Below, piece after piece: positions 1 to 64,000 of a DNA stretch of 64,000 nt. Origin of the DNA: Sphyrna mokarran (lineage: Eukaryota). Below the pieces are notes generated by a model. The model ran no database searches and was not told the DNA's origin. It saw only the letters and a program-made list of their open reading frames with translations. The stretch is from assembly GCA_024679065.1 (NCBI GenBank), contig JAGIQG010000006.1, positions 8,432,001 to 8,496,000 of the forward strand. Direction: 5' to 3'. The position numbers and the translations under genes were made by a program. The first letter of the stretch is position 1. Each line of letters starts with the position of its first letter.

Positions 1-49
1 ACAAGTTGGGCCGAAGGGCCTGTTTTCATGCTGTAAATCTCTATGAGCA

Positions 50-1963
50 TTATTTCCTCAGATGGGCAGTCGAGGAGGGATTGGAGGAAGAGGCCGGAGA
101 GGAGTTGGAGGATGGAGGACAGAGAGGGTCAAGGGTTTTCATGGACAGAAGAACTGATGTTCCCTCATTGCTTCCCACTTTACTCTTCAGCAATACGGTG
201 TTGGCCAGCAGTTTAACAAGCCCTTCATAACAGTTCTGCCATCGTGGGAGGAGGGACACAGTAAAACTTTGGTCAACTGCGTGCTGGGTCTGGGGAGTCC
301 TTGTGCTTGCTGCCGAGTCAGTGCAGGAGGGTGATACTGATTCACAGTATGGAACCGTCTGAGATGCTCCACAGATACTGCTTCTGTCTCTCTGGCTCCC
401 GTTTGTCTGCCTGGCTGGCTCCTGTCTGCCCGTCTGCCTGGCTGGCCGGCTCCAGTTCATTGGCTCTCTGGCTGATCTCTGAGTGTGGGTGTGCCCTACA
501 TTCCTCTGTCCCCGAGCAATAGAGGGGGATTAGAGGTGAGGGTCTCAGTTTTACTGATTAATCCTTTCAGGAATGATGTTATTGTCACTTTGGACCGCAC
601 CATTTGCCTGACATTGAGGGCCTGTGAGAAGAGCTTTGTCCCGATGGGAAGAATCGCTAGCCCATTGGGAGGAGGATTAACGAGAGTGAGATCGTAAGGT
701 TGTGGTAACAAGAGCTTTTAATATCGTTACAAGTGCATCTGAGACATTTGATAAAGACCCCTAGCTTTCTGTGCCAACCTTGACATGTGCCCATGCTGCA
801 ACCCTGCAATTTCTCACCCTTGTGAACCCTCTCACTCTGTCGAGGTGTGTTCCCAGGATACACAGCAAAGGTGGAGGTGGTCTGCTGCATTCCACACCCT
901 CTTGCTTGAGGTACACTTGAGGGAGGGCTGGGACCTATAGGACACTGGCATATTCTCAGATGGCCAGAGTGTTGCAGCGTCACCCTGTTCAGCCCCCTGC
1001 CTCTGAGGTGCACCGTTATCTGAAATTGGGGAATCAGAAGGGCTGGTCGCTTCCAGCCTTTCCTGAGTGGAATGCCCCAGGATACACTCCAGGGAATTCC
1101 CCTCCCTCCGGGAACTTGACGGCAGCTGGGTTAATCCATGGGATGGAGGGCAACTGGACTGAGCTCCAGAAGCCTCAGCATCATCAGATCTGCCTGTCCT
1201 GAAGACCAACCATTGACTAAACATCAGAGTTCCTCGATCAGGAATCTGACCTCTTGCCTCAGCTTTTTTAACTCTGGTGCCATTGTTGTAATGTTGGTCT
1301 GAGTGCCACCCATTCCTGGCAGCGTGTCCTGCAGCAGAAGGCTCTGGGATTCCTCTATTTGGCCTCGCAGTGGCAGAAGTTTTACAGACACCCCTTCCTG
1401 GCATTCCTGGCTCTGCCTCCATATCTCCAGCAACTGACGGATGAACATTTCCAGGGATATCTCACTCGGTCAGGGCACAGCTGAGTTCTGGGATCGAACA
1501 GACCTCTGACTGTCTGATGTGCATCAGAAGTTGTGTGGTGTTCACCAGATAGTGACTCAGAAGCTGCCCGCTAATGTCACCCACCGGAGTGTGTGTGTCT
1601 CTGCGCTGTGGATGGTGTGAATGATAGCTGGGGTGTTTCATCCTGTCTGCATCAACAGTGACAAAGTGGAAATAGTTGAAAGTTTCAAGTTTCAGGGTTT
1701 TGGGGAGAGTGGGGGTGGTGGGGGGTTGGGGGGGTGAGGAGCGATGTTGTGTCAGACTTGCTAATGATATTGCAATCCAGTTAAATTTATGCTAATAGGT
1801 TTTGATCAGTCTCTGGGTGTGAAGAAGTTTGTGCTCTTAAAAAGAGGCTGGGATGATCACAAATCATTTCATGATGGGCACATATCAAATTTTTAGCATC
1901 TCACGCTATTTTCCCAGCTCACCACACTGATCGCTGGGTGCAGTGAGGTGGTAAAATCACACC
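50..1963. mobile_element. possible decayed PIF/Harbinger-type transposon remnant
   Basis: GC-rich decayed coding-like stretch ending in TIR-like ggtaaaatcacaccc (1950-1964) similar to local MITE ends. No diagnostic transposase motif seen. Confidence 0.25.
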
Positions 1964-2192
1964 CTTAGGAATAGCTGTCATTGGGCCCAAGTGCAAATAT
2001 CTGATTCTTTCTTCTCAATAAAACAATTGAGTCTTTCTTTGCTCTTTGGCAATTAAACCACCCAAAATTACTGTCACACAGGCTCCAACACATGTCACAT
2101 GATCCTTTTCATATTACATTTAACTACAGTTCTAAACTGTTATTTCTATTAAAGAAACGATATAGTGTGAAAGCATCACCATCCTGTACATT

Positions 2193-2206
2193 TCACAAAT
2201 AAAGCA
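2193..2206 (-). CDS. candidate short terminal coding exon (VLYL*); alternative at 2132-2145 (EITV*)
   Basis: Polypyrimidine acceptors ttgttttttag (exon start 2206) and tttctttaatag (exon start 2145) downstream of the phase-1 donor at 2711. I cannot choose between them. Confidence 0.25.
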
Positions 2207-2711
2207 CTAAAAAACAAGGCCTGCTGAATCTTTGCTTCTTCCACTCATCAGCACAGACACAAGAATACCAGATTTCAAACAGAACAACAATTTATAATGG
2301 AGGAAAAGAAGGATTCTGATTGGTTGAAGATTGTGTAAGACATATCTTTAATGGATTGATGATTGACAGTGAAATTTGCTGTATTTATGCTTTGCCGATT
2401 GTCCGTTGCCACAGTGGGCAGGAAAGATTGTACCCAATGTTTCAAAACATGAGATTTTGTTCGTAATTTCTTCATTTGGCCGTTGTTTGGTAAATTTGGT
2501 TATTTTGGTTTAACTTTGACACATGGGTTTATAAGACAAAGTTATTCAGGGCCACTGTAACAATTTGGTTTTTGGATACAGATCAGCCAGGCTCTGATTG
2601 AAAAAGTGAACAGACCCGAGGGGCTGAATGGCCTCCTCCACAAAAACTCACAGATTTCACAATATTACCATTAATCCTTCGCAGCAGTCACATTTTTATT
2701 GTGAAACTTAC

Positions 2712-3086
2712 CTACTGTCAACATCCAAATACTAAAACAAATTATAAAATATAAGATCAGTAAAAGAACCCGCACAACATAGGAAACAATAGTGGACATG
2801 TCCTTGTCTTCAGCGATGAGGTGGATCTGACGGACGTCTCTCCCGAGTTCATTTACAGCCACACAGCTGTATGTCCCTCTCAGTATTGGGTTACGAAACT
2901 CTCCTGTGATTTGATGCTTGTCTGCCTCTTGTGTGACTGTTGTGTCAGGGCTGTTCCCGGACACTGAGCTGCCCTCAGGATCGATCCATGTGATATTGGC
3001 AGGTGGCACCGCTTTAACCCGGCACACGATGCTCTCTCCAGTTACATCATCGCTCACTGTCGACAGATTCAAGATGGTGGCTGGGA
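2712..3086 (-). CDS. Ig C2-set plus transmembrane exon of the same Siglec-15-like receptor
   Basis: 375-nt phase-1/phase-1 exon; acceptor tttccttccccaag|TCCCA, donor GTAG|gtaagt; in frame with the V exon (..LQVV-VPATILNLS..). Motifs CRVKAVPPANITW and GTYSCVAVNELG, then hydrophobic IVSYVVRVLLLILYFIICFSIWML. Confidence 0.88.
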
Positions 3087-4154
3087 CTTGGGGAAGGAAA
3101 GGGACAATGAGGTTAACAGCGATCCATTGATCCTTACTGGAATATAGGAACAGGGATTGGCTATTTAACCCTTCAGCTTGTTTAACCATGCGGTGAGATC
3201 AGAATTGATCTGTGACCAAGTTCCATTGAACTGCCTGTAGAAATGTTTCTGAACTTCAATCCTGAAAAGTCTGGCTCTGATGTTTAGGCTTCTGACTCCT
3301 GCCCTGACTTTCAAAACCAGTGTCATAGAGTCATAGAGGTTTACAGCATGGAAATAGGCCCTTCAGCCCAATTTGTTAATGCAGCCTTTTTTTAAACCTC
3401 TAAGCTAATCCAAGTTGTCCACATTTGGCCTATGTCCCTCTATACCCATCATATTCATATAACTATCTAAATGGTTTTTAAAAGACAAAATTGTACCTGC
3501 CTCTATTACTATCTCTGGCAGCTTGTCCCAGACATTCACCATCATCTGTGTTTAAAAAGAAAATGCCCCTCTGGACACTTTTCTATCTTTCCTCGTTCAC
3601 CTTAAACTTATGCTCTCTAGTTTTAGACTCCCCTGCCTTTGGGAAAAGGGTATCTCGCTGATCTGTGCCCCTCATTATTTTATACACAATGACAATAATG
3701 ACAGTGGCAATAATTTCTCCCATTCTACATTTAAAATTTCTTGTAATAATTTGAAACCTGCGATCAAATCACCTATTAACCTTTTATATTGCAGCGAACG
3801 TAATCCTTGTGTATGTTGTGATCTTTCCTTGTAAAGAACACTTGGATTCAGATATCAGTCTGCAAAATCTACACTCCCTCCAAGACCAATATATCTTTTC
3901 TAATCTGCAGTGCTCCTGAGCTGTTCAGATTCTATCCAGATGTGATCCAAGCTGAGCTTTGTATAGTTCAATCATAACCCCCTTGTATTCTTGTCCTCTG
4001 GATATAAAGGCCAGCATTTCATTCACCTGTATTTGATCATTTTCTGTTCATATCTATGATATTTTAATGAGCACATTGGACATGTTCTGAGCAATTTTCT
4101 GCCCTGGGTCTAAGGAAGGACCTGCTGGCCCTGGGGAGGATTCAGAGAATCCAT

Positions 4155-4512
4155 CACGCAAACCAGCCTCCCATCCATTGACTCTGTCTACACTTCCCAC
4201 TGCCTTGGCAAAGCAGTCGGAATAATGAAGGACCCTGGATATTCTCTCTTCCACCTTTGGGAAAAAGAAACAAAAGTCCGAGGTCCCGTACCAACAGACT
4301 CAAGGACAGCTTCTTCCCTGCTGCTGTCAAACTTTTGAATAAACTTACCTTGCGTTAGGTTGATCTTTCTCTACAACCTCACTATGACTGTGACTCTACA
4401 TTCTACACACTCTCGTTTCCTTCTCTATGAAGAGTATGTTTTGTCATATTGCACACAAGAAGCAATACTTTTCACTGTATGTTAAAGCATGTGACAATAA
4501 TAAATCAGATCA
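4155..4512 (+). mobile_element. Rex1/Babar-like LINE 3' end
   Basis: RLKDSFFPAAVKLLN-type C-terminus plus an aataaatc tail; small related pieces at 1640-1700 and 16545-16600. Confidence 0.7.
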
Positions 4513-5694
4513 AAAGGAGGTTCACAAGAATGATCCCAGGAATGAAAAGCTTGACGAGCGTCTGAAACTCTGGGTCAGTAATTGATGGAGTTTACAAGGA
4601 GAAGGGGAGATCTCATCGAAACTTACAGAATACTGAAAGGACTGGATGAAGTGAACGTGGGGAAGGTTAGATATATTGATGACTACAAGCACCGGACTGT
4701 GGCAACAAGGGAATTTCACTTCATTGCAGTGTTAATGTAAGCCTTACCTGTGAGTAATAAATAAACATGAAAGATATTTCCATTAGCAGGAGAGACTAGG
4801 ATCTGAAGGCACAGCCTCAGAGTAAAGGGACAATCCTTTGGAAAGAAGATGAGGAGGAATTTCTTCAGTCAGTGGGTGGTGAATCTCTGGAATTCATTAC
4901 CACAGAAAGCTGTGAAGGCCAGTTCATTATACTTCAGACAGTGATAGACAGGTTGTGGATTGGTCACGGGATGAAAGGTTACAGGAAAAAGGTGGGAAAA
5001 CGGGGTTGAGAAACTGATGAGACATGATTGAATTGCAGAGCAAACCCGATGGGCTGAATGGCCTAATTCTGCTCCTATATATTATGCTCTTATGGACCTG
5101 TATAACTTGATCTCCTTGGGTCTTTGGACTGTCACTGTTTCTAGATTAATGAATGATTATTACAATTCCATGGTGCTGAGATTCATTACAAGGCTCTCAG
5201 GGAGAAAGTAGTGGAGAGAGAGGTGACACCTAACAGAAGGAGATTGGATTATAATATTCATAAAGGAACCAGATCAACCCCTGGATTTGTTGTTAATCTG
5301 GAAAGAGGATTGAATTAATCGGAGTTTATCCACGGATCTTGACAAAAGCGCAACCCAGGGAATGGAGGATGAAAGAGTCTCCTGAACACTCACTGTTCCC
5401 GACAGGAAATGACACTCACCACAAGGTGGAAATCCACCTCTGGCCATGTTGGTCACAGCCAATCATTCAGTGTCTATTGACTCACTCAGTGCTGTTTCCA
5501 GATGTGGTCATTGGGACCAGGTTATTTGTGTTGGAATAATAAAGGTTCACCTCCATCTCAGCCCCTCACTGGGAATTGACCTGATCTTAACTTTTCACAG
5601 TGCAGAAGAGGGCATTCAGCCCATTAAAGCCACATGGGCTTTTACCCAGACTTAACGCATAACCCTCATATTTATCCCTACACATGTTTGGGCA

Positions 5695-6810
5695 CCAAAA
5701 GGTTCTAAGTGCTGAATTTGTGGGAAAACTGTTGTAATTCACGATTGTTTTTCCAGTGGGAGTTGACACTCGAATCTCCCACACTCTGTGCAATGCAGTG
5801 TCCACTATTAAGAATATCATTAAAAGTTTTGGGGGGGAGGGGTGGAGCCGATCCATGTAAAAGTCTGTCAGTTCTGGAACTCTGTGAAGGAGCAATGGCC
5901 CTGAGCTCTCAGCCTACAGTTTGCTGGCTGGCGATTGAGCTAACCAGCCTGGGGTCCTCACAGTGCTGCCCCTCCAGCCATCCGCCCACGGACTGATCGC
6001 GGATCCAACGAGAATTCATGGGCCAGCCTCGATCCTGTCATCATCCAAGAGTGCCGCAATCTCCACCCCCACCTACCCCCAGCAGTGACGATCCCTCTTT
6101 GGCAGATCCAGTCCCCTCGGGAGGCAGACCCCACTCAGCAGACATCCCACCTCCCAGGAGACCCCACTCCCAGCAGATTGACCCACGGGAGGCAGACCCA
6201 CCTGACAAAACACCCCTCTCCCCCTGGCTCGACCTGTTCACTGACCTCCCTCCAGCCCCAATCGATCACAATGCAGATTGGCAGTGGGATCCCCCCCATT
6301 CCCACCAATTGTCCCCTCGGCCCCACCCACTTGGCACAGCCCAGTAGGCCCTGCCCCTTGGCACTGCCGTGTGCCTGGTGGCAGTGTCAAGGTGTCCCCT
6401 GGGCATGGGCTCTTTGCCCCTTTGGCAGGTCCAGGTGACACAATCGGGAACTGTGATGATGCCCAATCCAGGGGGCAGCCCTCCCACCGTCCGACCCCCA
6501 TGGGTCTCCAGCTACTTCCATGAAAGTGGGTGCTACTCTAAACCCCCCCGGAGTGAAGTTGTACTGGTGTTGGGAGTGGAGGGGAATGTTAGTGGACTTG
6601 AAGAATTCGGTCCCAGGCCCCATTATCACATTTAATTAACATTAAAAATAGATTTAAATCACTCACCTGCTGCTGCCTCTGGTTTCCAGTGCGGTCCTGA
6701 CTGCGCCAGATCTTCGGCGCTGGGTGATGTGTGTCTGTCAGGGACACACACGCAAATCCCGTGAATCGGTCACCAGCGATTCTCCCATCCCACCGGGCTA
6801 AAAAATTAGG
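5695..6810. mobile_element. second copy of the ~1 kb TIR element, inside a SINE in the Ig gene intron
   Basis: Collinear similarity to 15550-16510 (ctcccacactc, aatatcattaaaagtt, ccagcagtgac.atccc, gtcccaggccc, aaaaaattag). Confidence 0.7.
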
Positions 6811-7033
6811 AAACTGGGGGGAAATTTAGCCTGGCCAATCCACCTAACCCATAAATCTTTGGACTGTGGGAGGAAACCACACCAACACAGGAAGACCATC
6901 AAACTCCACAATGTATAAAATGATCAAAGCCGGAAATTGCCGGCACTGTGAGGCAGTAGTGCAAACCACTGTACCACCTGCTACAGAATGTTTTATCCAC
7001 ATCCCCATATCACAAACATTGATGTTTTCTTAC

Positions 7034-7399
7034 CAACAACCTGGAGTCCCATCACATCCTGAGTTACATTTTCCTGATTCCTGTTCCTGACGTGTACGTG
7101 ACAGAAATAATCATCGGTGTCGTTCAGCTGCAGGTTCCTCATCCTGAGGGAAGCGTTTCCTTGGGTTGGGTTTCCAATCAGTTCATATTGATCTCCTTCA
7201 TTCACAGTGACTGTGTCAGTGTAGTCAGAACCAGCCCCCAGGGAATGAGAGTAATTAAAAACAGTGGAAAATTTTTTTTGATGCCTCTTCATCCAGAGGA
7301 CAGTGAGGGAGCTGAGAGAACGCAGAGGGGGATTGAAGGTGCAAGACAGAGTGACAGAATCTCCCTTCACCCCAGTCACTGCCCGTGAATCGTTCTGAC
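7034..7399 (-). CDS. Ig V-set exon of a Siglec-15-like receptor
   Basis: Open phase-1/phase-1 exon of 366 nt; acceptor ccctccctcag|GTCAG, donor GTTG|gtaag. Peptide GDSVTLSCTFNPP..LTVLW..LIGNPTQGNASLRMRNLQLNDTDDYFCHV has the canonical V-set C, W and DxxxYxC. It parallels Siglec-15 as recalled (CTFTHP, LTAIW, LLGNPR, DDRRYFCRV). Confidence 0.88.
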
Positions 7400-7884
7400 C
7401 TGAGGGAGGGAGGATTTGAAAGAACAGATATTAATTATCATGTAGTTTTATTAAATGTAATCTCTACAATGTTTATCTACCCTGTGATATCCCTAAAGAC
7501 AGATAACACCGACCTAGATTTATACAAATACCTGGAAGTTAATGTTCCCTTCAGGAAATGAAGTTGGAAAAGTGCTGAGATCTTGGAGGGAAATTGCTTT
7601 GGAGGATGTGACAGCACTGAGATAGAAAAGGCCATGGAGGGATTTAAAGAGCAGGATGATGATGTTAAATAATGAGGAAATGGGTCTTGTTCCTCTGGAG
7701 AGGATTTCCTTCCGGGTCTGATGGACAATGTGATTGGTGGGATGAAAATGGATTGTGCTGGTGGCTTTTGGGACAGCATTGGGATAAAACCATGGATAAG
7801 TTATCTCAGCCTGCCCGTACTAGACAGAGACATACTCCCATTACTCTCAATATCTACAACTGTCCCCCTCATGGGATAGCATGG

Positions 7885-8140
7885 AGACACGGAGGTTAGC
7901 ACTGCTGCCTCACAGTGTCAGGGACCTGGATTTGATTCCTGACTTGTGTCACTGTTTGTGTGGAGTTTGCACATTGTCTGTGTGGGTTTCCTCTGAGTGC
8001 TCCGAATTCTCCCACATTCTGGAAGATGTGCTGGTTAGGTGCATTGACCAGAATAGGCTCCGGACTGTGGTGACGAGAGGAATTTCACAGTAACTTCATT
8101 TCAATTTTAATGTAAGGCTTATTTGAGACTAATAAATTAA
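7885..8140 (+). mobile_element. HE1/V-SINE-like tRNA-derived SINE
   Basis: A/B-box head (ggttagcactgctgcctcacag..ttgattcc) plus V-domain tgtggagtttgcaca..gggtttcctc. Other copies at about 6810-6975(-), 14290-14560(-), 26790-27060(-) and 39590-39780(+). Confidence 0.8.
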
Positions 8141-9844
8141 CTTTAATTAAATTCACAGCAGGCAGGGCCCAGGCATTCACAAAGATGGAAATCTCAGTCT
8201 TGTACTTTCCCATTTCAAATCCATTTTACTCCAGAGAGCAGGTTAGTGAAGGAGGATCCAGGTTCTAATCTTAGTCTTATATTTAATTACCGAGTCAATA
8301 ATTACAAACAAATATATCCAAACTCAACTGCACAGTTATAGAAAATATGTTTGAAAGGTGTTCAGGAAAAGCCACTCTTTGCATATCATTAAACAGAACT
8401 ATATCCAATTAGGAAATTAAATCCTCATTAAATCCGCTGTGATGTGCTCCTTAGGTGGGTTGGCCATGTTAAATTGTCCCGTAGTGACTTAAAAAGTTTC
8501 ATGAATAACAATCCTTCCACCATGCCAACAAATATAGCCCTTAACTAGCAATTAGTGTTGATATAAGGACCTTATCCCTTCTCCATTGTTATTAATCCAG
8601 TGGTGGGCTGAGGAGAGGCTTGTAACAAAATCCAAAAAGCAAACACTTCCCATGTTATCCAATGTGTGCTTCCCCCCTTGTAACTCATAAACCTTTGTGA
8701 TAACCCCTGCGAGGTCTATGGGAAAGCATTGATTGACCTCTCTGTGGGACTCATTGAGTATGAGTTCCCCTGGTAACAGGCAGTGCCCATCTATTCCTGA
8801 GGCTTGTATAAGGCAGGCCTTGGACTGGGCCTGCTGATTTGCAGTCCCTGGCAGGACCTAGTGGTTTGGAGATGTCTGATTGGGGCTTCATTACACTCTG
8901 GATTTGTTGTACCTGCTGCTGCCAGACTGGGAGCTGAGAGTTACTGGAGAGGGAAGTTGCTGCTTGGACAGAGAGAGAGAGAGGCCCCGAGGCCTGGAGG
9001 CTCACAGGCCTCACAGCCTTGGATATATTCAATGATTCAGCTTCCACTGCTGTCTGGGGAGGTGAATTCTACAAACAAATGACCCTCAGAGGGAAGTTCC
9101 TGTGCACCTCCATCTTAAACTGGAGACCCTTATTCTGAAACTCTGGCCCCTCGTTCGAGATGCGGGAAAAAACTTCCTCTCAGCATCTATATGTCAGGCT
9201 CACGCAGATTCTAATATGTTTCAAGAAGATACCTTTCAATATTCTAAACTCCAAAGTTATCGACACAATCTGCTCGACCTTTCCCCAAAAGACCAACTGC
9301 TGAACCCCAGAATCAGCCCAGTGAATCTTTCTGGAACCTTCTTTGCGTCTGGAGTCACATGTAGGCCAGGCTGGGTAAGGAAGGCAGATTTCTTTCTCTA
9401 AAGGATATGAGTGAATCAGATGGGTTTTTACGATAATCAGTCTAGTCATCACTTGAGTTTTATTTCCAGATTTTTATTTAAAAATAGTGCAACTTATAAA
9501 TGTTGATGTTCATGGACTTGGGGGTGCTCACATTGGGAACACAGAAAGTTAGTGTAAGACCCACAAGCATTTCCTTTATTCATCAGAGACCAAAGTCTCT
9601 GACAGTGCGAGAGTAACTTCTCTCTTTCCATACTCTATATATCAACTAATAACATGAAAGTTTCCCATATACCTTCGCAATGATCTTATACCCCGGGCGA
9701 TCTGATTTATCCTCTCATTGTAGTATCTTATGTTTGAGGGTTTTCATTTACTGCATTGTAAAATGTTCTTATTTGCAAAGGAAGCTAAAGCAAATACACA
9801 AATCTAACAACACACATCCTTAACAATTCTTCTGATCCTATATC

Positions 9845-10275
9845 AATATAAAATTCAGCAAAATATTCAGTAAGAAATTTAGTGTGAAAGCATTATATTC
9901 AGTGTCATATTGAGTATAATATTCGGCAAGATTTTCCACGTGTATTCTATATAATATTCAGAATACAATTCAATATACATTCAGGAACTGTAAAGTCATC
10001 ATCGTGCCAGATGACCAGAGGTTGCTCTACCCTTTGAGTGGGAGAGCTGCCTGGTGATGATTTAACCTGAGGATCATTACATCTCAGCTGTGGGGCAAGG
10101 TTGAGAAGGCAGGGTCTTCATGAATAACCCCCGCAGGTACAGGAATTGAACCCACACTGATGGCATAACTCACCAGATGGCCATCCAACTGAGCTAAACC
10201 AACCCACGTAGCTTTGTTGGTATAATATTCCGTGTAATATGAAGTTTTATATTCAGCATAATAATATTCCATGTA
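9845..10275. repeat. degenerate ~11-12 bp tandem repeat (ATAATATTCAG-like), split by a SINE
   Basis: Recurrent tattca / tattcg / tattcc units at 9845-9985 and 10220-10272. Confidence 0.6.
9992..10207 (-). mobile_element. tRNA-derived SINE
   Basis: A box tagctcagttgg and B box ggttcaattcc followed by a non-tRNA body. Confidence 0.7.
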
Positions 10276-10392
10276 ACACTGACAAGTCACTGATCCTTCT
10301 CACTTGCGGTGAGCCAATTTTTTTCGACACTTTGAATTATTTTACTGAAACAGTATAGCAGAGGGAAAATGAGTTCATTCTTTAAAAATACA

Positions 10393-10444
10393 TATATTTT
10401 GCTGAGCTGGTCAGTGTGAGTGTACACAGCATGATCCACAGCAT
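10393..10444 (-). CDS. candidate signal-peptide exon (MLWIMLCTLTLTSSAKY)
   Basis: Hydrophobic ATG-initiated peptide in non-repeat DNA upstream of the V exon. The only nearby donor (at|gtattt) is weak and phase 2, so it would need an intervening exon. Confidence 0.25.
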
Positions 10445-10659
10445 TCTCTTCACTCCTGCAGTACACAGAGCTCTCTGAAGGCTCAGCACCCACTCGACGG
10501 GACTAATATCATTGCTCACTATCTGATCTTGTTGCTTCCTTCAGTAAACTTGGTGTTAAACAAAAATACTGCTGAAATTTCACAAGGTTGCTGACCAGTT
10601 TAAAATGGGTAAGTGTATTCTAACATGTTTGAGTTCAAAAACTGGATTCTATATTTATT

Positions 10660-12210
10660 CTTTCATAGGATATAGGAGGTGGTCATTGCTGGCTAGGTTA
10701 CCATCAATTTCCCATGTATAATTGCCTTTCCAATGTGTTCATGAGCTGCCTTCTTGAACAGCTACAGTCCAGGTGGTGCAGGTACACCCACAGTGCAGTT
10801 AGGAAAGGAGTTCCAGGATTTTGACGCAGCAACAGTGAGGGAACAGTGACATATTTCCAAGTTAGGTTGAGTGTAGCTTGGAGGGGAACTTGTAGAGAGT
10901 AGGTGTTTCCATGGCTTACCTTGGCCATCTAGGTGGTAGAGCTTGCGGGTTTGGAAAATACTCTCGAAGGAGTCTTGGTGAGTTGCTGTAATGCATTGTG
11001 GAAATGGTACACATGGTTGCCAATGTGCGTCAGCAGTGGAGGGAGTCAATAGTTAAAGTGGTGGATGGGATGTCAGTTAAGTGGGCTGCTTTGTCCTAGA
11101 TGAAATCCAGCTTTTTCCGTGTTGTTGAAGCTGCACTCATCCAGGAAAATGGAGAGTATCTCATTACATTCCTGAATTGTGCCTTTTCAATGGTGAAATA
11201 TTCCAAGTCTTCCACCTGCTTTGTAGCCACAGTATTTATATGGTTAGTCCAGTTCAATTTCTGTTCAATGGTAAGACCCAGGGTGTTGATAGTGGGGGAT
11301 TCAGAAATGCTAATGCAGCTGAACGTCATGGGTAGATGATTGGATTCTCTTTTGATGGTGATGCTCATTGTCTGGCATGAATGTTACTTGTCACTTATCA
11401 GCCCAAGTCTCAATCTTATCCACATTTTGTTTCGTTTAGACATGGACAGATTCAGTATCTGTGGAATCCCGACTGATAATGAACATTATGGAATCATCTA
11501 CGAGCATCCTCAGTCCTGATCTTGTGACGGAGGGAAGGTCATTGATGAAGCAGCTGAAGATGGTTGGGCCTAGGGACACTACCCTGATGAGTTCCTGCAG
11601 AGATGTCCTGGAAGTGAAATGATGCACCTCCAGTCGCCACAACCACCTTCCTTTGTGCCAGGTATGATTCCAACCAGCAGACACGTTTCTCCCAGTTTGC
11701 AAGGGCTGCCTCATGCCATACTGGGTCCAACGCCTTGATGTAAAATCAGTTCATCTCACCTCATCGCTTCAGTCCAGCTCTTTTGTCCATGTTTGAACCA
11801 AGGCTGTAATGAGGTCAGGAACTGAGTGATTTGGGCTGAGGTCAAAACTGGGCCTCACTGAGCAGGTTATTGCTGAGCAGGTGCTGCTTGATAGCGCTGT
11901 CGATGACCCCTTCCATCACTTCACTGATGATCAAGAGCGGCAAGTTTTAGAGCACAAGTCTTCAGAAGCACTGTCAGAATGATATCAGGGTCCATTCCCT
12001 TTGCAGTGTCCAGTGCTTTCAGCCATTTCTTGTTATCACCTGGAGTGAATCAATGGCTGCAGACTGGCATCTATGATACTGGGATATTTAGAGAAGTCCA
12101 GGATGGATCATCCATTTGGCCTTTCCAGCTGAAGATTGTTATGAATCCTTCAGCCTAATCTTTTACACTGATGTGCTAGGCTCCTCCATCACTGAGCATA
12201 GGGATATTTG
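10660..12210 (-). mobile_element. degenerate LINE, same family as 46690-49410
   Basis: GPTIFSCFINDLPSVTRSGLRMLVDD and TINTLGLTIEQKLNWTNHINTVATK. Confidence 0.85.
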
Positions 12211-12899
12211 TGGAGCCAGCTTGGTCTGTGGTGGTATTACCGAGCTACTCTTGGTGATAGGCATTGGAGGATATCTGTGGATTGAGGTTTTCCAACATTC
12301 ACCGATGGGACAGAAAGAGGTGAAAACAAGGGACAAAGTTTCACTGAGTTTAAATTGTTTGTAAAGATTAATGACTGGATTGAATCTCCATAAAGTTTTG
12401 GGACTGAAACTTGTAAATTCTACTGGAGGCATTTAAAATTAGAAATACATAAGCTGAAAAACATGAGTGATTTATTAATACTTCTACCAGACAAATTCCC
12501 TGTGCTGGTACATGTGTTTATGGTAGCCTCAAATGGACAAAATACACCATACAATTTCTAAAATGCAATTTCTTTCATGGGATGTGGGGGTCACTGGCTA
12601 GGCCAGCATTCATGGCCTTTCTCAAGTTGCCCTTGAGAAGGTTGTCCATGTGGTGTTGGTATGCCTATCGTAATTAAATTAGATATAGCTCTTGGGGCTA
12701 ACGGGATCCAGGGATATGGTGGGGATGGCAGGATCAGGATGATCAGCCATGATCAAGATGACTGGGGGAGCAGGCTGAAAAGGCTCAATGACCAACTCCT
12801 GCTTCCATTTTCTAGTTTCTGAATAGCGCTGCAAAGTGACCCCAGTGCATGCTGAGTCTTTGCAGACTCCAGACTTCCTGAACATTTGTGTGATCCACT

Positions 12900-14100
12900 G
12901 CTGTGTTTGCGTTCCTTAATCAGGCAATGTTCGTTCACCATTGAACAAACATGACAGAATTCAATTCTGCTTATACTGAACATGGCTTGTCATTTTTTTC
13001 AACATGAGGTTACATTTTCCAAGTTATTGTTGGCCTGTATGTGTGTGAACCTCATTTTCAGTGTGACTACTGATGAAAATATCAACACTCATGATCAAGC
13101 TGTTTCACTTTCTAATTCACTTCAGAATCATGGTCTGAAATAGTTCAGCTGTTGAACTGACTCCAAAGTTGAGCCTCTTGTATTGAAAAGTCCGATGTGA
13201 GTGGAGGATGCTGTAAGGCACTTCGGCTCTTCAGCATGCTCAGTTTGATGGTCGCCTGCACTAGTTGAACAAAGTGTTTAGCACCATGGATGTTCTCTAT
13301 GGTGTCATTGATTGTCAGTGTCAAGGATCTTTCTCGTTGCATATCTTGCTTTGGTGATTGTGTTTCAATGCAAATTCTAATCTGCTTCTCATTCTTCAGT
13401 TTCCTAACGATCCTTAATGGTGAGACCCAAGATATGGACTCATCGCCAACTTTCTCAATAATATCCTGCTCAGGTAGACTCTGATGGGTCCTTCTCTGCC
13501 TGTTTCTGTCATGGAATGGGATTTGTCACTGTAGGTATGTGACTAGGTCACATTGCAGCCAAGGTGCAGATTGTATGTAACACTTTTTAGTGAGGAGTTT
13601 AGCACAGTTTGAGATGGTTCTTGTTACATGTAGGAATTGCACATGTAGCTGCAATCAGGCCTAAATCTGTAGCTGTGTGGAAACTGAGAAGTGTGTCACA
13701 TTTTCCAGACATGTGACATAGAATCGAGCATTTATTCTGATGTCTTTGAATGAGACTGGTGTTTCTAAAATCAAGACAGGTTTCAGATCGTTCTGATAGC
13801 TTTCTGTCTTTCTCCAGCGATTCTAGTGTATTTATCCAGAAGAACAACCTTCAATTCTTTCAGCTTTGATTTCCTGTTTGACATCTTCAACATCACCAAA
13901 GTCACATTTAGTTGCTGGTTGCCAAAATCATGCACAATATTGGCCAATTGTCTAGTTAGCTTTTTGCTTAGTGTTTTGGAAGACAATTGTTTCATAAATT
14001 GTGCTTTGTTTCTGTGTGAAACAAATTGTTTGTGAATTTAAACTGTTGTGGTCACTTAGTTCAAGCAGAAATGTTTGAAAAATGTCTTCCAATTCCTTAC
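12900..14100 (-). mobile_element. decayed Ty3/Gypsy protease-RT remnant
   Basis: LLSFHTATDLGLI and DIIEKVGDESISWVSPLRIVRKLKNEKQIRICIE..QRERSLTLTINDTIENIHGAKHF match the Gypsy RT N-terminus. Confidence 0.75.
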
Positions 14101-15361
14101 CTCCATTGTGGTGACAATAATAATGCAATTTACACATATACATAGTTTTTTTATGTTTAAGGGATATATTTAAAAATTCACTTTTATGCTTTAGGGAGTT
14201 GGTATGTCTGGTGGGAACGCAGCTCAGACTCTGGAAAGGCAGGATAATTACTCATTTTAGCCTTGGTGTGTTTGGCTAAGTTTAGGTTTATTTATTAGTA
14301 TCACAAGTAAGCTTACATTAAGACTGCAATGAAGTTATTATGAAGATCACCACACTCCATTCAGATACACTGAGGGAGAATTTAGCATGGCAAGTGCACC
14401 TGACCTGCATGTCATTCAGACTGTGGCAGGAAATTGGAGAACCTGGAAGAAATCCACACCAAACCAGGGGAGAACATGCAGATACCACACCGTCAGTGAC
14501 CCAAGCCAGAAATTGGATCTAGCTCCCTGGCACTGTGAGGCAACAGTGCTAAATATTGTGCTACGATACCACCAATGTCTATAGATCTCTAAAAGTATAT
14601 GTCAGTGGGGTGGTGAAAAAGGCATATAGAACACTTGTCTTTATCAATGGAGGAATAGATTACAAAAGCAGGGAAGTTATGTTGGAGTTGTGTAGAACTT
14701 TGGTGAGTCCACAGCTAGAGTACTATGTACAGTTCTGGTTGCCACATTATTGGAAGGATACGATTGCAGGTCTTTTGTGTTGGTGGGCACTCAATGGGCC
14801 GAAGGGTCCCTTCTGTGCTCAATGATTCTATGATTCTCACCTTGCATGTAGTTCTGTTAAATACACTTTGTTTACTTTGTTCCCCTCAGCTTTCTGATTA
14901 GAGTGATTAGAGCGATGATGTGCTTTATGTGCAGTCCTGGGTCTGTAGCAAAGAGAAAAAACTTTTGCAGAAAGCAGTGAACTTGCAGCTGAAGCCTGGT
15001 TAAATTTGGAAGGATTTTGAAGGCTTCTGGAACTCTAACTCTCTGAAAGCTCCATGATTGTTAACAAATGTTAAAACAAATATGGCTGGATTTTGTAACT
15101 ACTTATTTAAAAGTGGATTTGATTTATGCATGAATGAGGTTTATTTGGAAATGTAATAAGCTAAAAAAATCAAATTGCTTCCTTTCATTTTTAAATATTA
15201 TTCAGCTGCTAATAGTTAAATTGCATCATTTATTAGCGTTATATTGAAATTGTGTTATTAAATAAAATTTGTTTCACTGTTAATCATCCCTACTTTGTCA
15301 GTGGAATCACTCCTGGAAGGAACTTTGCCTATACATACTGTGCCTGTGGATCTCACTCCAT

Positions 15362-15400
15362 TCCACCTGATGAAGGAGCAGCACTCTGAAAGCTTGTAAT
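15362..15400 (+). ncRNA. minimal hammerhead ribozyme motif in a solo pLTR fragment (15350-15485)
   Basis: CAC-CTGATGA-AGGAGCAGCACTCT-GAAA-GCTT-GTA. Confidence 0.6.
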
Positions 15401-15534
15401 TTCAAATAAACCTGTTGAATTATAACCCGGTATCATATGACCTCTCATCTTGTCCACCCCACTCCAACACCGGCAAACCACATTTGGAGGAAGTATTCTT
15501 TCCTTAAATTTATGCCAAACTAGAAAAATTGTTG

Positions 15535-16535
15535 AGGACAATTCTCCCAAAGTATATGCTGAATTCACAATATAAATCATGGTTATTTTTCAGTGGAATT
15601 TCAAACTAAAATCTCCCACACTCCATGCAACGCAGAGGTCACAAGCGTGAATATCATTAAAAGTTCGGGGCATGCCGGGGCCTATTTATGCCAGAGTCTG
15701 ACCCTGAACTGTCAATCTGCAGTTTGCTGGTCAGCTTGATCACTGGCCAGACTGGGATCCCCAAAGTGCTGTTCCTCCCAACATCACCAGGGCACGATCG
15801 TGGCACCCTCGGCCATTCCCTGACCAGCCTCGTCCCAGAGTGCCTCAATCACCAACCTCCCCCATCCAGCAGTGACAATCCCCCTACCCTGGCAGACCTC
15901 CCTGACAAACCACCCCTCTCCCAGAACAGCCCAATCATTGGCATCTCTCCAACCCTGATCAATCCCAATACAGAGTAGCAGCAGGATCACTCCCACACCA
16001 CTGATTGCTCCTAAGTCCTGAACCCTACACCCCATTCCATTGGCACTACCTGATGCCTGGTGGGCGGTGCCAAGGTGCCCTCTGGGCATGGACACTTAGA
16101 CTTTTGGGGGGCACAGGCTGGCACTGCCAAAACTGCCCATGCTTAGGAGGCACCATCCCATGCTGCCCAACCTCCTATGGGGCCTCTATTGCCCCTCTTC
16201 ACTCCAGTGGGGTCTTCTGCTAGTTTCCCAAAGCTGGGGAGCTAGTTTGAACCCCACCCGAGTGAAATTGTACTGGTGGAGTGAAAGATGCTATTGGGTG
16301 CGGAGACTACAGTCCCAGGCCCAATAATGACATCCAAAGAACATTAAAATAAGATTAAATTAGTTACCAGCTAGTCTCATCATTTCCAGCGTGGTCCCCA
16401 CCTTGCCAGATATCCAGCCCTCAGAGATGCACGTACATCAGGAACACATGCACAAATTCCATGAATCGGCGCATGTGTGATTCTGCTGGTGTGACACGAT
16501 AAAAAATTAGCACATCAGGATGGGAGAATCGCCCC
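15535..16535. mobile_element. non-autonomous TIR DNA transposon (PIF/Harbinger-like)
   Basis: TIRs AGGACAATTCTCCCA / TGGGAGAATCGCCCC; 3-bp TSD TTG on both sides; a second copy lies at 5695-6810. Confidence 0.7.
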
Positions 16536-16742
16536 TTGAAATGCATCAACCAACTCAAGAACAGCTTCTTCCCTGCTGCTGTCAGACTTTTGAATGGACT
16601 TAAATGGACAAAGAAATAATGCCTTTTTTCTTTGTTACCTGTGGCTACAAAACTGCCATTAACTTTCAAAATGAATTAAGTTTGTACGTTGCTTCAGTCT
16701 TCATAAAGGAAGACATGATTAATTTACCAGAAATGCTGAATC

Positions 16743-18260
16743 ATAGAGTCATAGAGGTTTACAGCAAGGAAACAGGCCCTTTGGCCTAACTTATCCATGC
16801 CACCTTTTTTTTAAACCCCTAAGCTAATCCTAAATACCACATTTGGCCCACATCCCTCTATACCCATCATACTCTTGTAACTATCTAAATGCTTTTTAAA
16901 GGACAAAATCATCCTTAACTCTACTACTATCTCTGACAGGTTGTTTCAGAAAGTCACCACTCTGTGAAAAAATTGCCTCTCTGGACACTTTTGTATCTCT
17001 CCCCCCTCATTTTAAACTTATGCCCTCTAGTTTTAGACTTCCCTACCTTTGGGAAAAGATATTGACCATCTAGCTGATCTGTGCCCCTCATTATTTTATA
17101 GACCTCTATATGATCACCCCTCAGCCTCCTATGCTCCAGAGAAAAAAGTCCCAGTCTATCCAGCCTCTCCTTATAACTCAAACCATCAAGTTCTGATAGC
17201 ATCCTAGTAAATTTCTTCTGCACTCTTTCTAGTTTAATAATACCCTTTCTATCGTACCACCAAGCAGGAGTATTCCCTTCCTGTCAGGGAACACTTCAGC
17301 AGTCAAGAGCATTTAGTCTCTACCATTCGGGTAGAGCAGTCAAGGGCATTTAGTCTCTACCTTCAGGTTCTCTAAGGTGGTCTTCAAGATACACGACAAT
17401 GCAGAATTGCTGAGCAGAAACTGATGACCAAGTTCCGCATACATGAGGATGGCCTCAACCGGGATCCTGAGTTAATGTCCACTACATATAACCCCCATGA
17501 CATGCCTAGACTTGCAAAATCTCACTAACTGACCTAGCCTGAGACAATTCACATCTCTTCAACCTGTACTTAACCTTCTCTTCACTCACGTTTTCTGTAC
17601 CTGTAAAGATTTGATTACCTGTTAAAAGTCACATTCCATCCATTATTTTGTAATTGAGTTTGTGTCTATATATGTTGTCTTTATGAACCCAACTCCCACT
17701 TACCTGCTGAAGAAGCAGTGTTCCTAAAGCTTGTGATTCCAAATAAACTTGTTGGACTTCAACCTGGTGTTATGAGACTTCTTATTATGCCCATCTCAGT
17801 CAGCATCTCCACATCTTTCTATAACAGTGTGATCAGAATTGTACAGTTTTCCAAGTGTGAGTTTACCAATGTCTTGAACAACTTCACCAAGATGTTCCAA
17901 CTCCTATATTCAATGTTCTGACCAATGAAACCAAGCATGCCAAATGCCTTCTTCATTACCCTGTCCACTTGTGAGCTATGAACGTGTACTCCTAGATCTC
18001 TTTGTTCTCAAGCTCTCCCCAATGCCCTACCATAACGGAGTAGGTCCAGCTCCAAACTGCATCACATCACATTTATCTAAATTAAACTCCATCTACCATT
18101 CATCAGTCCACTGGCCCAATTAATCAAGATCCCGTTGCAATCCTAGATAACCTTCTTTACTGTCCACTATGTCACCAATTTTGGTTCATTACAAACTTAG
18201 TAACCATGCCTTCTAAATTCTCATCCAAATTATGAATATAAATTACAAATAACAGCAGAC
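16743..18260 (-). mobile_element. CR1 3' fragment split by a Penelope insertion
   Basis: ORF 16954-17223 (FTRMLSELDGLSYKERLDRLGLFSLE); RT sequence resumes at 17815. A related shorter copy lies at 3325-3685. Confidence 0.85.
17253..17814 (+). mobile_element. Penelope-like 3' fragment
   Basis: EQKLMTKFRIHEDGLNRDP plus pLTR; flanking duplication CTTTCTAT at 17245-17252 and 17815-17822. Confidence 0.82.
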
Positions 18261-18558
18261 ACTTGAGAAGGTGGTGGCGAGTTACCTTCTTGAATCGCTG
18301 CAGTCCATGTGCTGTAGGTTAACCCACAATGCCGTTAGAAAGGGAATTCCAGGATTTTGATCCAGTGACAACAAAAGGAAGATGATATATTTCCAGGTGA
18401 GGATGGTGAGTGACTTGGAGGGGAACTTGCAGATAGTTGTGTTCCCCATGTATATGATGGTCTTGTCCTTCTAGATGGAAGTGGTCATGGATTTAAAAGA
18501 TGGGTTTAATGATCTATGGTGAATTGCTGCAATGCGTTTTGTAGATGGTGCACATGAC

Positions 18559-19009
18559 NNNNNNNNNNNNNNNNNNNNNNNNNNNNNNNNNNNNNNNNNN
18601 NNNNNNNNNNNNNNNNNNNNNNNNNNNNNNNNNNNNNNNNNNNNNNNNNNNNNNNNNNNNNNNNNNNNNNNNNNNNNNNNNNNNNNNNNNNNNNNNNNNN
18701 NNNNNNNNNNNNNNNNNNNNNNNNNNNNNNNNNNNNNNNNNNNNNNNNNNNNNNNNNNNNNNNNNNNNNNNNNNNNNNNNNNNNNNNNNNNNNNNNNNNN
18801 NNNNNNNNNNNNNNNNNNNNNNNNNNNNNNNNNNNNNNNNNNNNNNNNNNNNNNNNNNNNNNNNNNNNNNNNNNNNNNNNNNNNNNNNNNNNNNNNNNNN
18901 NNNNNNNNNNNNNNNNNNNNNNNNNNNNNNNNNNNNNNNNNNNNNNNNNNNNNNNNNNNNNNNNNNNNNNNNNNNNNNNNNNNNNNNNNNNNNNNNNNNN
19001 NNNNNNNNN
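18559..19009. other. assembly gap (451 N)
   Basis: Run of N. Confidence 1.
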
Positions 19010-20498
19010 TAGGAGCAGGAGCAGGTCATTTGGTCCTTTGAACTTGCTTTGCCATTCATTAAGATCATGGCTGATCATCCAACTCAATAACCTCAATTCT
19101 GCTTTTTCCCCATAACCTTTGATCTTGTTTGCTCCAAGTGTTATATCCAACCGCCTCTCGAATATATTCAATGTTTTGGCATCAACTACTTTCTGTGGTA
19201 ATGAATTCCATAGGCTCATCACTCTTTGGATGAAGAAATATCTCCTCACCTACATCCTAAATGGTTTGTCCCGAATCCTCAGATTGTAACCCCTGTTTCT
19301 GGACTCCCCCACCATCAGGAACATCCTCCCTGCATCTACCATGTCCAGTTCATTAGTATTTTATAAGTCTGTATGAGAATGACCTTCATTTGTCTGAACT
19401 CCAGCGAAAACCTAGTCTATCGCTTCTCATACATCAGTCTCGCCATCCCTGGAATTAGCCTGGTTAACCTTTGCTGCACTTCCACGAAAGCAAGAACGTC
19501 CTTCCTCAGAAAAGGAGAGCAAAATTGCACACAATATTCTCAATGTGGCCTCACCAAGGCCCTGTATAATTGCAACAGCACATCCTTGCTCCTGTACTTC
19601 AAACCTCTTGCAATGAAGGCCAACATACATTTACCTTCTTTACCACATGCTGCACCTGCATGCTTATCTTCAGTGACCGATGCACAAAGACACCAACTAG
19701 AGAGCAAGTCATCTTGGACTGGGTGCTGTGTACTGAAAAGGGAATCATTGCTAATCTAGCTGTATGAGACTCCAGGGGGATGAGCGAACATAGCATGATA
19801 GGATTTTTTTTATCAAGATGGAGAGTGGAGTAGTTGATTCGGAGATGATAGTGCTAATTTTAACAAAGGAAACTATGAGGATATGAGGCGTGAGTTGGTC
19901 TTGATAAATTGGGGAGAGTTACTTAAAGGAATGACAGTGGATAGGTAATGGCAAACATTCAAGGAACTAATGGGGGAACTGCAGCAACTGTTTTTTCCTG
20001 TCTGGCACAGAAGCAAAATGAATAAAAGGGCCAATCCCACTGCACACTCCTCTCTCCCAATTTACAGCCATTCAGACAGTAATCTGCCTTCCTGTATTTG
20101 CTTCCAAAGTGAATAACCTCACATTTATCCAAATTATATTGCATCTACCATTGATTTAACCACTCACCCAACCTGCCCAGATCATTCTGAAGGATCTCTG
20201 CATCCTTGTCACAGTTCATCCTCCCACCAAACTTGGTATCATCTGTAAACTTTGAGATGTTACATTATGTCCCTCACTCAAATTATTAATATATATTATG
20301 AATAGCTGAGATTCCAGCACCAATCCCTTTGGCACCTGCCAATTTGAAAAGCACCCATTAATTCCTATTCTTTGTTTTCTCTCTACCAACAGTTTTCTAT
20401 CAGCTCAATACACTTCCTCCAATCCCATGTGCTTTAATCTTGTACATTAATCTCTTATGCAGGACTTTGTCAAATGCTTTCTGACAGTCCAAATATAC

Positions 20499-20970
20499 AT
20501 GATGTAGAGATGCCAGCGTTGGACTGTGGTAAACTCAGTAAGAACAAAGAACAAAGAACAATGGATTATAGATCTATAGATTAAAAACCAAATTTGAGAC
20601 GATTTAAGGAGAATTTGTTTTGTCAATTAGCCTAAGCGCACATCTTTGGGATGTGGGAGGAAACCGGAGCACCCAGAGAAAACCCACTCAAGCATGGGGA
20701 GAATGCACAAACTCCCACAGACACAGGCCCAAATCCATGTATCTGCACAGTACTCCAGAGTACCTGCCTCCACTACTTTACTTGGCAGTTTAGGTGTAAA
20801 GATTCGCATTCTAACAGTAATCTGTAAACTGTCTGTGCTGTTATATCCGCTATCTGAGACCAGAACACCTCATTCACCTGATGAAGAAATTGAAACACCT
20901 CGAAAGCTTGTGAGTTTACTATCAAATAAATTGGTTAGACTTAAACCTGGTGTTGTCAGACTTCTTACTG
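20499..20970 (+). mobile_element. Penelope pLTR insert containing a nested SINE piece
   Basis: TSD AGTCCAAATATAC at 20486-20498 and 20971-20983; inverted tail at the left end. Confidence 0.82.
20873..20914 (+). ncRNA. minimal hammerhead ribozyme motif
   Basis: TTCAC-CTGATGA...C-GAAA-GCTT-GTGAG; stem II is decayed. Confidence 0.5.
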
Positions 20971-22914
20971 AGTCCAAATATACCACAGCAACTGATTCCC
21001 CTTTCAACTCTACTGGTTACATCTTCAAAGAGTTCCAACAGATTTGCCAACCATTATTTCCCCTTCATACTGACTCTGTCTGATCCTGCCACTCTTTCTA
21101 AATGCTCCACTATAAATTCCTTGATAATGGATTTGAGAATGTTCCCCACTATCGATGTTAAGTTTACTGGTTTATAATTCCCTGTTTTCTCTCTACCTCC
21201 CTTTTTGAATATGGGAATGGCATTCACTGCCCTCCAATCTGCAGGGAATGTTCAAGAATCTATAGAATCCTGGAAGATTACCACTAATGCATTCACTATT
21301 TCCAGAGCCACTTCCTTAACTACTCAAGGTTAGTTAAATAGTTAACTACTTAACTAAGTAGATTATCAGACCCTGGGGATTTATCCATCTTCAATCCCAT
21401 CAACTTTACCAGTACCATTTCTCTACTAATATTGATCTCCTTCAGTTCTTCCCTCTCACAAAATCTATCACCCTCCAACATTTCTGGCATCTGATTCTTT
21501 TATGAAGACAGAACCAAAGTATGTATTCAGTTGCTTGGCCATTTTTTTTGACCCTATTGTACATTCCCCTTTTTCTGTCTGTAGGAAACCTCATAAATCT
21601 TCACTATTCTCTTTCTCTTCATGTATTTATAGAAACTCTTAGTGTCAGTCTTTATGTTCCCTGCAAGCTTACTTTCATTCTGTATTTGCCCCTTCTTAAT
21701 TAATCCCTTGGTCCTTCTTTGCTGAATTCTAAATTGCTTCCAATCCTCAAACCTATTATTTTTCTTGGCCAACCTGTATGCTTCTTTCTTAGATTGGACA
21801 TACTCTCTAATTTCCTTTGTAATCTATGGATTGGTCCTTTAACCCATTTTGCTTTTGTGCCAGACAGGAACAAACAGTTGCTGCAGTTCCCCCATGGGTT
21901 CCTTGAATGTTTGCCATTACCTATCCACTATCATCCCTTTAAGTGACTCTTTCCATTTTCCCATAAGATCAACTCATACCTCATATCCTCATAGTTTCCT
22001 TTTTTAAGATTAGCACCCTAGTCTCCAAATCAACTACTCAACTCTCCATCTTGACAAAAAAATTCTATCATGCTATGTTTGCTCATCCCCATGGGGTCTT
22101 GTACAGCTAGACTGGCAATGATTCCCTTTTCAATACACAGTACCCAGTCTAAGATGGCCTGCTCTCTAGTTGGTTCCTTCGCATATTGATCAAAAAAATT
22201 ATCACGTGTTTACTCCAAGATTTCCTCTATGGAATTGTGGCTAATTTAATTTCCCAATCTAATCGCAGATTAAGATCACCCATGATCACCAATATTCTCT
22301 TATCACATGCATCACTAATTTTGTGTTTAATGTCATTCCCAACATCACTACTGCAGTTTGAGGGTTTATATATGGCACCCACTTATGTTTTTTGCCCCAT
22401 GGTATTTCTCAGCTCTACCCATACAGACCCCACATTGTCAGAGCCAATATCCTTTCTCACTATTGTGTTAATTTCCTCTTTAACCAGCGGTGTCTCTCCA
22501 CCACCTTTTCCTTTATGCCTGTCCTTCCTAAATATTGAATACCCTGGGACATTCAGTTCCCACCCTGGTCACCCTGCAGCCATGTTTCCATAATCCCAAT
22601 TATATCATACCTGTTTATATCTATCTGTGTGATTAGTTCATTCAATTTATTGCAAATGCTCCTTGCATTAAGGCACAGAGCCTTTAAACTTGTCTAAACT
22701 TGTCTTTTTAATATTGTTTGTCTTGATCCCTGTATTTTTCTCTATAGTCTGTTTGAACTTTGACCTTGGTTTCTCTTCCTGTCACTTTTTTTATTACCTT
22801 TTCTACCTTTTGTATTTGTCCTTGCTCCCTCCTTCTCAGATCCTTACATTGGTTCCCATCCCTCTGGTATATTAGTTTAAACCCTCCCCAACTTCTCTAG
22901 CAAACACTCCCTTA

Positions 22915-25530
22915 CTACAGTAAGAATAGGGAAGGCAGTAAAAGAGATAGAGTAGCATTGATAATCAAGGATAGTTTAACAGCTGCTGAAAGGCATTTCG
23001 AGAGCAATCTGCCTATTGAGGTAATATGGGCTGAAGTTAGAAATAGAAAGGATTGATCATGTTGTTAGGAGTTTTCTATAGGCCTCCAAATAATAATAAT
23101 GTGGAGGAAAAAATGGCAAAGCAGATTATGGATAGGTGTGGAGGTCACAGGGTAGTTATCATGGATGACTTTCCAAATATTGATTGGAACCTTTAAAGGC
23201 TGAATAGTTCGGACGGGATACTTTTTGTACAGTGTATGCAGGAGAGTTTTCTGACACAATAAGTGGATAAGCCGACAAGAGGTGGAGCCTCTTGAACTTG
23301 ATACTGGGTAATGAACCAGGCCAAGTGTTAGATTTGTTTGTGGGAGGGCACTTTGGAAATAATAACTACAATTCAGTGTCCTTCATTATTGCAATGGAAG
23401 AGGGATAGGGTCACATGGCAGGTTGAAGTTTATAATTGGGGCAGGGGTAGTTATGATGTGATTAGGCAAGAATTAGGATTCATAAGATGGGAACAGAAAC
23501 TGTCAGCTATGGGCACAAACGAAAAGTGGAGCTTGTTCAAGGGACAAATACTGCGTGTCCGTGATAGATATGTCCCTGGCAGGTAGGAAGAAAATGGCCG
23601 AGTGAGGGAACTATGGTTCACAAAGGTGGTTGAATGTCTTGTTAAGAGGACAAAGGGAGTGTATATGAGGATGCAAAAACAAGGTTCAGTTGGGTTGCTT
23701 CAGGGTTACAAGGTAGCTAGGAATGAGTTAAAGAAAGAGATTAGGAGAACTGGGGGGGGGGTGCATGAGAAGACCTTGGTGGGTCGAATAAAGGAAAACA
23801 CCAAGACCTTTTACTCTTATGTGAGAAATAAAAGAATGACCAGGGTGAGGTTAGGGCCAGTCAAGAATAGTAGTGAGAACTTGTGCATGGAGTCAGAAGA
23901 GATAGGAGAGGTGATGAATGAATACTTTTCTTCAGTGTTCACTAAGGAGAGGTGCTATAGTGTGCTACAGGCTGATAGGATGGAGGAGGTAGATGTTCTG
24001 AGGGAACATGTATTAGCAATTTTAAAAAACCTGAGGATCGGTAAATCCCCTAGGCCAGATGGGATACATCCTAGGATACTTTGGGAGGCAAGGGATGAGT
24101 TTGCGGAGCCTTTAGCTTTGATCTTTGGTTTCTCTGTTCAGATTGTGCCAGAGAACTGGAGAGTGAAGAATTTTATTCCTTTCTTCAAGAATTATAGGCC
24201 AGTTAGTCTTACTTCAATGGTCTGAAAGGGTCCTGAGAGATAGGACTTATGACCATTTGGAAAGATGCAGTTTAATCCAGGATAATCAGCAAGATTTTGT
24301 AAGGAGTAAGTCCTGCCTCACAAATGTGATTGAATTTTTGAGGAGGTAACTAAATGTGTAGATGAAAGTAGAACAGTTGATGACATATACATGGATTTTC
24401 GTAAGGCATTTGATAAGGTTCCTCCTGGTAAGCTCACGTAGAAGATAAAGATGTGTGTGATAGAAGGAAATTTGGCCGATTGGATAAGTCACTGGCTGTC
24501 TCATAGAAGACAGAATGTGGTGGTAGAAGGAAAATTTTCAGACTGGAGGCCAGTTATCAGGGATGTACCACAGGGGTCAGTGCTGGGTCTTCTTTGTGAT
24601 TTTTATCAATGACTTGGAAGAGGGGGCTGAAGGGTGGGTTAGTATATTTGCTGATGATACCAAGAGTGATGGAGTAATGGATGAGGTGGAGGCTTTTGCA
24701 GACTGCAAAAAGACATTGATAGGATGCAGAGCTAGGCAAAAAGGTGGCAGCTGAAGTTTAACCCTGATAAGTGCGAGATGATTCATTTTGATAGGACAAA
24801 TTTAAATGTAGATTACAGGGTCAATGGCAGGACTTTGCAGAATGTGGAGGAACAGAGAGATCTTGGGGTTCATATCCACAGATCTCTGAAGATTGTCACT
24901 CAAGTGGATAGAGCCATGAAGAAGGCTTATAGTATGTTAGCGTTTATTAATAGGATGTTTGAGTTTAAGAGCTATGGGGTTATGCTGGGGTTATACCAGA
25001 TGTTGGTGAGACCACATTTGGAATATTGTGCTCAGTTCTGGTCACCTCACTATAAGAAGGATGTGGAAAAATTGGAGAGAGTGCAGAGAAGATTTACCAG
25101 GATGCTGCCTGGTTTGGAGGATAAGTCTTATGAGGAAAGGTTGAGAAAGCAGTGGCTTTTCTCTTTAGAGTGGAGGAGGACGAGAGGCGACCTAATAGAG
25201 GTTTATAAGATGATGAGAGGGGTAGATAGAGTGGACATGCAAAGACTAGTTCCTCAAGTGGATGTAGCTGTTACAAGGTGGCATAAAAATAAGGTTCACA
25301 ATGAGAGATATAGCACGGATGTCCGATTCTTCACTCAGAGAGTGGTTGGAGTGTGGAATACACTGCCTGTTGTGATAGTAGAGTCGGACACTTTAGGAAC
25401 TTTCAAGCAGTTATTGGATAAGCACATGGATCACACCAGAATTATAGCGAGTTGGATAGCTTGATCTTGGGATTGGGCATAGCTCGGCACAATATTGAGG
25501 GCCGGAGGGCCTGTAATGTTCTATGTTGTA
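22915..25530 (+). mobile_element. CR1 LINE nested inside the minus-strand CR1
   Basis: ORFs 23602-24225 and 24778-25464 ([29 protein letters not shown]), FADDTK, and a ttctatg tail. Confidence 0.92.
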
Positions 25531-25534
25531 AGTT

Positions 25535-25760
25535 CTATGACATCAGTTCCAATCCTGCCCAGGTGCAACTCGTCCAATTTGTATAGGTCCCATATCCCCC
25601 TGAATGGTTCCAATGTCCCAGGAATCTGAAACACTCCCCTTGACACCATTTCTTCAGCCACGTATTTATTCGATATATCCTGTCATTTCTACTCCGACTA
25701 GCACATGGCACCAATAATAATCCTGAGATCACTACCTTTGAGTTTATACATGTGTTTAGC
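25535..25760 (-). mobile_element. CR1 ORF1 esterase (SGNH-like) remnant
   Basis: KVVISGLLLVPCASRSRNDRIYRINTWLKKWCQGECFRFLGHW, typical of the CR1 ORF1 esterase. Confidence 0.75.
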
Positions 25761-27109
25761 TTTGTATCGTATGTACATATAGCAGCTCCCTCTGGTGGGA
25801 GACTTTGAAAGTGAGGCTGGAACAGGTGAGAGAGAAGACGTGGGTGAGCCTGCAGGAGGGAGGAAGAGGCCAGCAAGCCCATGTGGGCAGTGGTTGGTTT
25901 TGGAAGCTTGTGAGAGGGAAGGGGTGGTAACTGTGCGAGAGCAGTGTGGCTAGTGATGAGGCTTTTGGAGTCAGGGAGGGGGTGTGGAGATCAGTGCACA
26001 TTACCTACTCATGCTGCCAGTTCACATTCTATCCTACTGGAGACTCACTGATATTGAGCTTCCACATGCAGTACTTTATACAACAAACAGCCTGCAATGA
26101 CAACCAAAATTCAGGACAAACCTAGTCCCAGGTCAGCTTGTGGGGTACAAAAGGCCGAATTACAGGACTGTCCCAGAAAATCAGGGATGAGTGTTCATCC
26201 AAATCTATTTTGTGCAAGTGTTCCTTGTTGCTAAACCTGAACTGGATTGCCCCTTGTGTGTATCCTTAACCCAATCACAGTGTGTCCCAAAATCTTTGAT
26301 TTACCATACTGTCAGCAGACAGTAAACACAAACATCCAAACATGAAAAATGTAAAAGCAATGCTTCTTAGTTTTAATTTTGAAGTTGTGAGGATAGAAAC
26401 TGTTATACATTCAGCCAGAGACATTTAGAATTAGAATGACAGGAGCTGTTAAACAAGGATCCTGTCTGCTGGTATACATATAGCCTCAAGTGGACAAAGT
26501 GCATAATGCAATTTTCAATATGCTGCAGCTTTCCTCACTAACCAGGTAAGATAAGCCCCATGGCAACTTCAATTACAGAATCTGACTTGGGGTTTGCAGT
26601 TCATCGACATATATTTTGTGTTCAATCTGTATGTAAATTTCAACCATTCTATCATAGCAACTGGAACCACAGTTTAAAAGCATTTAAGTGGCTGAAAAGT
26701 ACCTTTGGATACCTTGAATTTGTGAATGGTGCAAGTTTTTTGCTTCTAAGTTAAAGAGAGAATATTTTGATGCAATAAATATAAAATCTTAGAAAACCTA
26801 CAGTGCAGAAGGAGGCCGTTTGGCCCATTGAATTGGAACTGACAATAGTCCCATCCAGACCTTATCCCTTCAACCCCACATATTTACACTGCTAATCCCT
26901 TAACTTATGTGTCCCAAGACACTAAGGGGCAATTTAACATCGTTAATGCACCTAACCTGCACATCTTTGGACTGTGGGAGGAAACTGGAGCACCTGGTGG
27001 AAACCCACATAGACATGTGAAAATGTGCATACTTCATACAAACAGTAACCTAAGGCCAGAGGGTAAATAGCTGTCCAGAAAAGAGCAGACACAGACACAG
27101 AGCATTCAG

Positions 27110-27700
27110 AGGATTTTAGTAAGGAACAAGGATGTTTTACTGTGGCTGTACAGAGCTTTGGTGAGGCCACACCAGGAGTAATGTGTGCAATTTCGGTCAC
27201 TACATCCAAGAAAGGATATACTTGGCATCGAGAGAGTGCAGCAAAGGGTCACCAGATTGATTCCTGGAATTGTCATATCAAGAGAGATTGGGTTGATTGA
27301 GCCTGTATTCACTACCACTAAGAAAACATGAGAGGGGATTTAATTGAAACATATGAAATTCTGACAGACTGGATGCAGAGTTGATGTTGCTGTTGGCTGT
27401 GAGGTGTCTAGAAAAAGGGGTCACAGTCTCAGGATTTTTGTGAAGGCCATTTAGGACAGAAGTGAGGAGAAAATGCTTTACTTGGAGGATGGTGAACACG
27501 TGGAATTCTCTATCACAGAAGGCAGTGGAGGCCAAGTCACTGAATATATTTTTGAAGGGCTTAGACTGGATTTCAGAGACATCAAGAGGTACGGGGAGAA
27601 AACAAGTACATGGCTTTGAGATCAAGGATCAGCCATGATCATGTTGAATGGGGAAGCAGCCTCAAGGGACCTAATGGCCTATTCCTGCTCCTATTTTCTA
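27110..27700 (+). mobile_element. old CR1 3' fragment
   Basis: LVRPHQE..VQFRSLHPRKDILGIERVQQRVTRLIPG. Similar old fragments occur at 4520-5095, 14580-14835, 33485-33930, 40770-41345, 55405-56250, 60225-60650 and 61295-61900. Confidence 0.75.
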
Positions 27701-27889
27701 TGCTGCTAAAGTGCGAAAAATGTTTGCTGCTAGAGTTCTGTCCGGTTCTTTCACAATCCTCCTGGAACAATGGCTGCAAATCATTACAAACCCACTTCCT
27801 GCTGTGGTGTGAGAGTGCGTTTCACAGTTTCAGAAAGACATTGCAATGTTAGAAAGCACAGGAAGCTTCTTGGTTTCTCTGTGAACATA

Positions 27890-28420
27890 AAACATAGAAC
27901 AGTACAGCACAGAACAAGCCTTTCGGCCCTCAATGTTGTGCCAAGCTATGTCTAAATCCAAGATCAAGCTATCCAACTCCCTATCATGCTGGTGTGTTCC
28001 ATGTGCCTATCCAATAACTGCTTGAAAGTTCCTAAAGTGTCCATCTCCACTATCACAGCAGGCAGTGTATTCCACACCCCAACCACTCTCTGAGTAAAGA
28101 ATCTACCTCGGACATCCCTCCTATATCTCTCACCATGAACCCTATAGTTATGCCTCTTAGTAACAGCTACATCCAACCGAGGAAATAGTCTCTGCACATC
28201 CACTCTATCTATCCCCCTCATCATTTCATAAACCTCTCGCCTCTCGTCCCCCTCCACTCTAAAGAGAAAAGCCCCAGCTCCCTCAACTTTTCTTCATAAG
28301 ACCTACCCTCCAAACTAGGCAGCATCCTCGTAAACCTCCTCTGCACTCCCCCCAATGCTTCCACATCCTTTTTATAGTGAGGTGACCAGAACTGAACACA
28401 ATATTCCAAATGTGATCTCA
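27890..28420 (-). mobile_element. CR1 3' fragment
   Basis: [34 protein letters not shown]; ttctatg tail. Confidence 0.9.
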
Positions 28421-30024
28421 TCAAACTCTCTGACAGTTTTCCACCGTTCATTCACATCTTTTCTCATCCAATTTTGCTAGCACAACCTACTTGTAATTAC
28501 TTCAATCAGCCCATTGAAGTTGACCTATTAGAATATGAATTCTCTGAATGAAGTCCAATGGACGGGCCAATTGGGCAGTCTTTACCTTGCACTTAATCGG
28601 GTGTGTCAGTTCCTCTGACACCCCTGGGGATAGACTACTAACTGTTTACACTGTGTTAGAACTTGTAAAGAAAAAGATTTTGGTGAAGGACCTTCTACTC
28701 CCGAAGACTTATTACACCACTATTCAATCCTCACACTTGCCTATCTTGTCTTTCTTCAGATGCATTGATAATCTCCTCTGCTCGCAACATCCTCCACAAG
28801 TCTCTCACAGCTGCTAAAAGAGAACTTCACAATTGGAATACCTTCAACTCACAAGTGAAAAGAATCAGTGATAACACCACAGGTGCTGCTACTGAGTCAC
28901 AGAGCTTTACAGCATGGAAAGAGGCCCTTCAGCCCATCTGTGCCAGCATCAAGCACCTACCTATTCTATTTCTGCCTGCCTTTGACAATATACTTGCCAT
29001 AGAGAGGATGCAGCGAAGGTTTGCTGCAAGGTCCTGTCTGCTTTCTCAGGCAGAAATAAAGGATCCCATGGCCACAATTTCATAGAAGATGTTCTTCTTC
29101 CCATTTATCACTAGAGGTGTTATTACGCTTCCTACTTCCATATAGATGATGCTGGGCCAATTTCTCCCAAATGTTCAGAAATCCCTCTGCCGCCTCTACC
29201 TTTAACCCTTTCACTGGACACAATTATTAATATGGCTACTGTTCTCCATCACAAATATTAGTATGGATATTATTCTCCCTCAACAATGGTGCAAGGAGTA
29301 CACATAATAATATTGAGAGTGTGACAGAAGGGGCAGAGTGTACTAACATAACACTGCACCTGCAAATAATGTCAAAGTAAGGAAAAATGATGAAAGAAAC
29401 AGACTTAAAGGCTTTTTGTTAGAATGCTCAGAGAGTTCGTGATAAGATGGATGAATTTATAGCACAAATTGAAATAAGTGAGTTTGATGTGACAGTCATT
29501 ACAGAAACTTGGTTACAAAGTGACCATGATCCAGACCTGAATATTCAAGAGTTTTTGACATTTCAGGAGGTTAAGAAGAAAGGAAAAAGAGGTGACGTAG
29601 CTCTATTAACAGTAGTAAGAAATGATCTTGGTTCAGAAGACAACATTTTAGATTCATTAGGCAATCAAGTACACTAGGGGCTGACTGGTTGGATTGCAAT
29701 CTTGACATTGACCTCAATTCTGGATTGGGAATCCGCGATGTCAGCCATGATCTTCCCAGAGGAAGATCATGGCTGATTCTAATCAGCAATCTGTGACTGT
29801 CTGTGTCGATATGAGTGCTATTGCAGACCAGAACACTGCATTTGCCTGACGAAGGCCATAATGTCGAAAGCTCACGAATTTACTATCAAATAAATTGGTT
29901 GGATTTAAAATTGGTGTTGTGAAACTTTACTGAGTTTTTCCCAGAGGAAGCCAGTTAAGAAGCAGGTACTGGGACCAATGTCCAATTAAGGATAGTGGGC
30001 AGACTATGGAAATGGAATGCCCAA

Positions 30025-30570
30025 GATGGCAGCACAGTGACACAGTAGCTTAATACTACTGTCTCATAGTGCCAGGGGGCTGGGTTCAATTCTGGCTTCA
30101 GGTCACTGTCAGTATGGAGTTTACACATTCTCCTTGTGTCTGTGTGGGTTTTCTCCAGGTGCTCCAGTTTTCTCCCACAGTCAAAAGATGTGTGGCTTTG
30201 GTTGATTGGCCATGATAAATTGCCCTGTGGTGTCAGAGAGATTAGCAAGGGTTACAGGGATAGAGCCTGGATGGGATTGTTTAGTTTCTTTATTAGTCAC
30301 AAGTAGGCTAACATTAACACTGCAATGAAGTTACTGTGAAAATCCCCTAGTCACCACACTCCGGTGTTTATTCGGGTACATTGAGAGAGAATTTAGTATG
30401 GCCAATGCACTAATTAGCATGCCTTCCAGACATGGGAGGAAACCCATGCACCCGGAGGAAACCTTCACAGACACAGGGAGAACATGTAGCTCGACACAGC
30501 TAGTCACCCAAGCTGGGAATCAAACGCAGATCCCTGGCACTGTGAGAAAGCAGTGTTAACCACTGTGTAC
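30025..30570. mobile_element. two tail-to-tail V-SINE-like copies (30025-30280 +, 30283-30570 -)
   Basis: tRNA-like heads at both outer ends; V-domain in both copies. Confidence 0.8.
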
Positions 30571-30811
30571 CATATTAATGAGCCTAATTGTCTACCTGTC
30601 ACCACCTCAGTGACCCAAACTCCCACAAAGTCACTCGAATACAGGAACGAGTTGGGTTGGGCTGTCCAAGGGACTATTTTGCATTGTTTCCAGTTCCTCT
30701 TTCCCACCCCACTTCCAGTCCCATACTCAAGTCCCCTGTTCTTGCCATCCCTACATTTCCTATATTTGAAAGATGTCTCTTTATATCCATACACCCGAAA
30801 CTTTCAAGATT

Positions 30812-32291
30812 AGAGAAAATGATCATTGTGGTAAAACATTGAATCAAACACGACAGCTTCAGTTATCGGCAGAGAGGAGTTGGAATTTCAAGGTTAAATG
30901 ATTTGACTTGTCTCATATTGGTGACAGTGAATGGTGTAATATAGGTTCTTTAGATGTCTGAATGATGAAATCTTGAGACCTGTCTATTTGAAAATGAACT
31001 ATTTATTGTTAATCTTTATCAACAGAACCCAGGTAGTACTTTGGCTTGCTGGTATGCTGCATTCAGAGAGTTCTCTCTGTCTGTCTTACCATGTGACTCT
31101 ATACATCATACTACAGTATGATGCACAGTGACAGTAATGGGAAGATGGTTGTGTTTGTGGAGAGTCAGTCAATTCAGATCCAGGACATCTTTGCAGGAGT
31201 TCTTCAGGGTAGTGCTCTGGGCCCTACAATTTTCAGCTGCTTCATCAATGACCTTCCCCCCATCATAAAACCAGAAATGGGAATGTTTGCCAATGATTGC
31301 ACAATATTCAGCACCATTCGCGACTCCTCAGATACAGAAGCAGCCCATATTCAAAAGCAACAAGATCTGGACAATATCCAGGCTTGGGCTGACAAGTGGC
31401 AAGTAACGTTCATCCCACACAAATGTCAGGCAATGACTATCACCAATAAGTGACACTCTAACCATTGCCCAACTAGGGAAGGACAATAAATGCTGGCCAG
31501 TCAGTGACGCCCATGTTCCATGAATGAATAAAAAAAAGACAAGATCATAGGGGTTGTGAGAGACTGACTAATCAGGAATGTGGGTTTTTTGGCTTCCTTG
31601 TAACTGGATGAAGGCTGAACCAGGTTATACCACCCCAACAGGCGTCACAGTGGAGGGACGTGTATGCAGATTAAGCTCCTCCAGAACTGGGATTTTCAGG
31701 GTATTCAGTAAGGAGCCAACAAAAGATAAAATGGGCTAATGAAGACACCTCACTCATGCTGCACAAACTGGATGGGGACATGTAGAGCATAAACCAAAGA
31801 TCATGACCTTCTACTCAGCTGAAAACACATAACATAACCTACAAGCACACATTAAAAACCATTGCTCAGATACTGCTGTCAAATCTCATTTATATCAAAT
31901 AAAAATATGTAATCACTGTTATGATATTGTGTGCATGCCACTGTAAAAGTGCTCAGCAGAGCAAGGGTTAATGTGAGATTGGAAAATGGCACCAGCCATG
32001 ATATGATGTATAGTCACATGGTAAGACAGGCAGAGAGAACTCTCTTTATACCAGCATGACAACAACACTACCTGGGTTCTGTTCATAAAGATTAACAATA
32101 AATGGTTCATTTTTAAATAGATAAATCTCAAGATTTCATCATTCAGACATCTAAAGAACCTATATTACAGCATTCACTGTCACCAATATGAGACAAGTCA
32201 AATCATTTAACCTTGAAATTCCAACTCCTCTCTGCTAGTAATTGAAGCTGTCGTGTTTGATTCGATGTTTTACCACAATGATCATTTTCTC
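30812..32291. repeat. ~300-bp inverted duplication (30812-31110 / 32002-32291)
   Basis: Arms are reverse complements with long identical runs, e.g. gttggaatttcaaggttaaatgatttgacttgtctcatattggtgacagtgaatg. Confidence 0.92.
31140..31536 (+). mobile_element. internally deleted LINE fragment (same family)
   Basis: QGSALGPTIFSCFINDLP..MFANDC joined to the 3' tail gacgcccatgttccatgaatgaataaaaaaa. Confidence 0.85.
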
Positions 32292-33291
32292 TGATGTTGA
32301 ATATTTCTCTTCCTGTTCAGTTTTGACTCCATGTTCACCCAGGATGCGAAATCTGAGCCAATCTGTGGCAAGTGATAATCTTCTCTTTACTAAGCTTTCT
32401 AACTCCCTGTCAAAAATTCGGCCTTGTGAGAGCCCCAAGCTTACGATCAACTATAGATACACTTCAGCCACTAGATGGTGGTGTGGCATCACCTATTATT
32501 CAGCAACTATCCACCAATGATTCTATTTAATTGTCCATCAAAATAGATTTTCCACTCTTTTCCAATCCTTGCCAAGTAGAAAACAGACCATCAGCAGTAA
32601 GAAGTAGAGAAGGAAACCCTGTCTGGTCAACTCTCTGCTCATCAGCTCCTTGGGTGAAATTTTACGGCCCTGCTCAACCTGACGCCAGAAAATCCCACCC
32701 AAGTTCAATGGACCCTCCCATTGTCTGCCCCTCACCCATTCCGATTCCCATGATGGATGGGCCAGTAGAATTCCGATGCATCTTTCTGGTCTCATTTCTG
32801 TTGGTCAATGGAAAACTTCACACACCCTTTGGTATTCACTCCAGGCTAGTGCATTAAATCCTATATCCCCATTCAAAACCCTTGAATACCTCAGCCTTCA
32901 ATGCACATTGTCAATTGTAGAGAAGGCCTTAGCATCAACCAAGCTGGTCTCCACAGTGACCACAGCACAGGGGACAGGTACTGGTCCTAATCAATCACAT
33001 TAAAAACAGCTTTCAGAAAAACCTGAAGGCAGGTGTGGTGTCCCTCGATCTCTCAACCACCTACCACACTGGCCCTCTCCTGAAACTGCTCTCCCACCCA
33101 TCCCCACCCATCCCTTCCTGAGCAACTAAAAGCATCAGAACATTGTTGAACAATTGATGGTTCGGAGTTCACCTTCGAAAGGCAAAAATACTTTGACAGG
33201 TTAAATTGACAGCACAACTATGACTAGTGGCAGTCAACATGGGGAAAACACAAGGCTCTTTACTTCCTGAGAGAAACAAATCAGGGAGATT

Positions 33292-33419
33292 GACCAGAAT
33301 TCTCCGGTCCCCATTGTCATTGCCAGTGAGGATGGAGAACTCAGTGCTCAGACAAATCTCTGTTCACAGCAGCGAGAGTGGATAATCCCAGTCACAGGCA
33401 AGGTCGGAAAATTCTGGCC
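33292..33419. mobile_element. 128-bp MITE
   Basis: TIRs GACCAGAATTCTCCG / CGGAAAATTCTGGCC. Related elements at about 32651-32776, 37903-38031 and 51195-51465. Confidence 0.6.
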
Positions 33420-34478
33420 AATATTTTCTAAACAGCGAGAAACTTGGTGCTACAGAGAAACAGAAGGATTAACGGGTCCAAGAATCATAGAATCACAGAA
33501 TCATACAGTGCAGAAGAGGCCCTTTGGCCCATCAAGTCTGCATTGACACATTAGAAGCACCTGAACTCCCACCTAATCCCGTTTACCAGCACTTGACCCA
33601 TCGAATGTTATGATGAGCCAGGTGCTCATCCAAGCACTTCACCGCCCTCCCAGGCAGCACATTCCAGACCATCCACTCACCCTCTGGGTAGAAAAGGTTT
33701 TCCTCGTATTCCCTTCCCCAAACCTCCTGCCCCTCATCTTGAACCTATGTCCGATTGTGACTGATTCTTCAACTGCCCATTTGACCATCCTATCTATATC
33801 TTCTTGTAGCCCACTTTTAGCCACCTGGCCAATCTTTGTGTCATCTGCAAACTTACTAATCCTTCCCCTTACATTGTCATCAATGTCATTTATATCAATG
33901 ATGAATAATAGGGAGCCCAACACAGATCTCTGTGATACAGATAGAGGGGTTGTGGCAGAGGTAAACTATGATTTGATTGAATGGTGAATCAGACTCCAGA
34001 AGCTGATAGTCTCAGTCCGGTTCTTATGTTCTGATAAATCCATTTTAATGAAGCGAGATAAATCTCCTCTGAAACCCATTGTGCTCATTCTGATCTCCAG
34101 CACCATAAAACCGTAATGTAAACTTCAATACTTCCACAGTAATGTCATTACAGTATTAATATAAGCCTCCTTATCACACTAATAAAGAAACATTAAATAT
34201 AAAATATTTAAGATATCTTGCTCTTCTAATGTTGGATAAAGACAGCTCCTGAAGACTTTGAAATGGAGAATGAGGATGAACAAAGAGACAGTCTGGCGTT
34301 GATTGGTAGGTCACTGATAGGTCTACACAGGACTCACTGGGAGAACTCCTAATCTTTATCCTCTGTTTTCTGTGTGATTGTATTCATGTGTCAGAAAAAA
34401 TTCTAAAGAACTTTGGAATGGCACTGTGTTTGTGGATCAAATAGCTGTAAGGTTGGGGATAATGGTAATAGCAATATT

Positions 34479-35310
34479 GAACATAGAACATAGAACATTA
34501 CAGCACAGAACAGGCCCTTCGGCCTTCGATGTTGTGCCGACCAAAATAAAAAGCAATGCCCCTCCAAACTAAACCATTCCCTTCTCTTCCATATACTTAT
34601 CAATTAACCTCTTAAACGCCACCAAACTTGGCGCATCTACAACAGCTGCAGGCAGGGCATTCCACTCCCTAATCACTCTTTGAGTAAAGAACCTACCTCT
34701 GATATCCGTCCTATAACTCATACCCCTTAATTTAAAGCTGTGTCCCCTCGTGCTAGCTTTCTCCATCCTAGGAAAAAGGCTATCACTGTCCACCCTATCT
34801 AAACCTCTAATCATCTTATATGCTTCAATAAGATCCCCTCTTAGCCGCCTCCTTTCTAACGAAAACAACCTCAAATCCTTCAACCTCTCTTCATAGGACC
34901 TGCCCTCCATACCAGGCAACATCCTGGTAAACCTCCTCTGTACCCTCTCCAATGCCTCCACATCTTTCTTATAATGTGGCGACCAGAACTGCACACAATA
35001 CTCCAAGTGCGGCCGCACTAGAGTTTTGTACAGTTGCAACATGATGCTGCGGCTCCTAAATTCAATCCCCCTACCAATAAAAGCTAAGACTCCATATGCC
35101 TTCTTAACAACTTTATCCACTTGACTGCCTACTTTCAGGGATCTATTGACACATACACCAAGATCCTTCTGTTCCTCAACACTATTAAGAGCCCTACCAT
35201 TAGCCCTATACTCTACACATTTATTGTTCCTGCCAAAGTGCATTACCTCACACTTTTCCACATTAAACTCCATTTGCCACCTCTCGGCCCAGCTCTGCAA
35301 CTTGTCCACG
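34479..35310 (-). mobile_element. young 5'-truncated CR1
   Basis: ORF 34569-35366 encodes an intact ORF2 C-terminus; (TTCTATG)n tail. Confidence 0.93.
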
Positions 35311-35469
35311 TCCAAGTTGAAGCCTGGACTATTGCTCTGAAGGCAAGTTGTCAACTCCTGCAGCAACAGCTGGGGAATTTAAATTCAATAAATTACAGAA
35401 TCACAAGTTTATTAGTCATAAGTAAGGCTTACATTAACACTGCAATGAAGTTACTGTGAAATTCCTTTA

Positions 35470-35812
35470 GAATTCCCTACAGTGCAGAAGGAGTCCACTC
35501 GGCCCATTGAGTCTGCACTGATCCCTCTGACAGAATATCTTACTCAGACTCTTTCCCTGGAAGCTGATGTATTTACCCGACTAATTCCCCTCACTTGCAC
35601 ATCTTTGGACATTAAGGGGCAAAGTAGCATGGGAATCCACCTAACCTGCACATTTTTGGAGTGTGGGAGAAAACCAGAACACCCAGAGGAAACCCATGCA
35701 GAAATGGTGACAATGTGTGGTCTCTGCACAGACAGTGATCTTAGGCTGAGTCTAACCCCGGTTCCTGGTGCTGTGAGGCAGCAGTGGTAACCAATATGCC
35801 ACTGTGCTGCCT
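35470..35812 (-). mobile_element. V-SINE-like SINE with CR1-like tail
   Basis: Head ggcagcacagtggcatattggttaccactgctgcctcacagc; V-domain; tail ..ccttctgcactgtagggaattcta. Confidence 0.8.
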
Positions 35813-38084
35813 TGGAATAAAAAGTTAGTCTCTGCAACAGAGACATAAGGAGAAATCTTTTCACGCAGAGTGAGAATGGATGTGATTTTTAAAAATAGTT
35901 TTGAGGAATATTGTGTTCTCCTGTGAAGAAGTGTGTGAAGGTTATTCTGTGCTTGTGTGCGTGCAAATACTTTAAGTAAGGTTATTAGAGACAGGCTGTC
36001 TGGGAGGTTCAAGCCATGAAAGGAAACAGGCATTAAGTTTGAGCATTTGTTGTGAGATTTAATGGTGGGTTTGTGCTATAAGTACATAGGTTGGATCTAA
36101 CAGTTACACTTTTAGATAAGGTGAAAGTTTGTCTGAACATCAAAGGGAAGTCAGAAGTAACAAGAAACCTCTTTGCATCGTATCAGAATTCCACAGATAA
36201 ACAGATGAGGGTACATTAACTTTATTAATCCGAAAGCAGAGACAAAATTAAAACATGGAAGATTTTATATTGGAAGGATCTGAGTTTCAAAGAGGTGTGA
36301 AAGTAATGGAACCAGACATGAAAGATAGTGGGGCATTGGGGGCAAGTGGGGGGAGTGGGTAAGGGGGTAGGACAGGTGTGCGGTGGGGAGCTGGAGGGGG
36401 CAATATGTTAGACTTACTGTGGAACACATAGGGGCTAGCTGTATGAGGAATATTTCCTACAAACAGCTCTAGGTTGGAATCTGGTGTAAACTTTGAATCC
36501 AGTCAAGCCAGAAAAGTATTTCCGAAGGTTTCCTGGATTTCCACAGCAGAGTGGGGATGATTTTGAGAGATCATGTGATATACGGTATTAAAGTGACAAC
36601 AGCTTTGCCTTGGGTAATATTGCTGGATTTTTACAGCTAAACATCTAAAAGTGAGTGTTGCCTAGGTTGTGATTAGCTGTGAGTCTTTTTGGGGAAATAT
36701 TTTGTGAGACTATTTTTAACCATGTAACTGTAATGTTTCATTTCATTTTAATTTTTAAATCCCAAAAGTGTTCCTCGATTTTGTGCTCTGAGATTAGTAC
36801 ATTTCTTCTCATCACAAAATAAAAAGATATGGTCCAGTAACCAAACATCCCCTGGAATTTGATTTACTCAGCAATTAACATCTGCTGTGGTCATAGTATA
36901 GAATGGGTGGTCAGGATCTGGGAAGCACATCTTGAGAGAATCCAGGAATTCAAGAACGAATTGGATTATTATTTGAAAAGGAAGAATGTGCAGGTTGCGG
37001 AGAGAAGATCAGGGAATGGCACCTACCGAATCATTCCTTCGTGGGGGCCAGCAGAGACACATTAGCCAAATAGTCTCCGTCTAAGCTGTAACAATTCTGT
37101 GATAATAATCATAAATGTATCACATTGTTGTAAAAACAATCCACTTTGTGTACTAATGTTGTTTAGGAAAGGAAATATGCCAATGGTACCTGGTCTATAA
37201 GTGACTTCATCCACAATAGCCTGGGAAAGCAACTCAATTGTATAGGGATGGGTGATGGTTGCTGGGTTTGCCAAAAATGCCACACTCTGACAATTTATTA
37301 ATAACTTCACCCAGAGTGTTAGAATGTTGAATTCACTGTCACAAGAAGTAGGCAAATCACAAAGAAACCTCTCCAAAGAGGCTAGATAAGCATGTGTGGG
37401 AGAAAAGAGTAGAAAACTCTGTTGACTGTTTTTATTCTTCCATGGGATAAGGGGTTCGCTGGCAAGTCTAGCATTTGTTGTCCATCCCTAATTACACTTG
37501 AACTGAGTGTCTTGCTCATTTCAGAGGATGGTTAAGAGTCAACTACATTGCTGTAACTCTGGAGTACCACGTAAGCCAGACCAGGTAAAGATGGCAACTT
37601 TCCTTCCCGAAAGGACTTAAGTGAACCAGATTGGTTTTTAACAATCAATGATCAACTATCCAATGATGATTATCATGGTGACCATTACTGAGACCAGCTT
37701 TCAATTCCAGATGTTATTAATTAAACTTAAATTCCATCAGCCGCAACTGTGATTGCAGGATTGAAATTTCTGTTCTCAGAGTATGAATCCAGGCCTGTGG
37801 ATTACATCAGCATTGCACTACCATCTACCCCCAGTTACATTCAGCGTCTGCAAAATTCAACGTAATCCTGGTTTTTCAAGTAGTGGAGGAGTCTTGACAC
37901 TTTGGCCAGAATTCCACCACCTCACCTGTCCAGAATTGGAATGGGTGAGGATCCAACAACAGAAATCTCTGTTGGGAAATCTCAGGCGGGAGTTTCTGGT
38001 CTCATCTCAGCAAGGCCATAGAATCCCGGTCCTCTGTATCTCAGTGTGAGGTAGCGGTGTTTTGATGAGATGCTAAAGGCTGAT

Positions 38085-38442
38085 TGGTGATGACCTAGTG
38101 ATATTATCGCTAGACTATTAATCCAAAAAACTCAGCTAATGTTCTGAGAACCCGGATTCAAATCCCACCAGGGCAGATAGTGAAATTTGAATTCAATGAA
38201 AAAAATCTGAAATGAAGAATCTACTGATGATCATGAAATCATTGCCGATTGTCAGAAAAACCCACAGATTCATTAACATCCTTTAGGGAAGGAAGTCTGC
38301 TGTCCTTAGCTGATCTGGCTGACATGTGACTCCAGAGCCACAGCAATGTGGTTGACTCTCAATTGTCCTCAGGCAACTAGAGATGGGCAATAAATGTTGA
38401 CCAAACAGCAATGTCCATGGCCCATGAATGAACTAAAAAAAA
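38085..38442 (+). mobile_element. SacSINE1/Deu-like tRNA-derived SINE
   Basis: tRNA head (tagtg..ggattcaaatcccacc); central ctttagggaaggaagtctgc; tail gggcaataaatgttg..cccatgaatgaa. Minus-strand copies at about 37430-37825, 40400-40740 and 9345-9480. Confidence 0.75.
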
Positions 38443-38534
38443 GGTTGCTGGCCGGTGTAGAAACAGACTCAGCATGGACTGGGAATAGAATAGTTTCATG
38501 GATATATTGAGTCTGACTTGCATTAAAGTAAATG

Positions 38535-39395
38535 TTACACAAAATGAAAAGTAGAACTGGACTGGCCATATAAATACTGTGGCTACCAGAGCAGTCATGA
38601 TGTAGAGATGCTGGTGTTGGACTGGGGTGAACACAGTAAGAAGTCTGACAACACCAGGTTTAAGTCCAACCAATTTATTTATATGTGCTGTCATTCACCT
38701 GACGAGAGATGGTCAAAACACCTTGAAAGCCTGTGAGTTTACTATCAAATAAATCAGTTGGACTTAAAACTGGTGTTGTCAAACTTCTTACTGCGGCTAC
38801 CAGAGCAGGTCAGAGGCTAGGAATACTGCAGCGACTAGCTCACCTCCTGACTTCCCAAGGCCTGTCCACAATGAACAAGTCAGCTGTGTGGTAGGATATT
38901 CCCCACTTGCCCAGATGAGTGCAACTTCAACAATATTCAAGAAGTTTGACATCATCCAGGACAAAACAGCCCATTAGCATTCCATCCACCACCTCTAACA
39001 TTCAATCCCTCCACCACTGACGCTCAGTAGCAGCAGTGTGTACCAATACAAACTGCACTGCAGGAACTCACCAAGGTTCCTTCGACAGCACATTCCAAAC
39101 TCACGATCTCTACCACCTAGAAGTACAAGGGCAGCAGATATCTGGGAACAGCATCATCTGCAAGTTCCCTTCCAAATCACTCACCATCTAAACTTGGAAA
39201 TATATCACTGTTCCTTCACTATCGCTGGATCAAAATCCTTGCATTCCCTAACAGCACTGTGTTTACACCTGCACCACATGGATTGCAGCAGTTCAAGAAG
39301 GCAGCTTATCACCAACTTCTCAAGGGCAATTGGGGATGGGCAATAAATGCTGCCCTAGCCAGAGATGCTCACTTCCCATGCAAGAAGTTTTTAAA
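38535..39395 (+). mobile_element. LINE 3' fragment (same family) interrupted by a Penelope-derived insert
   Basis: Matches 48780-49400 by eye. Confidence 0.8.
38595..38789 (+). mobile_element. miniature fold-back Penelope pLTR insert
   Basis: Inverted arms; TSD ACTG(T/C)GGCTACCAGAGCAG at 38576-38594 and 38790-38808. Confidence 0.85.
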
Positions 39396-41514
39396 AACTA
39401 CCATCTCCTCCACTTACATGGAAACAGGCCTGTCAGACCAACTCGTCCATGCCGCCCAGTTTTTACCACTAATTGCCCACGTTTGACCATATCCCTCTAT
39501 ACCCATCTTACTCATGTAACTGTCTAAATGCTTTTTAAAAGAAAAAAAATTGTATCCGTCTCTACTACTACCTCTGGCAACTTGTTCCTGTGTCTGTATG
39601 GGTTTCCTTCAGATGCTCCAGTTTCCTCCCACAGTCCAAATGACGTGTTAGTTAGGTGCATCGGCCACGCTAAATTCTCCCTCAGTGTTCCTGAACTGAC
39701 GCAAGAATGTGGCAACTCGGGGATTTCTGCAGTAACTTCATTGCAGTGTTATTTTAAGCCAACTTGTAATGCTAATAAACAAGTATTGGCTAATTTTACA
39801 AAAATCACAGCAACTTATTTTGATGAGTGAAAACGGTTGTAACTATCACATCTGAAATAAAATAAAACATTATTCTTAGTGAATAATTCTATTAGATGTG
39901 GATGCCCAAACACATATAGGAAAATAAGAAACACTGGCTTACCATTGAAAAATCAACTTCAATATATATAAGTTAATGATGGTATATATTTTAGTAGTTA
40001 AAATAAGGAGGCCACATGATTCTTGGAAAACAGGTGTTGAATGGCATTCGGGAACAAAGATACACAAACTTTGAGAAGTAGGAACAAAGGTCAATAGGGG
40101 CATAAAACAAATTGCACACAGAGTCATTGGGGTCATTTCTAGAGAGACAGGATTGAAAAACAGAGAGGTCAATGAGGACAGAACCTTGGTTAGTCCACAC
40201 TCAGAATTATTGTGTATAATTCTGGTCATTATTTTAATTAAAAAGATAAAGAAACACTGGAAAAAGTACAGAAAGGATTTGCAGGGATGATAGCAGAACT
40301 GAGAGGCTGTTTCCATCAGGAAAGATGGTACAAGCTAGGCTCCTTTCTCAAGTAAATAGGGAAGGAGGAGCCAAATCAAAATCTGTCAGATTTTCTTAAC
40401 ATTCATTCATGGGATATGGACATCGCTGACCGGACAGAATTTATTGTCTATCCTTAGATAACCTTGAGTCGTTGGTTTGGTAGGCCTTTTCAGAGGGCAT
40501 TTTGAAGAGTCAACCACATTGCTGTGTCTCTGGACTCAGATGTAGGCAGATTTCTTCCCTAAAGGACATTAGTGAACCAATGTGTTCTTACAACAACTGT
40601 TTCCTGGGCATCATTAGACTTCTAATTTCAGACTTTTTTAGTTGAATTCAAATTTCACCACCTGCCATAATGGGTCCCCAGATCATGACCCTGGGTATCT
40701 GGATTACTCGTGCAATGGCAAAACCACTCTGGCACTGCCTCACCCACGAAAGGGTTTCACAGAATCTCAGAATCAGAATTACAAAATACTACAGTGCAGA
40801 AGAAGCCCTTCTTCCCATTGAATCTGCACTAACGCATGAAATGCCCTGATCTACCCACCTAATCCCACTTGCCAGCATTTAGCCCATAGCCTTGAAGGTT
40901 ATGATGTGCTATGTATTCATCCAGGTTCTTTTTAAAGGAAATGAGTCATCCCCCCACTACCATCCTCCCAGGCAGCGCATTCCAGACCACCACCACCCTC
41001 TGGATAAAAACGTTTTTCCTCACATCCTCCCTAAACTTCCCACCCTTCATTTTTAACTTGTGTCCCCTCATAACTGATCCTTCAACTAAGGGGAACAGCT
41101 GCTCCCTGCCCACCTGTTCGTGCCCCTCATAATCTTGAACATCTCAATCAGATCACCCCTCAGTCTTCTCTGCTCCAACAAAAACAATCCAAGCCTAGCC
41201 AATATCTCTTCATAACTTAAATGTTATCTGGTAGCATCCTGGTAAATTTCCTCTCCACCTTTGCTCTGTGTTCACGTGTTTCCTATAATGTGGTGACAAA
41301 AACTGCACACAGTACTCCAGCTGTGGCCTCACCAAAGTTCTACACAATGATCTCTCTGTGCTTTTGTAATCTGTACTCTGATTGTCAGAGGGTCATCTGG
41401 ACTCAAAACATCAGCCCTTTTCTCTCCTTCCAGATGTTGCCAGACCTGCAAGGTTATCCAGTATTCTCTTTTGGTTTCAGATTCCAGCATCTGCAGTAAT
41501 TTGCTTTTATGAAT

Positions 41515-42370
41515 TTACCTTGTCAGATCACCCTGTATCTCATGTGCTTTAGCCTTCTTAATAAGTTTCCCATGTGGAACTTTGTCAAAAGTTTTGATAA
41601 AATCCATGTAAACTACATCAATATCCTCATCCACACAACTGGTTACACGCTTAAAAATTTCAATCAAATTTGTTAGGTATGACCTCCCTCTGACAAAACC
41701 ATGCTGACTATTCCTGATCAAACCTTACCTTTCCAAATGGAGGTAGATTCTCTCCTTCAGAATCTTTCCCAGTAGTTTCCCAACCACAGATGTGAGACTC
41801 ACTGGTCTTTAATTTCCTAACTTGTCTCTATAACCTTTAGCTGTTCTCCAGTCCTTTGGCATTTCTCTGGTGAAATAGAAAGAAATCACACAACACCAGT
41901 TTAAAGTCCAACAAATTTATTTGTAGCAAATGCTGCAAGCTTTTGGAACACATTGTTACAAATAAATTTGTTGGACTTTAAGCTGGTGTTGTGAGATTTC
42001 TTTCTGTTTTACCCCAGTCCAACGGCGGTATCTCCACATCATCTCCCCGGTGGCCAGGGAGGAATTAAAAATTTGGGTCAGAGCCTCCGCAATTTCCTCC
42101 CTTGCCTCCCACAACAACCTGGGACACAGTTCATTTGGACCTGGATACTTGTCCACTTTTAAGCCCACCAATACTTCCAATACCTTGTCACTCCCTATGA
42201 TCATTTTCTCTAGAGCCTCACAGTCTCCCTTCCCAAGTTCTATAACTACCTCCTCATTCTCATGGGTGAAGGCAGATGTGAAATATTCACTTAATACCCT
42301 ACCAACGTCCTCTGCCTCCACCCACAGATTTCCCCCTTTATTTCCAATGGGCCTAGGTTATCCTCTTCTC
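41515..42370 (-). mobile_element. CR1 ORF2 fragment
   Basis: SQHGFVRGRSYLTNLIE and KVDKYPGPNELCPRLLWEAREEIAEAL. Confidence 0.85.
41873..42040. mobile_element. fold-back Penelope terminus insert
   Basis: About 55-bp near-perfect inverted arms (41875-41930 / 41955-42008); degenerate TSD atttctctggtg / atctccccggtg. Confidence 0.75.
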
Positions 42371-42602
42371 ATTGATATACAGAGTTGTGACAGTTCCGAG
42401 TCTTTAAGAAATATATTTTAACCGCGTTCCTTTTCAGGATGTTTCAAGCAGACCCTGGAATTTTATTGGTGCTGTGATGTCTGTATCCAGTGTCCTTTAA
42501 TTGTCACTGAAACAATACAATGGATATCACATTTATTTTTAATCTGGGCTAATGCAGTGTCCTGGGGTTTTATGGTCCCTTGGGATTGCTCAGTGGAGAA
42601 TG

Positions 42603-43146
42603 ATTTTGGTGCGGCCGCACTTGGAGTATTGTGTGCAGTTCTGGTCCCCGCATTATAAGAAAGACGTGGAGGCATTGGAGAGGGTACAGAGGAGATTTAC
42701 CAGGATGTTGCCTGGTATGGAGGGCAGGTCTTATGAAGAGAGGCTGAGGGATTTGAGGTTGTTTTTGTTAGAAAGGAGGCGCTAAGAGGAGACCTTATTG
42801 AAACATATAAGATGATTAGTTTAGATAGGGTTGGCAGTGATAGCCTTTTTCCTAGGATGGAGAAAGCTAGCACGGGGACATAGCTTTAAATAAGGGGTGG
42901 TATTATAGGACGGATATCAGAGGTAAGTTCTTTACCCAGAGGGTGGTAAGGGTATGGAATGCCCTGCCTGCGTCAGTTGTAGATGCGCCAAGTTTGGTGG
43001 CGTTTAAGAGGTTAGTAGATAAGTTTATGGACGAAAAGGGAATGGTTTAGGTTAGAGGGTCATTGCTTTTTCCTAATTGGTCGGCGCAACATCGAAGGCC
43101 AAAGGGCCTGTTCTGCGCTGTAATGTTCTATGTTCTATGTTCTATG
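42603..43146 (+). mobile_element. 5'-truncated CR1, same subfamily as 34479-35310
   Basis: [37 protein letters not shown]; tail gttctatgttctatgttctatg. Confidence 0.92.
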
Positions 43147-43251
43147 AATGATTGACAGGTCAGGTGCTGCCTGGGGACAGTCCTTTTCCACAGCAAAGTC
43201 TAAGATTTAGTTTTGGTTTAGTTGTTGTGAAAAACTGCTGGAAGAAAGCAG

Positions 43252-43253
<2 letters not shown>

Positions 43254-43285
<32 letters not shown>
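43254..43285. repeat. (CT)n microsatellite
   Basis: Seen directly. Confidence 0.95.
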
Positions 43286-43288
<3 letters not shown>

Positions 43289-43479
43289 AGAGGCCTTTTG
43301 GTAAGTTCCAGGATTGGGAAGCCTCAGAGATTTAATCCAACATTCAAAGGATCAATTCACAGAAGATGTTAAAAAGCTGCAAAATCCAACATCACGTGAG
43401 CAGATTTGGTTTCTGTGCTAAGTCTGGAAGGGGGTGGATCTTTATATGATGGTGTTTGACTTGGAAAAATATAGATAGC

Positions 43480-44340
43480 TATCTGTTAAGCTCACTGAGT
43501 TGCACAGCTATCTGGACTACAACTCTTCACACCCTGCATCCCTTTCTCTCAGCTCCTTCGCCTCTGTCGCATTTGTTTCCAAAGTGGGACTTCTACTATG
43601 TGCTCCTTTTTCTTCAGCCGCTGATTCCCATCTACAGTTGTCGACAGGGCCTTCAACAGCATGCAGTCCATCTCCCGCGCCATGACCTCACACCCTCCCC
43701 TTCCTTCCAGAACAAGGATAGAGTGACTCTTGTTCCAACATTTCGCCCTGCCAGCCTCAGCATGCAAAGCATAATCCTCTGCCATTTTTGCCAACTCCAG
43801 CATGATGCCACCACCAAACATATCTTCCTTTCACTCCTTCTGTCAGCATTCCACAGAGGGCATTCCCTCCGGAGTAATCTAGTCTAGTCCTCCATTATAC
43901 CCAATACCTCTCCCATCACTCATGGCACCTTCTCATGAAATCACAGAAGGCATAACACCTGTCGCTTTACCTCTCCTTTGCTCACCATCCAAGATCCAAA
44001 ATACTCATTCCAGGTTAATCAGCGTTTCACTTGCATTTCTTTCAATTTGATGTATTACATTCACTGCTCCCAATGTGGTCTCTTCTATATCGGAGAGACC
44101 AAACATACACTGGGTGATTGCTTTGCTGCGCACCTTCAGTCTGTGCACAAACAGGACCCTGATCTTCCAGTTGCTTCCCATTTTAACACACCATGCTGCT
44201 CCCATGCCCACATGTCTGTGCTTGGCCTGCTACAATGTTCCAGTAAAGCTCAATGCAAACTGGAGGAAGAGCATCTCATCTTCCAGGTAGGCAAATTACA
44301 GCCTTCCAGTCTCAACATCGAATTCAACAACTTCAGATGA
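43480..44340 (+). mobile_element. Penelope-like element (second family), C-terminal/GIY-YIG fragment
   Basis: DRVTLVPTFRP; FTCISFNLMYYIHCSQCGLFYIGETKHTLGDCFAAHL..PVASHFN. Confidence 0.88.
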
Positions 44341-44645
44341 TTTGCTCTACCCCATCTTGGCCCCTTTGTTTTCATTCTATTTTATTTAATTTTTTACTGT
44401 TCTTTATCTCTTATTTCTTTATTGTCTTTCATTTTTCCCCCCCATCTCCCTTCCCTTATCTTTTCTCCCCCCGCAACCCTTTTTCTACATTCTACTTCTA
44501 TTCTATCTCCCCTCCCCCTTCCCAACATACAGTCCTGTTGCCCCTGCAAAGTCCTCCTCACTAACATGGGGGGCTAGTGCCAAAACTGTGACAGCTGTCT
44601 CACAGACTAGTGCAACAACAGCCTGACATATTCTCACAGAATCAT

Positions 44646-46670
44646 ACATAGAACATAGAACATTACAGCGCAGTACAGGCCCTTCGGCCCTCGATGTTGC
44701 GCCAGCCAGTGGACCCTCTAACCTAAACTATTCCAATATCATCCATATGCCTATCCACCGAACATTTGAATGCCCCCAAAGTAGGCGAGTCCACAACTGC
44801 TGCAGGCAGGGCATTCCACGCCCTCACCACCCTCTGTGTAAAGAACCTGCCTCTGACATCCGTCCTATAACTACCACCTCTTAATTTAAAGTTATGTCCC
44901 CTCGTGTTGGTCATCACCATCCGAGGAAAAAGGCTCTCACTATCCACCCTATCCAATCCCTTGATCATCTTATACGCCTCAATTAGGTCACCGCGTAACC
45001 TTCTTCTCTCTAATGAAAATAACCTCAGGTCCCTCAGCCTTTCCTCATAAGGCCTTCCCACCATACCAGGCAACATCCTGGTAAACCTCCTCTGCACCCT
45101 TTCCAATGCTTCCACATCTTTCTTATAATGCAGCGACCAGAACTGTACGCAATACTCCAAGTGCGGCCGCACCAGAGTTTTGTACAGTTGTAACATAACC
45201 TCACGGCTCCTAAATTCAATCCCTCTACCAATGAAAGCTAACACACCGTACGCCTTCTTAACAACTTTATCAACCTGGGTGCCAACTTTCAAAGAGCTAT
45301 GTACTTGTATCCTAAGATCCCTCTGCTCGACAACACTATTAAGAGTCCTTCCATTAGCCCTATATTTCATATGCCTGTTATTCCTACCAAAGTGAATCAC
45401 CTCACACTTATCCGTATTGAATTCCATTTGCCACCTCACGGCCCAGCTCTGCAACCTATCTATGTCCCTCTGCAAACTGTAACATCCATCCTCGCTGTCT
45501 ACAACTCCCCCCACTTTGGTATCATCAGCAAATTTACTAATCCAACCCTCTACACCCTCATCTAGGTCATTTATAAAAATGACAAACAGCAGTGGCCCTA
45601 AAACAGATCCTTGAGGTACACCACTTGTAACTGCACTCCAGGTTGAATATTTCCCATCAACCACCACCCTCTGTCTTCTATCAGCTAGCCAATTCCTAAT
45701 CCAAACTGCTAAATCACCTTCAATCCCATGCATCTGCACTTTCTGCAGTAGCCTACCATGGGGAACCTTATCAAACGCTTTGCTAAAATCCATATACACT
45801 ACATCAACTGCCTTACCCTTATCTACCTCTTTGGTCACCTCCTCAAAAAACTCAATAAGGTTTGTGAGGCACGACCTACCCTTCACAAAACCGTGCTGAC
45901 TATCCCTAATCAATTTATTTCTCTCTAGATGCTTATAAATCCTATCCCTTATAATTCTTTCCAAGACCTTGCCCACAACAGAAGTCAGGCTCACTGGTCT
46001 ATAATTTCCAGGATGGTCCCTACTCCCCTTTTTTGAACAAAGGGACAACATTTGCCATCCTCCAGTCTTCCGGCACTATACCTGTAGCCAACGACGACAT
46101 GAAGATCAAAGCCAAAGGCTCTGCAATCTCCTCTCTAGCCTCCCAGAGAATCCTAGGGTAAATCCCATCTGGCCCAGGGGACTTATCAATTTTCATACCC
46201 TCAAGATTCGCTAACACCTCCTCCTTATGAACCTCAATCCTACCCAGTCTACAACCTGGTATCGCAGTATTCTCCCCGACAACATTGTCTTTCTCCTGCG
46301 TGAATACTGACGAAAAATACTCATTCAGTGTCTCTCCTATATCCTCAGGCTCCACGCACAACTTCCCACTGCTATCTCTGACTGGCCCTAATCTTGCCCT
46401 AACCAATCTTTTATTATTTATACACCTGTAAAAAGCTTTAGGATTCTCCTTAATCCTATCCGCCAAAGTCATCTCGTGTCCTCTTCTAGCTCTTCTCAAC
46501 TCCCTCTTTAGCTCCTTCCTGGCTAATTTATAGCTCTCCAGTGCCCTAACTGAGTCTTCACGTCTCATCATTATATAAGCCTCCTTCTTCCTCTTCACCA
46601 GAGATTCAACTTCCCTAGTACACCATGGTTCCCTCACTCGACCACTTCCTCCCTGCCTGGCAGGTACATA
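44646..46670 (-). mobile_element. 5'-truncated young CR1 (HER1-like) LINE with near-intact ORF2 RT
   Basis: ORFs 46020-46700 and 44723-46051 are joined by one frameshift at a homopolymer. Motifs NYRPVSLTS, QHGF, DFSKAFDKVPH, GVPQGSVLGP, SKFADDTK; (TTCTATG)n tail. Confidence 0.95.
44723..46051 (-). CDS. CR1 ORF2 reverse transcriptase (transposon-encoded, truncated)
   Basis: 442-aa uninterrupted ORF carrying the non-LTR RT motifs. Confidence 0.85.
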   Translation of the reverse strand: MLSLCSKKGSRDHPGNYRPVSLTSVVGKVLERIIRDRIYKHLERNKLIRDSQHGFVKGRSCLTNLIEFFEEVTKEVDKGKAVDVVYMDFSKAFDKVPHGRLLQKVQMHGIEGDLAVWIRNWLADRRQRVVVDGKYSTWSAVTSGVPQGSVLGPLLFVIFINDLDEGVEGWISKFADDTKVGGVVDSEDGCYSLQRDIDRLQSWAVRWQMEFNTDKCEVIHFGRNNRHMKYRANGRTLNSVVEQRDLRIQVHSSLKVGTQVDKVVKKAYGVLAFIGRGIEFRSREVMLQLYKTLVRPHLEYCVQFWSLHYKKDVEALERVQRRFTRMLPGMVGRPYEERLRDLRLFSLERRRLRGDLIEAYKMIKGLDRVDSESLFPRMVMTNTRGHNFKLRGGSYRTDVRGRFFTQRVVRAWNALPAAVVDSPTLGAFKCSVDRHMDDIGIV

Positions 46671-46689
46671 TTCATGTTTCATATTCATA

Positions 46690-49410
46690 CACATATTCAA
46701 ACCTCACAGATAACATCCCAGAAACCCCCATTACTACCCCTGGATATGTCCTGTCCCACCGGCAGGACAGGTCCAGCAGGAGTGGTGGTCTAGTGGAATA
46801 CAGTCGGTAGGGAGTGGCCCTGGGAGTCCTTAACATCAGCTTCAGACCCCATGGAGTCTCATGTTTTCAAGTTAAACATGGGCAAGGAAATGTCTTACTG
46901 GTTACCACATTAGCACTGGTTACCTCCTTCAGCTAATACAGGAATCAGTTTTCCTCCATGTTGAACTATACTTGGTAGAAGCACTGAAGGTGCAAGGGCA
47001 CAAAATGTACTCTGGGTGGGGGGTGATTTCACTGTCCATCACCAAGAGTGGCTCAGCAGCAGCATTACTGTTTGAGCTGTTTGGTCCTAAAGGAGATAAC
47101 TGCTAGATTGGATCTGCAGAAGGTGGTGAAGGAACCAACAAGAGAAAATAACATACTTAACCTCATCCTTACCAATCTGCCAGTTACAGATACATCCGTC
47201 CAAAACAATAACAATAAGAGTGACCACCACACAGTCCTTGGAGAGGCAAATCTCGCTTTCACATTGAGAATAACCTCCATCGTGTTGCATGGCATTGTCA
47301 CTGTGCTAAATGGGATAGACTTTGAACCAATCTAGCAATTCAAGACTGGAAATCCATGAGGTGCTGTGGGCCATCAAAGACACTGGAGCTGTACTGCAGC
47401 ACAATCTGCAACCTCATGGCCTGGCATATTCCCCACTCATCCATTACCATCAACCTTTTAATGGAGAGTGCAGGAGGGCATGCCAGGAGCAGCACCAGGC
47501 ATAACTAGAAATGAGGTGTCAACCTGGTGAAGCTACAACACAGGATGATTTGCATGTCAAACAGCATTAGCAGCAAGTGATAGACAGAGCTAAGCAATCC
47601 CACAACCAACCAATCAGATCTAAGATCTGCTGTCCTTCCACATCCAGTGGAGATGGTGATGGACAATTAAACAATTCACTGGAGGAGGAGGCTCTACAAA
47701 TATCCCCAGCCTTAATGATGGAGGAACCCAGCACATCAGTGCAACAAATGAAGTATTCCCAGCAATCTTCAGCCAGAAGTGCTGAGTGAATGATCCATCT
47801 CAGCCTCCTCCAGTGGTCCCCAGCATCTCGGATGTCCATCTCCAGTTGATTCGATTCACTCCACTTGAAATCAAGAAACGGTTGGAGGCACTGGATACTG
47901 CAAAGGGCCCTGATAACATTCTGGCAATGGTACTGAAGACTTGTGCTCCAGAACTTTTCACTCCCCTAGCCAAGCTCCTCCAGTACAGTTACAGTACTGG
48001 CATCTACCCAACAATGTGGAAAATTGCCCAGGTATGTCCTGTACACAAAAAGTAGAAATCCAACCTGGCCAATTACCACCCAATCAGTCTACTGTCGATC
48101 ATCAGTAAAGTGATGGAAGGGGTCATCGACAGTGCTATCAAGCAGCACCTGCTCAGCAATAACCTGCTCAGTGAGGCCCAGTTTGAGTTTCCCCAGGGTC
48201 ACTCAGCTCCTGACCTCATTACAGCCTTGGTTCAAACATGGACAATAGCGATGAATTCCAGAGTGAGGTGAGACTGACAGCCCTTGACATCAAAGTCACA
48301 TTCAATCGAGTGTGGCATCAAGAGCCTTAGTGAAACCAGAATCAATGGGTTTCAAGGGGAAAACTCCCCACTGGTTGGAGTCATACCTGTTACATAGGAA
48401 ATGGTTGTGGAGGGTCAGTCATCTCAGCTCCAGAACATCTCTGCAGGAGTCTCTCAGGGAAGTGTCCTAGGCTGAACATCTTCAGCTGCTTCATCAATGA
48501 TCTTCCATCAGTCATAAGCTCAGAAGTGGGGATGTTCATTGATAATTGCACTATTCAGCACAATTCACAACTCCTCAGACACTGAGTCAGTCCATGTTCA
48601 AATGAATAAGATCTGGACAATATCCAGCCTTGAGCTGACAAGTAGCACGTAACATTCACGCCACACAAATGCCAGACAATGACCATTGCCAATAAGAAAC
48701 ACTCTAACCACTGCCCCTTGACATTCAATGATGTAATCATCACTGAATCCCCCATTTTCAATATCCTTGGGGTTAACATTGACCAGAAATTCAACTGGAC
48801 TCACTACGTAAACATAACGGCTACAAGAGCAGTTAGAAGCTAAGAATAATATGGTGAGCAGCTCAACTCTTGACTCCCAAAACCTCTCCACCATCTACAA
48901 GGTACAAATCAGGAATTTGATGGAATACTCCCCACTTACCAGGATGGGTGAAGCCCAACACCACTGAAGAGGCCCAACACCATCCAGGATAAAGCAGCCC
49001 CCCTTGATTGGCAGTACATTTACAAACATCTATTGCCTCCATCACCAACGCTCAGTAGCATCAGTGTGTACTATCTACAAGATTCACCAAAGATCCTTAG
49101 ACAGCACCTCCCAAAGCCACGACCACTTCCATCTCGAAGGACAAGAGCAGCAGATACATGGGAATACGACTACCTGCAGATTTCTCTCTAAACCACTTAC
49201 CTTCCTGACTTGGAAATATACCACTGTTCCTTCACAGTGCTGGATCAAAATCCTGGAATTCTCTCCCTAACAGCGTTGTGGGTCAACCCACTGAACGTGG
49301 ACTACAGTGATTCAAGAAGGCAGCCCGCCACTACCTTCTCAAGGGCAGCTGGGATGGGCAACAAATGCTGGCCAGCCAGTGATGCCCATGTCCCATGAAT
49401 GAATAAAAAA
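46690..49410 (+). mobile_element. degenerate LINE (second CR1-group family), endonuclease through RT to 3' tail
   Basis: Fragments EPTRENNILNLILTN, KGPDNILAMVLKTCAPEL..PTMWKIAQVCPVHKK, FSCFINDL; tail gatgcccatgtcccatgaatgaataaaaaa. Confidence 0.88.
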
Positions 49411-49737
49411 CATTCATGTGCTAGTGAGGTTGAATGGCCTGTTACTGTGATCTACATTCTATGCAGCATAACTTGCTGGTATGGTTTTAAAATCTCTGTA
49501 CCAGTGTTTCTGAGCAGTTCTGAATCTCTTCAGATCTTTAGTTCCAGCTCTTCACACTTGAAAATGTTAAGAGCATTAAAAGCTGACAGTGGGAGGAGGA
49601 TCATCATTTCACGCTGATTTTTTCTGCCCTCGAGCCAGAAGCTGGCAAGCTGCACGCAGCAGTCATAGCTAACTTACAGGAAGGACCGAGAGTTGTCATC
49701 CTCTACAATACTCAGACTTCCCGATTGGGAAAGAGTT

Positions 49738-49962
49738 TATTTTAGTTTATTAGTGTCACAAGTAGGTTTACATTAACACTGCAATGAAAATCCCCTAATC
49801 GCCACACTTGGGCACCTGTTTGGGTACACCGAGAGAGAGTCTAGCATGCCAATGCATCTAACCAGTACATCTTTCGGATGTGGGGAGAAACCGGAGCACC
49901 TGGAGGAAACCCACACAGACATGGGGAGGATGTGCAGACTCCACACAGGCAGTGACCCAAGC
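49738..49962 (-). mobile_element. V-SINE-like SINE lacking head
   Basis: V-domain plus tail cattgcagtgttaatgtaaacctacttgtgacactaataaac. Confidence 0.8.
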
Positions 49963-51689
49963 ATTTGCTGTATTGTGCTTTTTGACGTATTACGTTTAGG
50001 TAGTTTCCCTGTCTTTCTAACCTAGGCGTCTATTAATGAAGCTGAGAAATTGTGAGTTGTTTTAAGAGTCTTGTCAAGTGTGCTGCAGCGTTAAATGATG
50101 AGTGTAAGTATACCCCTAGGGTCTCTCTCTTCCTGCACCTCCTTTACTATTGGCTCATTCTGTTCATGATGTCTCTCCTCGCTCTTTATCCCACATTATA
50201 TCGCTGCAGTGGTCTCTGTGTTAAATTCCATGCAACATATGTCGGCTGTTTCACCAGCCTATCTACATCCTCCTGTCGTCTGTCACCATCCACTTCTCTG
50301 CTATATTTTGGAGCTTGTTGTCGCCTGCAAACGTTGCAATAACACTTTGTGTACCTAAGTTCAGGTTATTAGTATGGGTGGAATTCTCCAGACCTTCCTG
50401 TGGCAGGGTCTTCCAATCCTGCCAAAGTCACCCCCACCCATGACAGTGGCATGGGCGATACATTTGGCGCTTTAAATGACAGGCTGTGGACCTCAAAGGT
50501 TCAAACACACGGAAAACTTTCTCGAAAGGATGTTAACACTATGTACTGCATAGGCAGACCACTCATTTACCTGTGCAACTGACCAATATCACAGGATTGG
50601 TCTCAATGTCCCTGTTCCACAGCAAAGCTACTACTGAGAAAACACTGGAAATAGCACTGGATACTTTCCTAGCCCTTTAAATCAGAGATTCCTGACACCA
50701 GTAACAGTATAACAATGTCACAATGAGCAATATGAACAATTAATAAACAACAGTCAGTAGGTCAGACATGTCGGAGACTGTCATTCTGTGTAGTTGCTGG
50801 TGAACATCAGCCTTCTATAGTGTTTACTGCAACCCAGGTGTCTTTAGTTTGAATATTATCCCCTGTTGTCTTAACCGGAGTCGACCCAGTGTTCTGAGGT
50901 TGACTCAGTGTCCTCAGTGAGGTACTGTCTTCCCCAGTTGGTTTGAATGGGGTTGGTTCTCAGGAAATTCCAGCACAACTCTTCGCACAACTTGATGTGG
51001 ATTGTCTGTCGGTTCTGTCTGTGGCAGATTGATTCTTGTTGGTAAAACTTGATCCACATGCCTTCTCCATATACATTGTCTCATCTTTGCATGGTGTAGG
51101 AGATCAGTCCTGGCCATGCTAAGATGATGTCCACTTTTCACTTGTGATATAACTCCTTGCTAGAACTTCATGACATTGACCGAAAAACATCTTGAGGGTG
51201 ATCTTACTAGCCAGTCGTTGAATGGCGTGAGCCGGTAAGATCACACAAGAAGCAAGAATAGGGTTCACACCCATTTTCTCACCTGTCTCAATTGTACAAG
51301 TGCAGATTTCTGGCGAGATCAACCTCGTACCTGGGAAGCGTATCTGGGGGGAGAAGTGGCTGACAACTGTTCTGTGCATGTACAATTGCGCCCTGTGATA
51401 TGAGCAACTGGATTTCCAAGAGTTTAGGCCCAGCTCCCTTCCCCTACTGGTGGGAATCAGATTATGCATCTTTTTTTGTACTTAGCACCATTACATTTTG
51501 CCTTGTTCTATCACCATATAACCTAATCTCCGTGCCTCTTCTTGACAACTTCTCTTATTGTGGGGGCTTTAAGCAAATCAAATACTGTACATAGTTTTTG
51601 TGTAATAATGAACAACACTGATAGAAAGTTGTGTTGTTGAATGTGGGGTATTTATGTACACCAGTAGGAATTGGCTCAGTAATTTAGAC

Positions 51690-52107
51690 ATTATGTGGAG
51701 ATGCTGGTGTTGGGCTAAGATGGGCACAATAAGAAGTCTCACAACACCAAATTAAAATCCAACCGGTTTATTTGGGATCACGAGCTTTCAGAGTGCTGCT
51801 CCTTCACTAGGTGAGTAGAGAAGTAGTTATACACACACGGCAATATATCAGCAAAAACACAATTGCAAGTTAATTGCAGATTGGATGTGAAGGATGGTTG
51901 GAATGTGAATCTTTATAGGTAATCAAGTCTTTATAGGAACAGACAGTGTGAGTGGAGAGAGAGATAATCACAGCTTAAAGAGGTGTGACTTGTCTCAAGC
52001 CACGATAGTCAGTAGAATTTTGCAAACCCAGACAGTATGGTGGGGGTATCTGTACTGGGACATGAAGCAAAGATTCCAGTTGAGACTGTCCTCATGTGCG
52101 CAGAACT
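51690..52107 (-). mobile_element. Penelope-like 3' end/pLTR
   Basis: Homologous to 17430-17814 on the opposite strand. Confidence 0.8.
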
Positions 52108-52539
52108 TCAGACATTAAACATTGCTGTCAAGTTATCTTCATTGAGTGTTTGACCATCTGTGCAAAGTGTTCTGTCAGACCATTTTTTAAAATCCATTTT
52201 ACAGGATGTGAGCATTGCTGACTAGACCAGCATTTATTGCCCATCCCTAGCTGCGCTCGAGAAGGCGGTGGTGAGCTTTAATTGTGGTCAGACGAGAAAG
52301 AGTGAATCAGATGTATTGAATTCCAGGCTCTTTTACATAGTTTGTGAGTTCTTGCAAAATGAACCATGGCCCATTATTGTTCACATGTTGTGTAGGGTAA
52401 CCAAATTCTTCCAGAAATCTCACCCAGTCTATTGTTCTCTCCAAGAATGTTATCTTCATGACTTCAGGCCATTTCAATTGCACTTTGATCATAGTGAGAA
52501 ATATCCACTCTTCAAATGGTTTGGCATAACCTATGTCAA

Positions 52540-54138
52540 TTTTTTTTTAAGCAACACAGCACGGGAAACAGGCCCTTCGGCCCAACGAGCCCGCGCCGCC
52601 GTCATACCAAATACATTATCCTATTTTAATATTCCTATATAATAATATATATATTATTCCTAATATGGAAAATTTTCACCATAGGGACAATTTGTTACCA
52701 AATCAGCCTAAGAGCGAATTTTTGGGTTGTGGGAGGAAACCGGAGTGCCCGGAGAAAACCCACGCAACCACAGGGAGAACGCGCAAACTCCCGCAGACAC
52801 CGGCCCCATTCCAAGTGTCTGCACAGCCACATCGATAGTCTCTGAGCTGTCATGGTGACCTTCAGATGGTCCACATAAAGCACTCATTTACGACATGAAG
52901 TACCAGGCAACCCATGAATCAACATCCAAGAGCTGTACCCGCACCACCTGCCGAATGCGTGCTCAAATTATGGACCGAATTACCTGTGGAAAAAAGCCGT
53001 AGTTAAACAGTCCTAATATATCCCTCTATCTGCATACCGTTCATGTGGCTGTCCAAGAGACCCTTAAACAGCCCCAGCGTGCCTGCTCCCACCACCTTAC
53101 TCGGCAGTGCATTCCACACCCCCCCTACCCTTTGTGTGAAAAACTGCCCTCTAATATTCGTCCTATACATAGCCCCCCTCACCCTATGGCCATGACCCCT
53201 CGTCCTATCCATTTCTAAGGTGGAAAAAGTTTACCTCCATTTACTCTATCTATACCCCTTATAATCTTATACACCTCTATGAGATCCCCTCTAAGCCGAC
53301 GTCTTTCAAAGGAAAACAACCCCAGTCTATCTAATCGTTCCTCATAGGACAGTCCTTCCATACCAGGCAGCATCCTGGTAAACCTCCTCTGCACTCTCTC
53401 CGAGGACTCCACATCCTTCCGATAGTACGGAGACCAGAACTGGGCGCAGTATTCCAAGTGAGGCCTAACCAAAGTTGTATACAACTGCAACATCAAACTC
53501 CTATTCTTGTATTCTATACCCTTTTCCATGAAAGCTAACATACTATACGCCTTTTTTATCACCTTCTCCACCTGTGAGGACACCTTCAGAGACTTGTGAA
53601 CCTGCACCCCCAAGTCTCTCTGCGTCTCTATGCTCTGTATAGTTTTACCTTTTATCCTATAATTTTCTTCTACATTTTTCCGGCCAAAATGCATCACCTC
53701 GCATTTTTCCGGATTAAATTCCATTTGCCATCTATCTGCCCAATCTACCAACCTGTCTATGTCCTGTTGTATTGCCTGACACTGCTCTTCTGTCCCCGCC
53801 AATCCAAGCATCTTGGTGTCATCAGCAAATTTGCTGATCTCACCACCTACCCCTACTTCCAAGTCGTTTATGTAGACCACAAATAGAAGAGGACCTAGTA
53901 CTGAGCCTTGTGGCACTCCACTAGTGACAGGCTTCCAGCCGGAAAAAGAGCCTTCCACTACTACCCCCTGTCTCCTCCTCCCGAGCCAGTTCTCGACCCA
54001 TCTACATACCCGACCCTGTATCCCATGCGCCTTCACCTTCTCTATCAGTCTACCATGAGGAACCTTGTCAAACGCCTTACTGAAATCCATGTAGACGACA
54101 TCAAGAGCCTGTCCTTCATCAACTGTTTTTGTCACTTT
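52540..54138 (-). mobile_element. young CR1 with long 3' UTR, inserted into a Gypsy integrase
   Basis: RT ORF 53215-54138 plus frameshifted C-terminus 53003-53212; about 460 nt CpG-retaining 3' UTR. Confidence 0.92.
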
Positions 54139-54742
54139 TCTTTGCCATAGAGGCCATTCCCATGGTGGAATAGTGTTAGCAGGTTCCGAACTTTTGCACA
54201 AAACAGTCACATTCCCACCTTTTCCTCAATTTTGGCATCGAGTCCCAGCCACCAAAAATAGCTGGATAGTAGCTTTGACAAAGCACTGTCTGGATTCAAA
54301 ACATCAGGTCTTCCTCTCCTTACAGATGCTGCCAGACCTGCTGAGATTTTCCAGCATTTTCTCTTTTGGTATCAAAAATAGCTCTGGCTATCTCACCATA
54401 GCACAGCGAGCTTTGTGTAGTCGGTTTAGTACACATTTCCTCAATAATGGTAGAATGATGATGATCCCAAAGGAGACACCTGCCTGTATAGATAGTTCAT
54501 GTCTCCGAGTGAAATATGCTTTTAACTCAGGGTTTGCTCCTATTGTCTTGCCACAAAGAACCATGTCCTTGACTTCCTGACAGTGTTGGATCATTTCAGC
54601 TTTGCTTCCTCCCTTGGCCTGTGGTTACAGAAGTACTATCTATTTGCTCGAAGTAGAAAATGTTTCCACACAAACTGTTTATTGACGGTAATCGAGAGAG
54701 TCCATCAGCATTTCCATGCAGGTCTGACTGTCACTACTTCGT

Positions 54743-54772
54743 TGTGTGTATGTGTGTGTGTGTGTGTGTGTG
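54743..54772. repeat. (TG)n microsatellite
   Basis: Seen directly. Confidence 0.95.
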
Positions 54773-55224
54773 CTGACAGTTGCAATGCCCACCTTTGCAT
54801 CATGCTCACTACCACTGATGGAATCATTGAAAATAATTAATCTTTAAGGAGTAAGAATACTCTGGAAGAAATTGTGTCTTTGAAAAGACACTGTCACTTA
54901 AAAGATGAATGGAAGACTTCTGGTTGCCACTGCTCCTGGAAAAGATAGTACTTTACCGGAAGAGCTAATTAAGCAGTTTTTAAAAATATTTTCAGTGAAG
55001 ATTTTTCCTCATTTTTGCAAACAACACAACAAACTCTCAAGGATTGGTACAGAACAATATAATCATTCTTCCATAAATAGAAAAACAGAAAAGGGAACAC
55101 CAACACAGTTGGTTCAGATTATTCATTATTCATTATAAATGGCGCCTCCAAAGATACAATCTTGTCTTTCCCAGCAGACCTCACCTTCTGTGCTCACAAT
55201 CCTATTCTGACTAAACTACTAATA

Positions 55225-55400
55225 TCTCGGCTACTTCACAAAGGTCACTGTGACATCATAAGGATGACGGAAACTACCAGAATCTAATTTTGGTGGTTGG
55301 GAGTCAATGCCGAAATTGAGGAAAAGGAGGGAATGTGTCCATCATGTGCAAAAGTACAGAACTTACTGTCATTAGCACTATTATATACATGGGAATGACA
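55225..55400 (+). mobile_element. second Gypsy integrase zinc-finger fragment, opposite orientation
   Basis: FWWLGVNAEIEEKEGMCPSCAKVQNL..LYTWE parallels 54150-54260 on the minus strand. Confidence 0.7.
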
Positions 55401-56279
55401 GAGAATTAGGAGCCAGAGTAGGCCATTCTGCCCCTCGAGCCTGCTTTAACATTCTGTGAGATCATGGCTGACCTCTTTGAACTTAACCCCACATTCTATA
55501 ACCCTTAAATCCCTTGTCTATCAAAAGATTCGCCTAAGTCTTTTTCTATATATTCAACGATTCCCCACTCCAAACCCTAATAGCCCTCAGAGAAAAAAAA
55601 TTTCCTCATCTTTGCCCTAAACGACAGGCCGCTTACTTTTCAACTGTGTCCCCTAGATTCAGTCTCTCCCACAAGGAGAAACATCTTCTCACAGTCGCAT
55701 CTCCTCAGGATCTTACAACGTTTCAATAAGGTCACCTCTCATTATTCTAAATTCTAATGGATATAAGACTAATCTCCCCAACCTTTTTCTCTTTAGATAA
55801 GCCCCTCATTCCAGGAATCAGTTGAATAAACCTTCTCTGAATTGCTCTGAATGCAATAACATATATTCTATCTTTAGCAAGTAAGCCAAAATTGTACACA
55901 GTGTTTTAGATGTGGAATCATCAACGCTCTTTATAACTGTAGCAAAATATCCCTATTTTTTATATTTCATTTCCCTTATAATAAACAATAACATTCCGAT
56001 TGTCTTTCTACATTCTAACTTTTCCTGATTCATGAACCAGGACACACAGATCCCTCTGTACCTCAGAAATTTGCAATCTCTCTCCGAATAAATCACATGT
56101 CATTTTTCTATTCTTCCTGCCAAAGTGGACAAGCTCACATTTTCCCACAGTATACTCCATCTGCCAAATGTTTGCCCACTCACTTAACCAATCTATATTC
56201 CTTTGTAAATTCTTTATTTCCTCTTTTCAATTTACTTTCTTCCCTATCTTTACGTCATCAGCGACTGTTTCTCTCTCTC

Positions 56280-57460
56280 TCTAAATCTGCTGTCATCATC
56301 TCTCATCAAAAAATCAACACTTGACCTCACCTTTGTTACAAACTATTGGTCCCTCTCCTTTCCCTCTCTAATATCCATGACCACCTCCCAAATCGTGCCT
56401 TCCTTTTCATGTTTGAATCTCTCCAACAGTGTCCCCATCCTGCCTTTGTACCAAAATAACTCTTCTCAAGGTCATATCTGTGACCGTGGCAAAGGGAATC
56501 TCTCCCTCCTTATCTTTCTCCAACTGACTGCAGCCTTTGGCCTGGTGGACCACATGATCCTCCTCCAACTCCTTTCCACCATCTCCTGTTGGTTCTATTC
56601 CTATCTAATTCTATCTATTCAATTATGAATCACATCCAATGATTTCTCTTCCAATTTCTGCTCCGTTAATGAGAAATTAATCCTCTATTTCTCATCTTCA
56701 CATCATCAGAAAATACAAGATTGGTTTCCACCTGACTTCTGTTACCATCATCTCTCTCCCCTTCCCCACTGTCACTAAATTAACAGATCCTTTGTCCAGC
56801 ATCCAGAAGTGGAACAGCAGAAATATCCTCCAATTGAACATTGGAAAGTCCAAAGTTCTTGTTTTCAGGCCCTGCTCCACAATTCGTTCCCTAGTTATGG
56901 CCCTTATTGTGTTAGCTGTCTGATGCTGAGCCAGGCTGTTCATCACCTCTGTGTCATATTTATTCCTGAAACAAACTTTCAACCATATTTACAAACTATC
57001 ACTTAATTCCCTGTAATATTACTTGACTCCCTCCCATCTGAGTTCATCCATTCCTGGAACACTAACTTATATCTTTCTTACCTTCTCCTGACCAGTTTTC
57101 CACATTCTACCTTCACCACTTCGAGGTTGTCCAAACCTTTGCTGATTCAATTGTACCAAATATGTACATCCCTGTGCTGGCTCACATTGGCACCCGGTTA
57201 ACCAGCCCCTCAATTTTTAAATGCTCACTCCTATTGACAATTTATTCCATGATCCAATCTACCTCCATATCTCCATAAACCACATATGTAACCTGCCGAG
57301 ATATCTGCATTCCTGGAATCTTGAGGATCGCTGGTGGTCATTCCTTCAGTTGCCTGGCTCCCAGGCTTTGCAATTCTCTCTCCACCTCTCTCCACATTGC
57401 ATTCCTCCTTTGGGACATTCCTTCCCCTTTCACCATACTTTGGTCATCTGACTCAATATC
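56280..57460 (+). mobile_element. old L2-like LINE remnant
   Basis: SLLIFLQLTAAFGLVDHMILLQLL resembles the L2 RT motif LLDLSAAFDTVDHxILL; pyrimidine-rich sense strand. Confidence 0.65.
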
Positions 57461-57483
57461 ACCTTACATGATAAATACCAAGT

Positions 57484-57820
57484 TAGAACATAGAACATAG
57501 AGCAGTACAGCACAGTACAGGCCTTTCAGCCCTTGATATAGTGCCGACCTATGTCTGCTTCAAAGTCAAGCTATCCCACTCCTTGTCATTCTAGTGTGCT
57601 CCGTGTGCCTATCCAATAACTGCTTGAAAGTTCCTAAAGTGTCTGACTCCACTATCACAGCAGGCAGTGCATTCCACACCCCAACCATTCTCTGAGTGAA
57701 GAATCTACCTATGACATCCCTCCTATTTCTCCCACCATGAGCCATATAGTTATGCCCCCTAGTAACAGCTACATCCACTCGAGGAAATAGTCTCTGAACA
57801 TTCACTCTATCTATCCCCCG
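57484..57820 (-). mobile_element. CR1 3' fragment fused downstream of the H4 stem-loop
   Basis: VQRLFPRVDVAVTRGH..FFTQRMVGVWNALP; closely similar to 27890-28220. Confidence 0.9.
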
Positions 57821-57836
57821 TCTTAAAAGAGCCTTT
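57821..57836 (-). promoter_or_regulatory. truncated histone 3' stem-loop
   Basis: AAAGGCTCTTTTAAGA about 30 nt after the H4 stop; the final GCC ACCCA of the consensus is replaced by CR1 sequence. Confidence 0.85.
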
Positions 57837-57867
57837 GTTGTGTGTCTGCTAGAAAGGATTGAGTTGT

Positions 57868-58162
57868 TCAGCCACTGAATCTATAGTGAGTGTGACCCTG
57901 GCGTTTCAGAGCATACACCACATCCATGGAGATGACCATCTTGCGTTTGGCGTGTTCAGTGTAGGTGACCACATCCCTGATCACATTCTCCAGGAAAACG
58001 TTCAGCACCTCACGAGTCTCTTCATAGATCAAACCCAAGATCCACTTAACACCACCACAGTGAGCTAGGCAGTGTTAAGTGGATATTATCACAAAGCACT
58101 TTGCGGCGTCGCTTTGTTGTGCCTTTACCCAGTCCTTTGCCTCCTTTCCCTCTGCCAGACAT
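57868..58162 (-). pseudogene. H4: histone H4 pseudogene
   Basis: Reads [28 protein letters not shown], then a frameshifting deletion of the QGITKPAIR region, then [67 protein letters not shown]. Confidence 0.95.
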
Positions 58163-58452
58163 GATGATTCTTCACTCAGATCAGTGCACATTATTCTGTT
58201 CTGTTTTATGTTGCTTTCATTCTCTCTCATCATTATTATTTAAAAATAGAAATATTTTTTCTATAAAAGTGCCAGTTGATAAGTGATGAGAGCTCAAGAG
58301 GAAGATCTGTCACGGGTCAGCATCAAATCACTCCATAGTCAATGCTCTTACAGATTACGTGGCATCTATTCAATAAACAGCAGTGAGGTAGTTTTGTGGC
58401 TCCCTGATAGAGTCCCTACCTCTGGGCCCAAAACACTGGGTTCAAATTCCAC

Positions 58453-59898
58453 AGTAAGAAGTCTGACAACACCAGTTCAAATCCAACCACTTTATTTGAT
58501 AGTAAACTCACAAGCTTTCGACTCTATGGCCTTCGTCAGGTGAATGAGGTGTTCTGGTCTCCAACAGCACACATACCAGCACAGACAGTTTACAGATTAC
58601 TGATTAGAATGTGAATCCTTACACCTAACCTGCTATTCAAGTCTTAAAGTGGCTAACAATGTGAGTGGACGGAGCACTAAGCACAGGTTAGAGAGATGTG
58701 TATTGTCTCCAGACAGCACAGTGAGTGAGGTTTTTTGTTAACCCAGGCAAGTCATGGGGGTTACAGATAGTGTGACATGAAGCCAAGATCCCTGTTAAGA
58801 CTGTCCTCATGTGCGGAACTTGACTATCAGTCTCTGCTTAGAGGCTCTGCACTGTCGTGTGTCGTGAAGGCCCCCTTGAAGAATGTTTATTCGAAGGTCG
58901 GAGGCCGAATGCCCGTGACCATTGAAGTGTTCACCAACAGGAAGGGAACAGTTTTGCCTGGTGATTGTCGAGCAATGTTCATTCATCTGCTGTCGTAGTG
59001 TCTGCATGGTCTCCCCAATGTACCATGCTTCGGGACATCCTTTCTTGCAACATATTAGGTAGACAACGTTGGCCGAGTTGCAAGAGTATGTACCGTGTAC
59101 CTGGTGAATGGTATTCTCATGTTTGATAATGTCATCCATGTCGATGATCCAGCATGTCTTGCAGAGGTCGCTGTGGCAGGGTTGTGCGGTATTGTGGTCA
59201 CTGTTCTCCTGAAGGCTGGGTAGTTTGCTGCAAACAATGATCTGTTTGGGGTTGCGTGGTTGTCTGAAAGCAAGAAGTGGGGGTGTGGGGATGGCCCTAG
59301 AGAGATGTTCATCATCATCAATGATATGTTGAAGACTCCGGAGAAGATGTCGTAGCTTCTCCGCTCCGGGGAAGTACTGGACAACAAAGAGTACTCTGTC
59401 CACCATGTCCCGTGTTCGTCTTATGAGGAGGTCAGTGCGGTTTATCGCTGTGGCACATCGGAACTGTCGTTTGATGAGTTGAGCGCCATATCCAAGTTTC
59501 GCACACATGAGGACGGTCTTAACAGGGATCTTGGCTTCATGACACACTATCTGTAATCCCCGTAACTTGCCTGGGTTAGCAAAAAACCTTACTTACTGTG
59601 CTGTCTGGAGACAATACACATCTCTTTAACCTGTGCTCAGTGCTCCTTCCACTCACATTGTTAGCTAATTTAAGACTTCAATAGCAGGTTAGGTGTAAAG
59701 ATTCGCATTCTAATCAGTAATCTGTAAACAGTCTGTGCTGGTATGTGTGCTGTTGGAGACGAGAACACCTCATTCGCCTGACGAAGGCCATAGAGTTGAA
59801 AGGTTGCAAGTTTACTATCAAATAAACCAGTTGGATTTAAAATTGGTGTTGTCAGACTTCTTACTGTGTTTACCCAGTCCAACTCCGGCATCTCTATA
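58453..59898 (-). mobile_element. Penelope-like element with GIY-YIG endonuclease and inverted pLTRs
   Basis: ORF 58807-59547 contains NVVYLICCKKGCPEAWYIGETMQTLRQQMNEH. 58453-58820 and 59495-59865 are inverted repeats. TSD TTCAAATTCCAC at 58441-58452 and 59899-59910. Confidence 0.92.
58507..58544 (-). ncRNA. minimal type I hammerhead ribozyme motif (Penelope pLTR)
   Basis: UUCAC-CUGACGA-A-GGC(cauaga)GUC-GAAA-GC-UU-GUGAG: stem I, core, stem II and palindromic AAGCUU are all present. Confidence 0.75.
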
Positions 59899-61910
59899 TT
59901 CAAATTCCACGCCTGGACTTACTAACCAAGGAAGGAGAGTTCATGAGGTGGCTGAATGGATGGCTACCCAGTTTGGGAATCCTTCCAATATCTCCTCACT
60001 ATTCCCCATAGCGGACATAGATTAGATGTGAAGATATAAGTATTAAAAAAATAGGCTATGGTAACCATACAATTGTGACTGGACAGGTACCAGCAAGATA
60101 CTTGGAAAAAAGCAAAATACTGCGGATATTGGAATCTGAAACAAAAACATAAAATGCTGAAAAATCTCATCAGGTCTGACAGCATCTGTGAAGAGGAAAT
60201 AGAGCCAATGTTTGTGTCTAAATGACATAAGAAATAGGATCAGGAGTAGACCATCTAACCTTTCAAGCTTGCTCCACCATTCAATGCTGATCTGAAGTGG
60301 ATCAATTCCACTTTCCCACTTTCTCTCCATAACCCCTAGTTCCCTTGTCTATCAGAAACCTATCTAACCATGACTTAAATATATTCAGTGAGGTAGCCTC
60401 CATCACTTCAATGGCAGAGAATTCCAGAGATTCACCACACTTTGAGTGAAGAAGTTCCTCCTCAACTCTGATCTAAACTGCCCCCCCCCCCTTATTTTGA
60501 AGCTGTATCTTCTAGCCCTGCTATCCTTTCTAGGCAGGAAGAATCTCTCTATCTCAACCCTATCCATCCCCTTCATTATATTACATGTTTCTATAAGATG
60601 CCTTCTCAGCCTTCTAAACTCCAATGAGTACAGACTCAACCTATTCATGACCCTATGACCCTTCGTCAGAACTACTTGGGGTCTTGTCACTTTCCACTTG
60701 GGTGGAAGTCTTTTGATGTTTTCAATAAGTAGTTAACCCAAAGGATTCCACATTAAAGGATTCCACAGCCTAACTTTAAGGGAGAATGATGTCCCTCAGC
60801 CAACAGTACACCTAGAGATTTTCACTACTGTTTGTGGGATCTTGCTGTATGCAAATCGGTCATTATGCTTCCTAAACAACAACAGTGAGTACACTTCTCC
60901 AGCAAGTCATTGGCTCATGAATAGTTTCAGAAGCTATCAGTGCTGCCCTGTTTTGTTTTGAATGTTTGGCTTGGAGACTCTTGGATGTAGTGACGGAGTT
61001 CCAAACATTCCAAACAGTCAGCAGGCTGAGGGTGAAGTTGCTGAAGGTTCATGCTGCCATTGCAAACGCAGCTTCTTTCTGTTCATTGCCCTGGGGGAGC
61101 AGTAGAGGGGTCAGTCTGCATTGCAGAGTGCCATACTTACACCCAATCTGGCTCAATCCTGTTTTTTGATTGTTTCTGTTTACAGGTTAAGGTTAGGGGT
61201 TAAGTGAATGCATCGACTTTACTGCTGTACTGTGAAGGTGTCAGCCTCGGGCAAAAGCATTTTCCACTTCCTCTGTAAATGGCACAAAGTTTATAGAGTC
61301 ATAGAGGTCTACAAGCACAGAAGAAGGCCCTTCAGCCCATCACGTCTGCACTAGTCAAAGACAAACTACCTAACTATTCTAAATCCTATTTTCCAGCATT
61401 TGGTCCACAGCCTCGTGTGCCTTTCAAGCCCACATCTAAATGTTAGATGTTATGGGGATCCCTGCCTCCAGCACCCTTTCAGACAGGGAGTTCCAGACTC
61501 CCATCCCTTCTGGGTGAAAAGTTTTTTATTCACATCCTCTCTAAACCTTCTGCCCCTTACTTTAAATCTCTGCCCCCAAATCATTGATTCCTCCACCAAA
61601 GGGAAAAGTTTCTTCCTGTGTTTCTTTGCCACTCATAATTTTATACATTTCAATCATGTTCCCCGCCCCCCCTCAGTCTCCTCTGCTCCAGGGAAAACAA
61701 CTCCAGTCTATCCAATCTCTCTTCATAACTCAAACTCTCCAGCCCAGTCAATGTTCTGGTAAATGTCCTCTGCACCCTCTCCAGTGCTATCACATCCCTT
61801 CTGTAACGTGGATTCCAGAACTGCACACAATACTCTAGCTATGGCCTAACCAATGTTTCATACAATTCCACTATAACCTCCCTGCTCTTAAACTGCCTCA
61901 GCTGATAAAG

Positions 61911-62493
61911 TCATGATGTAGAGATGCCAGCATTGGACTGGGATAAACATAATAAGAAGTCTGACAACACCAGGTTTAAATCAGCAAGACTGTTCCCTTC
62001 CTGTTGGCGAACACTTCAGCGGTCATGAGCATTTGGCCTCCAACCTTCGGGTAAACATTTCTCAAGGGAGCCTTCACAACGCCCGACAGCGCAGAGTCAC
62101 TGAGCAGAAACTGATAGCCAAATTTCGCACACATGAGGACAGTTTCAACAGGGAGCTTGGCTTCATGTCACACTATCTGTAACCCTTATGACTTGCCTGG
62201 GTTAGCAAAAAACCTCACTTACTGTGCTGTCTGGAGACAATACACATCTCTTTAACCTGTGCTCAGTGCTCCTTCCACTCACATTGTTAGCCACTTTAAG
62301 ACTTGAATAGCAGGTTAGGTGTAAAGATTCGCATTCTAATCAGTAATCTGTAAATAGTCTGTGTTGTTATATGTGCTGTTTGAGACCAGAACATCTCATT
62401 CACCTGACGAAGAGCAGAGCCTCAAAAGCTTGTGAGTTTACTATCAAATAAATTGGTTGGATTTAAACCTGATGTTGTCAGACCTCTTACTTG
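61911..62493 (+). mobile_element. truncated Penelope-like element with short inverted terminus
   Basis: LPVGEHFSGHEH..EQKLIAKFRTHEDSFNRELGF plus pLTR; TSD GCTGATAAAG at 61901-61910 and 62494-62503. Confidence 0.88.
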
Positions 62494-64000
62494 GCTGATA
62501 AAGACAAGTATACCAATGCCTTCTGAACCACTTTATCTATGTGTCTTGCTATCTAAGAGACAAGTGTACATGGACACCAAGCTCCCTCTATGCTTCTCTG
62601 AGTCCTGCCGTTTGTCATGTTTTCCTTGTCTTATTTGTTCTGCCTAAGCGTATTTACATTTATCCAGATTGAGTTCCATTTGCCACTGACCAGACTGTCT
62701 ACTTCCTCCTGTAATCTAAGGCTATCCTCTTCACTGTTTACCACCAGGTTTCCTGGTGTTATTTTCACCTTTCTCAGGAATCAACGTAAGACAACAAATT
62801 GGCCAAATGTTGGATTTTTTCTCACTTTTTTTCTGCATCTTGACTTCTAAATCTTCCATCTCTGAGTCCATCCCTTTGATCCTTGGTACGAATTGTATTA
62901 ACTAATTTCTAGCAGGGACTGTGAGAGAAAGGGATGACTACAACCAGGACAATTGAAGCAAACTAACTCAACTTTCAATGTGGCAATCCTGAGCTGCAGA
63001 TATACTCATAGTGTTGTGTTGGAGTTTCCAGGATTTTGATCCAGTGACAGTGAAGGAGGTGCAATACAGTTCCAAATCAGAATGGTGAGTGACTTTAAAG
63101 GGAATCTGCAGGTGGTGGTGTCCCCAGGTATCTGCTGCCTTTGACCCTTTTGATGGTAGAAGTCACAAGTTTGGAAGATACTACCTAAGGAACCTTGGTG
63201 AGTTGTTGAGGTGTCTCTTCTCCAATTTTGACTTTTTGAACATCCTGATTTGAATTGTTCAACCGGCTGTGCCTATGACCAACTGGGCTCTAAGTTCTGA
63301 ATTCCCTGTCTCGGCCTCACTTTGCTCCTTAAAGACACTCCTTAAAAGCTTTCTTTTTCACCAAGCTTTTGGTCATATGACCTAATATCACGTCTCAGTT
63401 CTAACTTAGCTCATAATGCTTATGCGAGGTGTTGGGGAAGTGGAGGGTGTTACCTCAAGTTAACAGTGTTATATAAATACAACTTGGTGCCTATGGCAAT
63501 TCCCTCCAGTTGGTCCATTCTGCCTCACGTTAACACCATTGGTTACCTGTCTCACTGCCGCCTGCCTTGCCAATCGGAGAGTAACCTGATTGCAATCTGT
63601 CACTGAATGGATGAATTTTGACTGTGAAACACCTTTCTACACTCTCCCTATCCCCATCTCCAAACATTTTGAGCTAATTATGGAAAATACTTCAAGAAAA
63701 TGAAGAGGTTGTTTTTTTCTTACAATACTTTTTCTCCTGGAGATTAACCATCAATTTCTTGAGATTAAGAGCTGACAAGCTCCCTGAAAGCAAATTCTCA
63801 CTGGGTGTTTGGACAATCCTGGACTGGACAGTGTGCCATTCTGTCACAATCCAACTGACTGGTCTGCCCACACATTCAAGTTTCGAGTGCAGCTTTGTAA
63901 CACCTTCAGATTAAAGCTGTGTACTTTTTGGGACAGTGTGTTGTAAGGGACCATGTGCTGTTTGGGACTGTGTGCTTTATGGGATTGTATAGTGTACGGG

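Follow-up and report, generated by a model that had tools for sequence, protein, structure and literature searches.

The window analyzed here is a 64,000-nucleotide stretch of the Sphyrna mokarran genome (contig C1215:8432001-8496000), and the cluster coordinates on C1215 given below refer to the same contig. The minus strand of the window carries one copy of a gene with immunoglobulin (Ig) exons, the parts of which are listed here.

10396..10444, minus strand: leader (signal peptide) exon of 49 nt, sharing 98% identity with the leader exons of five siblings, with donor AT at 10395-10394, not the GT of all five siblings
9015..9019, no strand: deletion junction with 5-nt microhomology, at which comparison with siblings shows 4.2-6.2 kb of sequence including the Arg-bearing V1 exon to be missing
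7034..7399, minus strand: V-set exon, the second V domain (D2) of the family, with Cys19, Cys99, and five N-glycosylation sequons
7098..7100, minus strand: codon of His100, at the site of Siglec-15 R143 by alignment
2712..3086, minus strand: C2 and transmembrane (TM) exon of 375 nt, open, without the Lys motif, with a phase-1 GT donor; X5 record 25 contains its junction with the V exon
2671..2711, minus strand: read-through past the TM donor, giving a 13-residue tail without a Tyr motif and then a stop; its presumed use is based on X3 record 20 from a related organism
2347..2352, minus strand: putative polyadenylation hexamer, from sequence

The 11500-64000 part of the window contains no further Ig exon. 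Long open reading frames, such as those at 44726-46075 and 53218-54225 (minus), are presumably fragments of LINE reverse transcriptases, and we take the segment 58810-59592 to be a Penelope-like piece.

The V-set exon (7399-7034 in the direction of reading) is 366 nt long, has phase 1 at both ends, an open frame, and AG/GT borders (CAG acceptor, GTAAGA donor), and its product matches the Pfam V-set family with an E of 3.9e-18. An earlier sequence-only reading of this DNA described an F strand of DDYFCHVHV and only two canonical cysteines, and both descriptions are accurate: the His100 codon (CAC at 7100-7098) immediately follows that of Cys99, and Cys19 is the only other cysteine. In the comparison with PDB sequences, His100 aligns with R143 of Siglec-15, which together with W44 and Y154 forms the sialic-acid contacts of that protein, as described in the available text of PMC10264397. 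The aromatic contacts on strands A and G that correspond to W44 and Y154 are absent as well, since the domain has no Trp and no G-strand aromatic residue. The same reading pointed to the lack of the extra C'-C'' disulfide pair of Siglec-15 (C95-C104 type); the pair is indeed missing from D2, but it is also missing from the Arg-bearing V1 of the siblings and is thus not peculiar to this domain.

The histidine is genuine. It occupies this position in all seven D2 exons of the Sphyrna mokarran genome and in 15 of 17 D2 rows from other species, chimaera included, the exceptions being whale shark (Arg) and one Mobula protein (Cys); the 17 rows are those of a 39-row alignment chosen as D2 of this class, and some species contribute two rows. 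This recurrence rules out a sequencing error as the source of the His, and judging from the same distribution the D2 His is older than the chimaera/shark split. Other positions are conserved across the 17 rows to a similar degree: Lys/Arg37 and His/Trp102 in 17 each, and Gln113 and Asp114 in 15 each, as is His100. These residues leave room for a binding surface of D2's own.

Taken alone, D2 is not diagnostic of Siglec-15. In the PDB search Siglec-15 gives the top single-domain score (34.2 bits), with B7-H4 close behind at 32.0, and B7-H3 comes first when the list is ranked by whole-chain score. The AlphaFold model of D2 (39 rows, pLDDT 90) has a plain V fold, similar to that of Siglec-15 (Z 15.5, rmsd 2.5, 113 aligned), but nectin-1 ties with it (Z 15.6), and fold searches with the model do not separate Siglec-15 from the V domains of nectin-1, CAR, and Nav beta4. 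The model of a full-length ortholog (6 rows) was poor, with a pLDDT of 59.5, and was left out of the analysis.

The remainder of the cluster, and related exons elsewhere in the genome, are as follows.

C1215:8335494-8299232, minus strand: complete inhibitory (ITIM) gene; D1 carries Arg, and several Tyr motifs lie in the five tail exons (69, 69, 69, and 72 nt plus a terminal exon)
C1215:8206875-8226785 (L040, L007, L039), plus strand: TM-Lys gene, intact-looking leader-V1-V2-C2-TM without a tail, with His at the Arg site of D1 and of D2
C1215:8265396-8292859 (L008), plus strand: single V-C2 gene with a short tail, without a TM Lys or the extra Cys pair, annotated as Siglec-15 in other species
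C1215:7.236-7.239 Mb, 8.013-8.030 Mb, and 8.090-8.095 Mb (L073, L074, L075, L053, L052): second V-V group, the V1 of which keeps the extra Cys pair of Siglec-15
C1215:8383993-8402840 and 8417152-8426224: duplicated blocks in the array, of 18.9 kb (99.4%) and 9.1 kb (99.6%)
C960:15.159-15.192 Mb (L069-L072): duplicated V-exon pairs (YFCRVET and YFCCVET) without Siglec-15 hallmarks, presumably PILR-like
C668:1.97-2.84 Mb: further V-exon cluster with weak similarity to frog Siglec-15, possibly other Siglec-like genes

The genome search finds seven close copies of the V-set exon (89-100%) within 221 kb, six of which are preceded by a further V exon in the 464 kb of contig mapped. In all five tandem siblings and in the TM-Lys gene, the V1 exon lies 2.2-5.0 kb upstream of the V2 exon, and every border is in phase 1. 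The order D1-D2 recurs in annotated proteins of Mustelus, Cetorhinus, Heterodontus, Chiloscyllium, Heptranchias, Mobula, Narcine, Amblyraja, and Callorhinchus. The domain, which had been read as N-terminal, is therefore the second V domain in five of five siblings and in annotated shark, ray, and chimaera orthologs, and comes first only in the deleted window copy.

The V1 domains identify the family. Those of the five tandem siblings (two of them identical) all read C-R-M-E-L, with Arg at the strand-F position that is His100 in D2. The sibling V1 matches 11 PDB sequences, all of them Siglecs, with Siglec-15 best at 64.9 bits and CD33 at about 29.5. At the positions of Siglec-15 W44, R143, and Y154 it has Trp, Arg, and Phe/Tyr, and Y87 is without an equivalent. 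The earlier assignment of the gene to the relatives of Siglec-15 is thereby upheld, through D1. The proposal that His100 marks a receptor that has lost sialic-acid binding fails for the same reason: the contact residues are kept in the sibling D1, which scores 64.9 bits against Siglec-15 compared with 34.2 for D2.

A tree of 66 V domains, built on 127 columns with many forks open from the named or clearly Siglec-15-like rows out of 133 cut, places the window domain among 19 D2 rows (94/67, not starred), apart from 13 D1 rows (98/97, starred). In matches to the C2 exon Siglec-15 ranks 7th of 12. When frog Siglec-15 is compared with the Sphyrna mokarran genome, the best 11 matches are on the contig of the window, nine of them in the cluster or within 130 kb of it. 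Members of the urea transporter and ATP synthase alpha C-terminal families are neighbors of SIGLEC15 in bony vertebrates. Two further neighbors, DLIC and YL1_C, are known from teleosts, according to the accessible part of PMC7862078. Because all four neighbor families map to other contigs, the proposed orthology of the shark family to Siglec-15 rests on sequence and not on gene position. A search of 80 kb on one side of the urea-transporter genes gave no match to a separate one-to-one Siglec-15.

The reading's suggestion of a lineage-specific shark receptor family is consistent with these results, in the wider form of an expansion in cartilaginous fishes with annotated proteins in sharks, rays, and a chimaera. 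The literature searched, mostly outside the subscription journals, gave no description of the shark family; in the text of the whale shark genome paper Siglecs are mentioned a single time and without particulars. Models from lungfish and chimaera (P0027, P0034, P0170) show that multiplication of V domains recurs in this lineage: Arg-bearing V domains of Siglec-15-like type number seven and two in the lungfish models, and the chimaera model has three D1 repeats.

ITIM-bearing and charged-TM types with related ectodomains are present in the one cluster, and both types also occur among annotated proteins. The tail exons of the ITIM gene carry LDYAVI, SVYSNV, and a terminal VIYATV, match the tails of Heptranchias and Heterodontus proteins, and occur once in 464 kb, only after the last gene of the array (8.320-8.299 Mb). 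The TM-Lys gene, 210 kb from the window copy and on the opposite strand, is orthologous to P0001-P0004. Among the seven TM-Lys proteins with a full D1 (three models without one were left out), Arg is kept in two (Mustelus and Callorhinchus) and replaced by Leu in four and by His in Sphyrna mokarran. Named proteins without the Lys motif have the D1 Arg in five of seven cases, to which the five of five siblings of this genome are added. Going by its D1 sequence, the TM-Lys gene is the real Arg-less Siglec-15-like receptor of the cluster, and the idea of such a receptor in the sequence-only reading fits this gene.

The single V-C2 gene sits between the TM-Lys and ITIM genes, and its Arg is retained in all 14 of the relatives from sharks and rays. 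The three copies of the second V-V group differ at the Arg site, with Arg, Gln, and Cys, and V2 has Leu. The 18.9-kb and 9.1-kb blocks are either very recent duplications or assembly redundancy. Pairs of tandem-copy V1 exons differ by 3-9 non-synonymous and no synonymous changes; the differences are too few for a claim of positive selection.

The V and C2/TM frames of the window copy and their splice sites are undamaged, and the TM Lys is absent; an Arg near the start of the helix is Gln in two of four such copies. The gene as a whole is not the intact, spliceable one that had been proposed. Up to position 9019 the sequence corresponds to the V1-V2 intron of the siblings, and from 9015 to their leader-V1 intron. 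No V1 remnant with an E better than 0.54 is present in the readable window and 50 kb beyond it. Displacement of V1 upstream was rejected, as no such exon appears in that region or in the genome search, and the junction lies in readable sequence, outside the one masked stretch of the window. The change in the leader donor, 1.4 kb from the junction, is a second lesion independent of the deletion. Seven alternative GT/GC donors near the leader are weak; the sole in-phase GT scores 1 of 8 and would leave a signal peptide of six residues. The complete sibling has five tail exons, and neither scans for their motifs nor tblastn searches using four annotated tails as queries detected any of them after the window copy. 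The region upstream is 92-95% identical to the siblings, compared with about 97% among them. Three of the five tail-less units are broken (the window copy, one with a frameshift in C2, and one without C2), and two have no visible lesion. The lost V1, the AT leader donor, and the missing tail exons make it likely that the window copy is non-functional, a partial duplicate of the cluster's inhibitory gene.

Evidence on splicing comes from four of the seven listed runs; it consists of contigs only, none recorded as RNA, so that their RNA status is a guess. X1 record 8 covers 7034-7401 with one differing letter; its match to the genome breaks off at the two ends of the exon, and 104 and 42 of its letters are unplaced. 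Other copies of the exon in the assembly differ from the window copy by 7-19 letters, and an allele or copy with a near-identical exon therefore seems to be spliced in another sample, which suggests that the lesions may be specific to an allele or to the assembly. The two letters of this record past the acceptor (AG) fit the end of V1 and not that of the leader, which supports the D2 status of the domain. X1 record 3 covers 2758-2913 with one difference. In contigs of related organisms, the V exon is joined exactly to C2 (X5 record 25), and 2941-2303 is read straight through the TM donor (X3 record 20).

Of the alternatives to a dead duplicate, one has an appreciable though small chance of being correct, namely that the lesions occur only in the haplotype that was sequenced or are assembly errors, and that the copy elsewhere is a complete V1-V2-C2-TM gene with the 13-residue tail, encoding a non-signaling decoy. 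The one-difference, apparently spliced X1 contigs would fit such a gene, as would the two tail-less siblings without a visible lesion, the read-through at the TM donor seen in X3 as well as in models P0006, P0033, and P0035, and the 9-19 kb blocks of 99.4-99.6% identity, which mark a young or hard-to-assemble array. However, the microhomology at the junction is only 5 nt, the donor change is independent of it, the upstream region is more divergent than those of the siblings are from one another, and conversion can place a near-identical D2 in another copy.

It is improbable that the window encodes an intact V-C2 receptor for another ligand, whose sole V domain has the Arg-to-His change and in which the loss of V1 was a functional remodeling. 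Since leader, V, and C2/TM are all in phase 1, the V-C2-TM frame would be open without V1; His100 and its surface neighbors are conserved, a near-identical, apparently spliced contig exists in X1, and a full D1 is likewise missing from gene models P0005 and P0025, which come from other species. Against this stand the AT leader donor with its weak substitutes, the missing tail exons, and X1 record 8, whose two letters past the acceptor match a V1 end and which has, among the matches listed, none on the leader.

Still less credible is an arrangement like that of clustered protocadherins, in which cassettes with their own promoters would share one 3' set of ITIM exons by long-range splicing. The frame of the one tail-exon set fits the TM donors (phase 1, GT), and Mobula model P0021 has two cassettes before one tail, but such a splice would have to span as much as 115 kb and pass over numerous strong acceptors of phase 1, three of the five cassettes are broken, and X3 record 20 passes through the TM donor. 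Membership in a non-Siglec family (B7, nectin/CAR, or MDIR/CD300) has the smallest probability of all and is, for the gene, largely refuted: the whole-chain rank of B7-H3, the fold ties of D2 with nectin-1 and CAR, and a midpoint tree that sets D2 beside TIM-like rows are outweighed by the top single-domain score of Siglec-15, the Siglec-only matches of the D1 partner, the location of the frog Siglec-15 matches, and the description of skate MDIRs as CD300/TREM/pIgR-like in the available part of PMC3031540. The PDB matches listed for D1 and D2 include no CD300, TREM, or pIgR. The D2 domain itself would be either a duplicate of D1 or a captured exon.

The explanation that is, as a whole, quite probably correct is that the exon encodes D2 of a Siglec-15-related V1-V2-C2-TM family with a D1 lectin and paired signaling, and that the window copy is a likely non-functional duplicate. 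Between the ITIM and TM-Lys genes, DNA identity is 94.5% in D2 and 95.6% in C2, compared with 71% in the leader, 68% in D1, and 53% in the TM exon, and the tracts of high identity stop near the exon borders. The dS values are 0.78 for D1, 0.049 for D2, and 0.080 for C2, and the amino-acid identities are 52%, 88%, and 93%, respectively. In the tree the TM-Lys D1 domains, those of Mobula and of sharks alike, cluster together (98/90, starred), whereas the window D2 pairs with the TM-Lys D2 of its own genome (98/85, starred). From the low dS of D2 and C2, the high dS of D1, and the pairing in the tree, we infer that gene conversion between these opposing receptors has homogenized D2 and C2 and spared D1.

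Intact members of the family would bind sialic acid through the Arg, Trp, and Tyr/Phe of D1, with D2 serving as a non-lectin spacer or packing domain. Their motifs suggest that the ITIM gene inhibits through SHP-type phosphatases and that the TM-Lys gene activates through a DAP12-type adaptor, a role of the TM Lys in adaptor pairing being described in the available text of PMC7226832. The tail-less tandem copies, the window copy among them, may have arisen by unequal crossing-over in a process of birth and death, and conversion would keep D2 and C2, and not D1, alike between opposing receptors.

The family D1 has human Siglec-15 (PDB 7zoz; PMC10264397) as its best match among PDB sequences, C2-TM follows the V domains in both, and the activating member has a TM Lys, as do the Siglec-15 proteins of frog, coelacanth, and lungfish. 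It differs from Siglec-15 in the additional His-bearing V domain (V-V-C2 compared with one V and one C2), in the lack of a C95-C104-type Cys pair and of Y87 in D1, in its organization as a multigene cluster with ITIM-bearing and tail-less members, and apparently, to judge from the four neighbor families, in its gene neighborhood. Primate Siglec-12, after which NCBI names two shark members, also has tandem V-set domains, with binding attributed to the first, according to the accessible parts of PMC6288428 and PMC7379906. However, Siglec-12 is CD33-related, and the shark D1 is nearer to Siglec-15 than to CD33 and is accompanied by one C2 domain. The paired primate Siglec-5/14 and Siglec-11/16 resemble the shark cluster in having adjacent inhibitory and Lys-bearing activating genes, conversion, and frequent null copies; as far as the available text of the same two papers describes them, conversion in the primate pairs keeps the ligand-binding ectodomains alike, whereas in the shark family it affects D2 and C2, and the Arg-bearing D1 is divergent. 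Arg-to-His changes in ape Siglec-5/14 and evolution of paired Siglecs by ectodomain conversion are known (PMC6288428, PMC7379906, PMC11343606, each in the part available). Three features appear to set the shark family apart from known Siglecs: its origin from Siglec-15, an ancient D2 that carries His, and gene conversion that does not extend to D1.

A more speculative proposal, to which we give roughly a one-in-several chance, is that Siglec-15 became a paired family in cartilaginous fishes in which the exposed face of D2 (Lys37, His100, His/Trp102, Gln113, and Asp114) binds a protein ligand or partner common to both receptor types. Conversion would keep D2 alike as D1 diverges, so that the inhibitory receptor would read sialic acid together with the ligand, and the Arg-less activating receptor would respond to the ligand where sialic acid is absent. 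This would be the opposite of the arrangement in the primate pairs.

The flagged copy itself carries little weight, and an inner V domain without Arg does not prevent a Siglec from binding. The family to which it belongs is of wider relevance. Siglec-15 has been described as one activating receptor with a V-C2 plan, yet chimaera, sharks, and rays appear to have activating, inhibitory, and tail-less V-V-C2 relatives of it, and the activating gene has lost its D1 Arg more than once. The family would date paired Siglec signaling earlier than the mammalian CD33-related cluster, and it may serve as a natural test of what gene conversion preserves in paired receptors.
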